In this document: one piece after another, positions 1 through 64,000 of the stretch
Layout of the letters: the number at the start of each line of letters is the position of its first letter
How positions within the stretch are numbered: position 1 is the stretch's first letter
Made by a program: the position numbers and the translations under genes
The notes under the pieces: generated by a model
Database searches by the model: none
Told to the model about the DNA's origin: nothing
What the model saw: the letters and a program-made list of their open reading frames with translations, nothing else
Origin: Candidatus Buchananbacteria bacterium
GTDB lineage: Bacteria; Patescibacteriota; Patescibacteriia; Buchananbacterales; UBA6539
Assembly: GCA_041664165.1 (NCBI GenBank)
Contig: JBAYLH010000003.1
Location: forward strand, 3,247-67,246
DNA length: 64,000 nucleotides
Reading direction: 5' to 3'

Positions 1-122
1 AAAAAGTGCTATTTTTTTCCACCATAGTTATGGCCGGAATAATGCTTTTAAAAATTATTCTCTAAATTTCGTCATCTGATTCAAGCAACAAATTGTCAGC
101 TTCAAAGGAGCTGATTTTTTGG

Positions 123-150
123 CAATAAAAAAAAGACCACTGGTAAAACC
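123..150 (-). terminator. rho-independent terminator for the 185..673 gene (stem AGACCA/TGGTCT followed by a T-run on the minus strand)
   Basis: Inverted repeat agaccactggtaaaaccaaatggtct flanked by a poly-A run on the plus strand (poly-U on the minus transcript). Confidence 0.5.
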
Positions 151-184
151 AAATGGTCTAAACAAAGGTCAGTGACGGAGCGGA

Positions 185-673
185 CTAATCCGTTTCGCGG
201 GTACAAATTGTCCGGGAGTCGGAGTACGTTTGGTCGCTACGACTGACCGTGATATGGTCAATCTGTTCCACCTCTTCCAAGAGCTTACTGGCGCAAGAAT
301 CATGGACGAGTTCTCCATCTTCAGATCCGCCAGCCAAGTACACCGTCGCCAGAAACTCAGATGCCATCAGCGGTTTCCCGCAGACAGGACATACGCCTAC
401 CTGCTCGTCGCCAAGTTTGGCGAGAAGGTCTACCGCCCACACCGTAATGGCGGTTACTTCACTTGCAATTACTTGGCGGCGGAGTTCTTCTTCCGTAGCA
501 GCCAACTGTCTGCCATTACCGAACTGAATCCGATAAAATTCGGGGGCATCAATGGTGCTAACGATAGTTACCGTTTGGCCGTCGTATTGCTTATACCGCG
601 GGTCGTTATTTGGAAGAAAAACGAATTTTCTTCGGTCTCCAACATTTATTCCCATACCTCGTACCTCCCTCAA
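185..673 (-). CDS. hypothetical protein with CPVCG zinc-ribbon-like motif
   Basis: 162-aa ORF with a single CxxC motif (GVCPVCGKPL). No recognisable family. Confidence 0.3.
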   Translation of the reverse strand: MREVRGMGINVGDRRKFVFLPNNDPRYKQYDGQTVTIVSTIDAPEFYRIQFGNGRQLAATEEELRRQVIASEVTAITVWAVDLLAKLGDEQVGVCPVCGKPLMASEFLATVYLAGGSEDGELVHDSCASKLLEEVEQIDHITVSRSDQTYSDSRTICTRETD

Positions 674-1011
674 CTCGTCAGTTGACTTTTGCCTCTACTT
701 GGTGACAGGCTTCTCTCTCCGTTGTTGTGCACCTCTATACTGACAACATTCCAAACTGCTTGATTGGCTCTAAATATAGACAATAATTTATCACTATTTA
801 GAACCAATCAAACAAATCTGGGTAGGGTCAAAGAGCGACATTATATAATCGCATATATTTCAACCTCTGTCAACCCTTTTTAAAAATTTTCCAGCCGGCC
901 ATTATGACGCCTCACCGGGCAAAATTTTTAGCGACAAAAAATTGCCCTCCAAGGCAATTCCTGCTAAAATGTAACTAGGTTTAATTAATTAGTCTGGCAA
1001 AAAAATATTTT

Positions 1012-1485
1012 ATGTATTTAACGATTCATGCCGCGGCCGGAGTTTTGATCGGCAGTTACATTGATAACTCTTTTGTCTCGTTTCTCCTGGGCTTTTTTTC
1101 TCATTATTTCCTGGATATGCTGCCTCATCGCGACGGCAATATCCCTAAAGCAGGACATACTCCGAAATCATTAAGAAAAATGTATTTTAATAAAATTATT
1201 GGCCTGATTTATTTTGATATTTCTTTAGCCATTATTGTCGCCGGGGCTTTGCTGACTAATCACGTTAATTTTTTAGCCCACCCGATCCTTTGGGGCATGG
1301 TTGGTTCAGTCTTGCCTGATGTTTTTCAAGCCGGCAGTTTTTTCCGGCCGAAAAGCCGAGTTCTAAAAAAATTAAACGAATTTCATAATTTCCTTCATTA
1401 TCCCAATCAAAATCAAATTTCCCTGGTCTTGGGAAATCTAACTCAGCTGCTCACTCTTATCATCTTGGTTCATCCTTTGGTCTAG
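1012..1485 (+). CDS. polytopic membrane protein, His-rich motifs (YdjM/DUF457-like putative metal-dependent hydrolase), paralog 1
   Basis: 157 aa, hydrophobic, HAAAG..SH..D..PH motifs. Tandem paralog of the next gene with collinear motifs. Confidence 0.35.
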   Translation: MYLTIHAAAGVLIGSYIDNSFVSFLLGFFSHYFLDMLPHRDGNIPKAGHTPKSLRKMYFNKIIGLIYFDISLAIIVAGALLTNHVNFLAHPILWGMVGSVLPDVFQAGSFFRPKSRVLKKLNEFHNFLHYPNQNQISLVLGNLTQLLTLIILVHPLV

Positions 1486-1516
1486 CAAGGTGGAATAAAG
1501 AGTATTTGACCATTTT

Positions 1517-1987
1517 ATGTTTTTAACCGTTCATGCCGCCGCCGGGGTTTTAATCGGCCAAGCCACCGACAATGTTTGGCTGGCTTTTATTTTTAGCCTG
1601 GCTTCCCATATCTTGATTGACATCATTCCTCACGGTGATACTGATTTAATCAAAGATAGTTCAAATATTACTAAGCCGGAAATTGAGCGGCTAAAAAAAA
1701 TTGCCGCTTTAGACGGTTTGGTGATGCTACTAATTTTAGCCCTGCTTTACTTTTACGGTTTTATTCATCCGGTCTGGCCGGTTTTAGCCGGAATTTCTGG
1801 CGGTTTACTCCCCGATTTTTTAACCGGCGTTTATCTTTTGACCAAAGCCCGTTGGCTGGAAAAAATTGTCGCTTTTCATCCTCACCGGCTCCATCTAATC
1901 CTTGATAAATTTAGGGTCTCTTTTTTTGCCGGTATAATTATCCAGATTATTTTTTTGGCTGTCTTGTCGGCTTTGATTATTTTTTAG
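1517..1987 (+). CDS. polytopic membrane protein (YdjM/DUF457-like), paralog 2
   Basis: 156 aa. N-terminus MFLTVHAAAGVLIG matches MYLTIHAAAGVLIG of the upstream gene, and SH..D..PHGD motifs are conserved. Confidence 0.35.
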   Translation: MFLTVHAAAGVLIGQATDNVWLAFIFSLASHILIDIIPHGDTDLIKDSSNITKPEIERLKKIAALDGLVMLLILALLYFYGFIHPVWPVLAGISGGLLPDFLTGVYLLTKARWLEKIVAFHPHRLHLILDKFRVSFFAGIIIQIIFLAVLSALIIF

Positions 1988-2069
1988 CTTAAAAATTAAC
2001 ATTTTAAAAACCTTGCTCAAACAAGGCTTTTCAAATATCTAAATTAATTTTTACCGTTGCTATTTGTTT

Positions 2070-3338
2070 TTAAAACTTTAATTGCTTCAAAAAAGGCTTG
2101 GGATTTTTAAACGGCCCGATCAAAATCAAATTGAGCTTTTTTTCTAAAATTATTTCTTTGGCGACATTTTTAATTTGCTCGGCCGTTACAGCCATAATTT
2201 TTTTCAGCTTCTGATCCGGGGATAAAATTTTATTAAGCAATAATTCCTGTTTGCCGTACCAATCAGCGACATTTTCGGAATCCTCCAGTTCTAAAACTAA
2301 TTTGCCTTTCAAAAATTCCTTGGCTGATTCCAATTCTTTAGCCGTTATGCCTGAATTTTTAATTTGTTTCAATTCTGCCAAAATCAGCTTAATTGCCTGA
2401 TTAACTCTTTTTTTGTCCAGGCCGGCCTGAATTAGAAAAGCGCCGGTGTCTTGATAGGCGGCAAAATCCGCCTTGATATAATAAGCCAAACCGTGTTTTT
2501 CCCGAACCGTGGTAAAAAGCCGAGAGCTCATATTACCGCCTAAAATCACTGCCAATAGATAAAGCGGCATAATTTTTTGGTCAAAAATCGAATAGCTGGG
2601 AAAACCCAAGCCGATTTGGACTTGTTCGGTGTTTTTATAGACTAAATTAACTTTTGGCTTAGCCTGCTTAATTTTAGTTTTAATAAAGGAAAAACTATTT
2701 TGATGGCCGAAATTTTCGCCAAAATATTTTTTGGTCAGCTCATTAACCTTTTTTTCATTAAAATTGCCGGAAACGGCCACAATCATTTTGGCTGGCTGAT
2801 AAAATTTGTTTTTGTAATCTAAAATTTGGTCGCGGGAAATATCTTTAATTACTTTTTTCGGGCCGGAAATCAACCAGCCCAAAGAACTGCCGCTAAAAAC
2901 GACTTCTTCGAACAATGCACCCAAATAAATCATGGGGTTGTCCTGATACATATTAATTTCTTCAATAATCACTCCCCTTTCCTTTTCAATCTCATCGGCC
3001 GAAAAAACCGAATTGAAAATCATATCCGACAAAATATCAAAAGCCAATTCGATCTTATCAGCGGCAGCTTTAACGTAATAGCCGGTATGATCTTTGGCAG
3101 TGAAAGCATTATACTCGGCGCCGACTGAATCCAAGGCCTTGCTGATGTCTAAACTCGTCGGCCGTTTTTTCGTCCCTTTAAACATCAAATGCTCGATAAA
3201 ATGGGAAACGCCGTTGATATTTTTTGCTTCATAGCGCGAACCAACCGGCAGCAAGACTAAAACAGTCACCGCTTTGGTTTCCCGAAGCGGTGCTAAAATT
3301 AACTTTAAGCCATTTTGTAACTTGGTTTTGCTAAACAT
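2070..3338 (-). CDS. M16 family zinc peptidase (insulinase/pitrilysin-like)
   Basis: 422 aa. The inverted zinc-binding motif HFIEH (HxxEH) near the N-terminus is typical of M16 peptidases. Confidence 0.8.
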   Translation of the reverse strand: MFSKTKLQNGLKLILAPLRETKAVTVLVLLPVGSRYEAKNINGVSHFIEHLMFKGTKKRPTSLDISKALDSVGAEYNAFTAKDHTGYYVKAAADKIELAFDILSDMIFNSVFSADEIEKERGVIIEEINMYQDNPMIYLGALFEEVVFSGSSLGWLISGPKKVIKDISRDQILDYKNKFYQPAKMIVAVSGNFNEKKVNELTKKYFGENFGHQNSFSFIKTKIKQAKPKVNLVYKNTEQVQIGLGFPSYSIFDQKIMPLYLLAVILGGNMSSRLFTTVREKHGLAYYIKADFAAYQDTGAFLIQAGLDKKRVNQAIKLILAELKQIKNSGITAKELESAKEFLKGKLVLELEDSENVADWYGKQELLLNKILSPDQKLKKIMAVTAEQIKNVAKEIILEKKLNLILIGPFKNPKPFLKQLKF

Positions 3339-3343
3339 TATTT

Positions 3344-4732
3344 TTAAAATTTTAACTTGGTTTTAAAATAATCAATTAACTCGCTACTTTTAATTCTTTC
3401 CTGCTTCATCGTATCGCGATCGCGCACCGTAACCGCCTGATCTTTTTCCGTTTCAAAATCCACCGTAACGCAATAAGGCGTGCCGATTTCATCCTGACGG
3501 CGATAGCGGCGGCCGATACTTTGGGTTTCATCGTAATTGACTGAGAATTGCTGGCGGCAATCTTTAGCGATTGATTTGGCAATGGCAATCAAAGGCTCTT
3601 TTTTAGATAAAGGCAAAACTGCCAGCTGATAAGGCGCCAAGTCATGAGGCAACTTTAAAACGACGCGCGTTTCTTTGCCGCCGTCGGCCGTTGGCGCTTC
3701 TTCTTCGGTGTAAGCCGCGGCTAAAACCGCCAAAACCGTCCGATCAACGCCCCAGGTCGGTTCAATCACGTGCGGGACAAATTTTTCGCCGGTAACCGGG
3801 TCAGGAAAAGTCAATTCAACGCCGCTTTTTTCGGCATGGCGCCGCAAATCAAAATCAGTCCGATAAGCCAAGCCATAAAGTTCGTCAGTACCGAAAGGAA
3901 ATTTGTAATCAATATCAATCGTGCGCTTGGAATAATGAGCCAATTCATCCTTGCCGATTTCCCGATAAACAATATCTTTTTGCGGAATTCCCAGCGAATC
4001 AAGCCAGCTTTTCATTTCTGCCAGCCAATGTTCGAAATATTTCCGCCAGTCTTTTTCTTTAATAAAATATTCGATTTCCATCTGTTCAAACTCCCGAGTC
4101 CGGAAAGTAAAATTACCGGGGGTAATCTCGTTGCGGAAGGCTTTGCCAACTTGAGCAATGCCGAAAGGAAAGCCGGTTCGGGTTGAATCAACCACATTTT
4201 TAAAATCAACAAACATCGCTTGCGCCGTCTCCGGCCGCAAATAAGCCACCGAAGTCTCGTCTTCGACCGGCCCGACAAAAGTTCTGAACATTAAATTAAA
4301 TTTCCGGACAGCTGTCAAATCACCGCCGCATTCCGGACATTTGGTTAATTCTTTCGGCGTTTCTTTCATCCGGCCCAATTCCGGCTTAATCCCGGCGGCG
4401 GCCAGCAAATGATCGGCTCGGAAGCGCTTGCGGCATTTCTTGCAATCAACCAAGGGATCAGTAAAATTTTCTAAGTGGCCGGAAGCTTCCCAAACCCGGG
4501 GATTCATTAAAATTGAAGCGTCAATACCGACGATATCATCGCGCTGATGGACGAACCGCCGCCACCACTTCCGCTTGACGTTATTTTTTAATTCAACGCC
4601 AATCGGGCCGTAATCCCAGGTATTGGCAAAACCGCCATAAATTTCCGAGGACGGAAAAATAAAGCCCCTTTGCTTGGTCAAAGAAACAAGCTTTTCCATT
4701 AAATTTTCTTGGCCTTTTGCTTTTTGAGTCAT
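3344..4732 (-). CDS. glyQS: glycine--tRNA ligase (alpha2 homodimeric class II GlyRS)
   Basis: 462 aa. N-terminus KQRGFIFPSSEIYGGFANTWDYGPIGVELKNN is the canonical GlyQS signature, and class II motifs continue along the protein. Confidence 0.9.
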   Translation of the reverse strand: MTQKAKGQENLMEKLVSLTKQRGFIFPSSEIYGGFANTWDYGPIGVELKNNVKRKWWRRFVHQRDDIVGIDASILMNPRVWEASGHLENFTDPLVDCKKCRKRFRADHLLAAAGIKPELGRMKETPKELTKCPECGGDLTAVRKFNLMFRTFVGPVEDETSVAYLRPETAQAMFVDFKNVVDSTRTGFPFGIAQVGKAFRNEITPGNFTFRTREFEQMEIEYFIKEKDWRKYFEHWLAEMKSWLDSLGIPQKDIVYREIGKDELAHYSKRTIDIDYKFPFGTDELYGLAYRTDFDLRRHAEKSGVELTFPDPVTGEKFVPHVIEPTWGVDRTVLAVLAAAYTEEEAPTADGGKETRVVLKLPHDLAPYQLAVLPLSKKEPLIAIAKSIAKDCRQQFSVNYDETQSIGRRYRRQDEIGTPYCVTVDFETEKDQAVTVRDRDTMKQERIKSSELIDYFKTKLKF

Positions 4733-4924
4733 AAAGATAGTTTACCTAAATTATGATTTTTTTTCAAGCCAATTTCTAGCTAAGAAACCCGACACCCGTG
4801 CCGTTCTCTCAAGACAATTTTCGTTTATAAAACCGAGGGTGGAAAGCCTCGGCTACTTAGTTACTTGATCGCTTGATTAACTTAATCACTTATTTTTTAA
4901 TTTTTTTCAAGCCATCGTCAGCCA

Positions 4925-5494
4925 TTAAACAATCTTGGAAAAAAACATCACCAGCGCGCTGGAAACCGTTACCGAAACATTGTCATTTAATCGCAAGGGC
5001 AAGCTTTCAACAATCGCCGCGACCAGCGTCGCTTTCAAACTGACGGAAATTGCCATCGTACCGCTGATTTCCGGCAGCATCCATTTTAATAAAATAAACG
5101 AGCCCAAAGTGCCGAAAACTAAAAAGGCAACGCTGCCGGCGTAGCTTTTCTTCCGGTTCCAGGGTAATTCTTTAACCTTGAAATTCTTGCCGATCAAAGT
5201 CGCACTGCCGTCGCCCAAGGCCAAAATCGCCCAGGAAGCGGCAACAACGGGCAAAGGAAAAACTATCACTAAAAGCAACAAAATAAAAAAATATAAAACC
5301 GCACCTTCGCTGTATTTGCGCTCCACTCGGCGGTAAAAATAAGATTTCATTTTCAGCCTGGGAACGACAAAAAGCGTAATCAGCAGTAAAAACAAAAGTA
5401 AAATCACCGCTTGCCAGCGACTGATAAAACGCAGCAAAAATGCCAATAAAAATAAAAGGATGTGAACAATTTGGCGCTTTTCTTCAGAAAACAT
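4925..5494 (-). CDS. CTP-dependent polyprenol/dolichol kinase or CdsA-like membrane protein
   Basis: 189 aa, polytopic. Motif GDGSATLIGKNFKVKELPWNRKKSYAGSVAF resembles the SEC59/phytol-kinase/CTP_transf_1 family signature. Confidence 0.45.
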   Translation of the reverse strand: MFSEEKRQIVHILLFLLAFLLRFISRWQAVILLLFLLLITLFVVPRLKMKSYFYRRVERKYSEGAVLYFFILLLLVIVFPLPVVAASWAILALGDGSATLIGKNFKVKELPWNRKKSYAGSVAFLVFGTLGSFILLKWMLPEISGTMAISVSLKATLVAAIVESLPLRLNDNVSVTVSSALVMFFSKIV

Positions 5495-5548
5495 AATTTT
5501 AAAAACATTAGGCGTGCGACAAGGAATATGCCACTTGTCGCTAAACTA

Positions 5549-8500
5549 TTAACCAAAGATACTTTTCTCTTTATTTGGTTCGTCAGCTTTCGGCTCAGCT
5601 GGTTTTTCCATTTTTTCAATTTCAACCGGCGGCACCGATGGTTCCAGCTTAGTTTCAACCGGCGGCACCTGAGCCGTTGCCGAATCAATGTTTGTTTCAA
5701 TATTTTTAACTTTTTCTTCAAGCTGTTCTAAATCCTCTTTTTTCTCCTCAATGTCATGTTTAAGCTGCTCGGCTTGCTGCTTGGCCTTCATTAATTCCTC
5801 CAAAGAATCACGGCCGACTCCCGATAAACTTGGCAGCGGAGTTTGGACTGGCGGAGTCGGTGGCGCCACTGGGGTGATCGGCGGGGTTAAAATAGGTGCC
5901 GACGGCGGAGTCTGGACAGGCGCGGCTGGCGGGCTGCCGGCTTTAGCTTTTTGTAAACCAATATCCAAACTGACTACCGCTTCCTTGTCTTTGCTTAATA
6001 AATCAATCTCATTACTTTTGAAAGGATGATAGCCAAGTTTTTCGGCCGTCACATAATAAATATTGTTATTCACTAAAAACGAATACCGACCCTTGCCATC
6101 AGTTACACGGGTATCCAAAAGCTTATTATATTGCTTATCGTAAATGCGCAAAATCGCCCGCGAAACCGGCTTTCGGTTAGTGTGATCATAAACCATGCCC
6201 CAGTTGCGCGGCGGTTTTTGGTAGCCCAGCCGGCGGAATAAAGCATAAAGCAAACAATGAAAACATAGCATCACCAAAGTAAAAAGGCCGGGACTGATGA
6301 TTAAGGAAATGGTTGCCAACGGAATAGCGGCAAAGGCAGCCAAATATTGGAGCTTGCGCAAATAATATTGGAGGATAATTTTCGCCGCTGGTTTTTCTTC
6401 AATTTGCGGATCAATGGGAATATTGGCAGTAATATCGGCGCGCTGGCCCGTAACTTCAATCGTGCCGCCGTGATACAAGTCCAAATAGCTGACATCTTCT
6501 TTTAAATTTTGGAGATAAGCCGTTGGAAAATCAAATTTCGGCTTAGTCACGGTCAAATAATACCGGCCCGGATCAATCAAAAAGCTGTAACGGCCGAGCT
6601 TATCAGTTACCCGCGACTGGATTAGCCGGTTATTTTCCTTCTGATACAGCCGGACAATCGCCAAATCAACCGGCTGCTTGGTCAGGGCGTTGTAAATCAC
6701 GCCCCATTTTTTGCGACGGCGGCGGAACAGTACCGCAAACGGCTGAGTGATAAAATACTGCAAATAGGAAAAGAAATTAATAAAGGAAAAAGAAGCGAAG
6801 GTATTGACGACAACCGTGGCCACCAAGACCGGGGCGGCGACGGAAACATTGGCCTGCTCAACTTGCGGATTATCAATCACTTTCTCCACAACCTGATCGA
6901 TTATTTCTTTTTGAATAAATTTTTGAATATTTGCCGCTATCTCGGCCGCGCTAATCTCGCTATTATCCAATGGTTTTGAGCAGCCGGAATCGGCCGGGTA
7001 ATCAATTAAACCGTCTCGGTCGTTATCAATGCCATCAAGACACTGAGGTAAGTTAATTTTAAATTCCGGCGGCACGCCGCAGTCGGCCGGACAAGACCAA
7101 GTATTTTCACCGGTTTCGCAAAGCCGGTTGCCGCAGCAAGGCGCCGTCGCCAAACAGCTGCAGCTTGATAAACTGATCTGCTGGCAAATTCCGCAGGCTA
7201 CCTCGCAGCCGGGCTGGCACGAAATTACTTCCGCCGGCCGCCCGATATTTAAATCGCATTTATTAACATCGTAGCATTCGCGCTTTTGCAGCCCATTTTC
7301 GCAAGCGCCCCAGCCTAAGCAGGTCCAGCTTGGCGTACACGGCGTAACGCAGTCTTGCGGGCATGAATTGTTGCTTTCGCCGGTAGCGCAAATACCGTCG
7401 CCGCAGCACGGGATCATTTGTTCGCAAACGCACTGTTCCGCGTTAATCTGCTGGCACTGGCCGCAGCTTAATCCCTGGCAATTGCCATTTGGCCCGCCGT
7501 TGCAAACTTGCTGACTGGCCGGCGGATTAATCGGAACTTGGCAGCCGTTACTGTCAAAACATTGCCGGGTTTGCACCCCGCCGGCCGGCGGACAAACTGC
7601 CGGAGACCATGGCGTGCATTCCCATTGCGAGAGACAGGCAACGTGGCAATCAACGGAACAATTATAAGGATCTTCTCCCGGCGCTTCACAAACGGTATTG
7701 CCGCAACAGTTATTGGTGGCAACGCATTCGCAAGTAACCGGGTTTAGCTGCTGGCAGGTTCCGCAACTGACGCCGGGACAAACCTGGCAGCTTTCCGTGT
7801 ATTCGTAATTGGGCCGGCAAGGCGGAACGGTTTTGTCAACGCAACTTACGGTCAAAGTATCATTTGGCTGGCAAACCCCCGGCGTACAGGAAAAATTCGG
7901 CGTGCAGCTGCAAGCCGGATCACCCGGCGTTGAGCCGTCCGTACAAGTAGAGGCCGGGTAATCACAAAAACCATTGTGGTTGTCATCAAGGCCGTTAGTG
8001 CAATTTTCCACGCCGCCAGTGGTAACGAAAGAACCGGTATGAACCGTCTGTAAAGAGCCGGCACTGGCCGTAATCCGATAATAATAAACCGTATTTGACT
8101 GTAAACCGGTAATATTGTGGCTGAAATTGGTACCCGACAAACCACTGACTGAGCCGTCGCCAACTGCCGGCGTACTCCCCCATTCTAAAATATCAGCGGT
8201 CGGCTGGCATAAAGTTGACCAGCTGACGTTGCCGCTGGTTTGAGCCGCCGCAATTGAAACATTGCTAATCAATAGCTCAATTTGGCAAACTGAAGAACAG
8301 CAATCGCCGGAAACGGTATTGCCGTCATCGCAAGCTTCCCCGGAATCGATAATGCCGTTGCCGCAGCCGACTTCTAGCTGGCAAGCGCCTGAACAGCCAT
8401 CGCCGGAAACGGTATTACCATCATCGCATTCCTCTCCCGAATCTCTAGTCCCGTTGCCGCAGACGGCAATATAACAAGATTGGGTTGACGGCCAATTAGA

Positions 8501-9148
8501 ACAGCCATTGGTGCAAACGCCGCTCTGAACGCCATTAATACATGACCCGTAGCTGCAAACCGTTGCGGTCGGAACACAGACTGGCGTACCGGCTATTTCA
8601 CAAACGCAAGTACTATTGCAAAAATAGCCCGAAGAACAGTCGCCATCGCTCTCACAGCCTTCGCCAGCGTCGATTGTCCCGTTGCCGCAAACCGGACAGG
8701 TACAATTGCTGTTGCAATAATTGTTATAGCAACCGCCGCTAGCCGCATCACTGCCATCGCAGGCTTCTCCGCATTCAGCAATATTATCGCCGCAGACACT
8801 ATCTGCCCGGCTGCAAGTATTATTACAGCCGTCGCAGGAAACGCCATTGCCGTCATCGCAAACTTCGCCGGTGTCGATTGTGCTATTGCCGCAAACCGGA
8901 CAGGTACAATTGCTGTTGCATTGGCCGTTATAGCAGCTACTAGCACCGTCCGTGCCGTCGCAGGTTTCGCCGGTTTCTTTGATGCCGTTGCCGCAAATCG
9001 TTCCCGCCGCTGGCACCGTCGCATTAATGTTAATGGTCGCCGCCAAGGCCTGCTGAACCGAAGGTAAAGCTAAATAAAGAAAAATTAACCCGCCAAGACA
9101 AGTTAAAATAAAACCAAAAAATAAAAATCTTTTACTATCTTTGCTCAT
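5549..9148 (-). CDS. giant cell-surface protein (1199 aa)
   Basis: Long ORF with a signal peptide. It has repeated Cys-rich units of the Myxococcus-type (CGNG-x-D-x-GE-x-CDDGN...DGC). It also has an FN3-like segment and a hydrophobic C-terminal half. That half carries two repeats of TM helix + [10 protein letters not shown](K/G)GRYSF, a carboxypeptidase-regulatory-like fold. A Pro-rich linker and an acidic coiled-coil tail follow. Confidence 0.7.
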
Positions 9149-9152
9149 CAGC

Positions 9153-10118
9153 TTAATTATTAGCTTTCTTGTTTTTTAACTTTTTTATTTTAGAATTGAT
9201 TTTAATTAAAATAATCAAAACGACCAAACCAAAAACCGAAGTAATCAATAAATTAACCGGAATAAACCAGAAGTCCAGCTGAGCCGTTACGGTTTGCTGA
9301 GGCACTAGGCCGTAAGTCAGATTTAAAGTCGCCGTATATTTACCGAAAGTAAAATGATCGATTTCGTTTTTCAGCGCTGAAAAATATTTTTGCCAAAAAT
9401 TGCCGGCAAAACTGCCGCCCCAAAGAGTTTCAAATCTTCTAATACTGCCAGGCAAAACATTTTTTTTATCGGCATTGACCGGCAAAATTTCGGTCTGCCC
9501 CAGCCAATTTTTTAACGTAATATTACCCTCGGGTTTGAGGTGGACATTGCCGGTATTGGCAAACCGGACTAAAAAATTTACCGGAAAGCTGAATAAATAT
9601 TTACTTTCTGAAACTGTCTTAAATTCAGCTAAATTGCCGGACTCGACAACTTCGCCCTTAACTTTCAAAAAAACCAGCGTCCCGACTTGGCTGCTGATGC
9701 CAACCGCCGGGTTTTCCTTGGCCGCCTGAGGCGCGGTCTGCCAAAAAATTACGGCATAATAACCACCCGGCACCGCGTCAAGCGGCACCGTCACTGCAAA
9801 AGGGACAACCAATCCCTGCTTTGACGGCAAAAGCAAAAAATCCTTACTGAGCTTAAACCAGCCTAAATAATCCGTTTTTTCGCGGCCGGTAAGATAAACT
9901 GGCGTACCGGTTTCATCACCCGCGGCAAAAGCTTCGATATTGGGAGTCAAATAAAGCGGCTCGGCGGTTTCATTATAAATTTTTAAAATGCCATTTTGGC
10001 TTTCACCCGGATTGGCTTCCATTTCCAAAATCGGCGAAATAACCGTAACCGCTGAAGACTTGCCGGCGGTTAACAAGGAAAAAAGACAAACTAAAATTAT
10101 AAAAAAAATCTTTTTCAT
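9153..10118 (-). CDS. secreted protein with C-terminal membrane anchor and basic tail (DUF916/DUF3324-like architecture)
   Basis: 321 aa. N-terminal signal peptide, a central beta-rich region, and a C-terminal TM helix followed by KIKKLKNKKANN. Confidence 0.4.
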   Translation of the reverse strand: MKKIFFIILVCLFSLLTAGKSSAVTVISPILEMEANPGESQNGILKIYNETAEPLYLTPNIEAFAAGDETGTPVYLTGREKTDYLGWFKLSKDFLLLPSKQGLVVPFAVTVPLDAVPGGYYAVIFWQTAPQAAKENPAVGISSQVGTLVFLKVKGEVVESGNLAEFKTVSESKYLFSFPVNFLVRFANTGNVHLKPEGNITLKNWLGQTEILPVNADKKNVLPGSIRRFETLWGGSFAGNFWQKYFSALKNEIDHFTFGKYTATLNLTYGLVPQQTVTAQLDFWFIPVNLLITSVFGLVVLIILIKINSKIKKLKNKKANN

Positions 10119-10124
10119 TGACTC

Positions 10125-10853
10125 TTAAAAATTAGCCGTGGTCGAATAAGTTAAAGTGGTCGTATAGGTGCCGGCCGCCGTGCTTGAAGAAATATTAACA
10201 ATATAAGAAACAGTAAAAACCGTTGAGTTGATGTCGGTCGCCGCCGAAGCGACGGTATCACCGCTTTGATAAGCAAACTGGTTAGCCGTATTATACTGGC
10301 TAGCCGCCGAAGCGATCGGCGCTGTCCCGCTGGGATTAGCACCAACGCTCGGCGTCGTATTGGCGGCTAAATTAATGCCGAATTGGGCCGTACCAGCGGC
10401 CGAAGCGGCGGCGGTTCCGCCAATCGCGGCAATGGTATTAACGCCGCTAGTCAAAGTATTGCCGGTAACTTTAATCGTAAAGCCCTTGGCCGCGTTAGTA
10501 TCAACGGTCAAGGTGTGGCTGCCGGAATTAGTCGAAGCGGCGGTTAAAGTGTCTAAATCAACAGCCGTGGCGCCGGCCGAAAGACTCAGGTATTGATCAG
10601 GGTACATTTCGGCAAAGCCGGCTTTCAGGCCGTAGCTAGCCGAAGTCGAACTAGCCGACAAAATCATCCCCTCGCCGATCGTATCCTGCAACAAATAGCT
10701 GGCCGAAGCGCTATTTTCACTTCCGCCGGCGCTGAAATCGTCGGCCCAGATAATATAATTAGGGCTTTGCGTTCTGGCCCAAATCCCGCCGACGGCCAAA
10801 AAAGAAACGAAGATAATTATTAGCAACAAAATAGAATTGAATTTCTTTGGCAT
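10125..10853 (-). CDS. secreted Ser/Thr/Ala-rich surface protein
   Basis: 242 aa with an N-terminal signal/anchor. The composition is low-complexity STA-rich with a C-terminal beta-strand-like TYTTTLTYSTTANF. Confidence 0.4.
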   Translation of the reverse strand: MPKKFNSILLLIIIFVSFLAVGGIWARTQSPNYIIWADDFSAGGSENSASASYLLQDTIGEGMILSASSTSASYGLKAGFAEMYPDQYLSLSAGATAVDLDTLTAASTNSGSHTLTVDTNAAKGFTIKVTGNTLTSGVNTIAAIGGTAAASAAGTAQFGINLAANTTPSVGANPSGTAPIASAASQYNTANQFAYQSGDTVASAATDINSTVFTVSYIVNISSSTAAGTYTTTLTYSTTANF

Positions 10854-10960
10854 CTTTAAAAAATAAGTCTTAATTTACTTTAATTATACTAAAAAATCCA
10901 CCTTAAAGCAAAAGCTGGCCACTTGAAACGGCCAGCTTTTTTAAATTCGAATGATTTTGC

Positions 10961-11533
10961 TTATTGAGCGGCCGGAGCTGTGGGTTCTGGCGTCGGCTGA
11001 TTTTGTTTTTTCAGATAATCGGTAATCGCCTGAACCACCCGAGAATCATTTTTCAAATCCTCAATTAAAACTACATGCTCCCGGTTGATTTTCATTTCAT
11101 CAAGCGGCCCATGGATTTCATTGCCCATCTTGATTAAAGTCAGCCTTTGCTCCGGCTGAGTCTGAACGTCTGCCGGCTGGCCGATCGTATCCTGCAAATT
11201 CACCACTTGGAGATAATAAATATTTTTTAAAATGACGAAATCTTTATTAATTTTGGCTACTTTGCCGAAATAAACTTGACCATTGGCCAGAAAAACTGCC
11301 TGCCATTCGGCTTTCGATGAAGCTAGCCCGGGAATTAAACTGCCGCCGACGCCGGTGTAGCTGGCGATCAGATAAATACCGCCGCCGATAATAATCAAAA
11401 CAACGATCAGAGTGACTAAACCTTTCAGCCAAGATTTTTTGCCGCCTGATTTTTTTTCCGTACCGGCAACTCCTAAACTACCGCCGGGCAGACCCGGAGT
11501 TTTAGAGTTATGGTTGATCATTGGATATGCCAT
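10961..11533 (-). CDS. N-terminally anchored hypothetical protein
   Basis: 190 aa, Gly-rich N-terminus, one TM helix, then a soluble domain. Confidence 0.35.
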   Translation of the reverse strand: MAYPMINHNSKTPGLPGGSLGVAGTEKKSGGKKSWLKGLVTLIVVLIIIGGGIYLIASYTGVGGSLIPGLASSKAEWQAVFLANGQVYFGKVAKINKDFVILKNIYYLQVVNLQDTIGQPADVQTQPEQRLTLIKMGNEIHGPLDEMKINREHVVLIEDLKNDSRVVQAITDYLKKQNQPTPEPTAPAAQ

Positions 11534-11595
11534 AATTATTAACCTCCAAGACTTAGAAATTTTTTCTTTCGTCTGATAAATTATTTATTTATTAT

Positions 11596-12684
11596 TTAAG
11601 TTAGTTTATTATTCGAATTCTGCTTGGCCGCTAGCGGTTTGCCATTTTTTAATCCCGAATTGCTAAAAATATCTTTAATAATGACGCTGATAACAATTGT
11701 AATTGGGATAACCAAAATTATTCCTACGATGCCGGCAATTTTAGCACCAATTAACATGACGATAATCGTCACAATCGGATTTATTCCAACCTGCCTTTTC
11801 ATTACTTGAGGCACAATCACATTATTCTCCAATTGCTGAATCACAATATATAGGATTAAAACGCCAATCCCCCGCCAAATTGAAAAGTCCGGAACCGTAA
11901 AACCTAAAAAAACAGCGGGAATCGCTCCCAGGATTGGACCAACATAAGGAATGATTTCAGTAACACCGGCAACCAAAGCTAAAACTAAGGCATACTTTGG
12001 TAAAAAATAAAGCAAGCCGACAAAAGACAAAAAACCAATAATAAAACTGAGAATCAACTGCCCCCTGGCCCAGTCACCAACCTTTTTGGCGACAACCGAA
12101 AAAACGCCAACTAAATAATCATGATAACGGCTCGGCGCAATCACTTGAAAAAAGTCATGAACTAGATTTTTTTCAATCAACAAATAAAAAGTGATAACCA
12201 AAATAAAAATTAAATTAATTAAATTACTAAAAAGATAAACTGTAACTGAATATAAGCCAGAAGCGGCTCGCTGTAAGCCAGCTTGCCAAACCTGTAAATT
12301 TTGCTGAATATTGCTAACAAAATTCTGCTCCTGGGCATACTGGCTAAAACTACTGAAATTTTCCGCCATTTTTTCCCAAAGATAAGGAAAATTAACCGTC
12401 AATAATGACACTTGTTCGGCAATCGGCGGAATTATCAATCGAACTGCTAAAACTATGAACAAAAGCAAAATAACATAAACTAAAACAACCCCTAAAAATC
12501 GGGGTACTCGATATTTCTCTAAAAAGCTGACAACTGGTTCAATCAAAGCGGCGAAAATAATCGCCAAAAAAACCATCAAAATAATATCGCGGATGAAATA
12601 GGCGAAAAACAAAAGCAGCAAAATTCCGACAACTTTCAAAATTGTAACCGTCGAAATATTAATTGTCAGATTTTTGTTTTCCAT
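11596..12684 (-). CDS. AI-2E family transporter (UPF0118/PerM-like)
   Basis: 362 aa polytopic protein. N-terminal region ...FFAYFIRDIILMVFLAIIFAALIEPVVSFLEK and overall topology match the AI-2E family. Confidence 0.75.
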   Translation of the reverse strand: MENKNLTINISTVTILKVVGILLLLFFAYFIRDIILMVFLAIIFAALIEPVVSFLEKYRVPRFLGVVLVYVILLLFIVLAVRLIIPPIAEQVSLLTVNFPYLWEKMAENFSSFSQYAQEQNFVSNIQQNLQVWQAGLQRAASGLYSVTVYLFSNLINLIFILVITFYLLIEKNLVHDFFQVIAPSRYHDYLVGVFSVVAKKVGDWARGQLILSFIIGFLSFVGLLYFLPKYALVLALVAGVTEIIPYVGPILGAIPAVFLGFTVPDFSIWRGIGVLILYIVIQQLENNVIVPQVMKRQVGINPIVTIIVMLIGAKIAGIVGIILVIPITIVISVIIKDIFSNSGLKNGKPLAAKQNSNNKLT

Positions 12685-12846
12685 AAATTTTGCCTCCTTA
12701 AACTGCTTAAATTATACTAAATATAAACTTAGACTGTCAATAAAGAAGTATTTGACTCCGGAGTTTTTTCTGAAGTTGTGCGGTGCATTCTTTTTGCCTC
12801 GCTCGCTCAAAAATATGCTATACTATTTACGGGCTAAAGCCGCTAT

Positions 12847-13299
12847 ATGCCAACGCTGTCAACCAATAAAAAAGCTTTAAGCGATTATCAGGTTCTAGAA
12901 AAACTGGAAGCGGGAATTGTTTTGTCAGGCGCGGAAGTAAAATCAGTCAAAAACGGCCAAATCAACCTCAAAGGCAGCTATGTTACGATTAATAACCAGG
13001 GCGAAGCCTGGTTAATCGGCGCCCATATTTCCGCTTATAAAGCCGCCAGCGCCGGCCGAGCGACTTATCAGCCAGACAAAAGCCGCAAGCTTTTACTACA
13101 CCAAAAAGAAATTGATTACCTTTTAGGCAAAACCAAAGAAAAAGGCTTGACAATTATGCCTATTTCTGTATATACTAAAGGCAGTCTGATAAAACTCAAC
13201 ATCAGTTTAGTTAGGGGCAAAAAGCTCTACGACAAGCGGGAAAGCATTAAAAAGCGCGAAATAGACCGCCAAATCCGCCAAAAATTGAAAAGATTCTAG
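12847..13299 (+). CDS. smpB: SsrA-binding protein SmpB
   Basis: 150 aa. Motifs SGAEVKSVKNGQINLKGSYV..AWLIGAHISAY..KLLLHQKEIDYLLG are SmpB hallmarks. An extended -10 promoter (TGcTATACT) lies upstream. Confidence 0.9.
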   Translation: MPTLSTNKKALSDYQVLEKLEAGIVLSGAEVKSVKNGQINLKGSYVTINNQGEAWLIGAHISAYKAASAGRATYQPDKSRKLLLHQKEIDYLLGKTKEKGLTIMPISVYTKGSLIKLNISLVRGKKLYDKRESIKKREIDRQIRQKLKRF

Positions 13300-13386
13300 A
13301 TCCGAAGCTCTAAATCCGAAACCAACTATTTTCGAATTTAAAGTTTGGGATTTCCCCAAAATTTGCCAGCCAAATTTTGGGGCCAA

Positions 13387-13839
13387 GGGGATGTTTAAAA
13401 ATCGATAGAATCCAAATTTAAAGTTCTCAGATCAAGCATTGAAAATTTGGCTTGTTAATCTCAAATTTTCACCATGATAAGTGCCAAATCACTTGTCGCT
13501 CGAGTAAAAAGTGCTTTCAGTACTTTTGCTCTAGCACCCGTAATGGCCTAAAACCCATTACCATCAGCCCGGCGATACCTAATAACCGGTCACCCGCTTC
13601 GACTCGCGTCGAACTAGGTGCGCCCGCTAAGTCCTAACCGATGAAGCGAGGCGAGCTGGTGTCATAAATTAGGCACGGCAAATTAGTGTCTCACTGACTT
13701 GCTTAAACACCCGAGACTTTGGTTTTAAAGACTTTTGTTAATTTTATACTTTAAAACCGAAACAAAAAAATTGACTACACCTGTAAACCAACTTTGAATT
13801 TCTTTCTAGACAGGGGTGCAATTCCCCTCATCTCCACCA
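13387..13839 (+). ncRNA. ssrA: tmRNA (ssrA), putative
   Basis: It sits immediately downstream of smpB in a 780-bp non-coding gap. The 5' GGGGATG pairs with the 3' CATCTCC-ACCA as a 7-bp acceptor stem that includes the alanine-identity G3:U70 wobble. The T-arm is AGGGG-tgcaatt-CCCCT. CCA is encoded. A helix-2a-like pairing links AAATTTAAAG (13416-13425) with CTTTGAATTT. The hairpin GTAATGG-cctaaaac-CCATTAC places a TAA in its loop, as expected for the tag stop codon. Confidence 0.55.
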
Positions 13840-14077
13840 TTCGACTCGGCTGCCTTCGGCAGCCTCGCTCATGGTCTTTGACCACTTGAAGCCGGCTGAG
13901 TCGAATGGTGCCCCAAGCGACTCTGACCTAGATAAAAAATCGTTTATACTAAAAAATATAACATCTAGATGCCCGCCGAAGAGAGCTACAAATAAAGAGG
14001 CGACCAAAAATAAAAAAAATCTTATTAAATACAAACAGCTAACAAAATTAATAATTAAAAATTAATCAACAAAATCC

Positions 14078-14629
14078 GTGAGAATTTCCCGAAGAAAACC
14101 AAATTATCATCAAAAAGCAAGCTATCGCTACAAAACAAATCAATTCATCAAATCGCCACAACTAAGATTAATTGACGAAGACGGCCAGAACCTTGGCGTT
14201 ATGGATACCGTCGACGCCGTCGCTTTGGCTCAAGAACGCGGCTTGGACTTAGTTGAAGTTTCACCGCTCGCCAATCCGCCGGTGGCAAAAATCACTAATT
14301 ACAGCAAATTAAAATACCAGGAAGAAAAAGAACGGCGCAAAGAAAAGGCCAAACAAAAAAAAGTTGAAGTCAAAGGCATTAGATTGTCTTTGCGAATCAG
14401 CGAACATGATATTGAAATCCGGGTCAATCAGGCAATCAAATTTTTAAACCAAGACGACAAAGTAAAACTGGAACTATTGCTGAAAGGTCGGGAACAGCAG
14501 CATGTTAATTTAGCCCGAGACATAATCAATCAATTCATCAAATCAGTTGACTCAGTCGTGCCCGCCCAGATCGAACAGCCATTGAACCGGCAAGGCGGAA
14601 AACTTTTCGTGATTATTGCCAAAAAATAA
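14078..14629 (+). CDS. infC: translation initiation factor IF-3
   Basis: 183 aa. LRLIDEDGQNLGVM and the C-terminal KGIRLSLRISEHDIEIR are characteristic of IF-3. The true start may be a non-ATG codon downstream of the reported ATG. Confidence 0.9.
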   Translation: MRISRRKPNYHQKASYRYKTNQFIKSPQLRLIDEDGQNLGVMDTVDAVALAQERGLDLVEVSPLANPPVAKITNYSKLKYQEEKERRKEKAKQKKVEVKGIRLSLRISEHDIEIRVNQAIKFLNQDDKVKLELLLKGREQQHVNLARDIINQFIKSVDSVVPAQIEQPLNRQGGKLFVIIAKK

Positions 14630-14776
14630 TTTTTGCAATTTTTGCAGCTCAAGCTGTTTTTTAATTAACGCGATACTAATCTACCAATTCATACGAATTT
14701 ACTAATATTCGTAGATTAGTATAATTCGCTCACCTCGCTTCGCTCCGGCGAAGCGGGCAGATTAGCATTATACTCT

Positions 14777-14989
14777 ATGAAACTGAAAACTCACCAAGCC
14801 ACCGCCAAAAAAATTAAAATTACTAACGGTAAAAAAGGCCAGGGCGGCAAAAAATATTTTACCCGCCATGCCGGCCAAGATCATTTTAATGCCCGAGAAA
14901 CCGGCAATACCACCCGACACAAAAGAAAAGACACCCAAGTCAATCACGTCGATTTAAAAACAATCAAAAAAGCCTTACCTTATTCCTAA
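14777..14989 (+). CDS. rpmI: 50S ribosomal protein L35
   Basis: 70-aa basic protein (MKLKTHQATAKKIKIT..G..K) in the conserved infC-rpmI-rplT order. Confidence 0.75.
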   Translation: MKLKTHQATAKKIKITNGKKGQGGKKYFTRHAGQDHFNARETGNTTRHKRKDTQVNHVDLKTIKKALPYS

Positions 14990-15023
14990 TTTTTCTTATT
15001 TCTTATTACTTATTACTTAATCT

Positions 15024-15371
15024 ATGCCTAGAGTTAAAAGAGGAAAAGCTCATGTTGCCAGACGAAAAAGACTTTTAGCCAAAACTAAAGGTTACCGCTG
15101 GAGCCGAAAAAGCAGCATCAAGGCCGCGAAAACCGCCATCCGTAAAGCCGGAGTTCACGCCTATACCGATCGCAAGAAAAAAAAACGGGTCAACCGCGCT
15201 TTGTGGCAGATTCAAATTAACGCTGCCAGCCGAAGCAATGGTTTAAGCTATTCAAAATTTATTAATTTGCTAAAAGTTAATAAAATCGAATTAGACCGGA
15301 AAGTCCTGGCCGAACTGGCCGGAAAAAATCCGAAAGCTTTTGCCGTCATGGTCGGCCAAATCAAAAAATAA
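15024..15371 (+). CDS. rplT: 50S ribosomal protein L20
   Basis: 115 aa. MPRVKRGKAHVARRKRLL...YTDRKKKKRVNRALWQIQINAA...SYSKFIN matches L20 throughout. Confidence 0.9.
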   Translation: MPRVKRGKAHVARRKRLLAKTKGYRWSRKSSIKAAKTAIRKAGVHAYTDRKKKKRVNRALWQIQINAASRSNGLSYSKFINLLKVNKIELDRKVLAELAGKNPKAFAVMVGQIKK

Positions 15372-15413
15372 TTAGCAATTAAAAAAACTAAATACACAAA
15401 AAAGTTCCAAAGC

Positions 15414-15487
15414 GGAGGCGTAGCTCAGTTGGTTAGAGCGTCTGCCTGTCACGCAGAAGGTCGTGGGTTCGAGCCCCATCGTCTCCG
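15414..15487 (+). tRNA. tRNA-Asp (anticodon GTC)
   Basis: The cloverleaf folds by hand: acceptor GGAGGCG/CGTCTCC, D-arm GCTC-AGTTGGTTA-GAGC, anticodon loop CTGTCAC, T-arm GTGGG-TTCGAGC-CCCAT, discriminator G. CCA is not encoded. Confidence 0.9.
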
Positions 15488-15512
15488 CTTTGGAACTTTT
15501 TTAATTCTTATA

Positions 15513-15754
15513 AGGGCGAAGGCTCAGTTGGTTAGAGCGTCTGCCTGCGCGCCCCGCTTCAATTCAAATAACTAAACTAATCTTTAAAAAATTTGCGAGC
15601 CACAGGCGACTCCGCGCCAGCTAAAAAAATCTTTCGCCAAAAGCACATCGCGAAATTGAGGCGGGGTCACGCAGACCCGCCCGAACAACGGTGATATATT
15701 TAAGTCGTTCAGTCGGGCGGGAGGTCGAGGGTTAGAATCCCATCGTCCCCGCCA
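15513..15754 (+). tRNA. second tRNA-Asp-like copy interrupted by two insertions (intron-containing tRNA or pseudogene)
   Basis: 15522-15547 is identical to positions 10-34 of the adjacent tRNA-Asp (through CTG of the anticodon loop). TCACGCAGA (the rest of the anticodon arm) reappears at 15668-15676, after a ~120-nt insert that ends in G. The variable loop, T-arm and acceptor 3' strand, with encoded CCA, are at 15721-15754. A further ~45-nt hairpin insert (CCCGCCCGAAC...GTTCAGTCGGGCGGG) lies between them. The 5' acceptor strand does not pair well with the 3' strand, and the T-stem has an A:A mismatch. Confidence 0.4.
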
Positions 15755-15891
15755 GATGTCCAAGTTTGAACCCAAATAAAATAAGGGTTTTATACGATTG
15801 AAAAGCCGGTATCCGAACAAGATGCCGGTTTTTTAAACGCTTATCAATAGTTAAGAAAGCTGGTATAATATAAGTAATATAAAATAAACCT

Positions 15892-17691
15892 ATGGATATT
15901 AAATTCAAGGAAAAAATAATCAAGCTTTTCAGAAATGACGCTCGTTTTTGGGATACGGAAAAAGAAGAGCTTAATCAAACTTTACTAAAAGATGCAGTAG
16001 ACAAGTTTGGCGAAAAAGTTATAGAAACTCTTTTGGCTGACTCAGAAGCCAAAAAACAATTTTTTGTAAAAGTTAAAGATGCTTATATTTTTAAACCAAA
16101 TGATTTTAAGTTTTTTCTTGATGAAAACAAACTTGATAATTCATATACTCAACTAGCTAATAAAATCGGACTTGCCACGGAAGAAATTTCCAGCGAAAAG
16201 GTGGTTTTGAATTGGCCGTTTAAGGATTGCGTGCTTGAAGGTGGAATGACCAAGGAAGATGCGATGGATGTTTACTTCAAATATGACACTAAAATCGGTG
16301 AATGGAAAGAAGAAAAAGCCAAAAGAAAAGAAATATTTTTTAATGAGGTATTGGCTCGCGACGAAATAGACAGACTAGAAGAACCGAAAACTTTCTATAA
16401 ATGGAAAAGATTTACAGAAAAGAATTATCAAAAAGGTGAAGATGTTAAAGAAATAAAAAGAGATAAAGACGGAAACATAAAAGAAAATCTTGTTATTAAA
16501 GGCAATAATTTACTCGCCTTGTATTCTCTAAAAGAACAATTTGAAGGAAAAATTAAATTAATTTATATTGACCCTCCTTATAATACTGGCAGCGATAGTT
16601 TTTCTTATAATGATAATTTTAACCATTCTTCTTGGTTAACATTTATGAAGAATAGGTTGCAAGTCGCAAGAAATTTACTTGCAGACGACGGGCTTATTTT
16701 TGTTCAGATAGGACACAATGAACAGGCTTATTTGAGAGTTTTAATGGATGAAGTTTTTAGCCGGGCCAGATTTGTTAATGAAATTACTTGGAAAAAATAT
16801 AGTGGTGTAAAAAATCAAGCAAGCAAAAAGCTTACAACTCAACAAGAAACGATATTCTTATACTCAAAAACTGAGAATTATTCAATTAACATGGTTTATA
16901 ATGAGTTATCTGAAAAATATGTTAAAGATGAATATAAATATATTGATGAAAATGGAAGAAGGTATGCGAAATTAAGAGGTAGAGGATATCAGGGTGGAGG
17001 CAAAGGAACAAAAATAAAATATTTAGATGAAAATTTAGGATCCCCAATAACAACTTTATGGGACGAAGATTTTTTGCAAATCAGCACATCATCTTCAGAA
17101 AAAATTGCAGATTTTGTCGGGCAAAAACCAGAGTCCTTGTTAAAGAGAATAATAGAATTAACAACTAATCCCGGAGATGTGGTTCTAGATTATCATGCCG
17201 GCACGGGAACAACTTGTGCGGTTGCCCATAAAATAGGACGTCAATGGATTGGTGTGGAACAATTGGATTATTCAGAAAATAATCCTGAGGAAAGAATGAG
17301 AGGTGTGATTGCTGGTGATAAAAACGGAATTTCCAAAGGGGTAAATTGGAAAGGTGGCGGTGATTTTATTTATATTCAACTCGCAAAATGGAACGAGGAG
17401 GCAAAAGAGAAAATTGCTGAAGTAAAGTCATATGACGAACTAACAAAACTTTTTGCCAATTTGTATGAAAAATATTTTCTTAACTACAACGTCAAGGCAA
17501 AAGATTTTAAAGAAAATGATATAAAAAGTGAGGAATTTAAAAAAATATCTTTGTCTGAGCAAAAAAAGATGGTCGCCCGCATGCTTGATCTCAATCAGAT
17601 GTATATAAACTTTAGCGAGAGGAAAGATAAAAAGTACAACCTTTTAAAAGATGATATTGCTTTGAGTGAGGAGTTTTATGATAAGAAATAG
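15892..17691 (+). CDS. mod: type III restriction-modification DNA methyltransferase (Mod), beta-class N6A/N4C MTase
   Basis: 599 aa. Motif IV IDPPYNTG precedes motif I (VLDYHAGTGTTCAVA), the circular-permuted order typical of type III Mod. It is translationally coupled to the downstream Res gene (stop/start 2 nt apart). Confidence 0.85.
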   Translation: MDIKFKEKIIKLFRNDARFWDTEKEELNQTLLKDAVDKFGEKVIETLLADSEAKKQFFVKVKDAYIFKPNDFKFFLDENKLDNSYTQLANKIGLATEEISSEKVVLNWPFKDCVLEGGMTKEDAMDVYFKYDTKIGEWKEEKAKRKEIFFNEVLARDEIDRLEEPKTFYKWKRFTEKNYQKGEDVKEIKRDKDGNIKENLVIKGNNLLALYSLKEQFEGKIKLIYIDPPYNTGSDSFSYNDNFNHSSWLTFMKNRLQVARNLLADDGLIFVQIGHNEQAYLRVLMDEVFSRARFVNEITWKKYSGVKNQASKKLTTQQETIFLYSKTENYSINMVYNELSEKYVKDEYKYIDENGRRYAKLRGRGYQGGGKGTKIKYLDENLGSPITTLWDEDFLQISTSSSEKIADFVGQKPESLLKRIIELTTNPGDVVLDYHAGTGTTCAVAHKIGRQWIGVEQLDYSENNPEERMRGVIAGDKNGISKGVNWKGGGDFIYIQLAKWNEEAKEKIAEVKSYDELTKLFANLYEKYFLNYNVKAKDFKENDIKSEEFKKISLSEQKKMVARMLDLNQMYINFSERKDKKYNLLKDDIALSEEFYDKK

Positions 17692-17693
17692 TT

Positions 17694-20462
17694 ATGCCTG
17701 AAAAATATCTTTACGAAGAATTAAAAGAAAAGGCTTTTGATTATGGTATCTCAAAATCGCAGATACCTGATTTTATTGTTGATAATTTGAAGTATCCTTT
17801 ATTTGCTTGGCAAAAAAATGCCATAGAAAATTTTTTAACTTATGAGGAAATTAGAAAAGAAGAAGGTGGTTTGAAGCCACTGCATTTAATGTTTAATATG
17901 GCTACGGGTACTGGAAAAACATTGGTTATGGCGGCCCTGATCTTGTATTTTTATAAAAAAGGGTATAAGAATTTTATATTTTTTGTAAATCAAAACAATA
18001 TTGTTGATAAAACAGAAAATAATTTTATTAACAAAAGCCATAGCAAATATCAATTTAAACAGAATATTGTCATAGATAATAAAACAGTGCAAATAAAAAA
18101 AGTTGATACTTTTTTATCGAAATCGGAAGATATTCAAATAAAGTTTACTTCTATTCACAAACTCCATAATGCCGTATATTTAGCAAAAGAAAACTCTGTT
18201 TTTTTGGAGGAGTTGCAACGACAAGATTTAATTATGTTGGGAGATGAAGCTCATCATTTTAATGCTACTACTAAGAAGAATAAACCCGTCCAGTTAAGCT
18301 TATCCGGTGAATTGTCGGAGAGCGCAAGTCAGGAAGAAATTGAAAAGAGTTGGGAAGATACAGCTATTAATAAAATTTTAAAAAGGGGCAATAATAATAA
18401 AAATAAGCAAAATAATAACGCCCTTTTGGAGTTTACGGCGACAATACCGAGAGATCAGAGTGTAGACGATAAATATAGAGATAAAATTATTTATAAGTTT
18501 ACTCTAGAAAGCTTTCTTGACGCTGGTTATACCAAAGAAATCAATCTGGTCTCTTCAACTCTTAATAAAAAAGAACGAATTTTGTCGGTTTTATTATTGA
18601 ATTGGTATCGGCATAGTATAGCAGTAAAAAATAACCTACCGAATTTTAAGCCGGTTATTTTGTTTAGAAGTAAAACAATTGAAGATTCTAGAAAAGATTT
18701 TGATGAATTTTTGGATATTGTAAAAAAGCTTTAAAAAGACGATTTTAATTTTTTAAACTCAATAGACAAAAATTTCTTTGAGGGTGGAAATTTGTTTGAT
18801 AAAGGGAAGAGTAAAATTTTGGCAATGACCAGATTTATCAAGAATGAAAATATTAAATTCCCTGAAATCATTAACTGGATAAAATATTCATTTGCGGATA
18901 GAAATTGTTTGATAACCAACTCAAAAGATAATAAGAAAAAAAATAAAGAAGAAACCGATGAAGATCAAGATAGATTGCTTAACAGCTTGGAAGATCAAGA
19001 TAATCATATACGAGCAATTTTTACTGTTAAAAGATTGACTGAAGGGTGGGATGTTTTAAACTTATTTGACATAGTTCGTCTTTATGAAGGCCGTGATGAG
19101 TGGCATGATAAAAAAACTGGCGAAAGGAATGCTGGGGATTCCACCATCTCAGAGATTCAGTTAATTGGTAGAGGCGTGCGATATTTCCCTTTTAAATACC
19201 AAGACAAAGAAGCAAATAAGAGAAAATTTGATAATGATTTAGACAATCCGATGCGAGTATTGGAAGAATTTGACTTTCATTGTTTTGACGATAATCGTGG
19301 ACACTTTATAGATGAGCTTAAGCGTGAATTGAAACGTAAGGGGTTTATAAAAGAAACTAAGGTTAGAAAAAAGTTTGAATTAAAAACAGATTTTAAGAAT
19401 TCTGAGTTTTATAAAACAGTTAAAATTTTTTTAAACCATAAAATTGAAAATGTTAACAAACGTAAAAACAGTCTCAAAGAAATAAGGAGTGGCTTGAATT
19501 TTGAATATAGGTTAAAAACTTTCTCAATTAAAGAAGAACAAGTTAAATTAGGGAACAAAGAAGATGCGACACTTTTGGAAACCATAGGTGATGAAATGAA
19601 AACTCTGACCGTGAAATTAAATAGTTTTGAAAAAAATATCGTATATAAAGCGCTGAATATACATGCGAAAAAAGATAACTCGCTATATCGTTTCGATCAT
19701 CTTGCTTCCGAGTTTGAAGTTGAAAGTATTGATGAATTATTCAAAGAGGACATTTTAGGTGATATAAAAATAAATCTGGTCACATCTTCCAGTGTAAAAA
19801 AATTAGATAATGTTAATCAAGGCGAAAAATTAGGTATCCTACTCGCTTTTTTTGAGAAGTTAGAGGCTGAATTAAAGACAGTAAGTAATCCATATCTCGG
19901 CACAGAATTTAATGGTGTAAAATTTTCTGAAATTTTTGGAGGTACAAAAGAAAAAGCCGTAGAAATAGATGAGGAGAGCGAAAGAATAGAAAAAGAGTTA
20001 AAAGAACAAGACTGGTATGTCCTTAGTGGTTTTAATGGTACAAGCGAAGAAAGGTGTTTAATTGATTTTTTGAAAGAAAAAATTGGTAATCTAAAATCAA
20101 AATACGAAGAAGTATATTTACTCAGAAATGAAGAGATATACAAAATTTATGATTTTGAAAGAGGACGCGGTTTTCAACCGGATTTCTTACTGTTTTTAAA
20201 ACGTAGTAAACAAAGATTATATTACCAAGTTTTCATTGAGCCAAAGGGTTCGCAGTTCGCTGATAGAAGTGGTATTTTTGTAGAAAGTAAAGAGGCATGG
20301 AAAGAAGATTTTTTGAAAGAAATTACTAGGAGATATTCTGAAAAAGAAGTACTAAAAATGGAAAATAATCAGTACAAACTCATTGGCTTACCACTGTTTA
20401 ATGAGAGAATAAAAACAGATTTTGACAATGAATTTAATAGGCAGGTTTTGGAAGCTATTTAA
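17694..20462 (+). pseudogene. res: type III restriction enzyme Res subunit, interrupted by one in-frame TAA (18732-18734)
   Basis: ORFs 17694..18734 and 18792..20462 are in the same frame and are separated only by TAA at 18732-18734, which I checked codon by codon. The N-terminal half has helicase motif I (NMATGTGKT) and the DEAH box (LGDEAHH). The C-terminal half has motif VI (LIGRGVRY) and a PD..EPK nuclease motif (QPDF...FIEPKG). Combined length is ~922 codons, typical for Res. Confidence 0.75.
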
Positions 20463-20610
20463 TCGAATAATCCACCTCATTTTTGCCTTTAATTGACTTT
20501 GGCTTGGGTGTCTCAAACCATTCAGGATGAACTTTGAAGATACGCCTTAATTCCTGTATACTATTATCAATATCCTTGAATTTGAGCCACTTTTTCGGTT
20601 CAAAGTTGCG

Positions 20611-20627
20611 GGACATCGTCTCCGCCA
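20611..20627 (+). repeat. degenerate direct repeat of the tRNA-Asp 3' end (possible island att-site remnant)
   Basis: GGTTCAAAG...GGGACATCGTCTCCGCCA matches the tRNA-Asp T-loop/acceptor 3' end (CATCGTCTCCGC, 12/12). It lies just past the R-M genes and is followed by a terminator hairpin CGCCTAACCGGCG-T7. Confidence 0.4.
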
Positions 20628-20677
20628 TTCAAAATAATCGCCTAACCGGCGATTTTTTGTTTTTTTTATTTGTCTAA

Positions 20678-21565
20678 CTATTCTTTATCAGTAAAGACCA
20701 CTAACCGGTTGGGATAATTTTTGGAAATTTGATTCCAAACTCCGTCACAGGTAATAATGTTCAGATGTGCTTTTCCATCATTTGAGTCAAATATGTCTGA
20801 AGCATCCGCATCCGAATCATACCTTCGACTTTCGCGCACCACAAAGGCTGTAATCACCCCTTTATCATCTTCAACATATAATTTATCACCTTGGCGTAAT
20901 TTATATAAATTATCAAACACTGATGCTCTCCCGTTTTCCCTTCCATCATAGTGTCCAGCGATGACGGCGCTGCCATTCTCCCCGGGGCGCGGCCCGAGTT
21001 CAAACCAAGCTACATTTTCCTGGCTTTTAGATATATACATTGCTCCCTCGGGAGTAAGACACACAGGTTCAATAACAGAATCAACACTAATCCCTGGAAT
21101 TTTAAGACGCACCGGCAATCCAAAAACTGCTTGTCCTGGTTTTAAGAAAGAGACTTCATTTCCAACAAGTGGCATTGAGCTAATATGAATTGAATTTTTG
21201 GGAATAAAATCAATAATAGCGTTGAGCCTTATCAAAGTTTTGGGTCCTACCCGGCCATAGCCGGTAGTTTCAGGCGTTCCGTTAAAAACGATTCTCTGCG
21301 CCGTTTGAAATTTCTGCATTGCCGATTGGGTTAGAGAATCAAAGCATCCGGTAATAAAACCTGAAGGATAGATATCGGCATTTGTCGCCAGATATGCCTG
21401 AAGCTCAACCACATCCGATCCGCTTGAACCGAAATCCAACTGGCTGGTTATTGTGGCACTGGCGTTCTGAATTCCAATAAACAAAACAAAAAATATTACT
21501 ACCATCATTACCCCAAAAAGAAGGCCTTTTTCCGACATACTTTGTAGATTGATTGTTTTGTTCAT
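20678..21565 (-). CDS. sortase-family transpeptidase fused to an N-terminal peptidoglycan-binding (PG_binding_1-like) domain
   Basis: 295 aa with an N-terminal TM anchor. The GSSGSDVVELQAYL...GCFDSLTQSAMQKFQ segment is PG-binding-like. The C-terminal domain carries a sortase catalytic-triad layout: His (VIAGHYDG), then ~67 residues to Cys (LNIITCDG), then 14 residues to Arg (NRLVVF). The LKIPGISVDSVIEPV strand is also sortase-like. Confidence 0.5.
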   Translation of the reverse strand: MNKTINLQSMSEKGLLFGVMMVVIFFVLFIGIQNASATITSQLDFGSSGSDVVELQAYLATNADIYPSGFITGCFDSLTQSAMQKFQTAQRIVFNGTPETTGYGRVGPKTLIRLNAIIDFIPKNSIHISSMPLVGNEVSFLKPGQAVFGLPVRLKIPGISVDSVIEPVCLTPEGAMYISKSQENVAWFELGPRPGENGSAVIAGHYDGRENGRASVFDNLYKLRQGDKLYVEDDKGVITAFVVRESRRYDSDADASDIFDSNDGKAHLNIITCDGVWNQISKNYPNRLVVFTDKE

Positions 21566-21782
21566 ATTATTTTTATTAGACTAAACTCAAATATTTTAAA
21601 TAGATCTTATTATTAATTGGCTCAGAATGTTACTGGCCCAGTGACACTCAATATGGTTTTATTAGACATGTCAATACGAAAAGAACAGATAAAGCCATAA
21701 GCAAAAATCCGAACAACGATGATGCTATTGGTTATTAATTTTTTTAATATTAGATTGGTGCAACTAAATCTTTACGATGCTA

Positions 21783-22148
21783 TTACTTGACCTTCTGTTC
21801 TTGCTCGTCAAGCTTAGCTGCGGCTTCTGGCGTTGATACGGTTTTACTCATCAAAAATAGTTTGACAATTGCGAAGGCAATCATAAAATATACCGCCATC
21901 GCCAAAATGGTTGTCCATTCAAAGATGCTGCCTTGCACCGTGGTCATTGGAAATACTGCCAAAAAAGGAGCAGTAAATGGCCAGGTAATGAGGTAGATAA
22001 AATTCGTAAACCCCGCTTCAGGATTCGCTCCTGTTAGCTTGAGTGCCAGGCGGAACACTAATAATACCTCAAGTAGTGAAAGAAGGTACCACACAATTTG
22101 GGTGCCCTTAAATAGCGGTTTTGTCGTGGGAGAGTTGTATGAATCCAT
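21783..22148 (-). CDS. YggT/Ycf19-like small membrane protein
   Basis: 121 aa with two hydrophobic segments and R..L.L.GANP...FT.FIY..T.PF motifs. Confidence 0.4.
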   Translation of the reverse strand: MDSYNSPTTKPLFKGTQIVWYLLSLLEVLLVFRLALKLTGANPEAGFTNFIYLITWPFTAPFLAVFPMTTVQGSIFEWTTILAMAVYFMIAFAIVKLFLMSKTVSTPEAAAKLDEQEQKVK

Positions 22149-22179
22149 AATCGTAAATGTTAATTAATTAGAAGTTGTT

Positions 22180-22428
22180 TTAACGCCGCACTGCTCTCAC
22201 AATGGCAATAAGTATACATGCCCCAAGCAAGGCGACCAGAAAACTGTACAAGTCAAATCCCCCCACTCCGCTTTTTCCAATAACGCTCATGATCCAACCG
22301 CCGATAACTGCCCCGACCACGCCGACAATGATATTCAGTAACACTCCCTGTTGCCCATCAGTCTTCATAATTAAAGAAGCGACCCAACCGACGATTGCCC
22401 CAAAAATGATCCAAAGGATAATTCCCAT
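22180..22428 (-). CDS. GlsB/YeaQ/YmgE family (transglycosylase-associated) stress membrane protein
   Basis: 82 aa. GAIVGWVASLI...GVLLNIIVGVVGAVIGGWI is the family signature. Confidence 0.75.
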   Translation of the reverse strand: MGIILWIIFGAIVGWVASLIMKTDGQQGVLLNIIVGVVGAVIGGWIMSVIGKSGVGGFDLYSFLVALLGACILIAIVRAVRR

Positions 22429-22504
22429 AGAGTTGTAGTTAAATTATTAATAATTTGTTCGCCAAAAGTGTTTTGACCGCGGGCGGATTAAACGAATCCT
22501 AAGA

Positions 22505-22738
22505 TTAAGGAGTCGGAGGCGAAGCGTTTACCGCTGGCAACGCAACATTAACATTTGGCAAATTAACTTTCACGTCAATATTGCCGTTTTGAGGCGTAAC
22601 ACGGCTAGACCGAATTGCCGGCAGAGCATAGACAAAAAACAAGCCAACCACCACCAGCAACACAACCACGCCAATTATTATGCCAACGCCGGAACCCGAT
22701 CCTTCCCCGTTTCCGGGATTATTAATTACTGTTGTCAT
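22505..22738 (-). CDS. small Gly-rich membrane protein, hypothetical
   Basis: 77 aa with a single TM helix. No family recognised. Confidence 0.3.
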   Translation of the reverse strand: MTTVINNPGNGEGSGSGVGIIIGVVVLLVVVGLFFVYALPAIRSSRVTPQNGNIDVKVNLPNVNVALPAVNASPPTP

Positions 22739-22857
22739 AAATTTGAATTAATTTCAATTTTTTTTAATTATGTTTTTTCTTCCCTTTCGACCTAAAATTG
22801 GGAAAAATTATTTTACAAACTTGCTATTTTTCTTACTCTAATTTATATCGCCGATAT

Positions 22858-23100
22858 TTAAGAATTACTCTTGGCTGCTTGCTTGTCAGCTTGATCCTTA
22901 TGCTCCTCAGCAGCAGCATTATGAGCATCGGCAGCTTTAATTTCTGCCTGATGCGCTGACTTATCTTGTCCGGCTGCGACTTCATCTTTTTGTTTTAAAT
23001 CATCTGTCATATTGTTTTTCATTATTGAATTAAAGAATAAATTATATAATCTTTTTGTCTTCTTATTTTGATTGGAGAAACTATTTACGAACAGTTTCAT
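22858..23100 (-). CDS. small hydrophilic Ala/Lys/Asp-rich protein (general-stress-like), hypothetical
   Basis: 80-aa ORF. An internal Met (MTDDLKQKD...) would give a ~50-aa, CsbD-like composition. Confidence 0.3.
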   Translation of the reverse strand: MKLFVNSFSNQNKKTKRLYNLFFNSIMKNNMTDDLKQKDEVAAGQDKSAHQAEIKAADAHNAAAEEHKDQADKQAAKSNS

Positions 23101-23238
23101 AAACCTGCCAAAGAGGCTAAAGGTACTCCCGTTGGCCTTGATACAGGTCTCGATTTATACCTGCCTCAAGTTTCTAAGGTTTTAATTTGCGCTTAGATAG
23201 GCTTGAATTATTGGTCCGAAATTCCCCCCAAACCAAAA

Positions 23239-24414
23239 CTATTCTAAGTTGTTACCAAACAGCAAGCCGGCAGTGCCCAAATTATTAAACTCTTTAATGA
23301 TTTTATTCCAGCTGGAACCAAAATGCTTTGCCGCCGCCAGTTCATTGATGATCCAGTGAAGTTTGTGGCTGGCGTCGACGAAAAATACTTCGACGGAATT
23401 CTTACTTTTTACCAGCCAGTCGGTTTGGATATCGGAAATGGAGTAGCCGGTTATAAACTGCTGGCCAAAATCCGAAGCTGGAGGGGCTAAAGGAGCTGCC
23501 TGCTGAGCTAACACTGCGTTAGAACAATCTTGCTGGTTGTTGAATGTTTGCAACCCCAAATACATATATGTACCACAAAATTCTTTTTGTGATTGGCAGG
23601 TTGTATTTGTATTATCAAACCAATAAAGATTCGAACATGTTAGTTGTGGCGTTGGCGGCAAAACGGCAACAGTTGGCATAGCAACCGCGTTAGAATCCAG
23701 CGTCACTGCGGTCTGAGCCAAAGCTCTGCCGTTTAAGGTTGCACCAGTATCTAAGACAATTGCTGTTTGGTCCAATATATTTCCATTAAAGACTGACGTT
23801 GTTCCAAGTGTCGTCTGTCCGGCAACAACCCAGAAAATATTACTCGCCTGGGCGCCACCGGCCAAAATAACGTGCGCCGCGGAACTCACAATAAGATTTT
23901 GGGCTATCTGAAAAATCCAAATTTCATTGGCTCCGCCCGAAAGCGTGACATCGGTTGGGATGATCAAACCAGTACCCCATTTATAAACACCAGAAGCAAG
24001 CGTCAATCCGCCGATATTTCCGGCGCCCAATTCAGTCACGCTCGGCGCCCGTCCCATGGTATCGGTGTATGCGGTTTGCATATCAAGTACCGCCGTGGTT
24101 AAGTTGGCAGGCGTTCGATTAGCATAGTCAGACGCATAGACTTTTCCCGTAATTAAAGCTGATGTGGAAAAGGCACTTGCCGCCGGCAAAATTAACGCAA
24201 ATCCGGTGATGTAACTTGCGGCGGCCGGACTCAATCCAATATCTCCAGTAATTGAGGTGGATCCGGTAGTTGAGATTCCGGTTTTTGCTAAAATCACAAA
24301 ATTACCTGAATCGCCGAGATTTACTGTTGCTACGCTTGCAACACTTGACCCAGCTAAGCCAAGTGTAAACACGGTAACCAATATAGCAACCAAAACTTTG
24401 TCAAACATTTTCAT
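23239..24414 (-). CDS. secreted ice-binding-like protein (DUF3494 family) with extra C-terminal Cys-containing domain
   Basis: 391 aa. Signal peptide, then NLGDSGNFVILAKTGISTTGSTSITGDIGLSP...ANEIWIFQI...ASNIFWVVAG...FNGNIL...TLNGRALAQTAVTL, which matches the DUF3494/IBP-1 fold signature almost motif for motif. Confidence 0.8.
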   Translation of the reverse strand: MKMFDKVLVAILVTVFTLGLAGSSVASVATVNLGDSGNFVILAKTGISTTGSTSITGDIGLSPAAASYITGFALILPAASAFSTSALITGKVYASDYANRTPANLTTAVLDMQTAYTDTMGRAPSVTELGAGNIGGLTLASGVYKWGTGLIIPTDVTLSGGANEIWIFQIAQNLIVSSAAHVILAGGAQASNIFWVVAGQTTLGTTSVFNGNILDQTAIVLDTGATLNGRALAQTAVTLDSNAVAMPTVAVLPPTPQLTCSNLYWFDNTNTTCQSQKEFCGTYMYLGLQTFNNQQDCSNAVLAQQAAPLAPPASDFGQQFITGYSISDIQTDWLVKSKNSVEVFFVDASHKLHWIINELAAAKHFGSSWNKIIKEFNNLGTAGLLFGNNLE

Positions 24415-24432
24415 AATTATTAGTTAAATTTA

Positions 24433-25032
24433 TTAGTATGCTTTCTTTTTAAGTCCATTAATTTCTTTTTCTAATTTTTTAATATAAATCTCCAGTTTCT
24501 GTGTTCGTTCTATGAGCTTAGCCTCTAACTGCTTTGAGTGACCGGCCAGTGTTTCGGCGACAACCATCATTTCTGTGATGTCTTCGATTGCTAAAAGAAT
24601 AATAGGTGAAAACAGTTCTGAAGCCATATCCTCTTTTTTAAAATGAATCTGGCGGGCATTTAAAATCATGGCCTTATGTCCGATGAAAGGAAACTCATGA
24701 ACAACTTCAAAACCATTAAAAAATGTATTCTTGGGCAAAATATCTTCAAGCAGTTTTCGTAAGCCAGGAATATTCCATTGACCATTCCCAAGTTCATACA
24801 CAATCTTGCCCTCGGTATCTTTTGATTCGACCTGAAATGTTTGATAGAAAGGTTCATTGGCCACCAGTACGCGAAAATTTTTATCAAGAATTAAAATTGG
24901 CTCCCGCAAGACATCAACCATGGTTTTAATGTATGCCCAGCTTTCTTCCCATAAACGTTCAAAAAAATGCTCATAAGAATTAGGCCCGATTGGTTTAAGA
25001 GTTTGTTTTATACCATTTTTTGTTATTTCCAT
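24433..25032 (-). CDS. PAS-domain protein with C-terminal coiled coil
   Basis: 199 aa. ILILDKNFRVLVANEPFYQTF...GKIVYELGNGQWNIPGLRKLLE is PAS-like. The C-terminus is a heptad-like KLIERTQKLEIYIKKLEKEINGLKK. Confidence 0.5.
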   Translation of the reverse strand: MEITKNGIKQTLKPIGPNSYEHFFERLWEESWAYIKTMVDVLREPILILDKNFRVLVANEPFYQTFQVESKDTEGKIVYELGNGQWNIPGLRKLLEDILPKNTFFNGFEVVHEFPFIGHKAMILNARQIHFKKEDMASELFSPIILLAIEDITEMMVVAETLAGHSKQLEAKLIERTQKLEIYIKKLEKEINGLKKKAY

Positions 25033-25264
25033 ATTATGTAGCCGCTAGATAATTTGAATTATTACAGCCTTGCTACAAGATGCGCAACCTGTTATGCTTA
25101 AAGACCAAGTATACTTATTACTGGAATGCCGGTGTAATATGGCAAAACCAAATCGACGTGACTATAAATGCCGGAAATATAGATATATCTCCATTATTAC
25201 ATGATTATCACCGTACCGCTGTAATAATTACGTAATATAACATTGCCACTTCCGGCTTAAATAT

Positions 25265-25786
25265 ATGGCTCCAAAACAAGAGACACAGCTACAAACAGAA
25301 CTAACCATAGCCCACCACCGCTACGAGAAAAGGCTTAATGCCTACGCATTTTTCAAGGTCAATAACCGTGTAATTGGCGAAGATTTAGTGCAGGACACCT
25401 TCATAAAAACCTGGACCTACCTGGTCAGACGGGGAAAAATTGACATAATGAAAGCTTTTCTCTATCACGTCCTTAATGACTTGATCGTGGATGAATATCG
25501 AAAACATAAAACAATCTCACTTGATGCCCTCCTGGAAAAAGGTTTTGAACCGAGCACTGACAATTCCGGGCGTCTTTTCAATTTCTTGGATGGCAAGACC
25601 GCACTTCTATTAATTTCGCGCCTCCCCGAAAAATATCAAAAAGTGATGCAGATGCGGTATGTGCGAAATCTATCGCTTAAAGAAATATCCCTTATCACTG
25701 GACAGTCAAAAAACACCGTTACCGTGCAAGCCTATCGGGGACTAGCCAAGCTTAAATTATTATACAATTCCCCGGGCGTAATATAG
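25265..25786 (+). CDS. ECF-type RNA polymerase sigma factor (sigma-70 regions 2 and 4)
   Basis: 173 aa. Region-2-like VQDTFIKTW and a region-4 HTH (LSLKEISLITGQSKNTVTVQAYRGLAKLK). Confidence 0.8.
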   Translation: MAPKQETQLQTELTIAHHRYEKRLNAYAFFKVNNRVIGEDLVQDTFIKTWTYLVRRGKIDIMKAFLYHVLNDLIVDEYRKHKTISLDALLEKGFEPSTDNSGRLFNFLDGKTALLLISRLPEKYQKVMQMRYVRNLSLKEISLITGQSKNTVTVQAYRGLAKLKLLYNSPGVI

Positions 25787-25910
25787 AAACTAATCCTGTT
25801 TGTACATATATAACCATAAAAATCTGCCCATCAAATTAAAATCGCAACTCCAATAAAATACCTCGCTTTCGGGCGAGGTATTTTATTATCACTTCTTCTT
25901 GCATAATTCA

Positions 25911-27239
25911 CTATATAGATGATAATCCTGAGAGAACAACGATAGTGTCTGCCGCAATTGTTTTCTCATTATTATTTGCAGTTCCGCGAATTCGTACCGT
26001 ACTACCAATGGCGATGTTACTCCAGCTCCCAAGTTTTCCATCCACATATATAGTGGTCGAGTCATTAGTGCTAATCGTCCAGGTCTTGTCAGTATTATCT
26101 GTCTTAAAAAGCACAACTGTTAAGGTCTTCGCCGTACTGTCAATTGCCATGACTGAACCCAAGCGATGCGCCACGCCGAGCCGTTGAATCGAATCATCTT
26201 TGATTACTCGCGCCACAAGATGACCAGTGACCTCATCGCGCCGACCAATAATACGAATGGAGTCGCCCTCGCTCAATTCGTTTAAGAGCGCTTTCCCGTA
26301 GTATCTTCGCACCAGCATCGTATCACTTGTGATGTCAATCATAATCTTGGTTCCTGGAGCGCCGATCAGGTTATTGACATCGTTTTTTTGATAAAATTTT
26401 GAATCAGCAACTGTTGCCTCAATAGTAATTGGCACTGCTAGGTCTTGCGGGATCATGGTTATAGTTGCGGGTACCACCCATCGTGTCACGCGCATAAAAA
26501 GATCATTACCGCGACGCAGGACAACTAAGATACTGGCATTCCAGGTCAACCGATTACCGTCGTTATTATCAGTAACTCGTGCACGAATACGATCACCCAC
26601 CTGTAAATCAGTGATACTGGCTGGATTCTTAGTACCAGCGACCATATTTGCATTAGTTAAATTCAACGTGAGGGTATCAGTGCCCCATAAAACGTCGACT
26701 TTATTCGTATCTGTGTGGATTGCCGTAATCCAGCCATTAATTCCCTTATGCCCGGGTTTAAAAGCATTATTGCCGAGCCGAATTGCAACCAGCTCATCAC
26801 TATTTATAAAGTGCCGCGCCGTAAAAGTGATAGGATCTCCGGCGATCCAATCGCTGAGGCTCGCTTGGGCGCCGCCATTAGTAGTAATTCTGGTACTACT
26901 ATCAATTTCAAAGGTGTTGTCTTTAGTAACCCCATCAGAATTGGTTGTACGAATAATAATCGTCGTATTCTGGGCTGTCGTGTTGCCGATTTCAATCAAA
27001 GTGCCGGTACCAGACACTACTTCAATTGCTTCAGAGGTCGCTTCATTAATAGTACTTTCTTTTGCCCCGATCATCTCCGCTTTTACGTCAATATTTACAT
27101 CGGTGCTCACATGTTCGCCAATCCTTAAATTTTCATAGAGATTCAGGCCTAATGCACTAGCCGGTATTGGCGGACAGACTGCTATCATAAGTAGCCCAAG
27201 AACCAAAAATATTGTTTTCATTTTTCTCATATACTTCAT
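25911..27239 (-). CDS. secreted repeat protein (DUF5666-like beta repeats), hypothetical
   Basis: 442 aa with a signal peptide. Recurrent units of the type D.I.V.G....DE..G.L.A..I. Confidence 0.4.
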   Translation of the reverse strand: MKYMRKMKTIFLVLGLLMIAVCPPIPASALGLNLYENLRIGEHVSTDVNIDVKAEMIGAKESTINEATSEAIEVVSGTGTLIEIGNTTAQNTTIIIRTTNSDGVTKDNTFEIDSSTRITTNGGAQASLSDWIAGDPITFTARHFINSDELVAIRLGNNAFKPGHKGINGWITAIHTDTNKVDVLWGTDTLTLNLTNANMVAGTKNPASITDLQVGDRIRARVTDNNDGNRLTWNASILVVLRRGNDLFMRVTRWVVPATITMIPQDLAVPITIEATVADSKFYQKNDVNNLIGAPGTKIMIDITSDTMLVRRYYGKALLNELSEGDSIRIIGRRDEVTGHLVARVIKDDSIQRLGVAHRLGSVMAIDSTAKTLTVVLFKTDNTDKTWTISTNDSTTIYVDGKLGSWSNIAIGSTVRIRGTANNNEKTIAADTIVVLSGLSSI

Positions 27240-27295
27240 ATTTCTATTAGTTAATTATTATAATGATCGGCTTAAATAAAGCCTGTTAAAATTCG

Positions 27296-27625
27296 CTAAC
27301 GACCAAGATAGCCGGAGCCGGTGTCGATGTAGGCACTGATAGCTTGGCTCGGATAGATAACGACCGGCACGACTTGATTGGTTTCAATCGTCTCGGTGGC
27401 GATCGGCCTCGCACCGACGTTCAAAAAGTACTGGAGCGAACGCAGAGTTATAACCAAGGCCAAAACTACTAAAAAAACACCAAGCAAATTAATCACTAAT
27501 TCATAATTGGTTTGTTTGCGTGTTAATGCTTGCGTCTGTGATGAGCTACTAAACAACGACACCACATCGTAGCCAGGGTATATCACTTTCATATTATTTG
27601 TAGTTAAATAGATTTGCGTTATCAT
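27296..27625 (-). CDS. hypothetical single-pass membrane protein
   Basis: 109 aa with a central TM helix. Confidence 0.3.
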   Translation of the reverse strand: MITQIYLTTNNMKVIYPGYDVVSLFSSSSQTQALTRKQTNYELVINLLGVFLVVLALVITLRSLQYFLNVGARPIATETIETNQVVPVVIYPSQAISAYIDTGSGYLGR

Positions 27626-27723
27626 TGCTATATTAATGCCGTTTCAAAAACAAATATATTACAACTAAAAACTGACAGGGATTAGTAAAAAGGTATATAA
27701 TCAAAGTAACAAAACCTAATTTT

Positions 27724-28698
27724 ATGAAAAAAATCATTTTTATTGTCGCTTTAATATCAATATTAGCCACGGGCTGTCTGATTGACAGTACTCCCCCAAC
27801 CCGACCAGTCGCCTGCACGACGGAAGCTAAACTTTGCCCCGATGGCAGCTATGTAGGTAGAACTGGGCCAGGTTGTCAATTTAGGGCCTGTCCCACTCCA
27901 ATTCAAGCCACTTCGACACCGACAAGTTTAGATATAAATTGTAAATTAGACGCTGATTGTCCAACATCTGCCTATACTTGCCAAGCGATTGAAGGTTCAG
28001 GCACAGTTTATCCAAATAACACTAAACCGCCGTCTTACACGATTACTAAAGGAGTATGTAAAATTAAACTAGGATATAAATGCAACCTTGACGCTGAATG
28101 CCTGCCAGGCTTAATTTGTCATAATCGTTTATGCACTAATCCGATCGGTTCAAGTTGTAACGGCGCCGATGATACCAGCTGCCCAAATGGTTACAAATGT
28201 ATCCAAAGTTGCGGACCACCGATAGCCAGAAGTGGGGAACCACCGCCGCCATGGTTTTGTGAATTAAATGAGATTGCCGATAAACCAAAAAATTGTCCGA
28301 TTTGCCTTGCTTCTAACACAAAAATTTCTACCCCAAACGGGGAGGTAAATATCAGAGATATTAAAATCGGCATGCCAGTTTGGTCTTTGGACAGCAAAGG
28401 TAAAAGAATAGTCAGTAAAGTCATTACTGTTTCGCATACTCCAACGCCTAAGACACACAAAGTCATTCACTTAGTTTTGAATGACAAAAGAGAAGTTTGG
28501 GCTTCCTTTAATCATCCGACCGTAAATGGTTTGCCAATCGGCAGTCTAAAAATGGGTGAAACTTATAATGGCGGTCAAATAATAAAAACTGAGTTGATAC
28601 TATACTGGGATACGGCAACCTATGATTTATTGCCGAATAGCGACACTGGCTATTATTGGGCTAATAAAATTTTACTTGGCAGTACGTTAGGGCTATAA
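27724..28698 (+). CDS. lipoprotein with Cys-rich repeats and C-terminal Hint/BIL (bacterial intein-like) domain
   Basis: 324 aa. The lipobox is LATGC. Three or four CxxxxC-rich modules follow. The C-terminal region CLASNTKISTPNGEVNIRDIKIGMPVWSL...NHPTVNG...YDLLP..GYYWANKILLGS has the N-terminal Cys block and the C-terminal block of a Hint domain. Confidence 0.5.
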   Translation: MKKIIFIVALISILATGCLIDSTPPTRPVACTTEAKLCPDGSYVGRTGPGCQFRACPTPIQATSTPTSLDINCKLDADCPTSAYTCQAIEGSGTVYPNNTKPPSYTITKGVCKIKLGYKCNLDAECLPGLICHNRLCTNPIGSSCNGADDTSCPNGYKCIQSCGPPIARSGEPPPPWFCELNEIADKPKNCPICLASNTKISTPNGEVNIRDIKIGMPVWSLDSKGKRIVSKVITVSHTPTPKTHKVIHLVLNDKREVWASFNHPTVNGLPIGSLKMGETYNGGQIIKTELILYWDTATYDLLPNSDTGYYWANKILLGSTLGL

Positions 28699-28957
28699 AA
28701 TTAATCAAAAATAAAAGTCGCTCCGAGCGACAAAAAGTATTTCTAAAGAGGAGCCGAGGGGCGGTTTTTTGGTATAAAGAAAAACCACTTCATTTTTCGC
28801 CCGCTCGCCATGATTATCTTTCGCGCTTAAACGTGCGGCGGAAAAAAATGGATTACTGTTGAAAGTAAAATTTGGTATAATTAAAGTTGTTATGAAAAAC
28901 ACTATGAAAAAATCATTTTTGTGATATAATAAAAATAGGCGTAAATTTATTAACTTT

Positions 28958-29515
28958 ATGGTAAATAACAATACAATCAATAATGATGATATTTTGACTC
29001 GGAGAGATCAAAATCAAAATGCGCCACAGCGCCAACCGATTATTAGAAAGGGCTTTATACTATCAATAGTGTGTTCAATGATGATGCTTGCTGTCGTTAT
29101 TTGGATCATTAATTTTGGCATAAATATTTATCCTTGCGGTTATACTACTGAGGAATATAACAATAAGAATCTGATTCCGGGAAATAATATGATTATCAGC
29201 GGAATCGATACGGACTCAGTCCATTTAATTCCTAAAGGAAATCTTGGCAGTAATTTCCATGCCTTCTCTTGTCCTTATACAGTTCAACCGAAATTTGATT
29301 TTTTTATTTCTGATATTAATTATGGTTCTTTTGCCGGAGAAATCCCTAATGGAAAAGAATTAGAAATAGTTAGCAGCTATAGGATGATAAAACATGGAGT
29401 TAATGGCTTAAGTGAAAGTGGCACTTATGAATCTTATGTCTTATTAAAAGATGAAGGCGGCATCTATTATATGGCAGATTCTAATCTTTTTGTTAAATCT
29501 GTTAACTCTAAATAG
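28958..29515 (+). CDS. hypothetical N-terminally anchored protein (AT-rich gene)
   Basis: 185 aa. One TM helix, then a soluble domain. The surrounding ~0.8 kb is much more AT-rich than its neighbours. Confidence 0.35.
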   Translation: MVNNNTINNDDILTRRDQNQNAPQRQPIIRKGFILSIVCSMMMLAVVIWIINFGINIYPCGYTTEEYNNKNLIPGNNMIISGIDTDSVHLIPKGNLGSNFHAFSCPYTVQPKFDFFISDINYGSFAGEIPNGKELEIVSSYRMIKHGVNGLSESGTYESYVLLKDEGGIYYMADSNLFVKSVNSK

Positions 29516-29672
29516 TGTTAAATAATTTATAGCAAAAATATCACTCTTAAATTGGAAAAAATAAAAGTCGCCTAACCGGCGGTTTTTTGCTTGCTCGCCC
29601 TGCCTGACGGCAGTCAGGGCAGATAGGCTCCTTGGCTCGCCATCCGGCGGCTGGCGGGGTATAATTAAAACT

Positions 29673-30176
29673 ATGAAACTCCTCAAAACCATCCAATTCA
29701 AAAACTTAACCGCCGAACAAATAGCCAGGTTTGAAAAACGTAATGCGGCTCGGGCAATCGTTACTGATAATAACGACAATATCGACTTGTTACACGTTAC
29801 CAAACAAAATTATCATAAGCTGCCCGGCGGCGGAATCGAAGCCGGCGAGGATAAAATAACCGCGGTTCACCGGGAATGTTTGGAAGAATTAGGCTGCCAG
29901 ATCCAAGTTACCGGAGAAATTGGCAGTATTATTGAGTTTCGGGACAAATTGCCGCTTAAGATGAAATCATTTTGCTATGCCGCTAAACTCAAAGGAAAAA
30001 AAGGAAAACCAACTTTTAACCAAAATGAAATAAGCGACGGCTTCAAAATCAAATGGACCAATCCGCAAAAAGCGGCTCAGCTGATGGAAAACGACACGCC
30101 AAGGGATTATAACGGAAAATTTATTCAAATCAGAGATTTAACTTTTTTGAAAGAATTTCTAAAGCTACAAAAATAA
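29673..30176 (+). CDS. NUDIX hydrolase
   Basis: 167 aa. The Nudix box is GGGIEAGEDKITAVHRECLEELG. Confidence 0.8.
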   Translation: MKLLKTIQFKNLTAEQIARFEKRNAARAIVTDNNDNIDLLHVTKQNYHKLPGGGIEAGEDKITAVHRECLEELGCQIQVTGEIGSIIEFRDKLPLKMKSFCYAAKLKGKKGKPTFNQNEISDGFKIKWTNPQKAAQLMENDTPRDYNGKFIQIRDLTFLKEFLKLQK

Positions 30177-30295
30177 TTCTAATATTTTCTTTTCTTCCCG
30201 GCTATTTGATCAATCGCCAAACCGACGATTTTTTGCCTGCCCGCCTCTGGTGGGGTATAATTAGTATAAGTTTTATTAAGGTTTAAATTAAACAA

Positions 30296-30619
30296 ATGCC
30301 ACTTAAACAATTACACGTCGTAAAAAAAATAAAATTTCTGGCATCTAGTATTTTTATCACCAAAAAACAAATAGTCGACGAGGTAGAAAAAAATGCTCAA
30401 AAACATCACCTAATCAATCAGAGGCAAGAAGAAGAAGACGATGCCAGAGTTGACCATGCTCAAAAGGAGCTAAAAAAAGAAAATGAAATAGCAAACTCTA
30501 ACTATTATTCACTAATATTTAAGACCTTAGTAATAAGCGTTTTTGTTAATTTAATTTTTTTAGCCGCTTTGGCGTTAGTTATAATTTTTTTTATAAACAA
30601 AAATAATTACTATGGCTAA
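30296..30619 (+). CDS. hypothetical protein with C-terminal TM helix
   Basis: 107 aa, charged N-terminal half, hydrophobic C-terminus. Confidence 0.3.
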   Translation: MPLKQLHVVKKIKFLASSIFITKKQIVDEVEKNAQKHHLINQRQEEEDDARVDHAQKELKKENEIANSNYYSLIFKTLVISVFVNLIFLAALALVIIFFINKNNYYG

Positions 30620-31361
30620 AAAAATAAAAAAATCCCACTTGCTATCAATATTAGTAATTATTTTTTTAATGCTGGCCTGGATTGTATTTGAATTGTCGCT
30701 TGATGACCCCAAAGGAAAGGTGAATGTGGTTAAAAAAATTTATTACCAGACCGTCCGCATTATTATCCCAATTAAACCCGCCATTAGGCTGGCTGTCCCC
30801 TACCACCGCCAGGAACATGCTCTCTCTTGCGAAGTTGCTTCGTTACTGATGGCTTTACAATACCGCGGCGTCAAGATAACTGAAAACGAACTGATTCAAC
30901 AACTACCCGTTTCCGACCCAGGCCCGCGCCAAAAAAACAATACTTGGGGTGATCCGAATTCAGGCTTTGTCGGTAATATCAATGGCACCATGCCCGATAC
31001 CGGCTACGGCGTTTACCAGCAGCCGATTTATGATTTAGCGGCCAAATATCGCCAGGCCAAAATTATTACCGACGGGACAATAACTGACTTAATAACCGAA
31101 TTGGGCAACAATAACCCAATTGTGGTTTGGGGCGTAGTAGTCGGCAGAAACAAAGATATTTCCTGGAAAACGCCGGCCGGCAAAATTATTACGGCGCAAT
31201 TGGACGAACACGCTCGGACTTTAATCGGTTTTACCGGCAAATCGGATAATCCGGAATTAATGATTCTTTTGGATCCGCTTTATGGTGAAATCAGGCTGAA
31301 GGTCGCGGATTTTGTAAAAAATTGGGAACTGATGGGGAAAAAAGCCGTGGTCATTTACTAA
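30612..31361 (+). CDS. peptidase C39-like (papain-fold) domain protein, membrane anchored
   Basis: 249 aa with an N-terminal TM. YHRQEHALSCEVASLLMALQYRG resembles the catalytic Cys block of C39_2/BtrH-like peptidases. Confidence 0.45.
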   Translation: MAKKIKKSHLLSILVIIFLMLAWIVFELSLDDPKGKVNVVKKIYYQTVRIIIPIKPAIRLAVPYHRQEHALSCEVASLLMALQYRGVKITENELIQQLPVSDPGPRQKNNTWGDPNSGFVGNINGTMPDTGYGVYQQPIYDLAAKYRQAKIITDGTITDLITELGNNNPIVVWGVVVGRNKDISWKTPAGKIITAQLDEHARTLIGFTGKSDNPELMILLDPLYGEIRLKVADFVKNWELMGKKAVVIY

Positions 31362-31732
31362 CTATATTTACAATCGATAATAATTTTATGACTAGTATCT
31401 ACGAAAAAATTTTCGGCAAGGTAAAAAACAGTAGCAATTACTCAAACAAAGATAACTATGGCGGCTCCTACAACGCGGCCAGTCTCAGTTCTTCAATGAA
31501 CAAATTCCGAAACGCCGTCTATACCGGGGTGGCCGGAAAAAATTTATCCAAACAAGACGCCGATTTAATCATCGCCGTCATTGAGCCCCACTTAAAAGCT
31601 CTGCCGATCGGCGGCAAGCTGTCTTATTCGACTAAAATGTCAATGCGGGAAAAACTCTATCGGTATGTTTTAGCCGGCAAACTCAGCAAAGAAGACTTTG
31701 AAGACGCCAAACATGTTATTGAATTATTTTAA
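31322..31732 (+). CDS. hypothetical protein (start more likely the internal ATG near 31388)
   Basis: 136-aa ORF. No family recognised. Confidence 0.3.
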   Translation: MGTDGEKSRGHLLTIFTIDNNFMTSIYEKIFGKVKNSSNYSNKDNYGGSYNAASLSSSMNKFRNAVYTGVAGKNLSKQDADLIIAVIEPHLKALPIGGKLSYSTKMSMREKLYRYVLAGKLSKEDFEDAKHVIELF

Positions 31733-31749
31733 GCCTAAAATTTTATTTA

Positions 31750-32355
31750 ATGAAAAAATTGATAATTTTATTAGCTACCAGCTTTTTCCTAATTTCCGGC
31801 TGTACGGTTATAAATAACCAAAAAGACGGACTACCGCCAATTAAAACTGCTAACACCTACATTAACGACCAATACAATTTTTCCATTCAGTACCCCGATG
31901 ACCTGGCGCCGACATCAACTTTTCAGGTTTCTTACATTGTTTCCGATGCCTGGAGCTTGCTGGCCAGTCCGACTGGCACTGGCGATAAAATTGTCGCTTT
32001 TGTCGTTTCAGGCTCAAATAATATCACCAGCGCCGAACTGCGAATTGGCGCTAACCGCGACCAAACCGAAGTCAGCAAATGTACTAAGGCGCCGGATTTT
32101 GTCATCCCCAACGTTAAAAATGTTACAATTAACGGCACCAATTTTATCGATTTTGAATGGAACGACGCGGCGATGAGCCACTACAATTTCGTCCGAGCCT
32201 ACCGCACGGTAAAAAATAATGTCTGCATCGCCGTTGAGCTTTTTGTTGCCGGGACTAACCCGCAAGTTTACGACCCACCGGCCACGCCGCCATTTACCCA
32301 AGACTATGCTTTTGCCCAACTCGAAAAAATTCTGCAGACGCTGACTTTTCACTAA
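31750..32355 (+). CDS. lipoprotein, hypothetical
   Basis: 201 aa. The lipobox is LISGC. A rho-independent terminator (CCCCGG...CCGGGG + T-run) follows at ~32365-32400. Confidence 0.45.
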   Translation: MKKLIILLATSFFLISGCTVINNQKDGLPPIKTANTYINDQYNFSIQYPDDLAPTSTFQVSYIVSDAWSLLASPTGTGDKIVAFVVSGSNNITSAELRIGANRDQTEVSKCTKAPDFVIPNVKNVTINGTNFIDFEWNDAAMSHYNFVRAYRTVKNNVCIAVELFVAGTNPQVYDPPATPPFTQDYAFAQLEKILQTLTFH

Positions 32356-32504
32356 AAAAATTACTTCCCACCCCGGTTATTCGCCGGGGCTTTTGTTTTA
32401 CTGTTTATAATCGCTTTCTAATTTCAGTCCGCCCAAGTCTTTTATTGGTCTATGGCGAGTAACCGGACAAAAAAAAGGATACTCAATTTTTTGAATATCC
32501 TTGA

Positions 32505-32792
32505 CTAAACACCGCTGGACACAGCTTGTCGCTCACTGAAGACTACTCTTTGGCATTCACGACAGCGGTACTCCCTGAATACCAAAACTGTACTCTTGAG
32601 GAATATAACTCCAAAGTCGACTTCCTCATGTTCAGTCACTTCTAATCTCCCCCCACATTTAGGGCACTTCCCACCCTCTACTACCTTCCAATTCCACCTG
32701 GCCCTTCTTTTTACTTCAGACATCGAGAAGCAAAGAAGTAAACCAATGCCAAACAATGCTGCCCCCGACCCTACCCAGATCCAATTTTCCAT
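32505..32792 (-). CDS. small membrane protein with C4 zinc ribbon (CPKCGG...CRECQ)
   Basis: 95 aa, an N-terminal TM helix and two CxxC pairs. Confidence 0.35.
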   Translation of the reverse strand: MENWIWVGSGAALFGIGLLLCFSMSEVKRRARWNWKVVEGGKCPKCGGRLEVTEHEEVDFGVIFLKSTVLVFREYRCRECQRVVFSERQAVSSGV

Positions 32793-32903
32793 TTCTTGCT
32801 CCTCTCAAAACCGCTCCAAGAGCGGCTGTGGTTTCCTTACTTTTTACTCCGATTCGAATAACTTGTCAATATATATAGCTGGCTATTTTTTTGTTAACTT
32901 TGA

Positions 32904-34298
32904 TTATTCTTTCACCGGCTCGCTGTGAACGACCACTCTTTTAATCGCCGGCTTATGCTGGCGAGCCAAATACTCAATCTGGCTGGAAATATTGTGAGCG
33001 GCTTCCAAAGACAAATCGTTATTGAAACTGGCATGAATGGCGATAAAATAATTTTCACCAAATCGTTTGATGGAAATTTCGTGAAGATTTTTGACCAAAG
33101 GCAAATCATTTTTTATTTTGGCAAACAACCGGTTAATTTCTTCAATTTCGGTTTGGCCGACTGGCTGGCCAATCAGCGTCTTTTCGTCAACTGGCTCGAT
33201 GTGGGTATTAATCGTTACTTCTTCGGCTAATTCTTTTCTGATTTGGTCTTCCAGTTGGCTGGCAATTTCATGGGCTTTTTCAACCGAAAAAGCCTGGCTG
33301 ATTTCTAAATCAAAACTGACATCAAGCTTACCAGCCAAGGATTGAACCGAGATATCGTGAACCGAAACATCATAATTAGCCGCCACCAGCTGGACTTTTT
33401 CCGCAATCGTTTCACTGTCAATTCGCATCGGCTTAACGCTAACTGACAAATCAGCCTGGGGTAAATATTTTTTTACTTCCGCTTCAATATTTTTGATAAT
33501 TTGCTCAACTTTAGCTTGCGGTAATTTCCGGTTGACGCCAACCAATAAATCAATGAAAAGCGCCGATCCGGCCGGCCGGACTCTTAGTTTTTCGATATTC
33601 AAAACTCCGTCAACCTGAATGACGATTCCGGCAATTTTTTCCGCTGTCCCTTCCGGCGCCGCGTCAATTAAAACATCAATGGTTCTTTTGCCTAAGCGCC
33701 AGCCGGCAACAATCACCAAAACGGCCACCGCCAAAGCGGCAATCGCATCAGCGCCATTGACGCCAAAACTAACCAAGGCCAAACCGACTAAAACTACGGC
33801 TGAGCTCCAAATATCGGAGCTGAAATGCAAAGCATCCGCTTCCAAAGCCTGGCTTTTGGTTTGTTTGGCGACTTTAGCTAAAGCCCGAGACCGGGAAAAA
33901 TCGACGACGATGGAAATAACGATAATCGCAAAAGCATACCAAGTCGCTTCGACTTCGACTGATTCAAAAAACAAACGCTTGATGCTTTCGTAAATAATCC
34001 AGCCGCTGGTTAGAAAAAGCAGGCCGGTTTCAATTAAGGCTGAAACGCTTTCGGTTTTAGTGTGGCCGAATTGATGGCGCTCGTCCGCCGGTTTGTCCGA
34101 CACCCGGACGGCAAAATAGGTCAATAACGCCGCGCCTAAATCCAAAGCCGAATGAACGGCTTCCGAAATTATGCCCAAACTCATGGTAACAACACCCACC
34201 ATTAATTTGCCGCCCGTCAAAAACAGGCTGGCAAAAACCGAGCTTAGAGCGACTGATTCTTTTTGGTTAATTTTAGCCATAAATATTATTCTTGTCAT
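32904..34298 (-). CDS. cation diffusion facilitator (CDF) family metal efflux transporter with extended C-terminal cytoplasmic region
   Basis: 464 aa. The N-terminal TM domain carries CDF motifs (SEAVHSALDLGAALLTY...HQFGHTKTESV). The long C-terminus has duplicated alpha/beta regions. Confidence 0.8.
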   Translation of the reverse strand: MTRIIFMAKINQKESVALSSVFASLFLTGGKLMVGVVTMSLGIISEAVHSALDLGAALLTYFAVRVSDKPADERHQFGHTKTESVSALIETGLLFLTSGWIIYESIKRLFFESVEVEATWYAFAIIVISIVVDFSRSRALAKVAKQTKSQALEADALHFSSDIWSSAVVLVGLALVSFGVNGADAIAALAVAVLVIVAGWRLGKRTIDVLIDAAPEGTAEKIAGIVIQVDGVLNIEKLRVRPAGSALFIDLLVGVNRKLPQAKVEQIIKNIEAEVKKYLPQADLSVSVKPMRIDSETIAEKVQLVAANYDVSVHDISVQSLAGKLDVSFDLEISQAFSVEKAHEIASQLEDQIRKELAEEVTINTHIEPVDEKTLIGQPVGQTEIEEINRLFAKIKNDLPLVKNLHEISIKRFGENYFIAIHASFNNDLSLEAAHNISSQIEYLARQHKPAIKRVVVHSEPVKE

Positions 34299-34383
34299 TA
34301 TAGCATAACGGCAAAAAACTTAAATAGCCAGCCATTTACTTATTTTTCTTCACTTAAAACTGATAAAACGGTATAATAAACCC

Positions 34384-35643
34384 ATGAAGAAAACCAAAAA
34401 AGAAAATTTATGGCAAAAATTGGGGCCGGGTTTTATCACCGGCGCGTCCGACGACGATCCGTCCGGAATTGCCACTTACACCCAGGTCGGAGCTCAGTTT
34501 GGCTTCGGCCAAATTTGGTCGGTGATTTTTTTATGGCCGTTAATGTCAGCGATTCAAGAAATGGTTGGCCGGATTGGCATGGTGGCTGGCCGCGGCTTGG
34601 TTGGCGTGATTAAAAATACTTATTCAAAATGGGTGGTTTATGTTTTCATTATTCTAATTTTAATCGCCAATACCGTTAATATCGGCGCGGACTTAGGCGC
34701 CATGGCAGCTTCAACGAATTTAATTGTCCCACAAATCCCTTTCCCGGTTTTAGCCATCGGCTATACGGTTTTAATTTTATTTTTAGAAATATTTTTAAGC
34801 TACAAAGTCTATGCCAAAATTTTAAAGTGGCTGGCTCTAAGCCTTTTCAGCTACCTGTTGACTCTGATTATCGTTACCAGCAACTGGGGCGAAATTTTAG
34901 CCCGGGTTTTAGTGCCGACGATTATTTTAAGCAAAGAATTTGTCATTGCTTTAACCGCGGTTTTTGGCACGACCATTTCACCTTATCTTTTTGTCTGGCA
35001 GTCAAACGAGGAAGTTGAGGAAGAAATTTCTTTAGGCCGCAATACGCTTAAAAAAAGGCTTGGCGCCACGGCCAAAGAGATTAAGACCATGCGCCGCGAT
35101 ACTTTGGTTGGCATGGCTTTTTCCCAAATTATCACTTTCTGTATTATCGGCACCGCGGCTAATACTTTTTTTAAAAATGGCATTTTTGACATTCAAAGCA
35201 CCGCCCAGGCGGCTCAAGCCTTAGAACCGCTAGTCGGCCGCTTTGCTTCTTTGGTTTTCAGTATCGGCGTCGTCGGTACCGGCCTTTTAGCCGTACCGGT
35301 TCTTTCCGCTTCCGCCGCTTATGCTTTAGCCGAAGCTTTTGACTGGTCAGAAGGGCTTAACAAAAAATTCCGCCAGGCCCACGGTTTTTATGGCATCATT
35401 ACCATTTCGACTTTGATTGGCTTATTGATAAATTTTGTCGGCCTTAACCCGATTAAAGCCTTGTTTTGGTCAGCGGTTTTAAATGGCTTAGTCACTCCCC
35501 CGCTTTTAGCCATAATTTTAAAAACCGCCAATAATCCGAAAGTGATGGGAAAGCTAACCAATAAAAATTTAGCCAATATTTTAGGCTATGTTACTCTCAT
35601 CTGCACTACCGCTTGTGCGATTTTAATTTTTGTCCTAAATTGA
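34384..35643 (+). CDS. mntH: NRAMP-family divalent metal (Mn2+/Fe2+) transporter
   Basis: 419 aa. LGPGFITGASDDDPSGIATYTQVGAQFGFG is the NRAMP signature. About 11 TM helices. Confidence 0.85.
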   Translation: MKKTKKENLWQKLGPGFITGASDDDPSGIATYTQVGAQFGFGQIWSVIFLWPLMSAIQEMVGRIGMVAGRGLVGVIKNTYSKWVVYVFIILILIANTVNIGADLGAMAASTNLIVPQIPFPVLAIGYTVLILFLEIFLSYKVYAKILKWLALSLFSYLLTLIIVTSNWGEILARVLVPTIILSKEFVIALTAVFGTTISPYLFVWQSNEEVEEEISLGRNTLKKRLGATAKEIKTMRRDTLVGMAFSQIITFCIIGTAANTFFKNGIFDIQSTAQAAQALEPLVGRFASLVFSIGVVGTGLLAVPVLSASAAYALAEAFDWSEGLNKKFRQAHGFYGIITISTLIGLLINFVGLNPIKALFWSAVLNGLVTPPLLAIILKTANNPKVMGKLTNKNLANILGYVTLICTTACAILIFVLN

Positions 35644-35650
35644 AAAAACG

Positions 35651-35881
35651 ATGATTATAAAAATTCTGGGCTCCGGCTGCCCCAATTGTAAAAAACTAGA
35701 AGCCAATACCGAAAAAGCTTTGGCTAATTTGGGTCTTGTCGCCAAAATCGAAAAAGTCACCGACTTTGCAGAAATTATGGCCTATGGCGTATTAGGGTTA
35801 CCGGCCATAGTTATTGACGAGGAATTAAAATCTTTCGGCCGGGTTTTGAAAACCGAAGAAATTGAAAAAATCATCAAATAG
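35651..35881 (+). CDS. thioredoxin-fold redox-active disulfide protein (CPNC active site)
   Basis: 76 aa. MIIKILGSGCPNCKKLE resembles the TM0487 / redox-active disulfide protein 2 family. Confidence 0.75.
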   Translation: MIIKILGSGCPNCKKLEANTEKALANLGLVAKIEKVTDFAEIMAYGVLGLPAIVIDEELKSFGRVLKTEEIEKIIK

Positions 35882-35883
35882 CT

Positions 35884-36837
35884 ATGCTGCAAAATTTTAG
35901 CCATTACTTAACTTACCAAATTCTAGGAATAAAAAATGCGCTTTTGGCCGAAAGCGTAAATTTTTTTATAGCTGACAGCATCAAAATCATCGCTTTGCTT
36001 ATTATTATTACCCAGCTAATGAGCTTGGTTCGCTATTATTTGCCAATTCAAAAACTAAAAAACTTTTTAACGAGTAAAAAACTTTACGGCTTGGATTATT
36101 TTTTGGCGGCGATTTTCGGGGCGATTACCCCATTTTGCACCTGTTCTTCAATCCCGATTTTTATCGGTTTTTTACAGGCTCAAATTCCGCTCGGGGTAAC
36201 TTTTGCCTTCTTGATAACTTCGCCCCTGGTCAACGAAGTGGCCGTGATAATGCTTTTCGGCATCTTCGGTCTGAAAGTAGCCATTATCTACGCAGCGGCG
36301 GGCATTTTAATCGGCGTGATTGGCGGCTATTTATTGGGTCGGCTCAAAATGGAAAAGTACGTAGCGGCATATATCAGCCAGCCGAAAAACCAGCCGGAAA
36401 ATATTACAAAAGAAAACTTAAAATTCAAAAAAGTTTTAGTGATTACTAGTGCCGAAGCCTTTGGGATTATTAAACAAGTAGTTCCTTATCTATTAATCGG
36501 CATTGCTTTGGGAGCGGCAATTCACGGCTTCGTGCCTCAAGGCTTTTTTGAAAAATATATTACCAAGCAAAACATCTTTGCCGTTCCCTTGGCCGTAATT
36601 TTCGGCGTTCCTTTGTATTCTAACGCCACCGGCGTAATCCCGATTATTCAAGCCTTGGTTGCCAAAGGCATACCTTTGGGTACGGCTTTGGCTTTTATGA
36701 TGGCCACTGTTGGCTTGTCTTTGCCGGAAGCCTTGATTTTAAAAAAAGTGATAAAATTACCGCTCCTATTGGCTTTTTTCGGCTTAGTCAGCGGCGGCAT
36801 AATCTTACTCGGCTATTTCTTTAATTTTATCTTTTAA
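35884..36837 (+). CDS. predicted permease (COG0701/ArsP-like) partnered with the thioredoxin-like gene
   Basis: 317 aa polytopic. A conserved CxC (PFCTCSS) sits in a TM region. The gene order thioredoxin-like + permease is a recurrent pair. Confidence 0.6.
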   Translation: MLQNFSHYLTYQILGIKNALLAESVNFFIADSIKIIALLIIITQLMSLVRYYLPIQKLKNFLTSKKLYGLDYFLAAIFGAITPFCTCSSIPIFIGFLQAQIPLGVTFAFLITSPLVNEVAVIMLFGIFGLKVAIIYAAAGILIGVIGGYLLGRLKMEKYVAAYISQPKNQPENITKENLKFKKVLVITSAEAFGIIKQVVPYLLIGIALGAAIHGFVPQGFFEKYITKQNIFAVPLAVIFGVPLYSNATGVIPIIQALVAKGIPLGTALAFMMATVGLSLPEALILKKVIKLPLLLAFFGLVSGGIILLGYFFNFIF

Positions 36838-36866
36838 ATTTCCTTAAACCATGATAAAATACTCTC

Positions 36867-37799
36867 ATGCTATTCAGTTTCATTATTATCATTTTAGGCC
36901 TCTGTCTTTTTGAAATAATCAGCAGCGTTGACAATGCCGTCATCAATGCCCATGTCTTGAAGACAATGCCGGAAAAATACCGCAAGATTTTTTTATTTTG
37001 GGGCATTTTATTTGCTGTCTTTATCGTCCGCGGCATTTTGCCTTTTGTAATTGTCTGGATTGCCAATCCTCAGCTTTCGATAATTGAGGTTTTCACTTTT
37101 GCCTTTTCTTCCGGCAAAGAAATAGAAGCTTACGTTGAACAATCAAAACCGCTGCTGCTTTTGGGCGGCGGCATTTACCTATTTTTTGTCTTTTTGGCCT
37201 GGCTGTTTTTGGAAGAAAAAAAATACGCTTTTTTGGCGGAAAATTTCATCCACCGCCAGGGTATCTGGTTTTACGCGATTTCTTCAATCACTCTGACGAC
37301 GATTATCTTTTTAAGCTTGAAAGAAAATCCCTTCTTGGCGCTTTCGGCTTCGATTGGCGCCACGGCTTTCTTTATTACCGACGGTTTCAAAAAAAACGCC
37401 GAGGATCAGGAAAAAAAGCTGCTTGATCCGAATAACAAGCTGAGTGCCTGGAGCAAAATTTTATATTTGGAAATTTTAGACGCTTCCTTTTCGATTGACG
37501 GCGTCATTGGCGCTTTTGCCTTTACCATTTCCGTGCCGTTGATTCTTTTGGGTAATGGCTTGGGCGCCGTGGTGGTTCGGCAATTAACGGTTAAAGGCAT
37601 TGATCAAATTGCTAAATTCGCTTTTTTGAAAAACGGCGCCATGTACGCTATCGGCGTTTTGGGCGGGATTATGATTTTGGAAAGTTTCGGCCGCGAATAT
37701 CCTTTCTGGCTGGCGCCGGTAACCACGACCGGACTTTTGGCTTTCTTTTTGTATATCTCCCTCAAAGAAATGAAAAAAAATCCAGCCAACAATAGCTAA
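36867..37799 (+). CDS. TerC/DUF475-like integral membrane protein
   Basis: 310 aa. EIISSVDNAVINAHV and a second ..DASFSIDGVIGAFAF repeat are typical of the TerC/DUF475 family. Confidence 0.55.
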   Translation: MLFSFIIIILGLCLFEIISSVDNAVINAHVLKTMPEKYRKIFLFWGILFAVFIVRGILPFVIVWIANPQLSIIEVFTFAFSSGKEIEAYVEQSKPLLLLGGGIYLFFVFLAWLFLEEKKYAFLAENFIHRQGIWFYAISSITLTTIIFLSLKENPFLALSASIGATAFFITDGFKKNAEDQEKKLLDPNNKLSAWSKILYLEILDASFSIDGVIGAFAFTISVPLILLGNGLGAVVVRQLTVKGIDQIAKFAFLKNGAMYAIGVLGGIMILESFGREYPFWLAPVTTTGLLAFFLYISLKEMKKNPANNS

Positions 37800-37888
37800 G
37801 GGGGAATAAATAACACTCTGTAAAAAAAATCCGGGGGATACCATTTCCGCCGGTTTTTTGGTAAAATTATAGAAAAGCCGGACTAATT

Positions 37889-39928
37889 ATGAATAAAGTC
37901 ATTAACTTTTTAAAACAAAAAAAACTGGCCTCAATCCTAATAATTTTGGTTTCGGCCGTTTTGGCTTACTCTAATATTTTTGGCAATGATTTTGTCTGGG
38001 ACGACCCGGATTTTTACCAAAACTGGCCGGCCCTTTACAGTTTTGATAATGCCGGGCAGCTTTTAGCGGGCGAAACGCCGCTGCAGCACCAAGGAGTCTT
38101 TCGGCCGCTGCGCAGCATTATCCAACTAGTCTTATTTCAGCTATTCGGGCCGAATAGCACCTGGCCTTATCACCTGATTTCTCTTTTAATCCATCTTGCC
38201 GGTATTATTGCCGTTTACTTGATTATTGAAATCATCACTAAAAAACGCACCATCGCCTTTCTGACGGCCTGGTTTTTTGCCCTTCATCCCCTGCACACCG
38301 AAGCGATCAGCTATATCACCACCAGTATTGACGTCGCCGGCGCGGCTATGATGCTTTGGTCGCTTTATTTCTATTTAGCTTTCCGTTTTTTGGCCCGACC
38401 TAAAATTTATTTTTTCAGTTCAATAATTCTGGCTTGGCTTTCTTTTTTCACTTACGAAATAACTTTGATTTTGCCGCTATTGATTTTACTGATTGAGTGG
38501 TATAAAGCCGGCTTTAATTACCAGATAATTTTTACCAAAATCAAAACCCTTTGGCTTTTTTGGCTGGGCATTTTAGCTTACATTTTTACCCGCTTGTCTT
38601 TGCATATCGGCGGGCGGCTTTTAGCTTCGGATCCAACCCAAAATTCTTTACCCGTCAGGCTGTTAACGATGGGTAAAGCGATTGTCAAATACATTTATCT
38701 GCTGATAATCCCCTGGCCGCTGAATGTTTACCATAAAATTGACGCCAGTTTTTCCTTGGCCGAACCAAAAGTCTTACTAGCCTGGCTGCTAATCTTGGCA
38801 ATAGCGGCCGTAACAATTTTAAACGCCAAAAAATTAAAACTGGCCTGTGTCGCCCTGCTTTGGTTTTTTGTTTGCCTACTGCCGGTATCCAATGTCTTTC
38901 CGACCGGAACTATAATGGCGGAAAAATATATCTATCTGGCTTCGGTCAGCATTTGCCTGCTATTGGCTTTACTGATTGATTATTTAATCAGTCGGCCGAA
39001 AGTTGTTTGGCAGGTCGTTGGCTTAATTACGGCATTAATTATTGCCGGGTTTTACGGCGCGGCGACTTACGCCAGAAATTTTGACTGGCGGGATAATATC
39101 ACGCTTTGGCAAAAAACTTTATTAGTCCGGCCGGACTATGGCCGGGTTTATAATAATTTAGGCTTCAGCTATTACTTAAAAAAAGATTACCAAAAGGCTT
39201 TGGCTAACTTTTTGCAGGCGGAAAAGCTCGAACCGAACCTGCCCTTAATCTACCATAATTTGGGTAATACCTATGACGAACTCGGCCAAAGCCAGGAAGC
39301 GATTGGCAGCTACCTTGAGGCGATTAAAATTGACAAGGAAAATACTTTTTATAACTACGCGGAAACTTACAATAACCTCGGAACGGTTTACCAAAAAATC
39401 GGCGAATACCAAAAAGCCGAAGAAAGCTATCAAAAGGCAATCACGGCCGACGAAAGCTATTTCCGCGCTGATTCCAACTTGGGTTTTATTTCTTTATTAG
39501 CTAAAGATTATAGCCAAGCCAAAGAATTTTTTGAAAAAGCCCTGGCGATTAATTCTAACTTTGCCCCCGCCTGGCACGGTTTGGCTGTTACCGATTTTAA
39601 TTTAGGCCAAACCCAAGAAGCCGTTGACAGCTACCTTAAATCAATCGAGCTCGGCCCGGACATAATCGATAATTATAGCCACTTGGCTTCAATTTATATG
39701 CAAAATGGCCAAACCCAAAAAGCCGTTGAAATCCTGGAAAAAGGCGCGGCCAATAATCCTCAAAACGCCGAAATCCAAACTAACTTGGCGATTATTTTAG
39801 CCAACAGCGGCCAGCTGGAAAAAGCCGTGGCGGGTTTAAAAAAAGCCTTAACCATTAACCCTAATTATTTACCGGCTCAAAAGACTCTGGCCGAGATTTT
39901 AAAAAAAATTAACGCCATAAAAAACTAA
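37889..39928 (+). CDS. polytopic membrane protein with C-terminal TPR repeats (TMTC/PMT-like glycosyltransferase family)
   Basis: 679 aa. The N-terminal ~400 aa has multiple TM helices and a VWDDPDFY motif. The C-terminal ~270 aa are 6-7 TPR units (..YNNLG..Y...G.Y..A...Y..A...). Confidence 0.55.
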   Translation: MNKVINFLKQKKLASILIILVSAVLAYSNIFGNDFVWDDPDFYQNWPALYSFDNAGQLLAGETPLQHQGVFRPLRSIIQLVLFQLFGPNSTWPYHLISLLIHLAGIIAVYLIIEIITKKRTIAFLTAWFFALHPLHTEAISYITTSIDVAGAAMMLWSLYFYLAFRFLARPKIYFFSSIILAWLSFFTYEITLILPLLILLIEWYKAGFNYQIIFTKIKTLWLFWLGILAYIFTRLSLHIGGRLLASDPTQNSLPVRLLTMGKAIVKYIYLLIIPWPLNVYHKIDASFSLAEPKVLLAWLLILAIAAVTILNAKKLKLACVALLWFFVCLLPVSNVFPTGTIMAEKYIYLASVSICLLLALLIDYLISRPKVVWQVVGLITALIIAGFYGAATYARNFDWRDNITLWQKTLLVRPDYGRVYNNLGFSYYLKKDYQKALANFLQAEKLEPNLPLIYHNLGNTYDELGQSQEAIGSYLEAIKIDKENTFYNYAETYNNLGTVYQKIGEYQKAEESYQKAITADESYFRADSNLGFISLLAKDYSQAKEFFEKALAINSNFAPAWHGLAVTDFNLGQTQEAVDSYLKSIELGPDIIDNYSHLASIYMQNGQTQKAVEILEKGAANNPQNAEIQTNLAIILANSGQLEKAVAGLKKALTINPNYLPAQKTLAEILKKINAIKN

Positions 39929-39966
39929 TTTTAATTTTGATAGCTTAAAAAATTACCTTTAAACTT

Positions 39967-40374
39967 ATGGCTGGCTTAGTCTATCTTTTCTCTCTAATTT
40001 ACACGGCGATTGCTAATACCGCCGGTTTAAGCCTCAATTCTGAAATCGACTTATTTTTAAACACCGCTTTGACTCTCAACCGATGGCTCTTTTTTATCGT
40101 TTTAGACTTGGCCGCGGCGATTTTTTTAGTCGGCATAATTATTACCGTTATCAGCATCGCCCGCGGCAACAAAAAATTCATCTGGGATAAATTCAGCTTC
40201 GGTTTTTCCTGCACGACCTGCCTGACTTTGCCTTTGCTTTTTTTACCCGTGGCTCAGGGTTTGGTTTATTGGGCTAATTTTTTGATGGCTAATTCTTTTT
40301 CAGCGGCAGGCATAATTGATCCGTTTAAATTTTGGTTTGGCCTGGTTTTGACGGTCTTGCTGATTTGGGGCTAG
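39967..40374 (+). CDS. hypothetical polytopic membrane protein
   Basis: 135 aa with four hydrophobic segments. Confidence 0.35.
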   Translation: MAGLVYLFSLIYTAIANTAGLSLNSEIDLFLNTALTLNRWLFFIVLDLAAAIFLVGIIITVISIARGNKKFIWDKFSFGFSCTTCLTLPLLFLPVAQGLVYWANFLMANSFSAAGIIDPFKFWFGLVLTVLLIWG

Positions 40375-40384
40375 ATAGTCTTGT

Positions 40385-40512
40385 CGGAGACCAACACTTG
40401 TGTTGGCGCTAAACTAATATTACAAAAACCAGTTTTACTCGCCGGGCTGCGTCGCGGAGACCAACACTTGTGTTGATGCTAAGTTAGTATTGCAAAACCA
40501 GTTTTACTCGCC
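40385..40512 (+). repeat. two tandem ~58-nt direct repeats, each containing the palindrome CCAACACTTGTGTTGG
   Basis: 40385-40443 and 40455-40512 are ~90% identical (cggagaccaacacttgtgttgg/a(c/t)gctaa..ttacaaaa(a)ccagttttactcgcc). They are followed by a bidirectional terminator. Confidence 0.8.
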
Positions 40513-40529
40513 ATGACAGGTGCGGGGTA

Positions 40530-40600
40530 AAGAAAAAGCGGACCAATCACCTTTCTAGCAATGCTTGCGCATAACTAGGGTGATCGGTCCGCTTGTATTT
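40530..40600. terminator. bidirectional rho-independent terminator
   Basis: A long stem AAGCGGACCAATCACC...GGGTGATCGGTCCGCTT with T-runs on both flanks. It sits between convergent genes. Confidence 0.6.
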
Positions 40601-40618
40601 TCGGCTCTTCCGCGCCGG

Positions 40619-41623
40619 TTAGGGTGCGGCAGGAGCACTGGTTGCCGGAGGGGCAACCGGGGGTTTAGGAGCAGGAGCTGGCGCAGGAGCCGGCTTGTTA
40701 ATCAACCCCTTTACCAGAGTCGGGTCGATTCCGGCGACACCCATATCCGCCGCTGAATTTTCCAGGCTCTTTTTGATTGCCTGGTATAACGGCGAGTCGG
40801 GGCCAGCCTGAATGGCATGAATTGCCATCCTATCCCAGGAAATATCCTTGGGAATACCAATGGCCGGTTGTCCCTTTGGGGTGCCGTTTACCACAACCGG
40901 AACCACGGTATCGGCTTGAGTGGTAGCGATTGCCGAACCACCTGTCGCCGGCGCAGGTGCCGAAGTGGCGGAACTGATCGGATTTTCCGATTCTTCCGCC
41001 AGCTTTCCCTTCGGAGACAGAATCTCCCATGCCCAGAATATCCCTAAAACAATAACCAGGGATACCAAGAGTACTACCGCGGCTCTTACCAAGCTACCCC
41101 GAATACGTTGTTCACGATTCGGCGTAGTAGGCGTAGTGGGCGCAGGAGTCGGTTCAGGCTGGACGTCGTCAAACCATAACGGCACACTGCCTCCATCACT
41201 AAACGGGTCGACCACTGGAGGTTCTGTTCCAGGGGTTGCGGCCGACGCACGCGCAGGAGTGGGAGCCGGTTCAAAAACCGGTTCCTCAAGAAGAGCAGAC
41301 AGATCCTGATCCTCATTTACTCCGCCACCGTCGCCGAAAGACTCAAGCGGCGGCAAACCATCAGGACCATCTACGGGTTTCGGGTTGGGCGAGAATTGAT
41401 TGATCAACTCGACCAGGGCGTTTCCATCGACTTGAATGGATCCGCTTTGCAGCTGCGCCAAGGCAAGATCAAAAAACTCTTTCCGAGGTAAAACATCTTC
41501 GTACCGCAGCCACGAAAGGCCAAGGTTGCGAAGATTTTCTTCGAGATTGGCGTCATTTAGGACGCCAATTAGGCCGGCGGCATCTAAAACAGCAGTCGCC
41601 TGTCTGATTTCCTGAAGAGTCAT
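40619..41623 (-). CDS. Pro/Ala-rich single-pass membrane protein, hypothetical (GC-rich operon, gene 3)
   Basis: 334 aa. The N-terminal cytoplasmic region is Pro-rich with acidic patches. A TM helix at ~175-195 is followed by a C-terminal (PA)n tract. The gene overlaps the upstream gene by 4 nt (ATGA). Confidence 0.45.
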   Translation of the reverse strand: MTLQEIRQATAVLDAAGLIGVLNDANLEENLRNLGLSWLRYEDVLPRKEFFDLALAQLQSGSIQVDGNALVELINQFSPNPKPVDGPDGLPPLESFGDGGGVNEDQDLSALLEEPVFEPAPTPARASAATPGTEPPVVDPFSDGGSVPLWFDDVQPEPTPAPTTPTTPNREQRIRGSLVRAAVVLLVSLVIVLGIFWAWEILSPKGKLAEESENPISSATSAPAPATGGSAIATTQADTVVPVVVNGTPKGQPAIGIPKDISWDRMAIHAIQAGPDSPLYQAIKKSLENSAADMGVAGIDPTLVKGLINKPAPAPAPAPKPPVAPPATSAPAAP

Positions 41624-42612
41624 GACTCTCCTCCTTCTCTAATCCGTCGGATTTTGACTTCCAGCGGACTACCGGTTAACAACTTGAACCGCAGTACTTC
41701 TCCCAGCAGGCTACCGGTAGAAAAATGCACCCGGGCACACCACTGGTTATCGGCTAATTGAACCGGGTTGAGTGGCCCAAATAATCCGTCACCCGATCTC
41801 ACCCGCAGCCGCTTCACGTCGTTTTCCGAATTCAATGGTCCGAATTCGAAAATTTCGTCTTTACAAACGACGACGTTGGTCGGCGTCCACCCTTGGGGGT
41901 CAGATCCAGCCATTGTGGCTAAAACCATCCCTTCTTTGGGTCGCGCCGCCTTGGATAGCGACAACAACGGTTTAACTGCGACAGCCAATTCCACTTTTAC
42001 TTCCTTTTGACTAGGAATTGGGCCAAGACAGCCATGCCAGACGTAGCCCAAAATCCAGCTGGCGCCGTCTGTCTTCAATTGCTGAACCGGCACCAGAGAC
42101 TCGGCCATACCGCCGGTTTTGAAGGCCAAACGGTAACAGGCCTTGACCGGACGACTTTGGTCCAAGACCTGATCGTCCATCGGTGCCCAGCCGCCTTCTT
42201 TGACCTGCATTAGCGGCGCTGGTGAGCGGACGATTATCCGTTCAGTCCAGTCCGTAACGCTAGCAAAGCCTTCGGCTAGCCGGTTGCTTGCCGCTGCGAT
42301 TTGCTCAATATCAATGAGCTGCTTCGTCATCGCCGCGGCGTTAGGATTTATGTTGTTTGGTCCAGGCAACTGAACCTGGAAATCCTTGACATTGATTGAT
42401 GCAACTACCGGCTTTACTTTTACTCCCCAAAATATCTTGCCGGGGACAAAAGTATTGGCCAGCAGCACTGCCAGGGGTATTACTACCAGCAGCACCCACT
42501 TCCAACGAGATTGCCAGAAGAGAGCCACTGCCAAAACCGCGACAGCCACGCTTGCTATTGGATAAAACATCCAGCTAAGCGCCGCTAACACCACCACCAG
42601 AAAAATTCTCAT
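41620..42612 (-). CDS. hypothetical membrane-anchored protein (GC-rich operon, gene 2)
   Basis: 330 aa, two N-terminal TM helices, then a soluble domain. No recognisable motifs. Confidence 0.4.
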   Translation of the reverse strand: MRIFLVVVLAALSWMFYPIASVAVAVLAVALFWQSRWKWVLLVVIPLAVLLANTFVPGKIFWGVKVKPVVASINVKDFQVQLPGPNNINPNAAAMTKQLIDIEQIAAASNRLAEGFASVTDWTERIIVRSPAPLMQVKEGGWAPMDDQVLDQSRPVKACYRLAFKTGGMAESLVPVQQLKTDGASWILGYVWHGCLGPIPSQKEVKVELAVAVKPLLSLSKAARPKEGMVLATMAGSDPQGWTPTNVVVCKDEIFEFGPLNSENDVKRLRVRSGDGLFGPLNPVQLADNQWCARVHFSTGSLLGEVLRFKLLTGSPLEVKIRRIREGGES

Positions 42613-42623
42613 CTTCCATTCTC

Positions 42624-43673
42624 CTACTTGGAGGCCTTAGCGGGCCTCTCCGGTTTGCTTTCTTCGGCTTCAGGTTTTTCTTTGGCCGGCTTTTCACCCC
42701 CACCGGTGAACCCACCAAACTTCAATGTCATTTCGGGAAAAGCCAGTCCACTGTGACCACTGCCAATCACGCCTTCTAGTGCCTTCATTATCGGGAAGGC
42801 GATGTTTGCCCAATGTTTATCAGGTAATCCGGTTACAGCCCGAATTTCCTTGATTGCCCTGGCCTGATGGACAGCAGCACGAGCACCAAACTCAGCTGCC
42901 TTGACGCTGGCCATGGCCGCCAGAACTTCCTTGAGAGGATAGATATTTTCGATCCGCACTTCCACTTTAAGACCGAAGTCTTTAAAGAAGTGCGTGCCAT
43001 TTACTAAGTCGGTCGCGGCCCGAGCCATCGCTAGGAGCTTAGCCGTTGGTAAATCGACCAATTCAGTATCCTCAAATCCCGCCGTCATATAATTAAGTAA
43101 GGCGGACATGAACTGCTCAACAATCCCTCTTACATCCTCCTTAATCGTGATTGCTGCTACGACCGGATTTTCCGTTGGCCAAACCGTTACCTGGCTATCA
43201 ACGACAACCGGGTTACTTCGGGTGTTAACCTGCCTTTGCAGCAGGTTAATATTAATCGGCCGGCAATCAAACAGCTTGACCGTTTCGAACAATAACCGGG
43301 GAAACCAGATTATTCGCCAACCGGATCTTTTGGCATAAAAGCCGGTCAGCGACTTTTCGTCAGCACCCCTAGTTCTCCGAACCACCCACGCAAAATTGGG
43401 CGGTATGTCTCGAATTTCGCACAGCGCGAGGATGATAAACCTCAAATACTTCTGATCACCCTCGACTATTTCTGAGCGCTCCCACCAGGGAACCTTCAGA
43501 AACTTCTGACTTATCACCCACCAGCCCGCCATGGCTGCCGAAATAATCACCAAGGTGAAAATCAAGGCAAATAACGGCGTCAGTGAGGCAATAAAAATAA
43601 ACACCACCAAACTGAGCAGCACCATTGCTGCCACCAACAACCATTCCCATCTGTTAAAATCCATGTCGCGCAC
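42624..43673 (-). CDS. SPFH/band-7 (stomatin/prohibitin-like) domain protein (GC-rich operon, gene 1)
   Basis: 349 aa. An N-terminal TM hairpin is followed by VVRRTRG...GW.I.FP.L....K.D.R......L, which fits the SPFH core. The C-terminus is a Lys/Glu/Pro-rich tail. Confidence 0.55.
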   Translation of the reverse strand: MRDMDFNRWEWLLVAAMVLLSLVVFIFIASLTPLFALIFTLVIISAAMAGWWVISQKFLKVPWWERSEIVEGDQKYLRFIILALCEIRDIPPNFAWVVRRTRGADEKSLTGFYAKRSGWRIIWFPRLLFETVKLFDCRPININLLQRQVNTRSNPVVVDSQVTVWPTENPVVAAITIKEDVRGIVEQFMSALLNYMTAGFEDTELVDLPTAKLLAMARAATDLVNGTHFFKDFGLKVEVRIENIYPLKEVLAAMASVKAAEFGARAAVHQARAIKEIRAVTGLPDKHWANIAFPIMKALEGVIGSGHSGLAFPEMTLKFGGFTGGGEKPAKEKPEAEESKPERPAKASK

Positions 43674-43873
43674 CTCCCGTATTTATTGAGGGAAAATACC
43701 CTCTTTACTCTTTTACTCTAATTTTCAAGGCTCATATTACTAGACCAGGAGGGTCTAATAACAACTCTATATAATAGCACATTTTACATTTTTTGTCAAA
43801 ACTAAACAAAAAACCCCTTTTAGCAGGGGTAAAATTTTACCTAAATTTAAATAAAATCCTATTAAAACTTGAT

Positions 43874-44269
43874 TTACTGCGACGTTGCAGAACTCCCCGG
43901 TTGAGTGGTAGCGCCGCTCGTACTATCCCCGCCAGCCACCGCATTGATGACAAAAGTGACCAAAGCGTAAGAAGTGAAAATCACCGCTAGACCGAAAGAA
44001 GCCCAAATAATTATATCTTTGCCTTTTTTGATTTTTTCGTCGTTACCCGAAGAAATCACCCACATAAAACCGCCCAAAATAAACGCCCCCAAAGCCAGGG
44101 AGCCGACAATGCCCAAAGCCGCTTTAATCACCCGGCCGACAATCACTCGCGGATCGTCTGTGCCCAAAGGATTATCCAGCTTGGTTTGGGCTAAGACCAC
44201 GCCGACATCAGCCAAAAATAAAAATAATAGCGAGGCGATTAAAATAAATTTTTTGGTCTTTTTTGGCAT
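43874..44269 (-). CDS. small secreted two-helix membrane protein (TrbC/VirB2-pilin-like architecture), hypothetical
   Basis: 131 aa. A long signal peptide, two hydrophobic helices separated by a KIKKGKD loop, and a Ser/Thr/Gly tail. Confidence 0.3.
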   Translation of the reverse strand: MPKKTKKFILIASLLFLFLADVGVVLAQTKLDNPLGTDDPRVIVGRVIKAALGIVGSLALGAFILGGFMWVISSGNDEKIKKGKDIIIWASFGLAVIFTSYALVTFVINAVAGGDSTSGATTQPGSSATSQ

Positions 44270-44347
44270 ATCACTAGTTTAAGTATAAATCAGGCGGCTT
44301 GAGGTGTCAAACCAGCCGAGCTGGGAATTATGTTAGGGATTAGGAAT

Positions 44348-45364
44348 TTAGGTTTTAGGTTTTAGTCTATGGATAATTAAACTTAGGCTGACAATAATTA
44401 TTCCCAAACTGACTAAAACCGGCAGCCGGACGCCAAAAATTTCCGGCGTTTGGTCAATTCGTAGAAATTCCATCGCCAGCCTGATTAAAGAATAGTTAAT
44501 TAAATAAACTAAGCTAACCAGCCCGCCAGCTTGCTGCTTTTTATAAAGCCAAAAAAACAAAACCAACAAAATCAAAAAATTGACCAAATCCAGCCCGGAT
44601 TCATACAAAAACGTCGGTTGAAAATACTGATAATTCAAATACCCGGCCGGCCGGTTGGCTAATTCAATGGGAATACCCCAGGGCAAAGCTGTCGGCTTAC
44701 CAAAAATTTCCTGGTTAAAATAATTGCCCCAGCGGCCGATCGCCTGCCCCAGCGGCAACGCCACGGCTAATAAATCCGCCCAAAGCCAAAAGCTATTTTT
44801 TTGCCCGCCGCCTACTCTTAAGCTTCCCCTCTCCCCCTTGGGGGAGAGGGTTAGGGTGAGGGGGTGAGGGGTGTTTAGCTTCAGGCATCTGAGGGTGAGG
44901 GGGTGGGTAGTGAGGGGGTGAGTATAAATAAGTAAAGTAATAATCCCGGCAATAATCGCCCCGTGAATCGCCAGCCCGCCATGCCAAACCGCGGGAATTT
45001 CCCAGGGGTTGCTAAAGTAATAAGGCCAGTCCAAAAAAATCGCATAAATCCGCGCGCCCAAAAAACTGAAAATAATCAGATAGAAAGCCAGGTTATAAAC
45101 CCCCCCACTTTCAATTAAAGGTTCCTGCAAACTTAATAATTTTTTATGCTCATCATCTTTTGTTTGTTTGGCCTGCCTGTTTTGAAAAAAAGTGGGGGGG
45201 TAAACTTCGTCGTCTTTAATTTCCCAGTATTTCGCTAATTGCAAAACCACAGCTAAACCGGCAACCACGCCGAAAACAACAAAAAGTCCATACCAATGAA
45301 TTTGGACAAATCCCAGCTGAAACAAAATCGGCTGCGGCATAAAGTTGTGCAAAAAGTTGATCAT
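44348..45364 (-). CDS. lgt: prolipoprotein diacylglyceryl transferase carrying an in-frame ~45-aa insertion encoded by a G-rich palindromic repeat
   Basis: 338 aa. The Lgt signature GRWGNYFNQEIFGKPTALPWG is present. The extra segment THPLTTHPLTLRCLKLNTPHPLTLTLSPKGERGSLRVGGG maps exactly onto repeat copy A (44826-44921). Confidence 0.8.
   Translation of the reverse strand: MINFLHNFMPQPILFQLGFVQIHWYGLFVVFGVVAGLAVVLQLAKYWEIKDDEVYPPTFFQNRQAKQTKDDEHKKLLSLQEPLIESGGVYNLAFYLIIFSFLGARIYAIFLDWPYYFSNPWEIPAVWHGGLAIHGAIIAGIITLLIYTHPLTTHPLTLRCLKLNTPHPLTLTLSPKGERGSLRVGGGQKNSFWLWADLLAVALPLGQAIGRWGNYFNQEIFGKPTALPWGIPIELANRPAGYLNYQYFQPTFLYESGLDLVNFLILLVLFFWLYKKQQAGGLVSLVYLINYSLIRLAMEFLRIDQTPEIFGVRLPVLVSLGIIIVSLSLIIHRLKPKT
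44826..44921. repeat. G-rich palindromic repeat, copy A (inside lgt)
   Basis: The copy contains the hairpin CTCTCCCCC-TT-GGGGGAGAG followed by tandem GGTTAGGGTGAGGGGGTG-like units with G3-G5 runs. Confidence 0.8.
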
Positions 45365-45392
45365 AGTTTTTCCCCTCTCCCTCTTTGCTAAT

Positions 45393-45436
45393 CTCCCCCT
45401 CTCCCCTTGGGGGAGAGGGTTGGGGTGAGGGGGTGC
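45393..45436. repeat. G-rich palindromic repeat, copy B
   Basis: CTCCCCCTCTCCCCTTGGGGGAGAGGGTTGGGGTGAGGGGGTG lies immediately upstream of the lgt start. Confidence 0.8.
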
Positions 45437-45465
45437 TTATTTTAAGACGATGAAGACTCTTAGTT

Positions 45466-45490
45466 TTCCCCTCCCCTCGGGGAGAGAGCC
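45466..45490. repeat. G-rich palindromic repeat, copy C (short)
   Basis: CCCCTCCCCTCGGGGAGAGAGCCCACGCTAATC contains the CTCCCC/GGGGAG hairpin. The ACGCTAA tail is shared with copy D. Confidence 0.7.
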
Positions 45491-45801
45491 CACGCTAATC
45501 TCATTCTACCATACAATTTTTGGATAAAAAAACAGGTTCAGCAAGCGCTGAACCCGATGAATAAATACACAACAAAGGACGGAAATTTACGCCGCCAGAC
45601 AACGTGGAAAGAAATGACGGCGACGCGGCACCTGGTTGCGACTGCGATCATCAGAACTTTCGCCGTTGCCAGGGCGATACCGGCAGCGGAAACGAACGCC
45701 CAACTTGCGGGCTGCCTGCTGAGCGGTTGCCAGCTCTTCGGGCGTGCGACAAACGCGAATAACCTCTACTCCATCCTACGAATAACTCACCTCCGTTACT
45801 C

Positions 45802-46374
45802 TCATACCTCTTTCTCCTTTTGGTTCGCCCATCTACCCACTATGCTACCTTCAGCGGCAAGTTCACCCTCGCTGCCATCCGGTTTGCAACGGTAAATCTT
45901 ACCGCTAGCGCGACAACCTTGACTACCACAATATTCAACATCAACTTTAACAAAAAGTCTGGTGCTAGGCAAAACAATTTGCCGACACTCCCCGGAATAT
46001 CTTAGTAGCTGCGGTAGTCGCCCATTGGCACCGTATGCAAACTTAACGGCTACCGCCTGGGCAATCACTTCCGCGAAGAGACACCCCGGCACGATCAGCT
46101 TACCTGGGAAATGACCCAGGCTGAAAACTCTGGCCAAAAAAGGATTAATCCCGACCAAAAATGTCGGGATAACCGCCACGGCCGTAACCTTTCTGAGTTG
46201 GGGATACGACTTGTTATACCCAGAGCAAAACCTGGCTTGCCGTAAAAACCGCCAAGGCCAGCCGTGCGGCAATAACCGATTGATCCCCCGCCGGTCAAGA
46301 GTAATCAGAGTATCTTCTAAGTCTTCCATAATCTTCCTCCTTTCGTTTCTCCATTTTTCTCCTCTGACTTTCAC
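45802..46374 (-). CDS. FabZ/FabA-family hotdog-fold (3R)-hydroxyacyl-ACP dehydratase-like protein
   Basis: 190 aa. LLPHGWPWRFL matches FabZ LPHRYPFLLVD. SLGHFPGKLIVPGCLFAEVIAQAVAV matches the FabZ GHFPxxPVMPGVLxxEAxAQ motif. The C-terminal DG.LAAEGSIV also fits. The gene lies in a GC-rich cassette flanked by repeat copies C and D. Confidence 0.55.
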   Translation of the reverse strand: MKVRGEKWRNERRKIMEDLEDTLITLDRRGINRLLPHGWPWRFLRQARFCSGYNKSYPQLRKVTAVAVIPTFLVGINPFLARVFSLGHFPGKLIVPGCLFAEVIAQAVAVKFAYGANGRLPQLLRYSGECRQIVLPSTRLFVKVDVEYCGSQGCRASGKIYRCKPDGSEGELAAEGSIVGRWANQKEKEV

Positions 46375-46433
46375 CGATGCTTTACCTTAAGCCAAAAACT
46401 GCCAATTGTCAAGGATATAATTTGCCATTTTCC

Positions 46434-46490
46434 CATCTCCCTTAGGGAGAGGGACTACGCTAAATTTCAGTGGGTGAGGGGGGGGGAGGA
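46434..46490. repeat. G-rich palindromic repeat, copy D
   Basis: CATCTCCCTTAGGGAGAGGGACTACGCTAAATTTCAGTGGGTGAGGGGGGGGGAGG. Confidence 0.7.
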
Positions 46491-46494
46491 CATC

Positions 46495-48888
46495 TTATCT
46501 GCTCTTGAGCCGCTTTTCTTCGGCTAATATATCTAAAGTCGTTTTGATTACGGTATCGGGATTGAGCGAAATACTATCAATTCCCTGCTTGACCAAAAAC
46601 CGGGCAAAGTCGGGAAAATCCGACGGCGCCTGGCCGCAAATGCCGATTTTGCAATTTTTCTTTTTGGCAATTTTGATTACTTGGCTGATTAATTTTTTCA
46701 CCGCTTCGTTTCGTTCATTATAAACATGGGCGACCAAAGCCGAATCGCGGTCAACGCCCAAAGTTAACTGAGTCAAATCGTTAGAACCGATGGAAAACCC
46801 GTCAAAAATTTCGGCAAACTCTTCGGCTAAAATCACGTTGGACGGAATTTCACACATGACATAAATCTCGAGATTGTCTTTACCCTGCTTCAAACCGTTT
46901 TTAGCCATGATGGCAATCACCTTTTTGCCTTCTTCAGCTGTCCGGCAAAACGGCACCATGATTTTGATATTTTTAAAGCCCATGACTTCGCGGGCTTTTA
47001 GCATGGCCTGGCATTCCAAAACGAAAGCCTTTTGGTAATTTTCCGAATAATAGCGCGAAGCGCCCCGCCAGCCGATCATCGGATTTGATTCAACCGGTTC
47101 AAATTCCTTGCCGCCGATTAAATTGGCATATTCGTTTGATTTGAAATCCGACAGCCGGACAATGACATCTTTGGGATAAAACGCCGCGGCAATCTGAGCC
47201 ACGCCTTCGGCCAGCTTATCAATAAAATACCCCGACTTGTCGTGATAGCCAAAAGTAATTTCGGCAATTTGTTTTTTGGCCTTTTTATCTTTTAACTTTT
47301 GAAAATTAAGCAGCGCTAAGGGATGGATTTTGATGTGTTCGTTAATGATAAATTCTTCCCTTGCCAAGCCGCAGCCGTCGTTAGGAATAAATGACGAGGC
47401 GAAAGCGACATCCGGCGAACCGACATTCATCATAATTTTAGTCTTCGGCCGCTTGATGCTTTTTAAATTAGTCTTTTTAATTTTAAACGGTAAGCTGCCG
47501 TCATAAACAAACCCGGTTTCACCTTCGGCGCAAGAAATCGTTAAGTGCCTGCCGGTCTTAATTTGTTTGGTGGCCGTTTCCGTCCCGACCACGCAAGGAA
47601 TGCCCAGCTCGCGGGAAACAATGGCGGCGTGGCAAGTCCGGCCGCCTTTATTGGTTACGATGCCGGCGGCAATTTTCATAATCGGTTCCCAGTCGGGGTC
47701 AGTCATGTCGGTGACCAATATTTCACCCGCTTTGAATTTTTTAATTTCCGAGGCACCGGAAATCACGTTGGCAACGCCAGAGGCAATTTTAGTACCCACG
47801 GGCGAACCGGTCGCAATTACCTTACCCCTTTTAACCAGCTGGTATTCTTCTAAAACTTTGACTTCTTTGTTGCCAAAAACGGTTTCGGGTCGGGCCTGGA
47901 GGATAAAAAGTTTTTTCGTCCGGCCGTCTTTAGCCCATTCAATATCCATCGGTTTGCCGTAATGCTTTTCAATTAAAATCCCCCACGCCGCCAGTTTCAA
48001 AATTTCTTTATCAGTTAAAACATACTTTTGCTGAGCCGTTTTGGTGGTTTTAATATTTTTCGTGGTTTTGCCATTTTCAACGGTATAAATCATCTTAATT
48101 TTTTTGCTGCCTAATTTTTTGGCAATAATCGGTTTAAAACCGTCAGCCAAAGTATCTTTAAAAATATAAAATTCATCAGTGTTGACCGTACCCTGGACGA
48201 TATTTTCGCCCAAGCCCCAAGAGCCGGAAATTAAAATAGTTTTTTCAAAACCAGTCTCGGTGTCAATGGTAAACATCACGCCGGACGAAGCTAAATCGGA
48301 CCGAACCATTTTTTGAACGCCGATTGACAGGCCGACTTTAAAATGATCAAAGCCTTTGTCAACTCGGTAAGAAATCGCCCGATTGGTAAAAAGCGAGGCT
48401 AAGCAATGGCGGCAAGCGTTGATTAAATCCGCTTCGCCACGGATATTCAAAAAACTTTCCTGTTGCCCGGCAAAAGACGCATCGGGCAAATCTTCGGCCG
48501 TGGCGGAAGACCGAACCGCGACGTCAACGCGGCGGCCGTATTGATGTTCCAGCTTCCGATAAGCGGCAGTTATCTGATTGCTTAAATCTTTGGGCAATTC
48601 CGCGTTTAAAATCAGCTCCCGAATCTGCCGGCCGCGGCTTTCCAGATTAACCATGTCTTTAGTGTTTAAATCCTGCAGCGCTTTTCGGATTTGCTTCATC
48701 AAGCCGGACTTTTTCAATAAATAAAAATAGGCTTGCGCGGTTACGGCAAAGCCATTAGGAATACTGACTCCCTGCGGAGCCAGCTTTTGGTACATTTCTC
48801 CCAGCGACGCATTTTTTCCGCCGACTTTGGGAATGTCTTTGATGGTCAATTCCTTAAACCACAAGATGAACTTTTTTTTGAATGGCAT
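46495..48888 (-). CDS. ppsA: phosphoenolpyruvate synthase (pyruvate, water dikinase)
   Basis: 797 aa. The N-terminus ...IKDIPKVGGKNASLGEMYQKL..GVSIPNGFAVTAQAYFYLL is the PEP-utilising-enzyme nucleotide-binding signature. The central phospho-His domain (GGRTCHAAIVSRELGIPCVVG) and a C-terminal TIM-barrel domain follow. Confidence 0.85.
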   Translation of the reverse strand: MPFKKKFILWFKELTIKDIPKVGGKNASLGEMYQKLAPQGVSIPNGFAVTAQAYFYLLKKSGLMKQIRKALQDLNTKDMVNLESRGRQIRELILNAELPKDLSNQITAAYRKLEHQYGRRVDVAVRSSATAEDLPDASFAGQQESFLNIRGEADLINACRHCLASLFTNRAISYRVDKGFDHFKVGLSIGVQKMVRSDLASSGVMFTIDTETGFEKTILISGSWGLGENIVQGTVNTDEFYIFKDTLADGFKPIIAKKLGSKKIKMIYTVENGKTTKNIKTTKTAQQKYVLTDKEILKLAAWGILIEKHYGKPMDIEWAKDGRTKKLFILQARPETVFGNKEVKVLEEYQLVKRGKVIATGSPVGTKIASGVANVISGASEIKKFKAGEILVTDMTDPDWEPIMKIAAGIVTNKGGRTCHAAIVSRELGIPCVVGTETATKQIKTGRHLTISCAEGETGFVYDGSLPFKIKKTNLKSIKRPKTKIMMNVGSPDVAFASSFIPNDGCGLAREEFIINEHIKIHPLALLNFQKLKDKKAKKQIAEITFGYHDKSGYFIDKLAEGVAQIAAAFYPKDVIVRLSDFKSNEYANLIGGKEFEPVESNPMIGWRGASRYYSENYQKAFVLECQAMLKAREVMGFKNIKIMVPFCRTAEEGKKVIAIMAKNGLKQGKDNLEIYVMCEIPSNVILAEEFAEIFDGFSIGSNDLTQLTLGVDRDSALVAHVYNERNEAVKKLISQVIKIAKKKNCKIGICGQAPSDFPDFARFLVKQGIDSISLNPDTVIKTTLDILAEEKRLKSR

Positions 48889-48911
48889 ACTTAGTAATTA
48901 GGAAGTTAGTC

Positions 48912-49010
48912 CCGCACCTATTTTACTGATTACCATTAAGCTTAAAAAATATTTTATTTAATAAAAAGTTTGATTTCAATTATAGATTGATTAATAAAAT
49001 AGGTGCGGGA
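48912..49010. promoter_or_regulatory. 19-bp perfect inverted repeat TAGTCCCGCACCTATTTTA ... TAAAATAGGTGCGGGACTA between pyk and ppsA
   Basis: The arms are at 48912-48930 and 48992-49010, separated by ~60 nt of AT-rich sequence. They share the core CACCTATTTT/AAAATAGGTG with the hairpin upstream of groES. Confidence 0.6.
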
Positions 49011-50498
49011 CTAAATCGTTTCCACTTTAACCAAATTGGTCTGGCCCAAAAAGCCAAAAGGATGGCCCGCGGCGATAACCACAATATCGCCTTTGCTAAC
49101 CAGCCGCTTGCTGATTAACAAATTCTTAATTTTAGCCATTAAGTCATTAAACGAGGAAACAAAAGGCAGATAATAGGAATTGACGCCCCAGCTTAAGCAA
49201 AGCTGATTTTTGGTTTTTTCCGAAGCCGCCAGCGCGACTACGGTGATATTGGGTCGGTATTTGGCAATTGACCGGGCGGTGAAACCGGAAGTCGTGGCGC
49301 AGACAATCAATTTGGCGCCAGTCTCGGCGGCAATTTTTTCCACCGCAAAGCTGACCGTTTCGGTAATTCCGCCGATTTTTTTTAAGCTATTTTCAATTTG
49401 CTGATGCTCTTCAATTTCGGTTTTTTCCACTTCATTGGCGATCCGCGTCATCACTTGCACCGCCTTGAGCGGGTACTTGCCGGTGGCGGTTTCCCCTGAA
49501 AGCATGATCGCGTCCGTGCCGTCTAAAATCGCGTTAGCCACGTCGGAAACTTCCGCCCGGGTTGGCACCGGATAGCGGATCATTGAATCAAGCATTTGCG
49601 TCGCAACAATGACCGGTTTGGCTTCCTGAACGCAGCGCCGGACAATTTTTTTCTGAATTAATGGCAAATCCTCCAGCGGAATTTCCAAACCCAAATCGCC
49701 GCGCGCTACCATAATGCCGTCGGCCACTTTCAAAATTTCTTCAAAATGAGCCACCGCTTCCGCCCGCTCGATTTTGGCAATGACTTTGGTCTGAGTTATC
49801 GGCACGCTCCCGCCGCGGTTGGGCTTTTTGAAATCTTTGTCTTTGCGGCCGAGCCTTGATTCAAGCCGGTGAATATTTTTTTTCAATTCGATAATATCCG
49901 ATTCATCTTTGACAAAAGACAGGGCAATAAAATCAACTCCTTGTTTTAAGCCGAACCTCAAGTCTTCCATGTCTTTTTGAGTTACCGGTTTGGCTTTAAT
50001 TTCCGACTTCGGAAAATTCATTCCTTTGTGGGCATAAATAATATCGCCAATTTTAACTTTGCAGCGAATCGCTTTATTTTTTATCGCAACTACCTCCAAT
50101 TCAATTTTGGCATCATCAATTAAAACCGGATTGCCGGGTTTTAAATCACGGTACAAACCGGGGTATTGAATCGGAATGAAAGCTGAAACATCTTTGAGGG
50201 AAATCCGAAAATTTTCCGGCACCAAATAGATAAACTCGCCGGCTTCGACTTTAATGCCTTCGGCGGCAATGTTGCCGGTGCGAATCCGCGGCCCCTGCAA
50301 ATCCTGCAAAATAGCGACCGGCTGGCCGGTTTTAGCCGCTACCTTTCTGAGATTATTAATCAGCAAGGTATGGTGTTTGTAAGTGCCATGGGAAAAATTA
50401 AGCCGGGCAACATTAAGCCCGGATTTAACCATCAGTTCGATTTTACTTTTGGTCTCCGAGGCCGGACCGATCGTGCAGACGATTTTGGTTCTTTTCAT
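49011..50498 (-). CDS. pyk: pyruvate kinase
   Basis: 495 aa. MKRTKIVCTIGPAS...NVARLNFSHG...QDLQGPRIRTG is canonical. Confidence 0.9.
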   Translation of the reverse strand: MKRTKIVCTIGPASETKSKIELMVKSGLNVARLNFSHGTYKHHTLLINNLRKVAAKTGQPVAILQDLQGPRIRTGNIAAEGIKVEAGEFIYLVPENFRISLKDVSAFIPIQYPGLYRDLKPGNPVLIDDAKIELEVVAIKNKAIRCKVKIGDIIYAHKGMNFPKSEIKAKPVTQKDMEDLRFGLKQGVDFIALSFVKDESDIIELKKNIHRLESRLGRKDKDFKKPNRGGSVPITQTKVIAKIERAEAVAHFEEILKVADGIMVARGDLGLEIPLEDLPLIQKKIVRRCVQEAKPVIVATQMLDSMIRYPVPTRAEVSDVANAILDGTDAIMLSGETATGKYPLKAVQVMTRIANEVEKTEIEEHQQIENSLKKIGGITETVSFAVEKIAAETGAKLIVCATTSGFTARSIAKYRPNITVVALAASEKTKNQLCLSWGVNSYYLPFVSSFNDLMAKIKNLLISKRLVSKGDIVVIAAGHPFGFLGQTNLVKVETI

Positions 50499-50532
50499 AG
50501 TAAATTAAGTCAAGATAAACCCAGATAAAGTC

Positions 50533-50595
50533 AAGATAAAGTCAAGATAGGAAGTTCTTATCTGGACTTTATCTGGGCTTACTCACTTTATCTTG
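50533..50595. promoter_or_regulatory. array of direct and inverted AGTCAAGATAA-like motifs upstream of pyk
   Basis: Three direct copies (agtcaagataa) precede inverted copies (cttatctggact, ttatctgggct, ttatcttggct). Together they form the palindrome CCCAGATAAAGTC...GACTTTATCTGGG. Confidence 0.55.
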
Positions 50596-50599
50596 GCTG

Positions 50600-50923
50600 T
50601 TATAATTTTAGCGTTTTAATAATCCAATCGCCAAAAGACTTCGCCCAAACGCCGACAACCGGCAACTCCCACTTTTCTCCCTGCAAGGCTTTGATGATAC
50701 CAACGATCGCGGCGACACCGACTAAGACATTTAAAAACCAGCCTAAGACCGGAATAAAGCAAAAGACGACGGAGATCACAAAGAGCAAAGCGCCCTGGCT
50801 GGCGTGAAACTTAACAAATTCATTGTCTTTGCGCGCGGCTAAAGCGACTAAGCTTAAAATCCAAAGGTAGCCAACGGCCGCCCAGATCTTTTTTTCCTGC
50901 GGGTTAATTTTTGTTTCCGTCAT
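50600..50923 (-). CDS. DUF4870-like small membrane protein
   Basis: 107 aa. IWAAVGYLWILSLVALAARKDNEFVKFHASQGALLF fits the DUF4870 pattern. Confidence 0.5.
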   Translation of the reverse strand: MTETKINPQEKKIWAAVGYLWILSLVALAARKDNEFVKFHASQGALLFVISVVFCFIPVLGWFLNVLVGVAAIVGIIKALQGEKWELPVVGVWAKSFGDWIIKTLKL

Positions 50924-51047
50924 AAGTTTGGTGTTAGTTATTAGGGATTAGGTTTTAGGTGTTAGTAATTTAGGTTTATTATACCACAAAAACCAATTGA
51001 CAGCCAACAAAAAAAGAAGCTCTTTCAACTTCTAGTTTACTCAAGCT

Positions 51048-51482
51048 TCAAACAGCCTCCAAACCGATGCGGCCCATTCGGCCGACTTCGGCGACTCTAA
51101 CCACCATGAGATCACCAACGGTAAAGGGTGTCTTCGGGTAACGGGAATAATGCAAAAGGCCTTCATGACCATGAACAGTCAAGGCCAGAAAAGTACCAAA
51201 GTTCAGATCCCTGGCAACCAAGCCAAGAAAAATCTCACCTTCTCCGACCGTTTTACCAAAGTTATTCTCTAGCCATTTGGCCAGCCGTTGGCCGTATGCT
51301 TCATCCGCGGAATAAACCCGAAACGCCCCATGAGACTGGATAATGATGATTGCCTCAAGCGGACAACAGATGATCGTTCTTGGCTTTCCCTTCAGGAACT
51401 TCTGTACTTGTTCTGCTTCCAATTGGCCATCAGTTTTTATTGGCCGCCACGGTTTCTTTTCCCTTTGGTTTGGTCTTGTCAT
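51048..51482 (-). CDS. hypothetical protein
   Basis: 144 aa. No confident family. Confidence 0.3.
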   Translation of the reverse strand: MTRPNQREKKPWRPIKTDGQLEAEQVQKFLKGKPRTIICCPLEAIIIIQSHGAFRVYSADEAYGQRLAKWLENNFGKTVGEGEIFLGLVARDLNFGTFLALTVHGHEGLLHYSRYPKTPFTVGDLMVVRVAEVGRMGRIGLEAV

Positions 51483-51623
51483 TACTTTGCCTCCTAGTTA
51501 AACAGCAACTTTACCAAAACATATCAATCTAATCAAAATTTAACAACAAAGTCAAGCCTAAACTGAATGCTAAAACAAAGCCGAGGCGTGAAAGCCTCGG
51601 CGATGATTTTAAAAACAATTTAC

Positions 51624-52535
51624 TTATGATGATACCTTTTTCGACTGATCCCAGATTACGACAAACTGGCTTTTCATCATTTCAGCTAGCTCTGAACTTT
51701 CCACTAAAAATCCAAAGTTTTCTCGACTGGAAGAAATAAATCTGACCGTATTGCCATAAATTGAATAACCTAAAGTAAAATCAATACCCACGGGTGCAAT
51801 CCGCACTTCTCTTTTTAAATTTTGGCTGGCTAGTAAAAATGGATATTTTTTTAAATCCGGGATTTGGGCTTTGGGCCAAATTACTTTTAAGCTAATATTT
51901 TGCTCCAGTCGTTTTTGATGAAATTCTTTGATAAAATCTGACCCTAAAAGTCCCAGCATTTTTTTAATCGGCCAATACGCGAAGACGGTAATATCGCGAT
52001 AAAGCAGCATATCTTTCATCATTTGCCGCAGTTCTCTTTGGCCGTCAAAAAGCTGAAGTTTTGGCCGGAAAAAATTATCCTGGTTTTGTTGCATTTTTTT
52101 TAAACTTTCCAATTCTTCATTGGCGGCTAAAATCTCCTTTCGCTTTTCTTCAACCAAAAGTTGGATTTTCTCAACTGACGATGCAACAAAAAACTTGGCA
52201 CCTCCTTTTAAAGTTTCGCTCACTAAACCAACTTCAATCAGATGCTTAAGTAAATCATAAACCGAAGTCCGGCTGATACTGGCTTGTTTGGCTAATTGGC
52301 TGGCGCTCATCGGACCACTGGCAAAAAGCTGGCTGAACAGATTAGCCTCAATTGGCCTTAGATTAAACAAAGCTAAAAGTTTATTGGGTTTCATAGAATT
52401 TCCTAAGTGTCGTCGGATTTTCACGACATAGTTTACAATACTCCCCTTTTGATGCAAAGTCAAGAAAGAAAGAAGGAAGGAGGGCAAGATGCTCCTTACA
52501 ACCGATAAGGGAGGTAATGTAATGTCAAAACTCAA
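51624..52535 (-). CDS. TrmB-like transcriptional regulator (N-terminal winged HTH plus C-terminal effector domain)
   Basis: 303 aa. LFASGPMSASQLAKQASISRTSVYDLLKHLIEVGLV is a wHTH. The coiled-coil linker and ~200-aa C-terminal domain resemble TrmB. Confidence 0.5.
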   Translation of the reverse strand: MSFDITLPPLSVVRSILPSFLLSFLTLHQKGSIVNYVVKIRRHLGNSMKPNKLLALFNLRPIEANLFSQLFASGPMSASQLAKQASISRTSVYDLLKHLIEVGLVSETLKGGAKFFVASSVEKIQLLVEEKRKEILAANEELESLKKMQQNQDNFFRPKLQLFDGQRELRQMMKDMLLYRDITVFAYWPIKKMLGLLGSDFIKEFHQKRLEQNISLKVIWPKAQIPDLKKYPFLLASQNLKREVRIAPVGIDFTLGYSIYGNTVRFISSSRENFGFLVESSELAEMMKSQFVVIWDQSKKVSS

Positions 52536-53082
52536 TCAAAAAAGTTGGGGTGTCAAGTTTGAATATGATATGAAAAGCCTAGGAGATTACACTCATTGCG
52601 CATATGAGTCCTGCGGTTATCATCAAAAAACTGGATTTATTAGTTGTATCGTAGGCTACTATAAAGACTCTAACTTATTGGTAGTCAGGTGTCCGGCCTG
52701 CTCGCGGCACTCTACGGTACACGGGTTAGAAGGGGCTTTCCATCTCCTTGAGTCAAATGCTGGCACCAGACAATTTGAGAAAGAAGCGGCCTTGAGATGG
52801 CTAAGATACCCTGAGACCTACGAAGCAATGCGTCAGTGCATCGAAGAAATACTCAAGGAATATGAAAACCTGCTTAGGCCTTACTTAGAAAGGCTCAAGT
52901 CTAAGTTGGGTCATATCCCAGAAGTTAACTTTGACTCTTCCTGGAATTTGGGCGATGAACGACTTGATTGTATGTCCACGGCCAATAACCTTGAAATGTT
53001 ACAAGGCATTTTGGAGATCTCTGACTCAGAGGCAGAAGAGATAAGAAGAAAGGTAACGAAAGAGCTAATGACAAAAGCCTGA
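52489..53082 (+). CDS. hypothetical Cys-cluster protein
   Basis: 197 aa with CxxC...CPAC motifs. A convergent terminator hairpin follows. Confidence 0.35.
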   Translation: MLLTTDKGGNVMSKLNQKSWGVKFEYDMKSLGDYTHCAYESCGYHQKTGFISCIVGYYKDSNLLVVRCPACSRHSTVHGLEGAFHLLESNAGTRQFEKEAALRWLRYPETYEAMRQCIEEILKEYENLLRPYLERLKSKLGHIPEVNFDSSWNLGDERLDCMSTANNLEMLQGILEISDSEAEEIRRKVTKELMTKA

Positions 53083-53202
53083 CTCGAAGCCGAAATAATA
53101 ACCCTCGGCTTCTTTTTTTATTACTATTACCGAAAGCCGAGGCAACTTGCCTCGGCTTCAATATTCGTAGATTCGGATTTATTAGTAAATTCGCATCGCG
53201 CT

Positions 53203-54858
53203 TTACATCATGCCCATGCCGCCCATACCCGGATTCATCCCGCCGTGGTCATGGCCTTCTTTTTCCGGCAAATCAGTGACCAAAGCTTCCATGGTAATCA
53301 AGGTCGTGGCAATTGAAGAAGCGTTCTCCAAGGCCGTTCTGGTAACTTTCATCGGATCGACAATCCCCGCCTCCAACATATCAACTTTTTTCATCGTGTT
53401 GAAGTCATAACCGGAATTGGCGTCATTAATTTCTTTAATTTCATTTAAAATCAAGGAAATATCTTTCAAGCCGGCGTTAGCCGCGATTTGGCGTAATGGC
53501 GCCGTTAAGGCCTGCTGGATAATTTTCGCGCCGACTTTTTCGTCATCGGTTAATTCAACTTTATATTCTTTGAGTAAATCATTCAAAGCATTGGCGACTT
53601 TGACTAAGGCCGCGCCGCCTCCCGGGACAATTCCTTCGGCCACGGCGGCCTTGGTCGCGTTGAGTGCGTCTTCAATTTTGAATTTCTTTTCTTTCATTTC
53701 CGTTTCCGTCGCCGCGCCGACTTTGATGACGCCGACCCCGCCGGAAAGTTTCGCCAGTCTTTCCACTAATTTTTCTTTATCAAATTCCGAATCGGATTTG
53801 GCAATTTCATTTTTGATTTGAGCCACCCGCGCTTCAATCTTTTTCTTGTCGCCTTTGCCGTCAATAATCGTCGTGTATTCTTTGGTCGCAACCACTTTTC
53901 TGGCCTGGCCTAGCTGTTCAATTTCCGTTTTTTCCAGTTTTAAACCTAAATCTTCGGAAATTACCGTACCGCCGGTCAAAGCCGCGATATCATTTAGCAT
54001 TTCTTTGCGGCGGTCGCCAAAGCCCGGAGCTTTAACGCCCAAGACATTAAAAGTACCGCGGAGTTTATTAACCACAAAAGTGGCTAAAGCTTCGCCTTCA
54101 ATTTCATCGCCGATAATTACCAGCTCTTTTTTGCCGCTTTGGGCGATTTTTTCCAAAAGCGGTAAAATATCGCGAACAGCGGAAATTTTTTGGTCGGTAA
54201 TTAAAATGTAAGGTTCTTCAAAATCCGCTTCCATCCGTTCGGGATTGGTAACCATGTAGGCGGAAACAAAACCTTTGTCAAACCGCATGCCCTGAACCAC
54301 TTCTTTTTGCAAGCCGAAAGTCGGGCTTTCTTCAACTGTTACCACGCCGTCTTTGCCGACTTCGGTCATAATGTCGGCAATCATCTGGCCGACTTCCGGG
54401 TCTAGCGAAGAAATCGTCGCGACTTGGGCGACTTCTTTTTGATCCTTAATTGGCCGGGTAATTTTTTTCAAGCCTTCAATAACGACTTTGACGGTTTTTT
54501 GAATTCCGGTTTTCAAAGCTACCGGATCGGTACCGGCCGCCACGTTTTTCAAGCCCTCTTCAATAATCGCCTGGGCCAAAACCGTCGCGGTCGTAGTGCC
54601 GTCGCCGGCAACGTCATTGGTTTTTTCCGCCACTTCCTTGATCAAAGAAGCGCCGATATTTTCAAATTTGTCTTCCAATTCGATTTCTTTGGCAATCGTC
54701 ACGCCGTCGTTAGTAATTATCGGCGAACCAAAGCCTTTGTCCAAAACCACGTTTCGGCCTTTCGGGCCCAAACTGACTTTAACGGCATCGGCGACCTGGT
54801 CGATCCCCTTTTTGACCGCCGCACGAGCCTTTTCATTAAAAAGTAATTGTTTTGCCAT
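53203..54858 (-). CDS. groL: chaperonin GroEL
   Basis: 551 aa. [27 protein letters not shown], the [11 protein letters not shown] motif and a C-terminal GGM repeat tail. Confidence 0.95.
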
Positions 54859-54971
54859 ATAATTTTGATTATTTATTAATTTAAGTTGTGTGTTTGATTC
54901 TAATCTACAAATTATGGATGCGAATCTGCGAATATTTGTAGATTCGGATGTATTCGTAGATTAGTATTGCG

Positions 54972-55247
54972 CTATTCAATGACGGCTAAAACGTCTTCGT
55001 CGCTTAAAATTTTGTATTCCTGGTCATCGACTTTGACTTCTTCCCCGGCATATTTGCCGAAAATTACTTTGTCGCCGGTTTTTAAACCCAGCTTAGTGAT
55101 TTTTTCGCCGTCGCCGATGGCCAAAACTTTGCCTTCCGCTTTTTTTTCTTTATCAATGGTGTCCGGCAAGATAATGCCGGATTTAGTGGTTTCTTCTTCG
55201 CTTAAAGCTTCAACCACGATTCTGTTGCCCAAGGGTTTTAGTTTCAT
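54972..55247 (-). CDS. groS: co-chaperonin GroES
   Basis: 91 aa. MKLKPLGNRIVVE...GIILPD...GKVLAIGDG. Confidence 0.95.
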   Translation of the reverse strand: MKLKPLGNRIVVEALSEEETTKSGIILPDTIDKEKKAEGKVLAIGDGEKITKLGLKTGDKVIFGKYAGEEVKVDDQEYKILSDEDVLAVIE

Positions 55248-55336
55248 ACTTTTTATCTCCTTATTTTTATCCGCGCAGGCGACCCTTTATGGATCACCGA
55301 ACCCCAAAAAGTCCAGCTACGCGAAATGTTTATTAA

Positions 55337-55399
55337 TTAACCCCCACACCTATTTTTTTATATATTCTACACCGTCTAAAAAATAGGTGTGGGGGTTAA
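55337..55399. promoter_or_regulatory. 22-bp inverted repeat TTAACCCCCACACCTATTTTTT...AAAAAATAGGTGTGGGGGTTAA in the groES leader
   Basis: A perfect stem with a ~20-nt loop, located between CIRCE and the groES start. Its core CACCTATTTT/AAAATAGGTG is shared with the pyk-ppsA inverted repeat. Confidence 0.6.
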
Positions 55400-55400
55400 A

Positions 55401-55427
55401 CTAGCACTCCATAATTCAGAGTGCTAA
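55401..55427 (-). promoter_or_regulatory. CIRCE operator (HrcA binding site) for groES-groEL
   Basis: CTAGCACTC-N9-GAGTGCTAA matches the consensus TTAGCACTC-N9-GAGTGCTAA (one mismatch). It lies ~155 bp upstream of groES. Confidence 0.85.
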
Positions 55428-55604
55428 TGATACTTTATCTTAGAAAATTTTACCCCGCCTGTCAACCCTTGACAAAATAGACAATTTATGCCAAACTTAC
55501 ACGAATGCTCTTACCTACCCTCATTATTTGGTTAACCCTAATTGGCAAATAAACCATAGTTGCTAGCTAGGGATAACCAAGAATTAACGGGAGGACTAGG
55601 CACG

Positions 55605-55691
55605 ATGAAAAGAATTATAGTAGCATTGGTACTAATCATACTGGCGGCTATTGCTGGCTGGTTGGCTGCTGGCAGAGTCGACCTAACGTAG
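55605..55691 (+). CDS. small hydrophobic peptide (28 aa) with strong SD and own terminator
   Basis: GGGAGG lies 10 nt upstream of ATG. The peptide is MKRIIVALVLIILAAIAGWLAAGRVDLT*. A rho-independent terminator (CCGCCAATCT...AGATTGGCGG + T-run) is at 55727-55775. Confidence 0.4.
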   Translation: MKRIIVALVLIILAAIAGWLAAGRVDLT

Positions 55692-55789
55692 ATCCTCGCA
55701 GCAATAGCCTGCTCACACAACTTAAACCGCCAATCTGAAACCAAACGGTGTAAGATTGGCGGCTTTTTCTTTTTTGGCAAAACTTAAAT

Positions 55790-57166
55790 TTATTTTCTCT
55801 CTAACTGCTTTAAATTCAGCCCTAGAATTATCCAAAAAATCATTACCCCAGTCCAAAGCGTCCAAAAATAATGGTCAACCAGGCTGATAAATAAAACCAA
55901 GAATAAACAAAGCAAAACAATAATTATCCTCAGCGGCCGGCGCGAGTCGCCCGCCTCGCCGAGTCTGGCCGGGCGGCTCGCGCCGGCGTGTTTAACCAGC
56001 TGATAAACAAGCAAAACTAACATCAAACCAAAAACCAAAGCCCCGAAAATCCCCAGCTCGGCTAAGACCAAAAAATAAATATTATGAACCGGCTGATAAT
56101 AATAGCCCGGCCAGCCGGCGTTAATTTTTTCAAACACGCCCAAGGTGTAGTTGCCAATCCCTGTCCCCTGCCAAGGGTTAGCCGAAATCAGCTGCCAGGC
56201 TTGCTGGGTAAAAGCGACTCGCAGATAAATTGAAGCCACTTCCAAATCCTGTTCGCCGGAAATCCGAGTAATTAGCGGCGCCCAAAAAATAGTACCCAAA
56301 ACCGCAAAAATTATAAAAATCAGCAGGGAAATTTTTAGAAATATTTTTTTTAAAACCAAATCCCGTTTTTGATAAATTACCAGACCTAAAGCTATTAAAC
56401 TAAAAATCAAAGCCAGCCAGGCCGAACGGGAAAAAGAAAAAAATAATGCCGGGGCAATGCAAACCAAACCGGCCAAGACAAAAAATCGCTGGCGGCTTTT
56501 TTGGGCGATAAAAGCCAAATAAAATAAAAATAATAAGCCAATGGCTAAAAACCCGCCTAAAATATTAGGGTGAGGAAAGCTGCCATAAGCCCGCAGCCAC
56601 CGCTCGCTATCGGTTTGTAAAATTATCGAACCGCCGACATTCGGCAGGTGTTCGGCTAAGCCAAGCCATTTGTTGGGAAAAACATATTGGCTGAAAAATT
56701 GCCAAATTCCAAAAACTCCCTGAATTGCGGCTGAAGCGACCCAGCTTTTGGCGATTTTTTCTAGTTTAAAATCAAAAACTGAAATTAACGAAAATAAAGT
56801 TACACCCTCAATCAAAGTAAACCAGCGCCAATAAGCCAGCTGGCTGTTAAGCGACCAAACTACCGAAAGGCCGGCTAATAATAAAAATAAAATCACCAGC
56901 CAATAAATTAAAACCGGCGGCTTTTTTAACCGATTTAAAATCTGACGAAAATTTATTCGCTTCAAATGGCGGCCAGCAAAAACCCAAAAACCATAAAACC
57001 ATAAAACTAGCCACAAAAACAGCTCCGTACCGTAAAGGCTTGCTCGCCCGTATTCCCAGACAAAGCCGTTTAAATAAGCCTCCTGCCAAATCAGTCTGGT
57101 CTGCCAGGGCAAAAGAAAAATAAAAAGGTAAAAACCGAATTCAATTAATTTTTCTATTTTGGTCAT
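55790..57166 (-). CDS. O-antigen ligase/polymerase-like (Wzy_C) polytopic membrane protein
   Basis: 458 aa with >10 TM helices. FSFSRSAWLALIFSLIALGLV resembles the O-antigen ligase domain core. Confidence 0.5.
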   Translation of the reverse strand: MTKIEKLIEFGFYLFIFLLPWQTRLIWQEAYLNGFVWEYGRASLYGTELFLWLVLWFYGFWVFAGRHLKRINFRQILNRLKKPPVLIYWLVILFLLLAGLSVVWSLNSQLAYWRWFTLIEGVTLFSLISVFDFKLEKIAKSWVASAAIQGVFGIWQFFSQYVFPNKWLGLAEHLPNVGGSIILQTDSERWLRAYGSFPHPNILGGFLAIGLLFLFYLAFIAQKSRQRFFVLAGLVCIAPALFFSFSRSAWLALIFSLIALGLVIYQKRDLVLKKIFLKISLLIFIIFAVLGTIFWAPLITRISGEQDLEVASIYLRVAFTQQAWQLISANPWQGTGIGNYTLGVFEKINAGWPGYYYQPVHNIYFLVLAELGIFGALVFGLMLVLLVYQLVKHAGASRPARLGEAGDSRRPLRIIIVLLCLFLVLFISLVDHYFWTLWTGVMIFWIILGLNLKQLERK

Positions 57167-57779
57167 TGATTTTTTGAATAAATTTTGGCCGCTGACGATA
57201 AAGATAAATAACTACCGTCGCCAAGATGGCGCCAATGGTATTATAAAATAAATCAAAGGCATTGTTATAGTAATCACCGACTTGCTGGGCGGCGTTTAAA
57301 TACAAAGCGGCAAAAAGTTCGCAAAGTTCAATAATGGTTCCTAGCCCCATCGCCATCAGCACTAGAACAAAAGCAAAAATAAAATACTTTTTTTTAACTC
57401 GGTCGTCAATGTAATTACTCAACAAACTATAAAGAGCCAAAGTCGCGATAAAACTGCCGTAAGTATGGATAAAATTATCATAATGCCAGGGCAAGCCAGA
57501 AATCAGGGCAAAATCATATAGCCGATGATCATTGACCCGCAAATTACCGCCCAAAAGATGGAAAAACCCCAGCAAAGACAGATTAAAAAGGATAAAAAAA
57601 TCCAAATCCAAACGCTTGTTGATAATGATAATAATGACAATCAAAATCAGAATCAAAAAAGTATAATATAAAAATTCATAGTTAACACTTGACAGGGCGT
57701 TGATGGAAAAAGCGACCGTATAAGCCAGCGTAAAAAACAAGGCCAGATAATTCCGGTTTTTGACTAAAAAATTCAGCAT
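57141..57779 (-). CDS. hypothetical polytopic membrane protein
   Basis: 212 aa with 5-6 hydrophobic segments. AT-rich. Confidence 0.35.
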   Translation of the reverse strand: MLNFLVKNRNYLALFFTLAYTVAFSINALSSVNYEFLYYTFLILILIVIIIIINKRLDLDFFILFNLSLLGFFHLLGGNLRVNDHRLYDFALISGLPWHYDNFIHTYGSFIATLALYSLLSNYIDDRVKKKYFIFAFVLVLMAMGLGTIIELCELFAALYLNAAQQVGDYYNNAFDLFYNTIGAILATVVIYLYRQRPKFIQKINDQNRKIN

Positions 57780-57783
57780 AAAT

Positions 57784-58743
57784 TTAAAGCCCTAAATTAG
57801 TTAATCTTTCCCGCCAGGCAACCCGGTACTCAAGCCGTTTATCGTTTTCATGAAATTTCAGCATTGAATCATTAATGACAATTTTAGTGTCAGTTTGGCC
57901 GGCGGAAAAATTATGCTTTTTTTGCATTTTTTTAAGCTGGAAAAACCGGGTCAAGCTTTCCAAATAATTTCCGATAAAACCAAAAAGCAAAGTTTCGTCT
58001 AAGGCTTTGAAAAATTTAACCGCAGGACTGTCAAAAACCCGGCGGCGGCAGCTGAGATTGGTTTGGAAAAAATTCGGCAGATATTTTCTCAGCCAGCTGT
58101 TGGCGATAAAAAATCGGTGATAATCGCCATTATCGTAAATCGGCGCTAGAATTGCCAGCCAATAAATTAAGTAGGGATCTTCAGGCTTTAAGGCGATGTC
58201 GGCCAAATTCAAATGATTGTCGGCAATGTAAAAACTTAAGCAGACCCGGTTGGCAATTTTTTTGGCGTGGCGGCGAATTCCCAAAACGGAAACCAATAAG
58301 GTAATAATCAACCGGCTATACCAAAGCCGGCCTTTTTTAATCACGATAAAAAAATCAATATCGCTGTCTTTGGCGGCATTATTATAGCCGGCGTTGTTAC
58401 AGACGGCGATAAACCGGATAAAGCCCAGCCAGCGCAGCCACCAAACCGTTTTTAAGGCAATTTTAAATTTCTTTTCGGCAAAATGGTAGCGGCTCAGCCG
58501 GCTGGTAATTATCGCCTCCCGGCCGGTTAAATAATAAAAGCCATTTTTGTATTCAATCGCTCCCTTTAAATTATCGCCGGCCAAAGCCGAAAAAACATCA
58601 AAAAGCTGGTACGGCTTTTGCGGCTGGTAAAGCCACTTATAAATTTCCACCGCTGTCAAAGGATAATTAAAAATGTCAAAAAAAGCCAAAACGGAAAGCA
58701 TGGCCTTTTCCAAGTCATCGAATTGTTGGCCTTGGCTATTCAT
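57784..58743 (-). CDS. predicted nucleotidyltransferase-fold protein
   Basis: 319 aa. GYNNAAKDSDIDFFIV fits the Pol-beta-type NTase G[SN]...DhD motif. Confidence 0.4.
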   Translation of the reverse strand: MNSQGQQFDDLEKAMLSVLAFFDIFNYPLTAVEIYKWLYQPQKPYQLFDVFSALAGDNLKGAIEYKNGFYYLTGREAIITSRLSRYHFAEKKFKIALKTVWWLRWLGFIRFIAVCNNAGYNNAAKDSDIDFFIVIKKGRLWYSRLIITLLVSVLGIRRHAKKIANRVCLSFYIADNHLNLADIALKPEDPYLIYWLAILAPIYDNGDYHRFFIANSWLRKYLPNFFQTNLSCRRRVFDSPAVKFFKALDETLLFGFIGNYLESLTRFFQLKKMQKKHNFSAGQTDTKIVINDSMLKFHENDKRLEYRVAWRERLTNLGL

Positions 58744-59788
58744 CGTGTTTAGGCTTATCCAGCCTCATTGGTTCAATCGTACTTTCACCGCCGGCGATTT
58801 TGACGACGTCTTTGTCAATCTTTTTCAATTCAGCGGCCGCGGTATTATATGAATTAACCGTAGTGCCTAAATTATTGCCGATTTTTTTGAAATAATCATC
58901 ATAAGCCGCAAGGTGTTTTTGCAGCATCTCAACGCGCTTGATAATTTCCTTAGTCTGATCTTCAATCTTCAAGGCTCGGAGTCCCTGTAATACTGTCTGC
59001 AGATAAGCGGCAAAAGTCGTCGGCGAAACAATAATCACCCGTTTTTCCCGGAAAGCATAATCCATCAAATTCCTAGTATTAACTTTGACCGCGCCGACTT
59101 CGTTAACCAATAAATCATAATAAATCGCCTCGGCCGGAATAAACATAAAAGCGAAGTCCATCGTACCTTTGCTCGGCTTGATATATTTTGCAGTTTCATC
59201 AATTCTTTTTTTCAAGTCGTTTTTAAATTCTTTTTCATACATTTCCCGTTTTTCGGCATTGGTTTCAGCCGCCACCCGGTTATAATTTTCCAAAGAGAAC
59301 TTGGCATCGACTGGAATAATTCCGTCTTTGGTAATAATGGCGGCATCCACTTTGTCGCCATCGTCGAACTGATACTGCAGTTTAAAAGCCGTCGGTGGCA
59401 GGATATTTTCCAAAACTAATTTTAAACTGGCTTCGCCTAAATTTCCTCTCTGCTTCTGCGAGGTCAAAACTTTTTCCAAATTCTTGAGCTGCTCGGAAAA
59501 TCCCATGACTTGCTTGTTGGTTTCGTGAAGCTCAGTCACCTTTTCGGTTACTCCCCGAATGACGCTCATACTCTGGGAAAATTGGGTCTGCATTTGCTGC
59601 GTTGATTGGCCCAGTTTAGCATCCAAGGTCTTATTAACCTCATTAATCTGATTTTGCAGCATTAAAAACGACTGATCCCCTTTTTGGCTTTTGGCAATCT
59701 CGCTGATTTTTTTGTTAAAAAGATAAGCCATCACCAAAAAACCGGCAGCGACTAAGGCTAAAATTGATATTAGAAGGTAAGTAATCAT
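58736..59788 (-). CDS. rmuC: DNA recombination protein RmuC
   Basis: 350 aa. An N-terminal TM helix and coiled coil. QKQRGNLGEASLKLVLENILP is the RmuC signature. Confidence 0.8.
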   Translation of the reverse strand: MITYLLISILALVAAGFLVMAYLFNKKISEIAKSQKGDQSFLMLQNQINEVNKTLDAKLGQSTQQMQTQFSQSMSVIRGVTEKVTELHETNKQVMGFSEQLKNLEKVLTSQKQRGNLGEASLKLVLENILPPTAFKLQYQFDDGDKVDAAIITKDGIIPVDAKFSLENYNRVAAETNAEKREMYEKEFKNDLKKRIDETAKYIKPSKGTMDFAFMFIPAEAIYYDLLVNEVGAVKVNTRNLMDYAFREKRVIIVSPTTFAAYLQTVLQGLRALKIEDQTKEIIKRVEMLQKHLAAYDDYFKKIGNNLGTTVNSYNTAAAELKKIDKDVVKIAGGESTIEPMRLDKPKHDE

Positions 59789-59875
59789 AATATTAATTTA
59801 GCATAATTTTCAACTTAAATCAATTGACACTCGGGGTGTTTATGTGGTATTTATATAGATATATTTCTAATTTTT

Positions 59876-61207
59876 TTGCAAAAAAATATTAGGGTTAAAT
59901 TGAAAAATTTTCTCATCAAAGCACTGGCGATTACTTTAAAAGGCTTGGCTTACCTTAAAGACAAACTCCCCTTTTTGGCTAGGCTGCTAAGCAAGCCCTT
60001 GGAAAAAATCGGCCGGCTTTTTTTGTTTTTTTTAATTCTGCCAATTTACAAAATTTATCTGACGAGCAAAAAACTAGCCAATAAATTCTATGCTCCGCAT
60101 AAAATCAGAAACCGGATTTTGCATCCTTTTTCCCGCCGCTATCTCACCCACCTCATCATCATCGTCATTTCAATTTTTACTATCGCTTCCAATTTGAATG
60201 CTTATGAAACCAGGTTGGATGAGCTCAATCAAACCAGCGTTATTGCCAGTTTAAACACCGAGGAAGACTTGGGGGCGATTGTCGAGGAAGGGCCGATCAG
60301 CATTAGCAACAAAGTTACCCACTACCTGGGTCAAACCAGCGTTGCCGTCAAACAACAGCTGGGCGAAGGCGATTTTACCCAGGAAACGATTACGCCGACT
60401 GTTTCCGGCGGCAGTGCCATTGTCCGGCCGATTCTTTCGCCGGCCGAAGAAAATTTGCGCCAGCGGGATAAAATCGTCTATTACACAATTCAAATCGGCG
60501 ATACGATTTCTGATGTTGCGGAAAAATTCGGCATTTCCGTCAGTACTATTTTATGGGAAAATAACCTGACCGCTTACAGCCTGATCCGGCCCGGGGACAA
60601 ACTGACAATTCTGCCGACTTCCGGCATCAAATACAAAGTTGTCAAGGGAGACACGATTGCCAAAATTGCCAAAAAATACGATGTTGAACCGGGAAAAATT
60701 GTTGAATTTAATAAATTAGCTTCGGAACAGGATATTGCCGTCGGCGAAGAACTTCTAATCCCCGGCGCCAAAAAGATTTCTACCGCGCCAACCTATACTG
60801 TCCGCAGTCTGGCTCAAACCGCCCCGGCCGCCAGAGTTGCTTCTTCGGGAAAAATGAACTGGCCAAACAGCTGCCGGCGAGTCACTCAGTACTTTACCTG
60901 GCGGCATTCCGGCGTTGATATTGCCTGCCCCTTCGGCTCAACAATTTATGCCGCGGCGGCCGGCGTAGTGATCAAAGCTCAGGGCGGCTGGAATGGCGGC
61001 TATGGTAATTACATTATTATTAACCACGGCGGCACTCAAACTTTATACGGCCATCTCAGTCGAATTTTTGTTGAAGTCGGCCAAGTCGTCAATCAAGGCA
61101 CCGCCATTGGCGCCGAAGGCTCAAGTGGCCGATCTACCGGGCCGCACCTGCATTTTGAGGTCAGATCCGGCGGTGTTAGGCGCAATCCGTTTAGTTATGT
61201 CCGATAA
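59876..61207 (+). CDS. LysM-domain M23 family metallopeptidase
   Basis: 443 aa with two LysM repeats (YTIQIGDTISDVAEKFGISVSTI; YKVVKGDTIAKIAKKYDVEPGKI). The C-terminal M23 domain has HSGVDIACP...GNYIIINHG...HLHFEV. A terminator hairpin follows. Confidence 0.85.
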   Translation: MQKNIRVKLKNFLIKALAITLKGLAYLKDKLPFLARLLSKPLEKIGRLFLFFLILPIYKIYLTSKKLANKFYAPHKIRNRILHPFSRRYLTHLIIIVISIFTIASNLNAYETRLDELNQTSVIASLNTEEDLGAIVEEGPISISNKVTHYLGQTSVAVKQQLGEGDFTQETITPTVSGGSAIVRPILSPAEENLRQRDKIVYYTIQIGDTISDVAEKFGISVSTILWENNLTAYSLIRPGDKLTILPTSGIKYKVVKGDTIAKIAKKYDVEPGKIVEFNKLASEQDIAVGEELLIPGAKKISTAPTYTVRSLAQTAPAARVASSGKMNWPNSCRRVTQYFTWRHSGVDIACPFGSTIYAAAAGVVIKAQGGWNGGYGNYIIINHGGTQTLYGHLSRIFVEVGQVVNQGTAIGAEGSSGRSTGPHLHFEVRSGGVRRNPFSYVR

Positions 61208-61286
61208 AAAGCACTGATTTTAGTTTTAATTCAATCCACAAAACCGGCCGCCGGGAGGCGGCCGGTTTTATAATTAAGCGAGCGGC

Positions 61287-61487
61287 CTAGACTTTTTGGC
61301 CTTTCTTGAGCGTGGACAAAAGAACGTGGTAGAGCGGCTGTTTTTTCTTTTCCTCTTCGCTCCAATTTTTGTTCTTGAAAACCACGACTCGCTGGTCATT
61401 AATAATGCCAGTCAGAACCGGACCGCGTTCGCTTTTAGGCTGATTGGCCCAAAGCGCGCCAAGTTTGGTTGAACTTTGCTGTTCCAT
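61287..61487 (-). CDS. small hypothetical protein
   Basis: 66-aa ORF with no family. Its coding status is uncertain. Confidence 0.25.
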   Translation of the reverse strand: MEQQSSTKLGALWANQPKSERGPVLTGIINDQRVVVFKNKNWSEEEKKKQPLYHVLLSTLKKGQKV

Positions 61488-61838
61488 ATATTTAAATTAA
61501 GAATAAGCGATGTTATTAATTCGCCGGCTCGGCAAAACGCCTCACCCCGAAAAAAGGTTGGTCAAAAGCGACCCTAAAGTCACCGTATTTTGCTAATTTG
61601 ACAACAAAAAACGCCCAAAAAAAGGCGCTATGTTGATCCCGTTGTTCGCTAACGACCGGGAATTTTGATTAGTTTTTTTACTTCTTTTTCCAGCTTAGCA
61701 AAACAGGATAAAGCTGTCAAATCGCGATTAAGGATGAACGCAAATCTAAAAAGTTACTTCGCCAATGCTTCATTGCGAGGATCCCAACCAAAAAAATGAA
61801 CATCAGAAGACAAAGCAATCCCTAAAACTACGAGGGTG

Positions 61839-62219
61839 TTATTTATTTTTTTGCCGATCCAAAACTTCTCTGATCTTAGCCACCACGCTGTTGATCGCAA
61901 TATTGGATTTAACCAAATAATCCTCGGCACCAAGCTCTTTGCCTTTTTTAATGTCGTCTTCCTGGCCTAAATTAGAAAGAATAATTACTGGAATGCTTTT
62001 GGTCTCGCTATTTTGTTTTAATTCAGCCAAAGCTTCGAAGCCGTCAATTTTTGGCATCACTAAATCTAATAAAATTATATCGGGTTTTTCCGATTTGGCT
62101 TTAGCAATCGCTTCTTCACCATTTGCCACTAAAATCGGCTCAAAGCCTTCTTTTTTCAATTTAACTTCATAGGCTTTGCTTAAGAACCGGTCGTCTTCGG
62201 CCACTAAAACTTTGATCAT
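61839..62219 (-). CDS. single-domain response regulator (receiver, CheY-like) 3
   Basis: 126 aa. ...VLVAEDD...DIILLDLVMP...SNL...K matches the receiver-domain acid pocket, phospho-Asp and conserved Lys. Confidence 0.8.
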   Translation of the reverse strand: MIKVLVAEDDRFLSKAYEVKLKKEGFEPILVANGEEAIAKAKSEKPDIILLDLVMPKIDGFEALAELKQNSETKSIPVIILSNLGQEDDIKKGKELGAEDYLVKSNIAINSVVAKIREVLDRQKNK

Positions 62220-62238
62220 ATATTATTTGATTAAATTA

Positions 62239-62619
62239 TTATTCCGCTAAAACTTTATTAATTTTTTCGGCCACTTCCTCCAAAGAATAATTGGTTTTGA
62301 TTAAATAATCATGGCTGCCTGACCGCAGAGCTTCGCTGAGCTTTTCATCGCTGGATAAATTAGAAAGAATAATCACCGGCACGTCAGAAGTTTTTCGCAA
62401 TTCTTTGAGCATCGTCAAACCATCCATTACTGGCATGATAATATCAAGCAAAATCAAATCGGGATTCTCCGACCTTGCCTGCCTTAGACCTTCTTCTCCA
62501 TTAGCGGCCGTCACAACTTCAAAACCGAGCTTAACTAATTTTGTTTCAATTGCCTTCACCAGCGTCGGCTCATCTTCGACAACGAGAATTTTTTTGGCTT
62601 TTTTCATATTGTTAGCCAT
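62239..62619 (-). CDS. single-domain response regulator (receiver) 2
   Basis: 126 aa. ILVVEDEP...DLILLDIIMP...ILSNL...K. Confidence 0.8.
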   Translation of the reverse strand: MANNMKKAKKILVVEDEPTLVKAIETKLVKLGFEVVTAANGEEGLRQARSENPDLILLDIIMPVMDGLTMLKELRKTSDVPVIILSNLSSDEKLSEALRSGSHDYLIKTNYSLEEVAEKINKVLAE

Positions 62620-62634
62620 TAAAAAAATTAATAT

Positions 62635-63027
62635 TTATTCACCTTTTTTTAAAAATTCTGCAATATCACCGATAATTTGTTCCAAGCGATAGTCAGCTTT
62701 AGTGTAATATTTACTAGCTCCTAGCTGCAAATAGCTTTTAACCTTATCGGGGCTGGCAGTATTAGAAACCACAAAGATTGGAATATTTTTCCAGGCCGAA
62801 CCGTCCATTTTCATTTTAGCCACCAAATCTAAACCATTTTCTCTACCTAACAAATAATGATCCAACCAAATCACATCAATTTTCACCTGATCTTCAAGGT
62901 AATTTATGGCCTGTTCAACCGACCGGGCCGTTACGGCTTCAAAACCCATCTTTTCTAATTTAATCTTAATTGCTTCCTGCAGCGGCAATTCGTCTTCAAC
63001 TATTAAAATAGTGTATTTTTTTGTCAT
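62635..63027 (-). CDS. single-domain response regulator (receiver) 1
   Basis: 130 aa. ILIVEDELP...DVIWLDHYL...VVSN...K. Confidence 0.75.
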   Translation of the reverse strand: MTKKYTILIVEDELPLQEAIKIKLEKMGFEAVTARSVEQAINYLEDQVKIDVIWLDHYLLGRENGLDLVAKMKMDGSAWKNIPIFVVSNTASPDKVKSYLQLGASKYYTKADYRLEQIIGDIAEFLKKGE

Positions 63028-63054
63028 AAATTATGATACTTATTCATTAGTTAC

Positions 63055-64000
63055 CTAACCTAAAGACTTAGTCCCCTCTTTTTTCTGCATCCCGCTTAAA
63101 GGTAAGGTAACATAAAAAGTCGTGCCTTTACCTTCTTGCGACTCAAACCAAATTTTACCACCGGAATGATCAATAATCATTTTAACAATGTAAAGTCCGA
63201 GACCGGTTCCTTCGGTTTCCTTTTCTCTAACATTATCAGCCCTAAATAGTTTTGTAAATATCTTGTCCTGCTGAGCTTTTGGTATGCCATAACCGGTATC
63301 AGCGACTTTAAAGGTAAAATTATTTTTATCCTTAGAGATGACAAACCCCAACTGGCCTTTTTCCGGCGTATATTTAACCGCATTGGATAATAAATTTTGA
63401 AAAACAATAGTTAACAATTTTTTATCAACTGACAATTTGGGTAAACCCTTAGCAAAATCCTTAACTAATTTTAATTTCTTTTGTTCTATCGATGGGATTA
63501 ATTCTTTGATGATACTGTCGGCTAATTCCGTAACATCGGCTAATTCCGGCTCAATCATAAAAGTGCCCAGTTCCAGGCGCGAAACATTAAGCAAGGCATT
63601 GACTAAATCAACCATCCGCTTATTACTGGCATAAACCTGATCCAAATATTGCTTTTGTTCAGGCAAAAGTTTGCCCGCATCGCCGGCTAAAAGCATTTCC
63701 GTGTACCAATTAATCGCCGAAAGTGGCGTCCGCAATTGATGGCTGGCTAAAGAAACAAATTCAGTTTTTACCTTATCAATTTCTTTTTCTTTGGTAATGT
63801 CCAAAGCAATGCTGGAAGCACCAATAATTTTACCGCTCGCATCAGTAATCGGCGAAATAGAGACTGAAACATCAACCGAGCTGCCATCTTTCTTTAATCT
63901 AGTGGTTTGAAGATGCCCGACATTTTCTCCTTTAACTATTTTTTTCAAGATATTATTGAATTCATTTTGACGGTCTGGCGGCAGAATTATTTTTATCGAT
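63055..64000 (-). CDS. sensor histidine kinase (PAS + HisKA + HATPase_c), 5' end beyond window
   Basis: The H-box is SHQLRTPLSAINWYTEML. N, G1 and G2 boxes are present (...GTGLGLYIVKMIIDHSGGKIWFESQEGKGTTF). The reading frame stays open upstream through coordinate 64000, so the reported TTG start at 63948 is probably internal. Confidence 0.8.
   Translation of the reverse strand, partial: SIKIILPPDRQNEFNNILKKIVKGENVGHLQTTRLKKDGSSVDVSVSISPITDASGKIIGASSIALDITKEKEIDKVKTEFVSLASHQLRTPLSAINWYTEMLLAGDAGKLLPEQKQYLDQVYASNKRMVDLVNALLNVSRLELGTFMIEPELADVTELADSIIKELIPSIEQKKLKLVKDFAKGLPKLSVDKKLLTIVFQNLLSNAVKYTPEKGQLGFVISKDKNNFTFKVADTGYGIPKAQQDKIFTKLFRADNVREKETEGTGLGLYIVKMIIDHSGGKIWFESQEGKGTTFYVTLPLSGMQKKEGTKSLG

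Follow-up and report, generated by a model that had tools for sequence, protein, structure and literature searches.

What a cluster of three genes for exported proteins does in a Buchananbacteria-like Patescibacterium, and how its products are held to the cell, is the question raised by this locus. It lies in a 64-kb stretch of DNA, which we call the window. The genes, encoding proteins of 1199, 321 and 242 amino acids, are present where an earlier note had placed them, and the identical three genes are called on a public JGI contig. All are on the minus strand and the giant protein gene is therefore the last of the trio, with transcription running from the 242-aa gene through the 321-aa gene to the 1199-aa gene. 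The cluster had been described as led by the giant; that order is reversed, and the two partner genes, correctly recognized as co-oriented with it, lie upstream rather than downstream.

5549..9148, minus strand: 1199-aa giant membrane-anchored stalk protein (families, repeats, orthologue conservation, topology statistics)
9153..10118, minus strand: 321-aa membrane-tethered chaperone-like protein of WxLIP / PamC-D / PapD fold (AF2, Foldseek, PF06030, profile against EfmWxLIP1)
10125..10853, minus strand: 242-aa PamT-like pilin (NF058581, NF058579, AF2, Foldseek, family alignment)
10883..10888, minus strand: TATAAT -10-like box with TTGCTT 17 nt upstream, 29 nt ahead of the 242-aa start codon (sequence inspection)
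10910..10940, minus strand: perfect 11-bp hairpin (AAAAGCTGGCC...GGCCAGCTTTT) and T tract, 3' of the upstream 190-aa gene (intergenic sequence read directly)

The genes are separated by only 6 nt (242/321) and 4 nt (321/giant), and in several orthologous loci start and stop codons overlap. The hairpin and T tract at 10910..10940, absent from the list given by a consensus scan, likely act as a terminator splitting the 190-aa gene from the three-gene unit; another hairpin is found downstream of the unit. The TATAAT and TTGCTT elements are a candidate promoter of the unit, and a weak one because the -35 element fits just 3 of 6 positions. Conservation of the arrangement in related genomes, one of the checks proposed in the earlier note, was found, the three genes being syntenic across nine MAG species. 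Neighboring housekeeping genes (AI-2E permease, GlyRS) are conserved at these loci as well, so that synteny alone is weak evidence. The features of the trio, with family E-values of 1e-14 to 1e-47 and a block kept in nine species, are far beyond chance. The trio is a real, co-conserved, operon-like unit of surface-protein genes.

The product of the first gene has the following parts.

10776-10853, minus strand: signal peptide, residues 1-26
10599-10775, minus strand: conserved N-terminal region, residues 27-85, predicted to be disordered in the monomer
10572-10598, minus strand: strand DQYLSLSAG, residues 86-94
10128-10571, minus strand: truncated-Ig pilin domain, residues 95-242

The 242-aa protein matches NF058581 (CPR_Pam_pilin_C) with an E-value of 1.7e-43 and 148.3 bits, above the cutoff of 55, and NF058579 (PamT) with an E-value of 6e-47 and 160.1 bits, residues 8-242 aligning with profile positions 6-241; the latter score falls under the PamT equivalog cutoff of 240 bits. 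Judged by these matches, it is a Pam-family pilin, PamT-like over its full length and no PamT equivalog. Its earlier description as an STA-rich protein is accurate for composition (Ser, Thr and Ala make up 47% of the mature protein), but the protein is not a generic one. In the AF2 model of the monomer, pLDDT is ~97 at residues 85-242 and <50 at residues 27-80, and Foldseek returned weak but consistent matches to chaperone-usher pilin domains. The N-terminal region carries the motifs SxNYxIWAD, SxSYxLxDxIGE and YGxKAGF, and the C-terminal Phe is nearly invariant (at least 90% conserved in the family alignment).

Pam pili entered the literature as late as 2026, from work on a single cultivated Saccharibacterium, Candidatus Mycosynbacter amalyticus (Troman et al., bioRxiv 10.64898/2026.03.03.709456; NCBIfam NF058579/NF058581). 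According to that preprint there is no outer membrane, PamA and PamB polymerize by donor-strand exchange as seen by cryo-EM, and PamR, an FnIII protein tethered to the membrane, is predicted to enter the last pilin with its N-terminal strand. The filament is proposed to serve host contact in CPR bacteria, and its prevalence is highest in Saccharimonadia and Microgenomatia (bioRxiv 10.64898/2026.03.03.709456).

The 321-aa protein had been taken for an accessory anchor. Its signal peptide, C-terminal TM helix and Lys-rich tail are as described; a chaperone-like role of the PamC/D type is the better reading.

10050-10118, minus strand: signal peptide, residues 1-23
9660-9767, minus strand: β-hairpin with flexible loop, residues 118-153, candidate donor (G1-like) strand
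~9156-9257, minus strand: C-terminal TM helix and Lys-rich tail, residues 288-321

AF2 predicts two β-sandwich (Ig) domains and a helix at 288-320 (pLDDT 92.7). The top Foldseek matches of this model in the PDB are the WxLIP structures 9i1y/9i25 (4e-11), followed by CfaA, CsuC, EcpB, DraB, PapD, Caf1M and FimC, with values for the chaperone-usher chaperones of 1e-10 to 1e-7. No NCBIfam or Pfam model recognizes the window protein itself, and the PapD-family models PF00345 and PF02753 return nothing at E<=1, the likeness to PapD being structural only. WxLIP_PGBD (PF06030) matches 22 of the 46 family members, the window protein not among them, and the family profile matches the solved EfmWxLIP1 with an E-value of 2.4e-5 over domain 1 only. 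DUF3324 (PF11797) has no match in any of the 46. By fold and distant homology, the 321-aa protein is computed to be a distant homologue of WxLIP, and the predicted structure is better read as that of a membrane-tethered chaperone of the PamC/D type, PapD/FimC-like, which would act on the pilin.

The giant is the proposed basal or anchor subunit. Its signal peptide, noted earlier, has a hydrophobic stretch at residues 6-32 and an AxA site (QALA|AT).

9011..9040, minus strand: mature N-terminus, alternating β-strand, residues 37-46, right after the signal-peptide site (orthologue conservation)
6974..9007, minus strand: extracellular disulfide-rich stalk (TIGR02232, DUF4215, Pur_ac_phosph_N, internal repeats, Cys count)
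residues 48-295, minus strand: Myxococcus-type Cys repeats (TIGR02232 and DUF4215)
8009-8263, minus strand: FN3-like domain, residues 296-380 (Pur_ac_phosph_N match at 297-376)
residues 381-725, minus strand: three ~95-aa repeats (CCGNxxCExGE type) and DGxDND motifs

Myxococcus-type repeats and an FN3-like segment had both been seen in the sequence and both are borne out. The count of at least eight such repeats is not: the HMMs support only three canonical ones (TIGR02232 scores 73.6 bits, with a cutoff of 20.8, over three stretches), a motif count gives 6 CG[ND]x units (residues 52-295), and three further units of the CCGNxxCExGE kind, spanning residues 440-700, are of a distinct type. Internal repeats are 37-74% identical, and 94 of the 97 Cys fall within residues 1-720. 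In its repeats, its FN3 domain and its long, repetitive, rod-like ectodomain, the giant resembles Myxococcus-type Cys-rich repeat proteins (TIGR02232/DUF4215) and fibrillar adhesins; it differs in that the repeats form the shaft only, while the N-terminal strand and C-terminal anchor define its role.

That N-terminal strand (ATININATV) is a candidate donor strand. The motif x[IV]x[IV]xAx[VI] is kept in 9/9 orthologues, whereas the 150 residues that follow are 21-47% conserved. Among 219 ORFs with a hydrophobic N-terminus it has 9 matches, namely 8 giant orthologues and the product of the gene directly after the chaperone gene in locus L035; none was found in ~210 background secreted ORFs. The motif also occurs on 19 of 122 other proteins that share the C-terminal anchor of the giant, which is made up as follows.

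5954..6853, minus strand: duplicated C-terminal anchor module (PF13620 twice, conservation, positive-inside statistics)
6725-6853, minus strand: hydrophobic region 1, residues 766-808
6707-6724, minus strand: RRRRKK
6404-6706, minus strand: CarboxypepD_reg 1, residues 815-915
6233-6352, minus strand: hydrophobic hairpin, residues 933-972, followed by a basic stretch
5954-6199, minus strand: CarboxypepD_reg 2, residues 984-1065
5654..5941, minus strand: Pro-rich linker (residues 1070-1107) and acidic heptad-like coiled-coil tail (1112-1165) (sequence)

CarboxypepD_reg (PF13620) is matched twice (E 5e-14), and the two modules are genuine duplicates of each other, aligning over 68 aa at 44% identity (E 4e-18), in agreement with the earlier observation of duplicated CarboxypepD_reg-like repeats. 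This region, the C-module, is the best-conserved part of the giant, with column identity up to 0.86. The β-sandwiches had been called membrane-embedded; positive-inside statistics, together with zero Cys in 39 homologues, indicate that they are most likely cytoplasmic, a topology drawn from charge statistics only. Nor is the module unusual, as had been thought. It is a widespread C-terminal anchor of the CPR, found in at least 982 representative protein clusters at E<=1e-30, always at the C-terminus, and often fused to N-termini of Pam-pilin, chaperone-like or cohesin-like type (20 Pam-pilin NTD, 4 321-like chaperone and 11 cohesin-like among the 141 sequences of the best representatives). The Pro-rich linker and acidic coiled coil are visible in the sequence as reported, with column identity of 0.30-0.38 and weak matches only to coiled-coil families; this tail is missing from most C-module proteins. 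Separately, in chaperone-dependent loci of Omnitrophota and Acidobacteriota, a CarboxypepD_reg-rich large protein likewise follows the chaperone gene.

Locus L034, which has other flanking genes, encodes in order a PamT-like protein, a two-domain pilin, a TM chaperone, a pilin-NTD+FN3 protein and a C-module protein, the last 49% identical to the C-module of the giant (E 1e-107). This non-syntenic locus shows the same logic, divided between two genes. Taking L034 and L035 together, three different architectures have the anchoring protein following the chaperone. Given how large the C-module family is, the presence of a member beside Pam genes in L034 could partly be coincidence.

Our best explanation, to which we give a little better than an even chance, is that the trio is a minimal Pam-type pilus locus, chaperone-assisted, donor-strand-complemented and usher-less, in which the giant is the membrane-anchored base holding the pilin. 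All three proteins would be exported by Sec, the 321-aa protein staying tethered to the cell membrane through its C-terminal helix. A β-strand of its first domain would, as in PapD/FimC, PamC/D and WxLIP, cap the 242-aa pilin, whose Ig fold is incomplete. This strand would then be swapped for the conserved one at the N-terminus of the giant. The pilin would thereby be locked non-covalently at the distal end of a disulfide-rich stalk of ~690 residues, either as a single cap or as the base of a short homopolymer. The duplicated anchor module would fix the stalk in the membrane, with two β-sandwiches and the coiled-coil tail probably cytoplasmic. The giant would thus act in one polypeptide both as membrane anchor and as pilus tether, the latter being what PamR does in the Mycosynbacter system.

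The locus shares with the Pam system a pilin that is specific to the CPR and ends in a truncated Ig-like domain, a first gene of PamT size (PamT is 25.6 kDa), a PapD/FimC-like chaperone with a C-terminal TM helix (the plan given for PamC/D in the preprint, to which the 321-aa protein was compared by description), and the lack of an usher. A further likeness would lie at the base, in a protein tethered to the membrane that carries an N-terminal β-strand and FnIII. PamR, also compared by description, fills this role there; as its putative counterpart, the giant has the conserved strand after the signal peptide, the FN3 domain and the membrane anchor. The locus differs in having one pilin and one chaperone, where the described system has two chaperones and four pilins (PamA, B, E, T), and in its proposed tether, a Cys-rich giant of 1199 aa anchored by a duplicated TM/CarboxypepD_reg module in place of the 32.8-kDa single-TM PamR. 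Its pilin is under the PamT equivalog cutoff, and it belongs to the Parcubacteria group, not to Saccharimonadia or Microgenomatia. No pilin paralogue or two-domain major pilin of the PamA/PamB type was found in the entire window, and a true filament may therefore not form; two-domain pilins are present in loci L013, L034, L035 and L036. The DQYLSLSAG strand aligns with the linker region of the two-domain pilins and is the pilin's own, which gives the groove an alternative use in self-polymerization or self-complementation. Chaperone-usher pili (Pap/Fim/Csu/CFA-I) have in common with the trio a two-domain Ig-like chaperone, a pilin missing a strand and an alternating-hydrophobic N-terminal strand, in the trio a candidate donor, but here there is no outer membrane, the chaperone is membrane-anchored, and none of the three proteins matches the usher family PF00577. 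LPxTG-like motifs of sortase-dependent pili are absent from all three as well.

The resemblance to Gram-positive surface complexes proposed in the earlier note finds its counterpart in the WxL clusters of Firmicutes, where WxLIP consists of DUF916, DUF3324 and a TM helix (Siezen 2006; Hassan et al. 2023, PMC10599100; PDB 9i1y/9i25) and the commonest cluster joins one WxLIP to two partner proteins, one of them small and the other large (PMC10599100). The likeness holds for the WxLIP/DUF916 link of the 321-aa protein, and does not extend to DUF3324, WxL domains or LPXTG. A static complex of this type, in which the 321-aa protein stays as a lasting membrane anchor, the role suggested for WxLIP, and its inserted strand keeps the 242-aa protein and perhaps the giant too at the cell surface, with neither strand exchange nor fiber, is in our estimate unlikely. 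WxLIP is the single best structural match and distant sequence relative of the 321-aa protein, which has its plan of signal peptide, two Ig-like domains and C-terminal TM helix; a WxLIP-long WxL complex has been solved (9i25); and the trio mirrors the commonest cluster in its three-gene logic and its monoderm envelope. However, neither the WxL domain (PF13731) nor a W-x-L motif occurs in the 242-aa protein, its 40-member family or the giant, which is anchored by its own C-terminal module, and DUF3324 is undetected. The partner is instead a Pam pilin, of a family that includes PamA and PamB, seen as donor-strand polymers, and a static complex leaves the conserved N-terminal strand of the giant unexplained.

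Equally doubtful is that only the 242- and 321-aa proteins form a Pam pilin/chaperone pair and that the giant is an independent, self-anchored fibrillar adhesin on the shared transcript. The C-module is a generic anchor on thousands of highly diverse large CPR proteins and in other lineages adjoins envelope genes with no Pam genes nearby, Saccharibacteria have pilin-chaperone pairs without such a giant, and the nine-locus synteny reaches into housekeeping genes. Against independence are the 4-nt gap and the start/stop overlaps, the N-terminal strand, conserved and specific to C-module and Pam-locus proteins, the at least 35 Pam-related N-termini among the 141 best C-module representatives, and the placement of the anchoring protein after the chaperone in L034 and L035; moreover, without the giant a lone PamT-like pilin would be untethered. 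An unrelated function, such as a solute-binding protein with an enzyme, or an S-layer, is highly improbable: the 321- and 242-aa proteins lack direct Pfam matches, but no supporting evidence was found, solute-binding, enzymatic and S-layer family matches are all absent, including the solute-binding identity that the note had named as its refuting case, and fold and family evidence consistently indicate a pilin and a chaperone.

A broader idea, which we regard as speculative and probably wrong, is that the duplicated unit of hydrophobic region, basic cluster and CarboxypepD_reg is an undescribed CPR-wide membrane platform of at least ~1000 clusters. In donor-strand pili of monoderm cells it would take the place of the absent usher, and it would couple extracellular fibers to cytoplasmic β-sandwich and coiled-coil domains. 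The fibers so coupled could be Pam-type strands, pilin NTDs, chaperone domains, cohesin-like domains or type IV pilin-like heads, and control of assembly or signalling across the membrane would be possible. As a corollary, Pam pili, Firmicute WxL clusters and the Omnitrophota/Acidobacteriota loci would be branches of one ancient system.

The proposed minimal Pam-type pilus bears on how Pam pili are tethered to the cell and how widely they have spread. The locus suggests that a previously undescribed, stripped-down three-gene Pam variant exists in the Parcubacteria group, that a giant stalk bearing a conserved strand at its N-terminus can serve as basal tether, and that the unnamed, very common C-module is the membrane anchor of many Pam-related proteins. 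It also suggests kinship between Pam chaperones and the WxLIP (DUF916) proteins of Firmicutes, a link that is new with respect to the preprint, where the WxL / DUF916 connection is unmentioned (bioRxiv 10.64898/2026.03.03.709456). The host-attachment apparatus envisaged in the earlier note fits the role proposed for Pam pili, and in this reading the pilin would be physically attached to the giant and may bind a host. If confirmed, the N-terminal strand, the C-module and the PamT motif would serve as sequence markers for host-contact structures in uncultivated ultrasmall bacteria, and three surface-assembly systems now treated separately would become connected.

All three ORFs described in the earlier note were found, and all lie on the minus strand:

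5549-9148, minus strand: giant-protein ORF, 1199 aa
9153-10118, minus strand: 321-aa ORF
10125-10853, minus strand: 242-aa ORF

This orientation makes the order of transcription 242, 321, 1199, so that the giant gene, previously taken as the leader of the cluster, is in fact its last gene. The genes are separated by 6 and 4 nt. The preceding 190-aa gene, upstream of the 242-aa gene, ends in a perfect 11-bp hairpin with a T tract, after which comes a TATAAT box, and a second hairpin is located downstream of the giant gene's stop codon; a scan for consensus promoters and terminators gave no convincing signal within the three-gene unit. No paralogues of any of the three proteins were detected within the 64-kb window. 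The identical trio was called on one public JGI metagenome contig and two short Logan contigs, and homologues are labelled Patescibacteria or Candidatus Buchananbacteria (Parcubacteria group).

Pam pili, a surface pilus system of CPR bacteria (Patescibacteria), have been described in Candidatus Mycosynbacter amalyticus, where PamA and PamB filaments observed by cryo-EM are built by donor-strand exchange in a system without an usher. PamT is a single-domain tip pilin of 25.6 kDa, PamC and PamD are PapD/FimC-like chaperones with a C-terminal TM helix, and PamR is a membrane-tethered FnIII protein whose N-terminal strand is predicted to enter the last pilin (bioRxiv 10.64898/2026.03.03.709456, 2026). 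The 242-aa protein matches the NCBIfam model CPR_Pam_pilin_C at 148 bits (cutoff 55) and is, by this family assignment, a Pam pilin. It also matches the PamT model from end to end, at 160 bits, short of the equivalog cutoff of 240 bits. Ser, Thr and Ala make up 47% of the mature protein, in agreement with its earlier description as STA-rich, and Cys is absent from it. In the AF2 model residues 85-242 reach a pLDDT of about 97 and residues 27-80 are disordered, although the latter contain strongly conserved motifs. Fold matches are weak and nearly all are to chaperone-usher pilin domains, with no WxL chains among the top 50. A sequence search of the PDB with the family profile, using a copy without the Pam structures 25PZ and 25QA, gave no match. 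A resemblance of motifs raised the possibility that the Pam pilin domain is a diverged WxL domain; this was unsupported, with PF13731 matching 0 of 40 family members. PamT-like genes in two comparison loci, L034 and L036, share the N-terminal motif and the first-gene position of the 242-aa gene.

Neither Pfam nor NCBIfam matched the 321-aa protein itself, even at E 10, and its identity was derived entirely from homologues, structure prediction and fold search. A signal peptide, a C-terminal TM helix and a Lys-rich tail are present, in keeping with the earlier description of a secreted protein with a C-terminal anchor and poly-Lys tail. The AF2 model (46 homologues; pLDDT 92.7) consists of two β-sandwich domains and, at the C-terminus, a long helix. 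Foldseek against the PDB placed Enterococcus faecium WxLIP, the DUF916 protein of Firmicute WxL clusters, at the top (9i1y, and 9i25 as a complex with a long WxL protein; E about 4e-11), followed by the chaperone-usher chaperones CfaA, CsuC, EcpB, DraB, PapD, CupB2, SafB, Caf1M and FimC. Pfam WxLIP_PGBD (DUF916) is matched by 22 of the 46 family members and the family profile matches the solved EfmWxLIP1 at E 2.4e-5, so the earlier guess of DUF916 was correct as distant homology. WxL and DUF916 are absent from the text of the Pam preprint (bioRxiv 10.64898/2026.03.03.709456). The modelled fold marks the 321-aa protein as chaperone-like and tethered to the membrane. A hairpin at residues 118-153, with two strands of alternating hydrophobic residues and a low-confidence loop, is, on the model of the F1-G1 hairpin in chaperone-usher chaperones, likely its strand-donating element. 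The NCBIfam models for PamC, PamD and PamR matched none of the Saccharibacteria or Parcubacteria chaperones and tethers scanned.

The giant protein has the expected signal peptide, and 94 of its 97 Cys fall within residues 1-720. Myxococcus-type repeats are present (TIGR02232, 73.6 bits; DUF4215), but not the eight or more reported: three pass the HMMs and six are counted by motif, at residues 52-295. Three more units of about 95 aa each are of a different repeat type. The FN3-like segment was recovered as Pur_ac_phosph_N (297-376), and the Pro-rich stretch and acidic heptad-like tail do follow the CarboxypepD_reg domains. In an alignment of nine orthologues, the first nine or so residues past the signal-peptidase site form an alternating strand (ATININATV in the window) that is conserved in all nine (e.g. 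ADVNVNANV); conservation of the Cys-rich region that follows is only 21-47%. Among 219 control ORFs with hydrophobic N-termini, drawn from the window and all fetched loci, the strand motif was matched only by the giant protein, its orthologues, and the L035 protein encoded directly after the chaperone gene.

Duplication of the C-terminal modules was borne out (E 4e-18; 44% identity across 68 aa). In both copies the CarboxypepD_reg domain comes after a hydrophobic region and a basic cluster, and this C-module is the best-conserved part of the protein, with column identity of up to 0.86 among the nine orthologues. Over 39 homologues, 5.2 K+R and 0.05 D+E fall in the 10-residue stretch behind hydrophobic region 1, and 4.0 K+R and 0.13 D+E in the 14-residue stretch behind region 2; Cys is absent from both β-sandwich domains. 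Region 2 looks like a helical hairpin because it is 40 residues long, with a central Pro-Gly and basic residues on both flanks. Under the positive-inside rule, the two β-sandwich domains, like the tail, probably lie in the cytoplasm. L034 contains an additional CarboxypepD_reg domain that is clearly extracellular and has no basic cluster, which fits the clusters being topogenic signals.

A search of 1.84 billion representative proteins with the C-module gave 3940 matches, 982 of them at E<=1e-30, always at the C-terminus of proteins of about 500 to 3858 aa; those that are named belong to Patescibacteria or Parcubacteria. No Pfam or NCBIfam model spans the whole C-module in the proteins scanned, which match generic β-sandwich domain models only. 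Judged by sequence, the C-module is a common CPR anchor, and its top representatives carry a variety of N-termini.

N-termini of top C-module representatives. The strand motif was identified by regular expression (122 full-length-like proteins) and domains by phmmer (all 141).
Post-signal-peptide strand motif, on otherwise unrelated ectodomains: 19 of 122
N-terminal domain of two-domain Pam pilins: 20 of 141
321-like chaperone domain: 4 of 141
Cohesin-like domain: 11 of 141
PamT N-terminal motif: 2-5

Members at the short end, of about 520 aa, begin with a type IV prepilin N-terminus. Five such CPR proteins (P0296, P0299, P0314, P0319 and P0286; loci L030-L033) place this N-terminus and a pilin-like head on the double TM/CarboxypepD_reg module, and would be pilin-like proteins unable to leave the membrane. 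Their genes adjoin the envelope genes PAP2, BacA and YceG. In the neighbourhood analysis of the Pam preprint, a 'tail fibre-like protein' is consistently co-localised with pam operons (bioRxiv 10.64898/2026.03.03.709456); since Pfam phage_tail_N (PF08400) weakly matches the C-module, that protein may belong to the C-module family.

A locus search with 14 close sequences identified nine MAG species with the same block: AI-2E permease, 190-aa gene, pilin, chaperone, giant, 189-aa gene and GlyRS. The trio is thus co-conserved, which the earlier note had proposed to test, but housekeeping neighbors are likewise conserved and synteny alone is therefore weak evidence. The 190-aa single-TM protein (10961-11533, minus) and the 189-aa multi-TM protein (4925-5494, minus) flank the trio in 9 of 9 syntenic loci, and no family match was found for either. 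The 189-aa gene starts 54 nt after the giant gene, at the place where C-module genes of other CPR have the polyprenol-phosphate genes PAP2 and BacA as neighbors.

Elsewhere in the window, a 131-aa ORF (43874-44269, minus) encodes a pilin of a type IV secretion system (PF18895, E 1.6e-9). Three adjoining ORFs (40619-43673, minus), one for an SPFH/Band_7 protein and two without a family, fall within a GC-rich stretch (0.49-0.52, compared with a window mean of about 0.42). A low-GC island (15892-20462, plus; GC 0.30-0.32) encodes a Type III restriction-modification methylase (599 aa), a ResIII helicase-type subunit (346 aa) and an HI_1054-like protein (556 aa), and is probably a horizontally acquired defence island.

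Non-syntenic locus L034, flanked by PolA, RmuC and S20, begins with a gene resembling PamT, followed by genes for a two-domain pilin and a TM chaperone (42% identical). Next comes a 754-aa protein that starts like a pilin NTD, contains three FN3 domains and ends like a dockerin, and last an 875-aa protein with a cohesin-like start and the C-module (49% identity, E 1e-107). The chaperone gene of L035 precedes a gene for a dockerin-bearing N-strand protein, beyond which lie genes for cohesin-TM proteins. Together with the window, these layouts imply that a base or anchor is encoded after the chaperone gene, by one gene or more, in each of three different architectures; the window's giant protein resembles a tether fused to an anchor. 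The dockerin(-like) C-termini on pilus-base proteins and cohesin(-like) N-termini on membrane-anchored proteins (L034, 10171-15082; L035, 10025-14050) suggest cohesin-dockerin tethering of pili in some Parcubacteria; Pfam confirms Dockerin_1 and Cohesin in L035 only, and in L034 the resemblance is at motif level. L035 and L036 stem from the same metagenome as the window, and their assignment to its genome was rejected (GC 0.34 and 0.57 versus 0.42; tetranucleotide correlation 0.83 and 0.03). Saccharibacteria loci keep the pilin-chaperone pairing and nothing more of the trio.

In diderm MAGs of Omnitrophota, Planctomycetia and Acidobacteriota (L017, 118-8838; L018; L019; L026, 8015-13678; L028), runs of 160-325-aa secreted pilin-like proteins precede a 321-like protein that has two Ig domains and no TM anchor. 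The last gene, of about 1000 aa, has T2SS-T3SS_pil_N and SdrD_B/CarboxypepD_reg domains and lacks PF00577, and its identification as a classical usher was rejected. These loci look like a fibre system that depends on a chaperone, is related to Pam and WxL and has not been described before.

The window pilin matches the defining Pam family model and its chaperone matches the PamC/PamD architecture. The locus differs from Pam in that no major pilin was found in the window and a giant protein with a different anchor would take the place of the small PamR tether; its lineage also lies outside the two classes of highest prevalence in the preprint (bioRxiv 10.64898/2026.03.03.709456). The trio is not a chaperone-usher system, since it has no usher, nor a sortase pilus, since it has no LPXTG motif. 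Sec export of the proteins and membrane tethering of the chaperone are predictions. In the mechanism we propose, the chaperone would cap the incomplete Ig fold of the pilin, and its strand would then be swapped for the N-terminal strand of the giant protein, so that the pilin would be presented on the outer end of a membrane-anchored, disulfide-rich stalk. The pilin could be a single cap or could form a short homopolymer through its own DQYLSLSAG strand.

The WxLIP fold match would also suit a static WxL-like complex in which the 321-aa protein is a permanent anchor. We consider this unlikely; the trio has no WxL domains and is therefore not a WxL cluster. It also seems unlikely that the giant protein is an adhesin functionally independent of the pilin-chaperone pair. 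The limited weight of synteny is compatible with that reading; the conserved candidate donor strand speaks against it. A solute-binding, enzymatic or metabolic role for the trio found no support, including the solute-binding 321-aa protein that the earlier note had held out as its refutation. Beyond the proposed minimal Pam-type locus itself, the more interesting by-products of the analysis are the link between WxLIP and the Pam chaperones, and a large unnamed C-terminal anchor family with Pam-related N-termini.

Follow-up and report, generated by a model that had tools for sequence, protein, structure and literature searches.

Genomic context of the tRNA-Asp locus

The window, by which we mean the whole analysed stretch of 64,000 nucleotides, has one recognisable tRNA gene, an intact tRNA-Asp(GTC) at 15414-15488 of the plus strand (71 bits; ARAGORN and Rfam). 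Its CCA is not encoded, its acceptor stem is extended by a 23-nt inverted repeat (15398-15420/15480-15502) and its position after rplT is conserved in the related loci L008-L018. Downstream follow a second, decayed tRNA-Asp copy, a segment of foreign composition with the two genes of a type III restriction-modification (R-M) system, and a terminator. The Mod and Res genes had been described as more AT-rich than their surroundings by eye, and the computed values agree: GC in 1-kb windows is 0.29-0.33 at about 16000-20500 and roughly 0.34-0.55 elsewhere, the segment 15755-20625 has a GC of 0.311 compared with 0.43 for the remainder of the window, and the GC3 of Mod and Res is 0.26-0.27 versus 0.36-0.46 in the neighbouring genes. 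We consider it likely that the 4,871 bp at 15755-20625 are a horizontally acquired, non-autonomous integrative cassette.

The second, interrupted tRNA-Asp-like copy that the preliminary description had noticed at the proximal end is real and occupies 15512-15754 (plus strand). Its 5' part (15512-15547) includes 26 nt that repeat the tRNA 5' part exactly (15522-15547); then come a hairpin insertion within the anticodon loop (15548-15665), GTCACGCAGA (15666-15675), a second hairpin insertion at the variable region (15676-15721) and a 3' part that terminates in CCA (15722-15754). T stem and acceptor are closer to the tRNA-Asp of L012 than to the window's own tRNA-Asp. On direct reading of the sequence, the acceptor stem is mismatched and degenerate and so is the T loop (TTAGAAT), and the copy matches no Rfam family.

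Group I introns of Patescibacteria tRNA-Asp and tRNA-Asn sit at position 35/36 (PMC13011429). The copy shares with them the phylum, the tRNA and an insert in the anticodon loop, but its insert of 118 nt follows position 33 or 34, the variable region has an insert of its own and there is an intact tRNA-Asp 24 nt upstream. We rejected a group I intron or multi-intron tRNA: a search of 15300-15900 for RF00028 gave nothing at E<=10, the insert is of insufficient size, and the second insert, the degenerate acceptor stem and T loop and the adjoining intact gene all speak against it. Similar tRNA-like elements, none with an Rfam family match, are found in other genomes, and their hairpins show compensatory changes between genomes. 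One conserved structured RNA was also rejected as an explanation, as the position of a given hairpin module in the tRNA varies and the modules also occur by themselves between genes (CM R1). We treat these elements as decayed tRNA copies with small hairpin insertions.

The CCA end of the decayed copy is the insertion site of the cassette (attL side). The island had been placed beside the intact tRNA-Asp; its location at a tRNA end holds, but the sequence that it adjoins on the proximal side is the decayed copy, at its CCA (15754|15755). At the distal junction, host DNA consists only of CA plus a bidirectional intrinsic terminator (20626-20659, plus strand), and this flank matches the sequence that naturally follows a tRNA-Asp-CCA gene, with 93% identity over 44 nt to positions 10522-10565 of L012. 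L012 is a homologue of the empty site: it is uninterrupted, and its tRNA-Asp-CCA is joined directly to the same terminator (TTCAAAATAATCGCCTAA..GGCGATTTTTT) that stands 3' of the cassette in the window. All of L008-L018 have rplT-tRNA-Asp and lack the cassette, and relatives with the gene order AI2E-smpB-tmRNA-infC-rpmI-rplT-tRNA-Asp have no Mod, Res or orf57 (a small ORF of the cassette's right end) within 10 kb downstream. Together with a 13/14 flanking direct repeat (see below), these relatives bear out the proposal of a site-specifically integrated foreign R-M island at a tRNA-type 3' end. An empty allele of the same species was not found, the cassette being present in 3/3 assemblies of the population. 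Logan contig breaks at window position 20576 were dismissed as a candidate, since the same sample has the cassette on another contig; the break position falls within the multi-copy orf57 module.

The type III restriction-modification cargo

The cargo starts with a leader (15792-15891, plus strand) that is conserved in L092, L102, L111, L112 and L162 and contains a terminator-like hairpin at about 15803-15836; the best promoter-like site is TTATCA-17-TATAAT with TG (15841-15869). It is followed on the same strand by an intact type III Mod DNA methyltransferase of 599 aa (15892-17691), with matches to PF01555 (3.7e-54) and to the type III-specific PF12564 (8.8e-13). No phase-variable repeats were found in Mod.

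The Res gene (17694-20462, plus strand) had also been recognised correctly, but a nonsense codon had been overlooked: an in-frame TAA at 18732-18734 splits it into ORFs of 346 aa and 556 aa, and there is no intact Res subunit with helicase and endonuclease in one polypeptide. The N-terminal part (17694-18734) matches PF04851. Relatives encode Res in one piece, as an ORF of 920-922 aa in which the codon in question reads AAA (Lys), while the TAA of the window is identical in three independent assemblies. Since Res is split, restriction has probably been lost in this genome, and the element is probably either reduced to DNA methylation or in decay.

The cassette ends

Both ends of the cassette are formed by modules that are common to all members of a larger family. 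The left end module (15755-15791, plus strand) has the left inverted repeat, GATGTCCAAGTTTGAACC, at 15755-15772 and also contains a small AACCC..GGGTT hairpin with a run of T behind it. The right end module (20453-20625, minus strand) comprises orf57 (20455-20628, minus strand), the right inverted repeat GGTTCAAAGTTGCGGGACATC (20597-20617) and a tRNA-Asp-like core, CATCGTCTCCGC (20614-20625). The terminal inverted repeats reach a score that was equalled by 0-1 of 2000 shuffles in three cassettes and by 12 of 2000 in a fourth.

Within the window, the exact 12-mer CATCGTCTCCGC is present only at 15477, inside the tRNA, and at 20614, where it continues with CA; a copy with one mismatch lies at 15741. 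By our own arithmetic, about 0.008 such exact matches are expected by chance in 128 kb, both strands counted. The cassette is flanked by a direct repeat that is identical at 13 of 14 positions, CATCGTCCCCGCCA (15741-15754) and CATCGTCTCCGCCA (20614-20627).

The exact match at 20614-20625 confirms the distal tRNA-Asp 3' fragment of the preliminary description, but this stretch is more than a remnant displaced from the host tRNA. It is also present in sister cassettes that adjoin tRNA-Ser genes, and it belongs to the conserved right end of the cassette. In BLAST comparisons with the sister cassettes, homology always stops at window positions 20625-20633.

Most members lack a clear start codon for orf57, which matches no PDB, Pfam, NCBIfam or PHROG family and is modelled by AlphaFold as a single helix (mean pLDDT 70); one of 45 members has a sub-threshold match to MUG113/T5orf172. 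The idea that a start codon or promoter is rebuilt in a circular form was discarded, because there is an in-frame TAA just upstream in the joined sequence (read by hand, for L111 only). Phage carriage was rejected as well: neither the left module nor orf57 is present in IMG/VR.

A family of cassettes at tRNA ends

Twelve cassettes were mapped, and what they have in common is a left module of ~36 nt, a right module of ~170 nt encoding orf57, and inverted-repeat ends. Their sizes range from 3.5 to 7.1 kb and their cargo differs: type I, type IIG and type III R-M systems, other methyltransferase or R-M-like sets, a HEPN/AbiV set and a helicase-nuclease. Where the cargo is entirely different, cassettes have nothing in common but the two end modules, which are 81-95% identical in nucleotide sequence. 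The homologous type III cassettes (62-81% amino-acid identity for Mod and 71-92% for Res) are found in unrelated contexts, each directly 3' of CCA: those of L102 and L111 directly after tRNA-Ser(GCT), those of L092 and L112 directly after tRNA-like elements. Across the family, the targets are tRNA-Ser genes (GCT, CGA and GGA), with sister cassettes at the CCA of intact genes, and tRNA-like elements; right flanks are unrelated and boundaries precise, and without exception the cassettes are inserted exactly behind CCA and point the same way with respect to the tRNA. There is also stacking and presence/absence variation: L164 and L165 have the same type I R-M cassette, but its neighbour is tRNA-Ser(CGA) in L165 and, in the corresponding place of L164, a block of CBASS genes that runs to the end of this 20-kb locus. 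The cassette in the window is a member of what is apparently an undescribed family of integrase-less cassettes that bring varied defence systems to the tRNA ends of Patescibacteria.

No integrase or transposase domain was found in or beside any of the 12 mapped cassettes. The window cassette itself contains only Mod, Res and orf57, with no integrase of its own, and 20 larger ORFs in the window (242-464 aa) likewise include no recombinase. Several cargo ORFs of the family have no Pfam match, and an unrecognised recombinase may therefore be among them. As 12 of 12 mapped members have no recognisable recombinase gene, the family appears to be non-autonomous by design; this gives no support to the earlier suggestion that an integrase had been present and was lost.

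A model for cassette integration

In the ancestral locus, rplT and tRNA-Asp were probably followed by an older, CCA-terminated copy of tRNA-Asp and then by the terminator, and this copy had presumably already been disabled by its two hairpin insertions when the cassette arrived. The cassette, which brings a left module that is short and terminator-like, a promoter of its own, the type III Mod-Res pair and the right module with orf57, sits between the CCA of this copy and its terminator, and its entry may have been a site-specific crossover within (T/C)CCGC(CA), a sequence that is common to the target and to the tRNA-Asp-like core of the cassette's right end. In the cassettes outside the window, the direct repeats on either side are short, with 5-8 of 10 positions identical, and the crossover position is accordingly one that we infer. 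In a hypothetical joined circular form, inverted repeats of ~18-21 nt would stand on either side of the core GTCnCCGCCA, arranged as in a recombinase core site. The predicted junctions are ...GGTTCAAAGTTGCGGGACATCGTC[T/C]CCGCCAGATGTCCAAGTTTGAACC... for the excised circle and ...GGTTAGAATCCCATCGTC[C/T]CCGCCATTCAAAATAATCGCCTAACC... for the empty site; the excised circle was not found. As the cassette and its 11 mapped relatives have no recognisable recombinase, movement would have to rely on an enzyme supplied in trans, and site-specific recombination by such an enzyme is the most likely mechanism.

The preliminary description had envisaged an ordinary tRNA-Asp island whose classical integrase was later deleted. 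Such a history agrees with the tRNA position, the direct repeat of the tRNA 3' end and the low GC; it is nevertheless highly improbable, as the junction is at the decayed copy and not at the intact tRNA and, with all 12 mapped members integrase-less and the same compact ends abutting the cargo, the same deletion would be needed many times. An unlikely, though less remote, explanation is a swap of cargo by RecA-dependent homologous recombination, with the end modules (tRNA and 36 nt on the left, about 170 nt on the right) serving as homology arms. The 81-95% identity of these modules between cassettes with unrelated cargo would fit this, and so would the highly variable cargo at equivalent tRNA-Ser sites and the failure to find a recombinase gene, but swapping leaves unexplained how cassettes first entered different targets, the right flanks being unrelated and the boundaries identical and precise. 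RecA-dependent swapping may take place in addition to site-specific insertion.

The significant terminal inverted repeats, the many family copies with conserved ends and the absence of a mobility gene inside the cassette would also be expected of a non-autonomous DNA transposon, similar to a MITE with cargo, whose ends are bound by a transposase encoded elsewhere that prefers tRNA 3' ends. We regard this as somewhat less probable than the swapping of cargo: there is no target-site duplication of fixed length, and constant orientation and insertion exactly after CCA are more typical of site-specific recombination. Furthermore, the sequence G(T/C)CnCCGC after the right repeat is conserved in every cassette irrespective of the left flank and therefore belongs to the element.

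Comparison with known systems

The cassettes resemble the tyrosine-integrase islands of the Islander/TIGER type, which target tRNA and tmRNA genes, in their insertion at a tRNA-type 3' end, foreign composition and defence cargo; in both, the tRNA-type sequence is complete through CCA on the proximal side and a tRNA-like fragment marks the distal end. Unlike these islands, the cassettes have no integrase gene in any of the 12 members, have inverted-repeat ends and are very compact (3.5-7.1 kb), and the tRNA-like fragment at their distal end is conserved as part of the element, resembling tRNA-Asp even at tRNA-Ser targets. Other elements that lack a recombinase are the CIMEs (cis-mobilizable elements) of streptococci and the IMEX, which exploit the host's XerCD: both have att-type bounds but no recombination genes of their own, the enzyme being presumed to come from elsewhere. 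Tandem accretion at one site is a further likeness (among the cassettes, L164 versus L165), while the cassettes target neither dif nor the att site of an ICE but a tRNA 3' end, and their end module contains a conserved small ORF (orf57).

Gene cassettes of integrons are likewise small and recombinase-less, with variable and often defence-related cargo and arrays at one site, and a palindromic recombination site would be rebuilt in the hypothetical circular form. The cassettes described here differ in having their own promoters and a size of 3.5-7 kb, in the absence of intI and attI and in using a tRNA gene as platform. Tentatively, we propose as one joint reading that they are an undescribed class of recombinase-less cassettes in Patescibacteria, with inverted-repeat ends around a tRNA-acceptor-like core, inserted exactly after the CCA of tRNA-Ser genes or tRNA-like pseudogenes, forming arrays, exchanging defence systems between distant CPR lineages by recombination in trans, and thus functionally a tRNA-anchored analogue of integron cassettes.

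R-M islands of high AT content next to a tRNA are routine in themselves; the interest of this one is the family to which it belongs. Bacteria of the Candidate Phyla Radiation (CPR) have tiny genomes with few recognisable mobile elements, and their exchange of defence genes is poorly understood. If our reading is true, a compact cassette with fixed ends, targeting of tRNA ends and no recombinase would be a concrete vehicle for this exchange, the two end modules would be a simple signature for locating defence cargo in CPR metagenomes, and a recombination activity at tRNA 3' ends would be indicated.

The cargo in the window is otherwise like that of EcoP15I-like type III systems: Mod combines PF01555 and PF12564, Res has a ResIII helicase N-terminus and HI_1054-type C-terminal domains, and the genes are adjacent, co-oriented and 2 nt apart. 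The one difference is the nonsense codon that splits Res, and the usual route of R-M decay, in which the nuclease goes first and the methyltransferase stays, is visible in the window.

Composition and gene content of the restriction-modification locus

The window derives from a Patescibacteria (CPR) genome; the best match of its L20 among species representatives is 79%, and an NCBI entry for the identical Mod protein assigns it to a Candidatus Buchananbacteria MAG. The sole tRNA found in the window, tRNA-Asp(GTC) at 15414-15488 (ARAGORN and Rfam), is preceded by smpB, tmRNA, infC, rpmI and rplT. The tmRNA (13387-13839, + strand; Rfam, 98 bits) was missed by ARAGORN and is longer than the model (453 nt versus 374 positions).

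The AT-rich island noted in the preliminary description is borne out by base composition: GC content is 0.29-0.33 across ~16000-20500 (1-kb windows), the lowest sustained stretch of the window, and 0.311 across the whole unit (15755-20625) versus 0.43 for the remainder, while GC3 is 0.26-0.27 in Mod and Res versus 0.36-0.46 in neighbouring genes. Mod (15892-17691) has PF01555 and the type III-specific PF12564; Res has PF04851 in its N-terminal part and HI_1054 domains (precomputed annotation) in its C-terminal part. Res is split into two ORFs of the same frame (17694-18734 and 18792-20462) by a TAA at 18732-18734: four relatives have a single ORF of 920-922 aa, and the closest relative (L102) has AAA (Lys) at this position. 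All three independent assemblies of this population (JGI, ENA, Logan) contain the TAA, which rules out a sequencing error; the stop is a real nonsense mutation.

Boundaries of the cassette and a homologue of its empty site

The final 12 nucleotides of tRNA-Asp (CATCGTCTCCGC) have only one other exact copy in the window, at 20614-20625 and followed by CA; a copy with one mismatch plus CCA lies at 15741-15754. The former is the tRNA-Asp-like 3' end that had been noticed at the distal side, the latter the CCA end of the interrupted tRNA-Asp-like copy (15512-15754, with a 26-nt exact repeat) that had been noticed proximally, and all observations of the preliminary description are correct. The reading of the degenerate 3' end changes, as it is not just displaced host DNA. 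Cassette homologues occur in unrelated contexts (amino-acid identity 62-81% for Mod, 71-92% for Res), either directly 3' of intact tRNA-Ser(GCT) (loci L102 and L111 from other genomes) or 3' of tRNA-like elements (L092/L090 and L112), and their boundaries are precise and recurrent. At the left junction, all close homologues read C(C/T)GCCA followed by GAT(G/T)(T/A)CCAAGTT(T/A/C)GAACC; at the right junction, homologues whose contig reaches this end read TTGAATTTGAGCCAnTTTTTnGGTTCAAACTT(CC)GGACATCG(T/C)CnCCGC followed by unrelated DNA. BLAST homology ends at window position 20625 for L102, L111, L112 and L160, and at 20627-20633 for sister cassettes whose flank also starts with CA. As homology stops at about 20625 and the right-hand sequence recurs, 20590-20625 is a conserved part of the cassette, kept even beside tRNA-Ser.

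At the right junction of the window, host DNA consists of no more than CA plus the terminator (20626-20659). Over 44 nt, this region shares 93% identity with the DNA right after an intact tRNA-Asp-CCA in the relative L012; with tRNA and flank directly joined, L012 thus pictures the uninterrupted site. Related tRNA-Asp loci without the R-M insert were also found: in relatives sharing the left synteny through rplT-tRNA-Asp, the 10 kb that follow downstream contain neither Mod nor Res nor orf57. Among Logan contigs (L003, L006, L007, L089), those of two samples break off at window position 20576, and another stops within the tRNA; the former were rejected as an empty allele, since the break falls in the orf57 module common to many cassettes, and probably reflect a repeat in the assembly graph.

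A cassette family that shares its ends but not its cargo

Homologues of orf57 (20455-20628, - strand), the small ORF of the right end module, form 74 clusters with 55-90% identity from Patescibacteria, Parcubacteria, Daviesbacteria and Doudnabacteria. In the contexts of eight homologues, the two end modules are the same throughout and the cargo varies, with cassette lengths of 3.5-7.1 kb. Beside tRNA-Ser(GCT), L158 carries a methyltransferase, an 838-aa protein and an SLFN/AlbA-ATPase, L161 a HEPN/AbiV, a LexA-like protein and a C5 methyltransferase, and L162 a type IIG R-M system; L170 has a methyltransferase and a LexA-like protein, its right end mapped and tRNA-Ser(GCT) where the left end is expected. 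L160, at tRNA-Ser(GGA), encodes DUF2779, a 1631-aa helicase-nuclease and an HTH protein; at tRNA-Ser(CGA), L165 has a type I R-M system and L166 a set of unknown ORFs together with two methyltransferases.

The type I R-M cassette of L164 adjoins another cassette: a CBASS gene block (16573-20198) follows it and extends as far as the 20-kb locus does, whereas the same type I cassette in L165 directly abuts tRNA-Ser(CGA) (16573-16662). Therefore, cassettes stack and vary between related strains. The CBASS block encodes a CD-NTase, Cap15, DUF2188 and a LexA-like protein, and on the side of the type I cassette it ends in another kind of tRNA-like sequence (...GGGGGTACCTAACCCGAGTGTCCCGCCA), a hint that further cassette families may exist. 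Neither end module was found in IMG/VR viral contigs, and we found no description of such cassettes in Patescibacteria in the literature.

The variable columns of orf57 are distributed 9, 5 and 21 over the three codon positions, a pattern that argues for translation. Its conserved part starts exactly at the cassette boundary (G-G/D-D-V; window 20614-20628, - strand; homologues P0122-P0194), with predicted N-termini of 0 to about 45 residues drawn from the flanks. A start codon is not obvious in most members; the window's copy has an ATG brought into frame by an insertion of 1 nt. One member, P0188, has a sub-threshold C-terminal match to MUG113/T5orf172 (GIY-YIG-like).

Proposed mechanism of insertion

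The cassette ends in the window are inverted repeats (GATGTCCAAGTTTGAACC, 15755-15772, and GGTTCAAAGTTGCGGGACATC, 20597-20617); the end-repeat score was reached by 0-1 of 2000 shuffles in three cassettes and by 12 of 2000 in a fourth. Joined head to tail in a putative circular intermediate, the ends would form two inverted arms flanking GTCnCCGCCA, an arrangement as in recombinase core sites. Targets always end in (T/C)C(T/C)CCGCCA or a close variant, so that element and target are identical only in the acceptor 3' strand; the longest match is in the window (CATCGTC(C/T)CCGCCA, 13/14). The cassette core matches the clade's tRNA-Asp acceptor strand exactly, which suggests that the end module originated at a tRNA-Asp site. 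We propose site-specific recombination with a crossover in or beside CCGC, catalysed in trans by a putative enzyme encoded elsewhere, possibly with a role for orf57. Resident end modules may additionally exchange cargo by homologous recombination, but this cannot account for insertions at new sites, and DDE-type transposition is unlikely because a site-dependent target duplication is absent.

The cassette works like tRNA-targeting genomic islands, and of the earlier interpretation as such an island with a lost integrase, mobility and insertion at tRNA ends stand. It lacks, however, their defining feature, an integrase of its own: no integrase or transposase domain is present in any of the 12 mapped cassettes or their immediate neighbours, nor among 20 larger ORFs of the window. 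Closest in organisation are the recombinase-less, att-bounded CIMEs, IMEX elements and integron cassettes; from all of these, the cassette is set apart by its target, its ends and its orf57 module. A single R-M island is ordinary; the cassette family is worth follow-up.

Interrupted tRNA copies and hairpin elements

The decayed tRNA-Asp gene at 15512-15754 is a partial copy with two hairpin inserts. In order, it contains an exact 26-nt copy of the tRNA-Asp D-arm and 5' part of the anticodon stem (15522-15547), a first, hairpin-forming insert of 118 nt (15548-15665), GTCACGCAGA, a second hairpin insert of 46 nt (15676-15721) and the 3' part, which ends in CCA. The acceptor stem is mismatched, the T loop is TTAGAAT, and T stem and acceptor are closer to the L012 tRNA-Asp-CCA than to the window's own tRNA. 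We read it as an older tRNA-Asp copy, disabled by insertions, that once bore the terminator now at 20636-20654. Group I introns are known from Patescibacteria tRNA-Asp at position 35/36 (PMC13011429); here, the size and position of the insert and the absence of a hit to the intron model exclude an intron of this type.

Partial tRNA copies with GC-rich hairpin inserts also occur near tRNA-Asp or tRNA-Ser in L010, L011, L014, L015, L027, L046, L067, L111, L112, L161 and L164. The inserts show compensatory changes between genomes, identical hairpin modules are found at varying positions of the tRNA as well as on their own between genes, and none of these tRNA-like elements matches an Rfam family. 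Such elements clearly serve as cassette insertion sites in the window, L092 and L112. In several Patescibacteria, the real tRNA-Asp is flanked by arrays of partial tRNA-Asp copies whose D, anticodon, variable or T loops contain GC-rich hairpin inserts (window 15512-15754; L010 10570-10930; L011 5866-6110 and 6535-6640; L014 10650-11020; L015 1808-1975; L027 7740-8070); around the L011 gene, the upstream fragments are 5' parts and the downstream ones 3' parts. A double-hairpin module, T(C/G)CGCC-loop-GGCG(G/C)A plus CC(A/C)GCC-TCT-GGC(T/G)GG, recurs with compensatory changes between genomes, either in the T or D loop of tRNA copies or alone intergenically (L010 10616-10678, L014 10948-11005, L112 5236-5283, L164 9979-10026, L011 6004-6034, L049 6304-6351, L018 575-612), and so resembles a small insertion element with dispersed copies. 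The ~46-nt hairpin (CCCGCCCGAAC...GTTCAGTCGGGCGGG) is shared by tRNA copies of the window and of L011, lying at the variable region in the former (15676-15721) and inside the D arm in the latter (6037-6086).

tRNA-Asp genes without encoded CCA (window, L010, L011, L014, L016, L017) have their acceptor stem extended by a flanking 12-15-nt inverted repeat (15398-15420/15480-15502 in the window), its pairing kept while the sequence varies between genomes; relatives with encoded CCA have a terminator instead. Elsewhere in the window, a GC-rich stretch (40619-43673, - strand; 0.50-0.55 versus a mean of 0.43) has three successive ORFs of 330-349 aa, one Band 7/SPFH and two without Pfam match. Two long intergenic palindromes (48908-49012 and 55340-55396) have common arms (CACCTATT...AATAGGTG) and may, like the repeated hairpins CCCTCTCCCC-TTGG-GGGGAGAGGG at 44827-44850 and 45373-45419, represent other small repeat families.

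Follow-up and report, generated by a model that had tools for sequence, protein, structure and literature searches.

The window analysed here, a 64-kb stretch of DNA from a member of Candidatus Buchananbacteria, contains an intact tRNA-Asp gene and, 25 nt downstream of it, a second tRNA-Asp(GUC)-like sequence (15512-15754, + strand), which holds two inserts, ends in CCA and forms the left-hand junction with a 4.9-kb island of type III restriction-modification genes (15755-20613). The second sequence is referred to below as the relic, and its inserts as ins1 and hp2. The locus comprises the following features:

15398-15502, + strand: functional tRNA-Asp(GUC) with its flanks; the gene itself is 15414-15488, without encoded CCA (ARAGORN; Rfam RF00005, 71.2 bits)
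15512-15547, + strand: 5' part of the relic, beginning with the acceptor 5' strand AAGGGCG (15512-15518), then AAG
15522-15547, + strand: within that part, the D arm (15522-15538), the anticodon stem 5' strand (15540-15544) and C32 U33 G34 (15545-15547)
15548-15666, + strand: ins1, a palindromic element of 119 nt inserted between G34 and U35, ending in G
15667-15675, + strand: U35 C36 A37 C38 and the anticodon stem 3' strand of the relic, TCACGCAGA, an exact match to 15449-15457 of the intact gene
15676-15721, + strand: hp2, a 46-nt GC-clamped hairpin, CCCGCCCGAACAACG...CGTTCAGTCGGGCGGG, in the variable region at 44/45 (-20.8 kcal/mol)
15722-15754, + strand: 3' part of the relic, with the variable loop AGGTC, the T arm GAGGG-TTAGAAT-CCCAT, the acceptor 3' strand CGTCCCC, G73 and encoded CCA
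15741-15754, + strand: left direct repeat (attL core), CATCGTCCCCGCCA, the last 14 nt of the relic, matching 20614-20627 at 13/14 positions
15755-15772, + strand: left terminal inverted repeat, GATGTCCAAGTTTGAACC, aligning with the reverse complement of 20597-20617
15802-15836, + strand: intrinsic-terminator-like hairpin (-18.3 kcal/mol), then TTTTTT
15892-17691, + strand: mod
17694-18734 and 18792-20462, + strand: res, split
20597-20617, + strand: right terminal inverted repeat, GGTTCAAAGTTGCGGGACATC
20614-20665, + strand: displaced 3' end of the ancestral tRNA-Asp, CATCGTCTCCGCCA (20614-20627), and ancestral terminator (20628-20665); attR

The leader (15398-15413) and trailer (15487-15502) of the intact gene are complementary to each other, which lengthens the acceptor stem by 16 bp ahead of a T run, and the inverted repeat around the gene spans 23 nt with 96% complementarity. 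The same allele serves as the intact tRNA-Asp of the relatives L003, L009, L106 and L118, and almost all multi-fragment arrays occur in genomes whose intact tRNA-Asp has a paired leader and trailer. Promoter-like sites were identified upstream of rpmI (14698-14725) and next at 15841-15869, and the hairpin at 15802-15836 probably ends an rpmI-rplT-tRNA-Asp transcription unit that would include the relic. As the relic lies between the rpmI-upstream promoter-like site and this predicted terminator, it is probably co-transcribed with rpmI-rplT-tRNA-Asp.

The initial annotation had recognised a second, split tRNA-Asp-like gene at this locus, and all the segments it described are present, with small shifts in coordinates. 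The segment from the D arm to CTG (15522-15547) is indeed an exact 26-nt copy of 15423-15448, a repeat with a chance expectation of 0.00 in the window, and the rest of the anticodon arm was correctly identified but occupies 15667-15675, not 15668-15676. The anticodon-loop insert ending in G, estimated at about 120 nt, measures 119 nt; the variable-region hairpin, estimated at about 45 nt, measures 46 nt; and the 3' segment of AGGTC, T arm, acceptor 3' strand and GCCA spans 15722-15754, where 15721-15754 had been proposed. The relic sequence is identical base for base in three assemblies, including two independent ones of this organism, L102 (JGI) and L103 (ENA), which excludes an assembly artefact. 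The mismatches reported earlier in the 5' acceptor strand and the T-stem correspond to A1.C72, A2.C71 and A50.A64. In addition, the spacer between the acceptor stem and the D-stem is 3 nt long, not 2, U8 is replaced by A, and the T loop (TTAGAAT) carries A in place of C56.

Two computational checks had been suggested, ARAGORN with intron and pseudogene modes and a search of the inserts against Rfam group I/II intron models, and neither recovered a functional or intron-containing tRNA. At its default stringency, ARAGORN made no call on the native relic in either the standard or the intron mode, and the sequence from which both inserts had been cut out in silico was called at the pseudogene threshold only (-ps95). 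Neither insert matched a group I or II intron model, and Rfam searches of 15505-15760, at the gathering threshold and at E<=10, returned no tRNA (RF00005), group I/II intron or ribozyme, the upstream intact gene being the sole match reported in the region. Among 11 related arrays (E<=0.05), Rfam reported intact tRNAs and tmRNAs and nothing else. Judged by its RF00005 score and by the conserved U8, G18G19 and U54U55C56, the relic does not qualify as a functional tRNA, and it gives no usable tRNA. The spliced sequence is nearest to the plain CCA-encoding allele of L005 (70/77), and comparison of the alleles identifies the relic as the putative former resident CCA-encoding tRNA-Asp gene, functionally replaced by the intact copy upstream.

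The junction sequences indicate that the island integrated into the last 14 nt of this former resident gene. Imperfect inverted repeats lie just inside the direct repeats, and the far end (20615-20665) shows 41/44 identity to the tRNA-Asp 3' end and terminator of L005. No matches to the downstream synteny (sortase, YggT, R-M genes) were found in the flanks of the relatives compared, and the island is therefore delimited solely via the L005 tRNA-end and terminator match. The cargo (15892-20462) contains the Pfam domains N6_N4_Mtase, TypeIII_RM_meth and ResIII. Direct repeats and a native downstream flank at the far end, as expected of a tRNA-gene island, are both present, but no integrase, transposase or recombinase was found in the island, whose 556-aa and 57-aa ORFs have no family match. 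In L115 and L116, too, a decorated tRNA-Asp copy is followed by the junction CCAGATTACCAACTTTGAACC, and the cargo there is different. One of the two explanations first offered for the locus, a decayed copy created by island integration, is borne out by these junctions, with the relic on the left and the displaced 3' end and terminator on the right.

In the larger insert, ins1, a GC-clamped stem of 13-15 bp (CCCCGCTTCAATT / AATTGAGGCGGGG) closes the element, the inner helix CGCG:CGCG is invariant and the interior is A/T-rich. In at least five other lineages, tRNA-Asp fragments hold homologues at 34/35, as in L086 (two copies), L113/L115/L116, L118 and L008; the count is seven copies in five lineages, every one at 34/35. 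Using the covariance model R1, an inverted ins1 was also detected in the D loop of the L007 5' fragment (66.8 bits on the minus strand versus 26.7 on the plus strand). In the closing stem, 5 of 15 pairs vary on both sides while 99% of cells remain paired, a result equalled by 0 of 500 shuffles. All non-Watson-Crick pairs in this stem are G.U on the tRNA strand (approximately 5, versus 0-1 A.C), and this bias hints at a possible RNA-level constraint. Across the automatically found stems overall, G.U outnumbered A.C by 13 to 5, an asymmetry that is suggestive at most because many of these stems are spurious. Pattern scanning of metagenomes with GGGTCACGCAGA-N-GGGAGGTCG gave 21 loci; only L085 and L086 were true matches, the other 19 having arisen by chance in genomes of high GC content. 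A scan of viral contigs for the ins1 signature gave 0 matches. Likewise, ins1 had no match in Rfam and no predicted promoter, and its weak minus-strand terminator-like site (15612-15597) is not conserved among homologues. A link to colicin-E5-type cleavage at 34/35 was considered and dropped, as no feature supports it.

Homologues of the smaller insert, hp2, split tRNA fragments in L004/L107, L086, L109, L120, L121, L127, L128 and L130, and a GIY-YIG ORF adjoins the hairpin in most hp2-bearing loci of relatives. The recurrent canonical unit, of which this hairpin is the hallmark, was found at tRNA-Asp, Thr, Ile and Val genes and consists of a 5' tRNA-X fragment split by the hairpin, a GIY-YIG ORF and an intact tRNA-X; at tRNA-Asp this arrangement occurs in L004/L107, L109 and L120. 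In four further GIY-YIG homologue clusters sampled, the ORF lies directly upstream of an intact tRNA in 4/4. The intact tRNA downstream of the ORF is tRNA-Thr in L121, tRNA-Ile in L127, tRNA-Val in L128 and tRNA-Ile in L130; upstream of the ORF, each of these loci has a matching 5' tRNA fragment into which hp2 is inserted at 9/10 or 20/21, and in three of these four units the ORF stop codon falls inside the tRNA. The ORFs are minimal (approximately 80 aa), of the UPF0213/YhbQ type and without a DNA-binding domain (PF01541, E ~1e-14); that of L107 (3148-3411) encodes 87 aa. L119 and L120, which share an identical L20 protein, provide an empty and an occupied allele, the former with a plain tRNA-Asp and the latter with a fragment, hairpins, a GIY-YIG ORF and an intact tRNA. 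The intact tRNA beside the L120 ORF is identical to the naive allele of L119, which argues against a simple homing endonuclease whose donor is immune. L109 presents a nested case: inside an outer split gene (GGACCGG...CCGGTCC) lie a GIY-YIG ORF, which is truncated, and an intact tRNA-Asp that represents another allele.

The layout in the window departs from the canonical unit, with the intact gene first and then a near-full-length relic, and with hp2 at 44/45, not 9/10 or 20/21. A tblastn search of the 64-kb window detected no GIY-YIG homologue. Among the loci compared, each of the two inserts is found in either orientation and in more than one loop, and in L115, L118 and L086 the inserts sit in fragments unable to form any tRNA. 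Literature searches found no description of this architecture.

Collectively, we favour, with a probability of roughly 0.65, the reading that the relic is a dead former tRNA-Asp at the left junction of the island and that its inserts are palindromic modules of families accompanying GIY-YIG genes in relatives. Sequence comparison places the inserts as members of conserved hairpin-element families, tied to GIY-YIG genes that occupy tRNA genes of related genomes, and not as products of random decay. Because the window holds no GIY-YIG gene, it would be by hairpin homology alone that ins1 and hp2 are tied to a GIY-YIG element. An ordinary integration scar is an unlikely alternative: an attL tRNA duplicate, relaxed by tandem duplication, would have received generic REP/MITE-like palindromes with no GIY-YIG link. 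The clear island junctions suit such a scar, as do the lack of a GIY-YIG gene in the window and the presence there of further long intergenic palindromes (48906-49014 and 55337-55399), which have weak similarity to R1 (30.9 bits). However, the hp2 signature was confined to tRNA fragments among the 134 loci compared, with a GIY-YIG ORF directly adjacent in seven independent units (the full and small sample of GIY-YIG loci examined); ins1 occupies exactly 34/35 in five lineages; and no second copy of hp2 or ins1 exists within the 64-kb window. Measured against MITEs, the picture is mixed: ins1 and hp2 have terminal inverted repeats and occur in both orientations, no junction has a target-site duplication, and the copies are not dispersed in the window.

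It is quite improbable that the inserts act as RNA-level intervening sequences, the decorated copy being a functional tRNA-like RNA (serving, for instance, as a decoy, as a scaffold for processing or to supply fragments) and the hairpins transcribed loop extensions that are recognised or removed by RNase III, as in the intervening sequences (IVSs) of 23S rRNA and the short non-intron insertions of CPR rRNA. Each insert lies in a cloverleaf loop (D, anticodon, variable or T) and none in a stem, covariation is seen in the stems, where G.U is tolerated on the tRNA strand and A.C hardly at all, the relic is probably transcribed, and the full nested array of L020 folds as concentric helices, all of which would agree with a role in RNA. 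Short insertions that are not introns are also numerous at the tips of stem-loops in CPR rRNA genes (PMC11270868). Nevertheless, invariant tRNA positions decay while the hairpins remain perfect, ins1 and hp2 occur in either orientation and in various loops, and the modules of relatives reside in fragments from which the acceptor or D arm is missing, so that no common RNA architecture is conserved. Moreover, cleavage at 34/35 without ligation could not yield a decoding tRNA. The relic shows the hairpin-in-loop geometry of rRNA-type IVSs, in a host RNA that is not functional. The other explanation first offered, a tRNA with unusual intervening sequences, is not supported, in view of the lack of an Rfam match, the pseudogene-level ARAGORN call, the mutated invariant positions and the occurrence of the inserts, in relatives, within tRNA fragments unable to form any tRNA.

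A functional intron-containing tRNA-Asp, with ins1 self-splicing (group I-like) or of the bulge-helix-bulge (BHB) type and the variable-arm hairpin tolerated or spliced, has a negligible probability: 34/35 is among the sites that group I introns occupy in bacterial tRNA genes (this part of the initial annotation stands, unlike its suggestion of a group I intron), a boundary can be drawn as U33|G...G|G34 and the copy ends in CCA, but there is no match to RF00028 or any other intron or ribozyme even at E<=10, a 119-nt insert with one long stem and an A/U-rich interior is too small and simple for a group I core, inspection of the sequence reveals no BHB geometry at either junction, the spliced product escapes default detection with U8, C56 and G1-C72/G2-C71 lost, and an intact tRNA-Asp lies just upstream. 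A group I intron would need a P1-P9 core of more than about 200 nt and an RF00028 match, whereas ins1 offers a closing stem and a 4-bp inner helix. A BHB intron or split tRNA was rejected because neither 15547/15548-15666/15667 nor 15675/15676-15721/15722 has a 3-nt bulge, 4-bp helix and 3-nt bulge.

Under the favoured reading of a dead tRNA-Asp bearing modules of GIY-YIG-associated families, a nuclease cassette may spread by break-and-repair or recombination, with the tRNA sequence as homology. Because the cassette would carry a copy of the tRNA 5' part, an intact tRNA would be regenerated downstream, whereas a hairpin-capped dead fragment would stay behind. Unequal recombination among the repeated tRNA pieces could subsequently produce fragment arrays, and loss of the ORF could leave hairpin-only relics such as 15512-15754. 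More tentatively, Patescibacteria may harbor an undescribed intron-free selfish element that resides in tRNA genes of many identities and consists of a minimal Slx1/UPF0213-like GIY-YIG nuclease and a GC-clamped hairpin. Such an element would keep the gene alive by duplicating its 5' part, resulting in a dead hairpin fragment, an ORF and an intact tRNA; it could borrow the tRNA promoter, and the U8-A9-G10 (TAG) of the tRNA may often serve as the ORF stop codon. The hairpin may represent a cis-acting cruciform substrate of the structure-specific nuclease or a target-breaking insertion. The ins1 and hp2 of the window would then be ORF-less derivatives, and the nested and arrayed tRNA-Asp fragments of relatives may be a fossil record of repeated invasions.

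Genomic islands at tRNA genes reportedly leave scars in which direct repeats of the tRNA 3' end form attL and attR (Reiter 1989; Williams 2002). Similarly, the window has a 4.9-kb cargo between two tRNA-Asp 3' ends (13/14 nt), a terminator displaced to the far junction and symmetric inverted repeats flanking the core; in contrast to such scars, the island has no integrase, the attL copy is dead and carries two structured inserts, and a second, separately flanked tRNA-Asp is functional. Palindromic mobile elements of AT-rich genomes include REP/BIME sequences, Rickettsia palindromic elements, mitochondrial GC clusters and double-hairpin elements. Like these, ins1 and hp2 are short palindromes that are rich in GC although the genome is AT-rich (42% GC), occur in either orientation and belong to families that keep compensatory stem changes. 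However, they are not dispersed, being confined in the sequences compared to tRNA-derived fragments, at defined loop positions and with a link to a nuclease.

In phage T4, a cluster of tRNA genes contains the gene for SegB, a free-standing homing endonuclease of the GIY-YIG family; the enzyme's target is a conserved motif of tRNAs, the T-psi-C stem-loop, and the segB gene is co-inherited with neighbouring tRNA genes (PMC2330249). The GIY-YIG gene of relatives is likewise embedded among tRNA genes, but the predicted nuclease ORFs of Patescibacteria are chromosomal, approximately 80 aa long and without a DNA-binding domain, and their units include a partial 5' tRNA duplication and a GC-clamped hairpin. 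In CPR rRNA genes, short (<200 bp) ORF-less non-intron insertions occur at the tips or bases of stem-loops, and GIY-YIG proteins are encoded by some insertions that belong to neither the group I nor the group II introns; tRNA genes are outside the scope of that study, the word 'tRNA' being absent from its main text (PMC11270868). The organism group and the insertion into structural RNA genes are the same, but the rRNA genes concerned are functional and their insertions presumably removed or tolerated, whereas here the host tRNA copy is dead or only a fragment, with an intact copy supplied next to it. Archaea possess split, tri-split and multi-intron tRNA genes as well as transposing tRNA introns (PMC10714607; PMC4090602; PMC3978253). 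As with archaeal tRNA introns, inserts are found in D, anticodon, variable and T loops, with the same insert at differing positions across genes, and the tRNA gene halves of L020 carry complementary GC-rich extensions like Nanoarchaeum half-genes. In contrast to the archaeal systems, the host is a bacterium, there is no BHB motif or sign of splicing, and the interrupted copies are decayed or incomplete, with an uninterrupted gene always present.

For annotation, 15512-15754 should be recorded as a pseudogene, neither a second tRNA-Asp nor a bacterial tRNA intron. The wider pattern concerns ultra-small bacteria whose tRNA genes are usually single-copy: essential tRNA genes are repeatedly invaded and replaced, and hairpin-capped fragments remain. 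If confirmed as a mobile element, the GIY-YIG/hairpin unit would help explain the abundance of non-intron insertions in CPR RNA genes, give a testable role to the enigmatic stand-alone UPF0213/YhbQ nucleases and advise caution against reading bacterial split or nested tRNA genes as archaeal-style split tRNAs. If the GIY-YIG/hairpin unit is mobile, it would represent a third way to parasitise an essential RNA gene, by 5' duplication instead of splicing, in addition to self-splicing introns and integrases that restore the 3' end.

The host is a Buchananbacteria-like member of the Patescibacteria; its L20 protein shares 79% identity with the nearest one in the genome collection, and the studied region is matched base for base in two other assemblies. 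The local gene order is smpB, tmRNA (13387-13839), infC, rpmI, rplT (15024-15371), an intact tRNA-Asp(GUC) (15414-15488) and a second tRNA-Asp-like sequence (15512-15754), which comprises the following segments:

15522-15547: D arm through G34, a 26-nt exact copy of the intact tRNA-Asp
15548-15666: ins1, a 119-nt insert at position 34/35
15667-15675: the piece TCACGCAGA, following ins1
15676-15721: hp2, a 46-nt hairpin in the variable region
15722-15754: AGGTC, T arm, acceptor 3' strand and GCCA

The initial annotation, which had described tRNA-Asp-like segments split by two inserts, was right about their existence (0.00 exact 26-nt repeats are expected by chance) and about the coordinates of the first piece, but placed the second and third pieces one base off each.

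Several observations show that the copy is in a pseudogene state. An Rfam search of 15300-15900 returned the upstream tRNA alone, with nothing else near any family threshold and no intron or ribozyme. At default stringency, ARAGORN reported nothing in the copy whether or not introns were allowed, and excising both inserts exactly did not change this; the spliced sequence was called as tRNA-Asp(GTC) solely at the 95% (pseudogene) threshold. The earlier suggestion of a tRNA with unusual intervening sequences is thus not upheld. In the resulting cloverleaf, A1.C72 and A2.C71 are mismatched in the acceptor stem, three nucleotides separate the acceptor and D stems, with U8 changed to A, and the T arm has an A50.A64 mismatch and a TTAGAAT loop that has lost C56. 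In contrast, ins1 and hp2 are near-perfect stem-loops (-32.2 and -20.8 kcal/mol, respectively), indicating decay of the tRNA scaffold around inserts that remain intact.

The copy directly adjoins a 4.9-kb type III restriction-modification island (15755-20613), whose cargo between two repeats of the tRNA end is a mod gene and a split res gene. Its junctions are as follows:

15755-15772: left imperfect inverted repeat, GATGTCCAAGTTTGAACC
20597-20617: right imperfect inverted repeat, GGTTCAAAGTTGCGGGACATC
20614-20627: 14-nt repeat of the copy's 3' end, CATCGTCTCCGCCA (13/14), followed by a terminator

The stretch 20615-20665 shares 41/44 positions with the 3' end and terminator of the plain, CCA-encoding tRNA-Asp of a relative (L005; L numbers denote homologous loci or genomes). 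The in-silico spliced relic is likewise nearest to the L005 allele (70/77), and the intact upstream tRNA-Asp is the allele of L003, L009, L106 and L118. These end repeats, inverted repeats and allele affinities identify the copy as a former resident gene at the island's left junction; judged from sequence, the upstream intact gene probably superseded it. The other proposal of the initial annotation, a decayed copy tied to island integration, is therefore supported. The left junction CCAGATTACCAACTTTGAACC also lies behind the decorated tRNA-Asp copies of L115 and L116, with other cargo, which opens with a protein (MKGFPNQVADL...; L115 949-1473, L116 791-1141) that matches no Pfam or NCBIfam family. 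No recombinase gene was found in the island. Two pieces make up res within 15892-20462: the helicase part of 346 aa (17694-18734), and an ORF of 556 aa with a TTG start (18792-20462) and no family match. Either a frameshift has turned the gene into a pseudogene or the enzyme is made in two parts.

Both inserts belong to families that recur in relatives. Homologues of ins1 occupy the exact 34/35 position in L086 (twice), L113/L115/L116, L118 and L008, and in the 15-bp closing stem five pairs are changed on both sides with 99% of cells paired, a level reached by 0/500 shuffles. A covariance model built from ins1 (R1) detects an inverted copy in the D loop of a 5' fragment in L007 (66.8 bits on the minus strand vs 26.7 on the plus strand). 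The hp2 hairpin (CCCGCCCGAAC...GTTCAGTCGGGCGGG) lies in tRNA-Asp fragments, in the D loops of L004, L086 and L120 and the T loop of L109; its signature occurs only inside tRNA fragments among the 134 loci examined, and its asymmetric bulge flips orientation between loci. Arrays of hairpin-capped tRNA-Asp pieces flank one intact gene on both sides in L003, L004, L007, L019, L020 and L086. Nested arrangements also occur: in L020, a tRNA-Asp split after G34 carries an insert whose complementary arms enclose an intact tRNA-Asp, and in L109, an outer split gene surrounds a truncated GIY-YIG ORF together with an inner tRNA-Asp that represents another allele.

Arrays are almost wholly limited to genomes whose intact tRNA-Asp, mostly CCA-less, bears a helix of 13-19 bp between leader and trailer. 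Of 13 such lineages, 11 show fragments or arrays, whereas most of the ~30 genomes in which tRNA-Asp is plain and CCA-encoding lack a fragment and none has an array. The working tRNA-Asp of the window has this helix (15398-15420/15480-15502), its complementary leader and trailer lengthening the acceptor stem and ending in a T run. The helix is also present in L003, L004, L007, L009, L010, L019, L020, L086, L106, L109, L115 and L118, varying in sequence by genome while pairing is maintained. Most of these genes encode no CCA, in contrast to the plain genes of ~30 other Patescibacteria. The arrangement resembles a tRNA set within a helix of the terminator or RNase III type.

Small GIY-YIG ORFs (PF01541, E ~1e-14; closest solved relatives the UPF0213 proteins 1ywl and 1zg2) lie within the arrays of L004/L107, L109 (truncated) and L120. 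In L120, a 5' fragment with two hairpins is followed by the ORF and an intact tRNA-Asp; L119 has an identical L20 protein and a plain tRNA-Asp, the two forming an occupied/empty allele pair. Four further homologue clusters (60-76% identical, unrelated contigs) brought the sample to seven independent units. In all four, the ORF lies directly 5' of an intact tRNA (L121, Thr; L127, Ile-GAT; L128, Val-TAC; L130, Ile(TAT) by ARAGORN) and is directly preceded by a 5' fragment of the same tRNA with an hp2-type hairpin at 9/10 or 20/21. The ORF ends inside the tRNA in 3/4, and in L121 and L130 its stop codon is the tRNA's own U8-A9-G10. The unit of hairpin-bearing fragment, GIY-YIG ORF and intact tRNA thus occurs at five tRNA identities. 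No GIY-YIG homologue was found in the 64-kb window, so its hp2 and ins1 are ORF-less relics. In L069 (8040-8345), a tRNA-like 5' fragment through the T loop (..CGAGGGTTCAAAA) runs straight into the ATG of a GIY-YIG ORF, after which a fresh copy of the same 5' end (GGGTCCG) begins; this would be a unit with ORF entry at the T loop. Genes for 23S_rRNA_IVP (PF05635), a protein typically encoded within 23S rRNA intervening sequences, lie near tRNA-Asp and GIY-YIG loci (L106 3194-3571, L128 1-237).

At the window's tmRNA gene, a long GC-rich hairpin (13835-13910) likewise begins within the terminal CACCA, with no GIY-YIG ORF beside it. In several relatives (L107 ~1210-1300, L040 2810-2925, L068 2830-2935), a repeated CACCA and then, between ssrA and infC, a small GIY-YIG ORF come after this hairpin, extending the association to the tmRNA gene. 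Elsewhere in the window, copies of a 48-62-nt motif (AATATTCGTAGATTnGnAT...) occur both as direct and as inverted repeats (14661-14722, 54918-54979; also 14704-14751, 53160-53207, 54931-54978); one copy overlaps a promoter-like site (14698-14725) upstream of rpmI, and the motif may function as a common promoter or operator. The stretch 7100-9000 contains several families of direct repeats, 32-87 nt long and with many GCCGCAG/TCGCA motifs, which presumably belong to the coding sequence of a large repetitive minus-strand protein that is possibly Cys-rich.

Some weight remains with an RNA-level explanation, which takes the inserts for IVS-like hairpins of a tRNA-like RNA that is itself functional: they are found in loops without exception, mismatched stem positions are G.U on the tRNA strand, and the copy lies within a probable transcription unit. 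The orientation flips, decaying scaffold and fragmentary hosts argue against this explanation. An integration scar with unrelated palindromes and nothing more would fit the faint ins1 likeness of other long window palindromes (48906-49014, 55337-55399), but is weakened by the exclusive tie of hp2 and ins1 to tRNA fragments and GIY-YIG ORFs. These intergenic palindromes have 25-bp and 22-bp arms, both with CACCTATTTT...AAAATAGGTG, around the cores GTCCCGCAC and CCCCCACAC, respectively; the former scores 30.9 bits with R1 and resembles the L020 insert arms (CGTCCCGCACTAAAATATTT), and both may be stand-alone elements related to the tRNA-associated hairpins. A spliceable intron in the copy is essentially excluded.

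The nearest precedents include tRNA-targeted island integration. In addition, the T4 GIY-YIG endonuclease SegB recognises a conserved tRNA motif and carries tRNA genes along (PMC2330249), CPR rRNA genes contain non-intron insertions that sometimes encode GIY-YIG proteins (PMC11270868), and archaea have split and intron-transposing tRNAs (PMC10714607). However, each lacks the full combination of partial 5' tRNA duplication, GC-clamped hairpin and minimal GIY-YIG ORF, of which we found no description in the part of the literature covered.

Collectively, these features suggest a nuclease cassette that may spread by break-repair or recombination on tRNA homology, restoring the tRNA gene through a carried copy of its 5' part. 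The intact tRNA beside the L120 ORF is identical to the naive L119 allele, which argues against simple homing with an immune donor. Unequal recombination among repeated tRNA pieces could have built the arrays, and loss of the ORF would leave hairpin-only relics. The hairpin may break the nuclease target, form a cruciform on which a structure-specific nuclease of the Slx1-like kind could act, or provide insulation at the RNA level.

Follow-up and report, generated by a model that had tools for sequence, protein, structure and literature searches.

[quoted passage not shown] Type III Mod proteins methylate DNA without Res. A second described group is formed by the modA-res systems of Haemophilus influenzae and Neisseria, where several strains carry inactivating res mutations while mod is still functional, a state that was read as restriction lost and methylation retained (Fox et al. 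2007, PMC1976455). Orphan methyltransferases that arise through R-M decay are a third, with an intact methyltransferase beside a degraded restriction gene.

The locus described here lies in a 64,000-nucleotide stretch of DNA from a Candidatus Buchananbacteria bacterium (hereafter, the window) and resembles each of these to a different extent. Like EcoP15I and EcoP1I, it is predicted to encode a beta-class N6-adenine methyltransferase Mod and a Res in which an SF2 helicase core is followed by a C-terminal PD-ExK motif. Unlike those enzymes, its Res had no match to any PDB chain at the sequence level, either as a single query or as a 43-sequence orthologue profile, in searches that would have included EcoP15I, and none in P1-like phages by tblastn. 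The likeness to modA-res is closer: both have a mod-then-res operon in which res is cut short by a premature stop, with the nuclease lost and mod intact (PMC1976455), and in both the two ends of Mod are conserved but the recognition region between them has been exchanged. The lesions in modA-res are frameshifts or deletions, however, whereas the one in the window is a nonsense substitution, and modA has a phase-variable tetranucleotide repeat that is missing from the mod of the window. The hosts also differ, being host-adapted pathogens in one case and a free-living or episymbiotic member of the Patescibacteria, represented by a metagenome-assembled genome (MAG), in the other. Compared with other orphan methyltransferases, the locus stands at the very first step of decay, with one point mutation and all of the res sequence kept. 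The explanation that we consider very probable is that a res gene gained by horizontal transfer was recently inactivated by a nonsense mutation, leaving a methylation-only Mod. An inactivated res beside an orphan methyltransferase was one of the options listed in the first-pass annotation of this DNA, and it is supported by the single-ORF orthologues that carry a lysine at the site of the stop, by a lesion-free mod and by the presence of the stop in every near-identical assembly.

The mod-res cassette and its setting

The locus is a two-gene Type III R-M cassette gained by horizontal transfer. Its GC content is 30-32%, where other parts of the window have roughly 37-52%; taken as a whole it has 31%, compared with roughly 42% for the genome. 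The cassette lies directly 3' of infC, rpmI, rplT and a tRNA-Asp gene, and on its other flank is a sortase gene on the opposite strand. Identical proteins in public records are named from MAGs of Patescibacteria or Candidatus Buchananbacteria.

The first gene, mod (15892..17691, + strand), encodes a Type III DNA methyltransferase of 599 aa and contains no internal stop or frameshift. The protein matches the Pfam families TypeIII_RM_meth (PF12564, 8.8e-13) and N6_N4_Mtase (PF01555, 3.7e-54), and it retains the two catalytic motifs, with DPPY at residues 227-230 and AGTGT at residues 436-440, in keeping with the earlier description of mod as intact. The mod stop codon TAG (17689-17691) is separated by 2 nt from the res ATG at 17694, and the same order of mod followed by res is found in two related cassettes (L002 and L007). 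With a Mod that has an N6-adenine methyltransferase domain and the Type III N-terminal domain, encoded directly 5' of res, the predicted system belongs by domains and operon structure to the Type III R-M systems, apparently at a distance from EcoP15I and EcoP1I.

Comparison with the L007 cassette, which is 84% identical to that of the window, showed that the Mod proteins share 80% identity over the N-terminal 300 residues and 73% over the C-terminal 200 residues. The central segment of the window Mod is unrelated to its counterpart in L007, and shorter. This apparent replacement of the central recognition region follows the pattern usually seen when mod alleles of Type III systems exchange recognition domains. 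A promoter-like site is located 22 nt 5' of the mod start (15841..15869, + strand) and consists of TTATCA and TG-TATAAT with a 17 nt spacer. This consensus match, which includes the TG of an extended -10 element, obtained the top score of the scan (10/12), and TGGTATAAT of the site is kept at an equal position in the L007 cassette. The site presumably serves as a promoter for mod.

At the other end of the cassette, a conserved putative ORF of 57 aa (20455..20628, - strand) is convergent with res and overlaps its 3' end by 8 nt. This ORF travels with the cassette. It was called in four of the contigs (L001-L004), and its amino acid identity is 88% in L002 and L007 and 72% in L008; it had no match in Pfam. 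The right edge of the low-GC cassette is marked by a two-way terminator-like hairpin (20636..20654), and homology between the window and L007 stops at 20625. A 12-nt repeat (CATCGTCTCCGC) at 15477-15488 and 20614-20625 resembles a tRNA-derived att duplication. That interpretation was set aside because the right copy also occurs in L007, as CATCGTCCCCGC, where it lies beside a different tRNA, and because it is part of the conserved 57-aa ORF, at the very start of its coding sequence. Pieces of tRNA-like sequence between 15513 and 15755 were not called by ARAGORN (introns allowed) or by Rfam.

The res reading frame and the position of the stop

A single premature stop codon divides res. Translation of 17694-20462 (+ strand) in one frame gives 923 codons, of which 922 are sense codons and the last is the terminal TAA if the internal stop is left out of account. 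The sole internal stop of this frame is TAA at 18732..18734 (+ strand), codon 347, in the local sequence GTA AAA AAG CTT TAA AAA GAC GAT. A restricting R-M system needs an uninterrupted res frame, and in this case the frame is broken. The first-pass annotation had described one frame of ~922 codons with one in-frame TAA, and same-frame translation agrees with it. It had also divided the gene into the two ORFs of the ORF list, 17694..18734 (346 aa, ATG) and 18792..20462 (556 aa, TTG). These are indeed in the same frame on the + strand, but position 18792 does not hold as a boundary, as it is merely the first TTG after the stop and homology already resumes at 18735.

The 5' part of res (17694..18734, + strand) comprises 346 codons and the premature TAA, and would encode helicase domain 1 together with one strand and one helix, the first of each, from domain 2. 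The 3' part (18735..20462, + strand) comprises 575 codons and the natural TAA, and would encode what remains of domain 2, including motif VI, and the putative C-terminal PD-ExK nuclease. An open stretch of 575 codons in DNA of 30% GC cannot be due to chance. Both halves match full-length orthologues without gaps, and the 5' part aligns from residue 1.

The SF2 helicase/ATPase core is present in Res and is split by the stop. Motif I (GTGKT), motif II (DEAH) and motif III (TAT) are all encoded 5' of the stop, and motif VI (QxxGRGxR, here QLIGRGVR) and the PD...EPK motif 3' of it. The motif residues are invariant in a 43-sequence orthologue alignment, and this alignment and the translation bear out the earlier placement of motifs I and II before the TAA and of motif VI and PD-ExK after it. 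The 5' part matches the Pfam family ResIII (PF04851, 2.5e-25). The 3' part had no match in local copies of Pfam and NCBIfam, and the local Pfam copy contains no model for the nuclease region. Precomputed Pfam families for the 3' region are PF27159 (HI_1054_N) and PF27365 (HI_1054), the second of which is also reported for the orthologues. The nuclease motif reads ...FQPDFLLF...(x18)...EPKG, and its residues P829, D830, E849 and K851 are invariant in the 43 orthologues, so that Res has, as judged by this motif, a putative C-terminal PD-(D/E)xK endonuclease. A chromosomal, unannotated homologue in N. gonorrhoeae shares 43% identity with Res over 96% of its length. Together with the HI_1054-named domains, this places the predicted protein in the clade typified by the Haemophilus/Neisseria modA-res systems.

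The position of the break was also considered in a structural model. An AlphaFold2 prediction was made on the closest orthologue (P0001) with 43 aligned orthologues and was of modest quality (mean pLDDT 62, pTM 0.38). Around the stop it contains a strand at residues 321-326 (KPVILF), a helix at 329-344, residue 347 in a turn and a further helix at 348-360, and this block has a pLDDT of 64-84. According to the model, the break follows the first strand and helix of helicase domain 2 and thus falls within this domain, where there is no domain boundary. A Foldseek search of the PDB with the same model (pLDDT 62) returned generic SF2 helicases only, with E above 0.005.

Origin of the stop and competing explanations

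Among the sequences compared, the stop codon is specific to the lineage of the window. A search with the joined Res protein gave thousands of matches, and the best 120 were examined. All but one (119) are single proteins of about 890-1150 aa, and the lone fragment (P0008) is a 556-aa 3' piece from the same lineage as the window. In a MAFFT alignment of the query and these 120 sequences, the column of the stop contains K (80 sequences), Q (11), E (10), T (6), and R, S or N (4 each), with P0008 gapped. No stop or gene boundary occurs at the codon-347 column among the 119 orthologues. The first-pass annotation had proposed to see whether orthologues have a sense codon here or are two genuine genes. 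The site is occupied by a sense codon, most commonly for lysine and AAA in the closest orthologue, and two genuine genes were not seen, as the best 120 are single ORFs with the exception of P0008.

The closest orthologue (P0001, 922 aa, JGI 3300044603) has 89% amino acid identity to the window Res, with no gap over 922 codons, and reads AAG CTC AAA AAA GAT where the window reads AAG CTT TAA AAA GAC. The L007 contig also has AAA at this position and is thus a second contig with the allele of P0001. Given lysine and AAA at the site in both, and lysine in 80/120 orthologues, the stop is a derived A-to-T transversion of a lysine codon. To find near-identical strains that carry the sense codon, a degenerate DNA pattern covering the site was run against two collections; it recovered only L007 from the JGI metagenomes and had no match in the GTDB representatives. 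Across these two collections, no revertant or ancestral strain of the window lineage was found.

Relative to P0001, the two parts of res have nearly equal dN/dS values (5' part, 0.036; 3' part, 0.040), which shows both halves to have been under apparent constraint over most of the divergence from this orthologue. As to the interval since the mutation, it has not been long enough for a second lesion to arise. Such low values would mostly reflect evolution that predates the mutation, and they fit a very recent mutation and, equally, a 3' part that is still in use. Since no secondary lesions are present and both halves are constrained, we infer that the nonsense mutation is recent.

If the 3' part were still in use, the 346-aa N-fragment and a re-initiated C-fragment could together form an active or weakened translocase-nuclease, a reading that we regard as unlikely. 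Candidate restart codons are TTG at 18792, TTG at 18819 and ATG at 18825. A GAGG located 8 nt 5' of TTG 18792, on the same mRNA, could allow re-initiation, Prodigal-type callers place a 556-aa gene at this TTG, and the 3' part combines its low dN/dS with the lack of any further lesion. However, GAGGGTGGA simply encodes the conserved E-G-G, which orthologues have as FFEGG or FFEGK, and was therefore not selected as a ribosome-binding site, and a Shine-Dalgarno-like motif precedes just 6/37 genes of the window. Three gene callers or annotation pipelines chose three different starts. The break lies within helicase domain 2, and any restart loses at least 19 residues. No orthologue is arranged as two genes, nor is a two-ORF Res conserved across species representatives, since res is one ORF in 77/79 of those with the standard code and the other two have their breaks elsewhere. 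The promoter scan found no strong promoter-like site ahead of the 3' part, which is probably untranslated or poorly translated.

A related and improbable idea is that the nonsense allele has been retained for some benefit, by way of a weakened two-piece Res started at TTG 18792 or a trickle of full-length Res through rare readthrough. Its appeal comes from the lesion-free 3' part and from the fixation of the allele across several co-occurring haplotypes. If true, it would mean that a tiny genome of the Patescibacteria could accommodate a newly acquired Type III system and escape lethal restriction of its own DNA.

A sequencing or assembly error, which would make the true codon AAA and res intact, is very improbable. 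Such an error might be expected at a T/A homopolymer junction (CTTTAAAAAG) in a short-read metagenome assembly, and the source is a k141 MEGAHIT contig. The exact 346-aa N-fragment is, however, on record in NCBI (two MAGs), JGI/IMG, Logan and ENA. Five near-identical contigs were retrieved, including one with the same neighbouring genes in addition to those from ENA, JGI and Logan (two). The identical TAA context is present in L001/L004 (ENA ERZ27249449, a MEGAHIT contig of 257 kb), L003 (JGI 3300037810, also an NCBI MAG), L005 (SRR6484324) and L006 (SRR18595301). Among these contigs and the window, two sites are polymorphic, 16010 (G/A, Gly/Asp in Mod) and 20554 (C/T), giving at least three haplotypes with the window counted, all with TAA. 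At least two sequencing runs underlie the contigs, and it may be that the ENA and JGI assemblies were built from the very runs used by Logan. One would not expect a substitution error to repeat across all five contigs, from the MEGAHIT/ENA, JGI and Logan pipelines and on differing haplotypes, and the error raised in the first-pass annotation is thereby effectively excluded.

The Logan contigs also give an indication of strain diversity. For each of the two Logan runs, the contig with the cassette stops at 20536 and the next begins at 20575, bracketing the polymorphism at 20554, and we read these breaks as an unresolved SNP bubble, i.e., as more than one strain per sample. The same contigs are unbroken through 18732, which argues against a common sense allele in both samples. 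Judged from the contigs, the two samples seem to contain no sense allele at high frequency, and a minority allele is possible.

Programmed readthrough or another form of recoding, also put forward earlier, would yield some full-length Res, for example for low-level, self-limiting restriction. That there is just one stop in an otherwise clean 922-codon frame is what such a mechanism would require, yet we find it highly unlikely in view of the following. The stop is absent from this column in the 119 orthologues. TAA is a normal terminator in the window, where 41 confident ORFs end in TAA (27), TAG (11) or TGA (3), and res itself ends in TAA where the orthologues end. The premature stop is in the context TAAA, which is the commonest four-base terminator in the window. 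The sole tRNA of the window is the tRNA-Asp, with no suppressor tRNA seen there, and other window genes are not split by an in-frame stop. The remaining long same-frame ORF pairs consist of two complete response regulators, adjacent unrelated genes of unknown function and an antisense artefact. With 27/41 window genes ending in TAA and no stop in this column in 119 orthologues, there is no sign of genome-wide TAA reassignment or of a conserved stop.

Ribosomal frameshifting was rejected as well. A -1 slip on A-AAA-AAG would continue as GCT TTA AAA AGA CGA TTT TAA, and a +1 slip on CTT-T as AAA AAG ACG ATT TTA ATT TTT TAA, each reaching a new stop within 7-8 codons, and A-AAA-AAG is also present in the intact orthologue P0001.

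A phase-variable switch, in which res or the whole system would frequently toggle ON/OFF like the phasevarions known from host-adapted pathogens, is extremely unlikely, and the corresponding label of the first-pass annotation is not supported. Phase variation among R-M systems is classically a property of Type III, and phasevarions are accompanied by inactivation of res (PMC1976455), but this lesion is a transversion and not a change in repeat number, and all assemblies are in the same state. Tandem Repeats Finder (minimum score 30, 15400-20700) detected no long simple-sequence tract either in mod or around the stop; its output consisted of two 2-copy repeats and, within res, an imperfect (AAT)~10 that preserves the frame. 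With no such repeat in mod, the locus is not a phasevarion in the usual sense.

Predicted methylation without restriction and the frequency of such lesions

Recent nonsense inactivation of res thus remains the preferred explanation. One A-to-T transversion in the window lineage changed Lys codon 347 of res from AAA to TAA, and translation of res would now stop after 346 residues. The truncated Res would retain helicase domain 1 but, of domain 2, no more than the initial strand and helix. As it would be without motif VI and PD-ExK, it should be able neither to translocate on DNA nor to cut it, and restriction activity has presumably been lost. Mod is probably still active, and because it does not depend on Res for methylation, the locus should act as a methylation-only orphan methyltransferase.

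The public names "DEAD/DEAH box helicase family protein" and "hypothetical protein" accordingly denote two pieces of a single res pseudogene. In counts of Patescibacteria defence repertoires, the locus is to be scored as methyltransferase-only. Loss of res with retention of mod is a well documented and common decay route, and the case opens no new biological question. It does illustrate that a comparison of independent public assemblies of one population can settle a suspected assembly error without access to the reads.

Comparable lesions were sought by scanning GTDB species representatives with the orthologue alignment, which gave 80 loci that span many phyla, among them Patescibacteria, Bacteroidota, Atribacterota and Proteobacteria, as well as a few archaeal MAGs. 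After re-alignment, three of the 80 loci contained in-frame stops (L047, L072 and L084). The first of these has 13 TGA codons at conserved glycine positions and was rejected as a damaged res, as TGA at glycine positions corresponds to genetic code 25. Of the other two, L072 has one TAA at a conserved lysine (YYK-K-GY) and L084 has one TGA at 835, between the PD and ExK motifs. Independent single nonsense lesions in this Res family are therefore found in 2/79 standard-code species representatives, or about 2-3%. Two plasmid matches to Res were also in separate pieces.

Cassette borders and adjacent tRNA-like sequence

The low-GC Type III cassette, consisting of mod (15892..17691) and res (17694-20462, with an internal TAA at 18732-18734), suggests from its borders a small mobile unit that targets tRNA 3′ ends. 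Window positions 15755-20625 were compared to positions 114-5268 of L007, a contig carrying an 84% identical cassette with AAA in place of the res TAA. Homology detected by blastn covered only 17173-20625 of the window, stopping at window position 20625 and L007 position 5268. Visual inspection showed that the sequence GATGTCCAAGTT..., located directly 3′ of the CCA of the tRNA or tRNA fragment, was also common to both. The preceding tRNA element differed, being tRNA-Ser(gct) in L007 versus a tRNA-like 3′ half in the window. No integrase was found within the cassette.

Broken tRNA-like pieces (15513-15755) are located between tRNA-Asp and the cassette. The first (15522-15547) exactly repeats 26 nt of the tRNA-Asp D-arm/anticodon stem (15423-15448), and is followed by an unrelated spacer of ~164 nt and then by a T-arm/acceptor 3′ half with CCA at its end (15712-15754). 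These pieces were not called by ARAGORN, with introns allowed, or by Rfam, and may be the scar of an integration event at a tRNA gene. The minus strand also encodes, a few kb away from the cassette, a 391-amino acid protein (23239-24414) with a precomputed assignment to the ice-binding family PF11999 (Ice_binding).

Polymorphism and a conserved small ORF

A non-synonymous polymorphism in Mod (16010) distinguishes near-identical assemblies, with residue 40 being Gly (GGT) in the window and Asp in both the JGI contig and the Logan contig SRR18595301. Asp40 is also found in the more distant Mod of L007, thus indicating that Gly40 is the derived state. A conserved 57-amino acid ORF (20455-20628, minus strand) faces res in a convergent orientation, sharing the final 8 nt of that gene. 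The ORF has 88% identity in both L002 and L007, compared with 72% in L008, and accompanies this clade of cassettes. It has no Pfam family, and a C/T polymorphism at 20554 is synonymous within it.

Nonsense codons and domain architecture in Res orthologues

Three Res orthologues from GTDB species representatives contained in-frame stops. In a Patescibacteria MAG (L047, 3001-5727), 13 in-frame TGA codons coincided with conserved Gly residues, with LGDEAH, for instance, appearing as L*DEAH, which indicates that this cassette family has also settled in a genetic code 25 lineage. Single nonsense codons were found in a Thermoplasmatales MAG (L072, 3001-5733; TAA at codon 86, a conserved Lys) and in a complete Candidatus Peribacteria genome (L084, 3001-5727; TGA at codon 835, flanked by the PD and ExK motifs). 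These two are independent events in the same Res family.

Orthologues with 50-59% identity were located in MAGs with archaeal labels (L032, L072 and L076; Thermoplasmata, Thermoplasmatales and Woesearchaeota), which could reflect either cross-domain transfer or binning contamination. Among the best 120 matches to the joined Res, some orthologues of ~1090-1150 amino acids (P0013, P0014, P0018-P0020, P0029, P0082, P0093, and P0103) contain an extra fused PF00717 (peptidase S24/LexA-like) domain, which is unusual in a restriction subunit.
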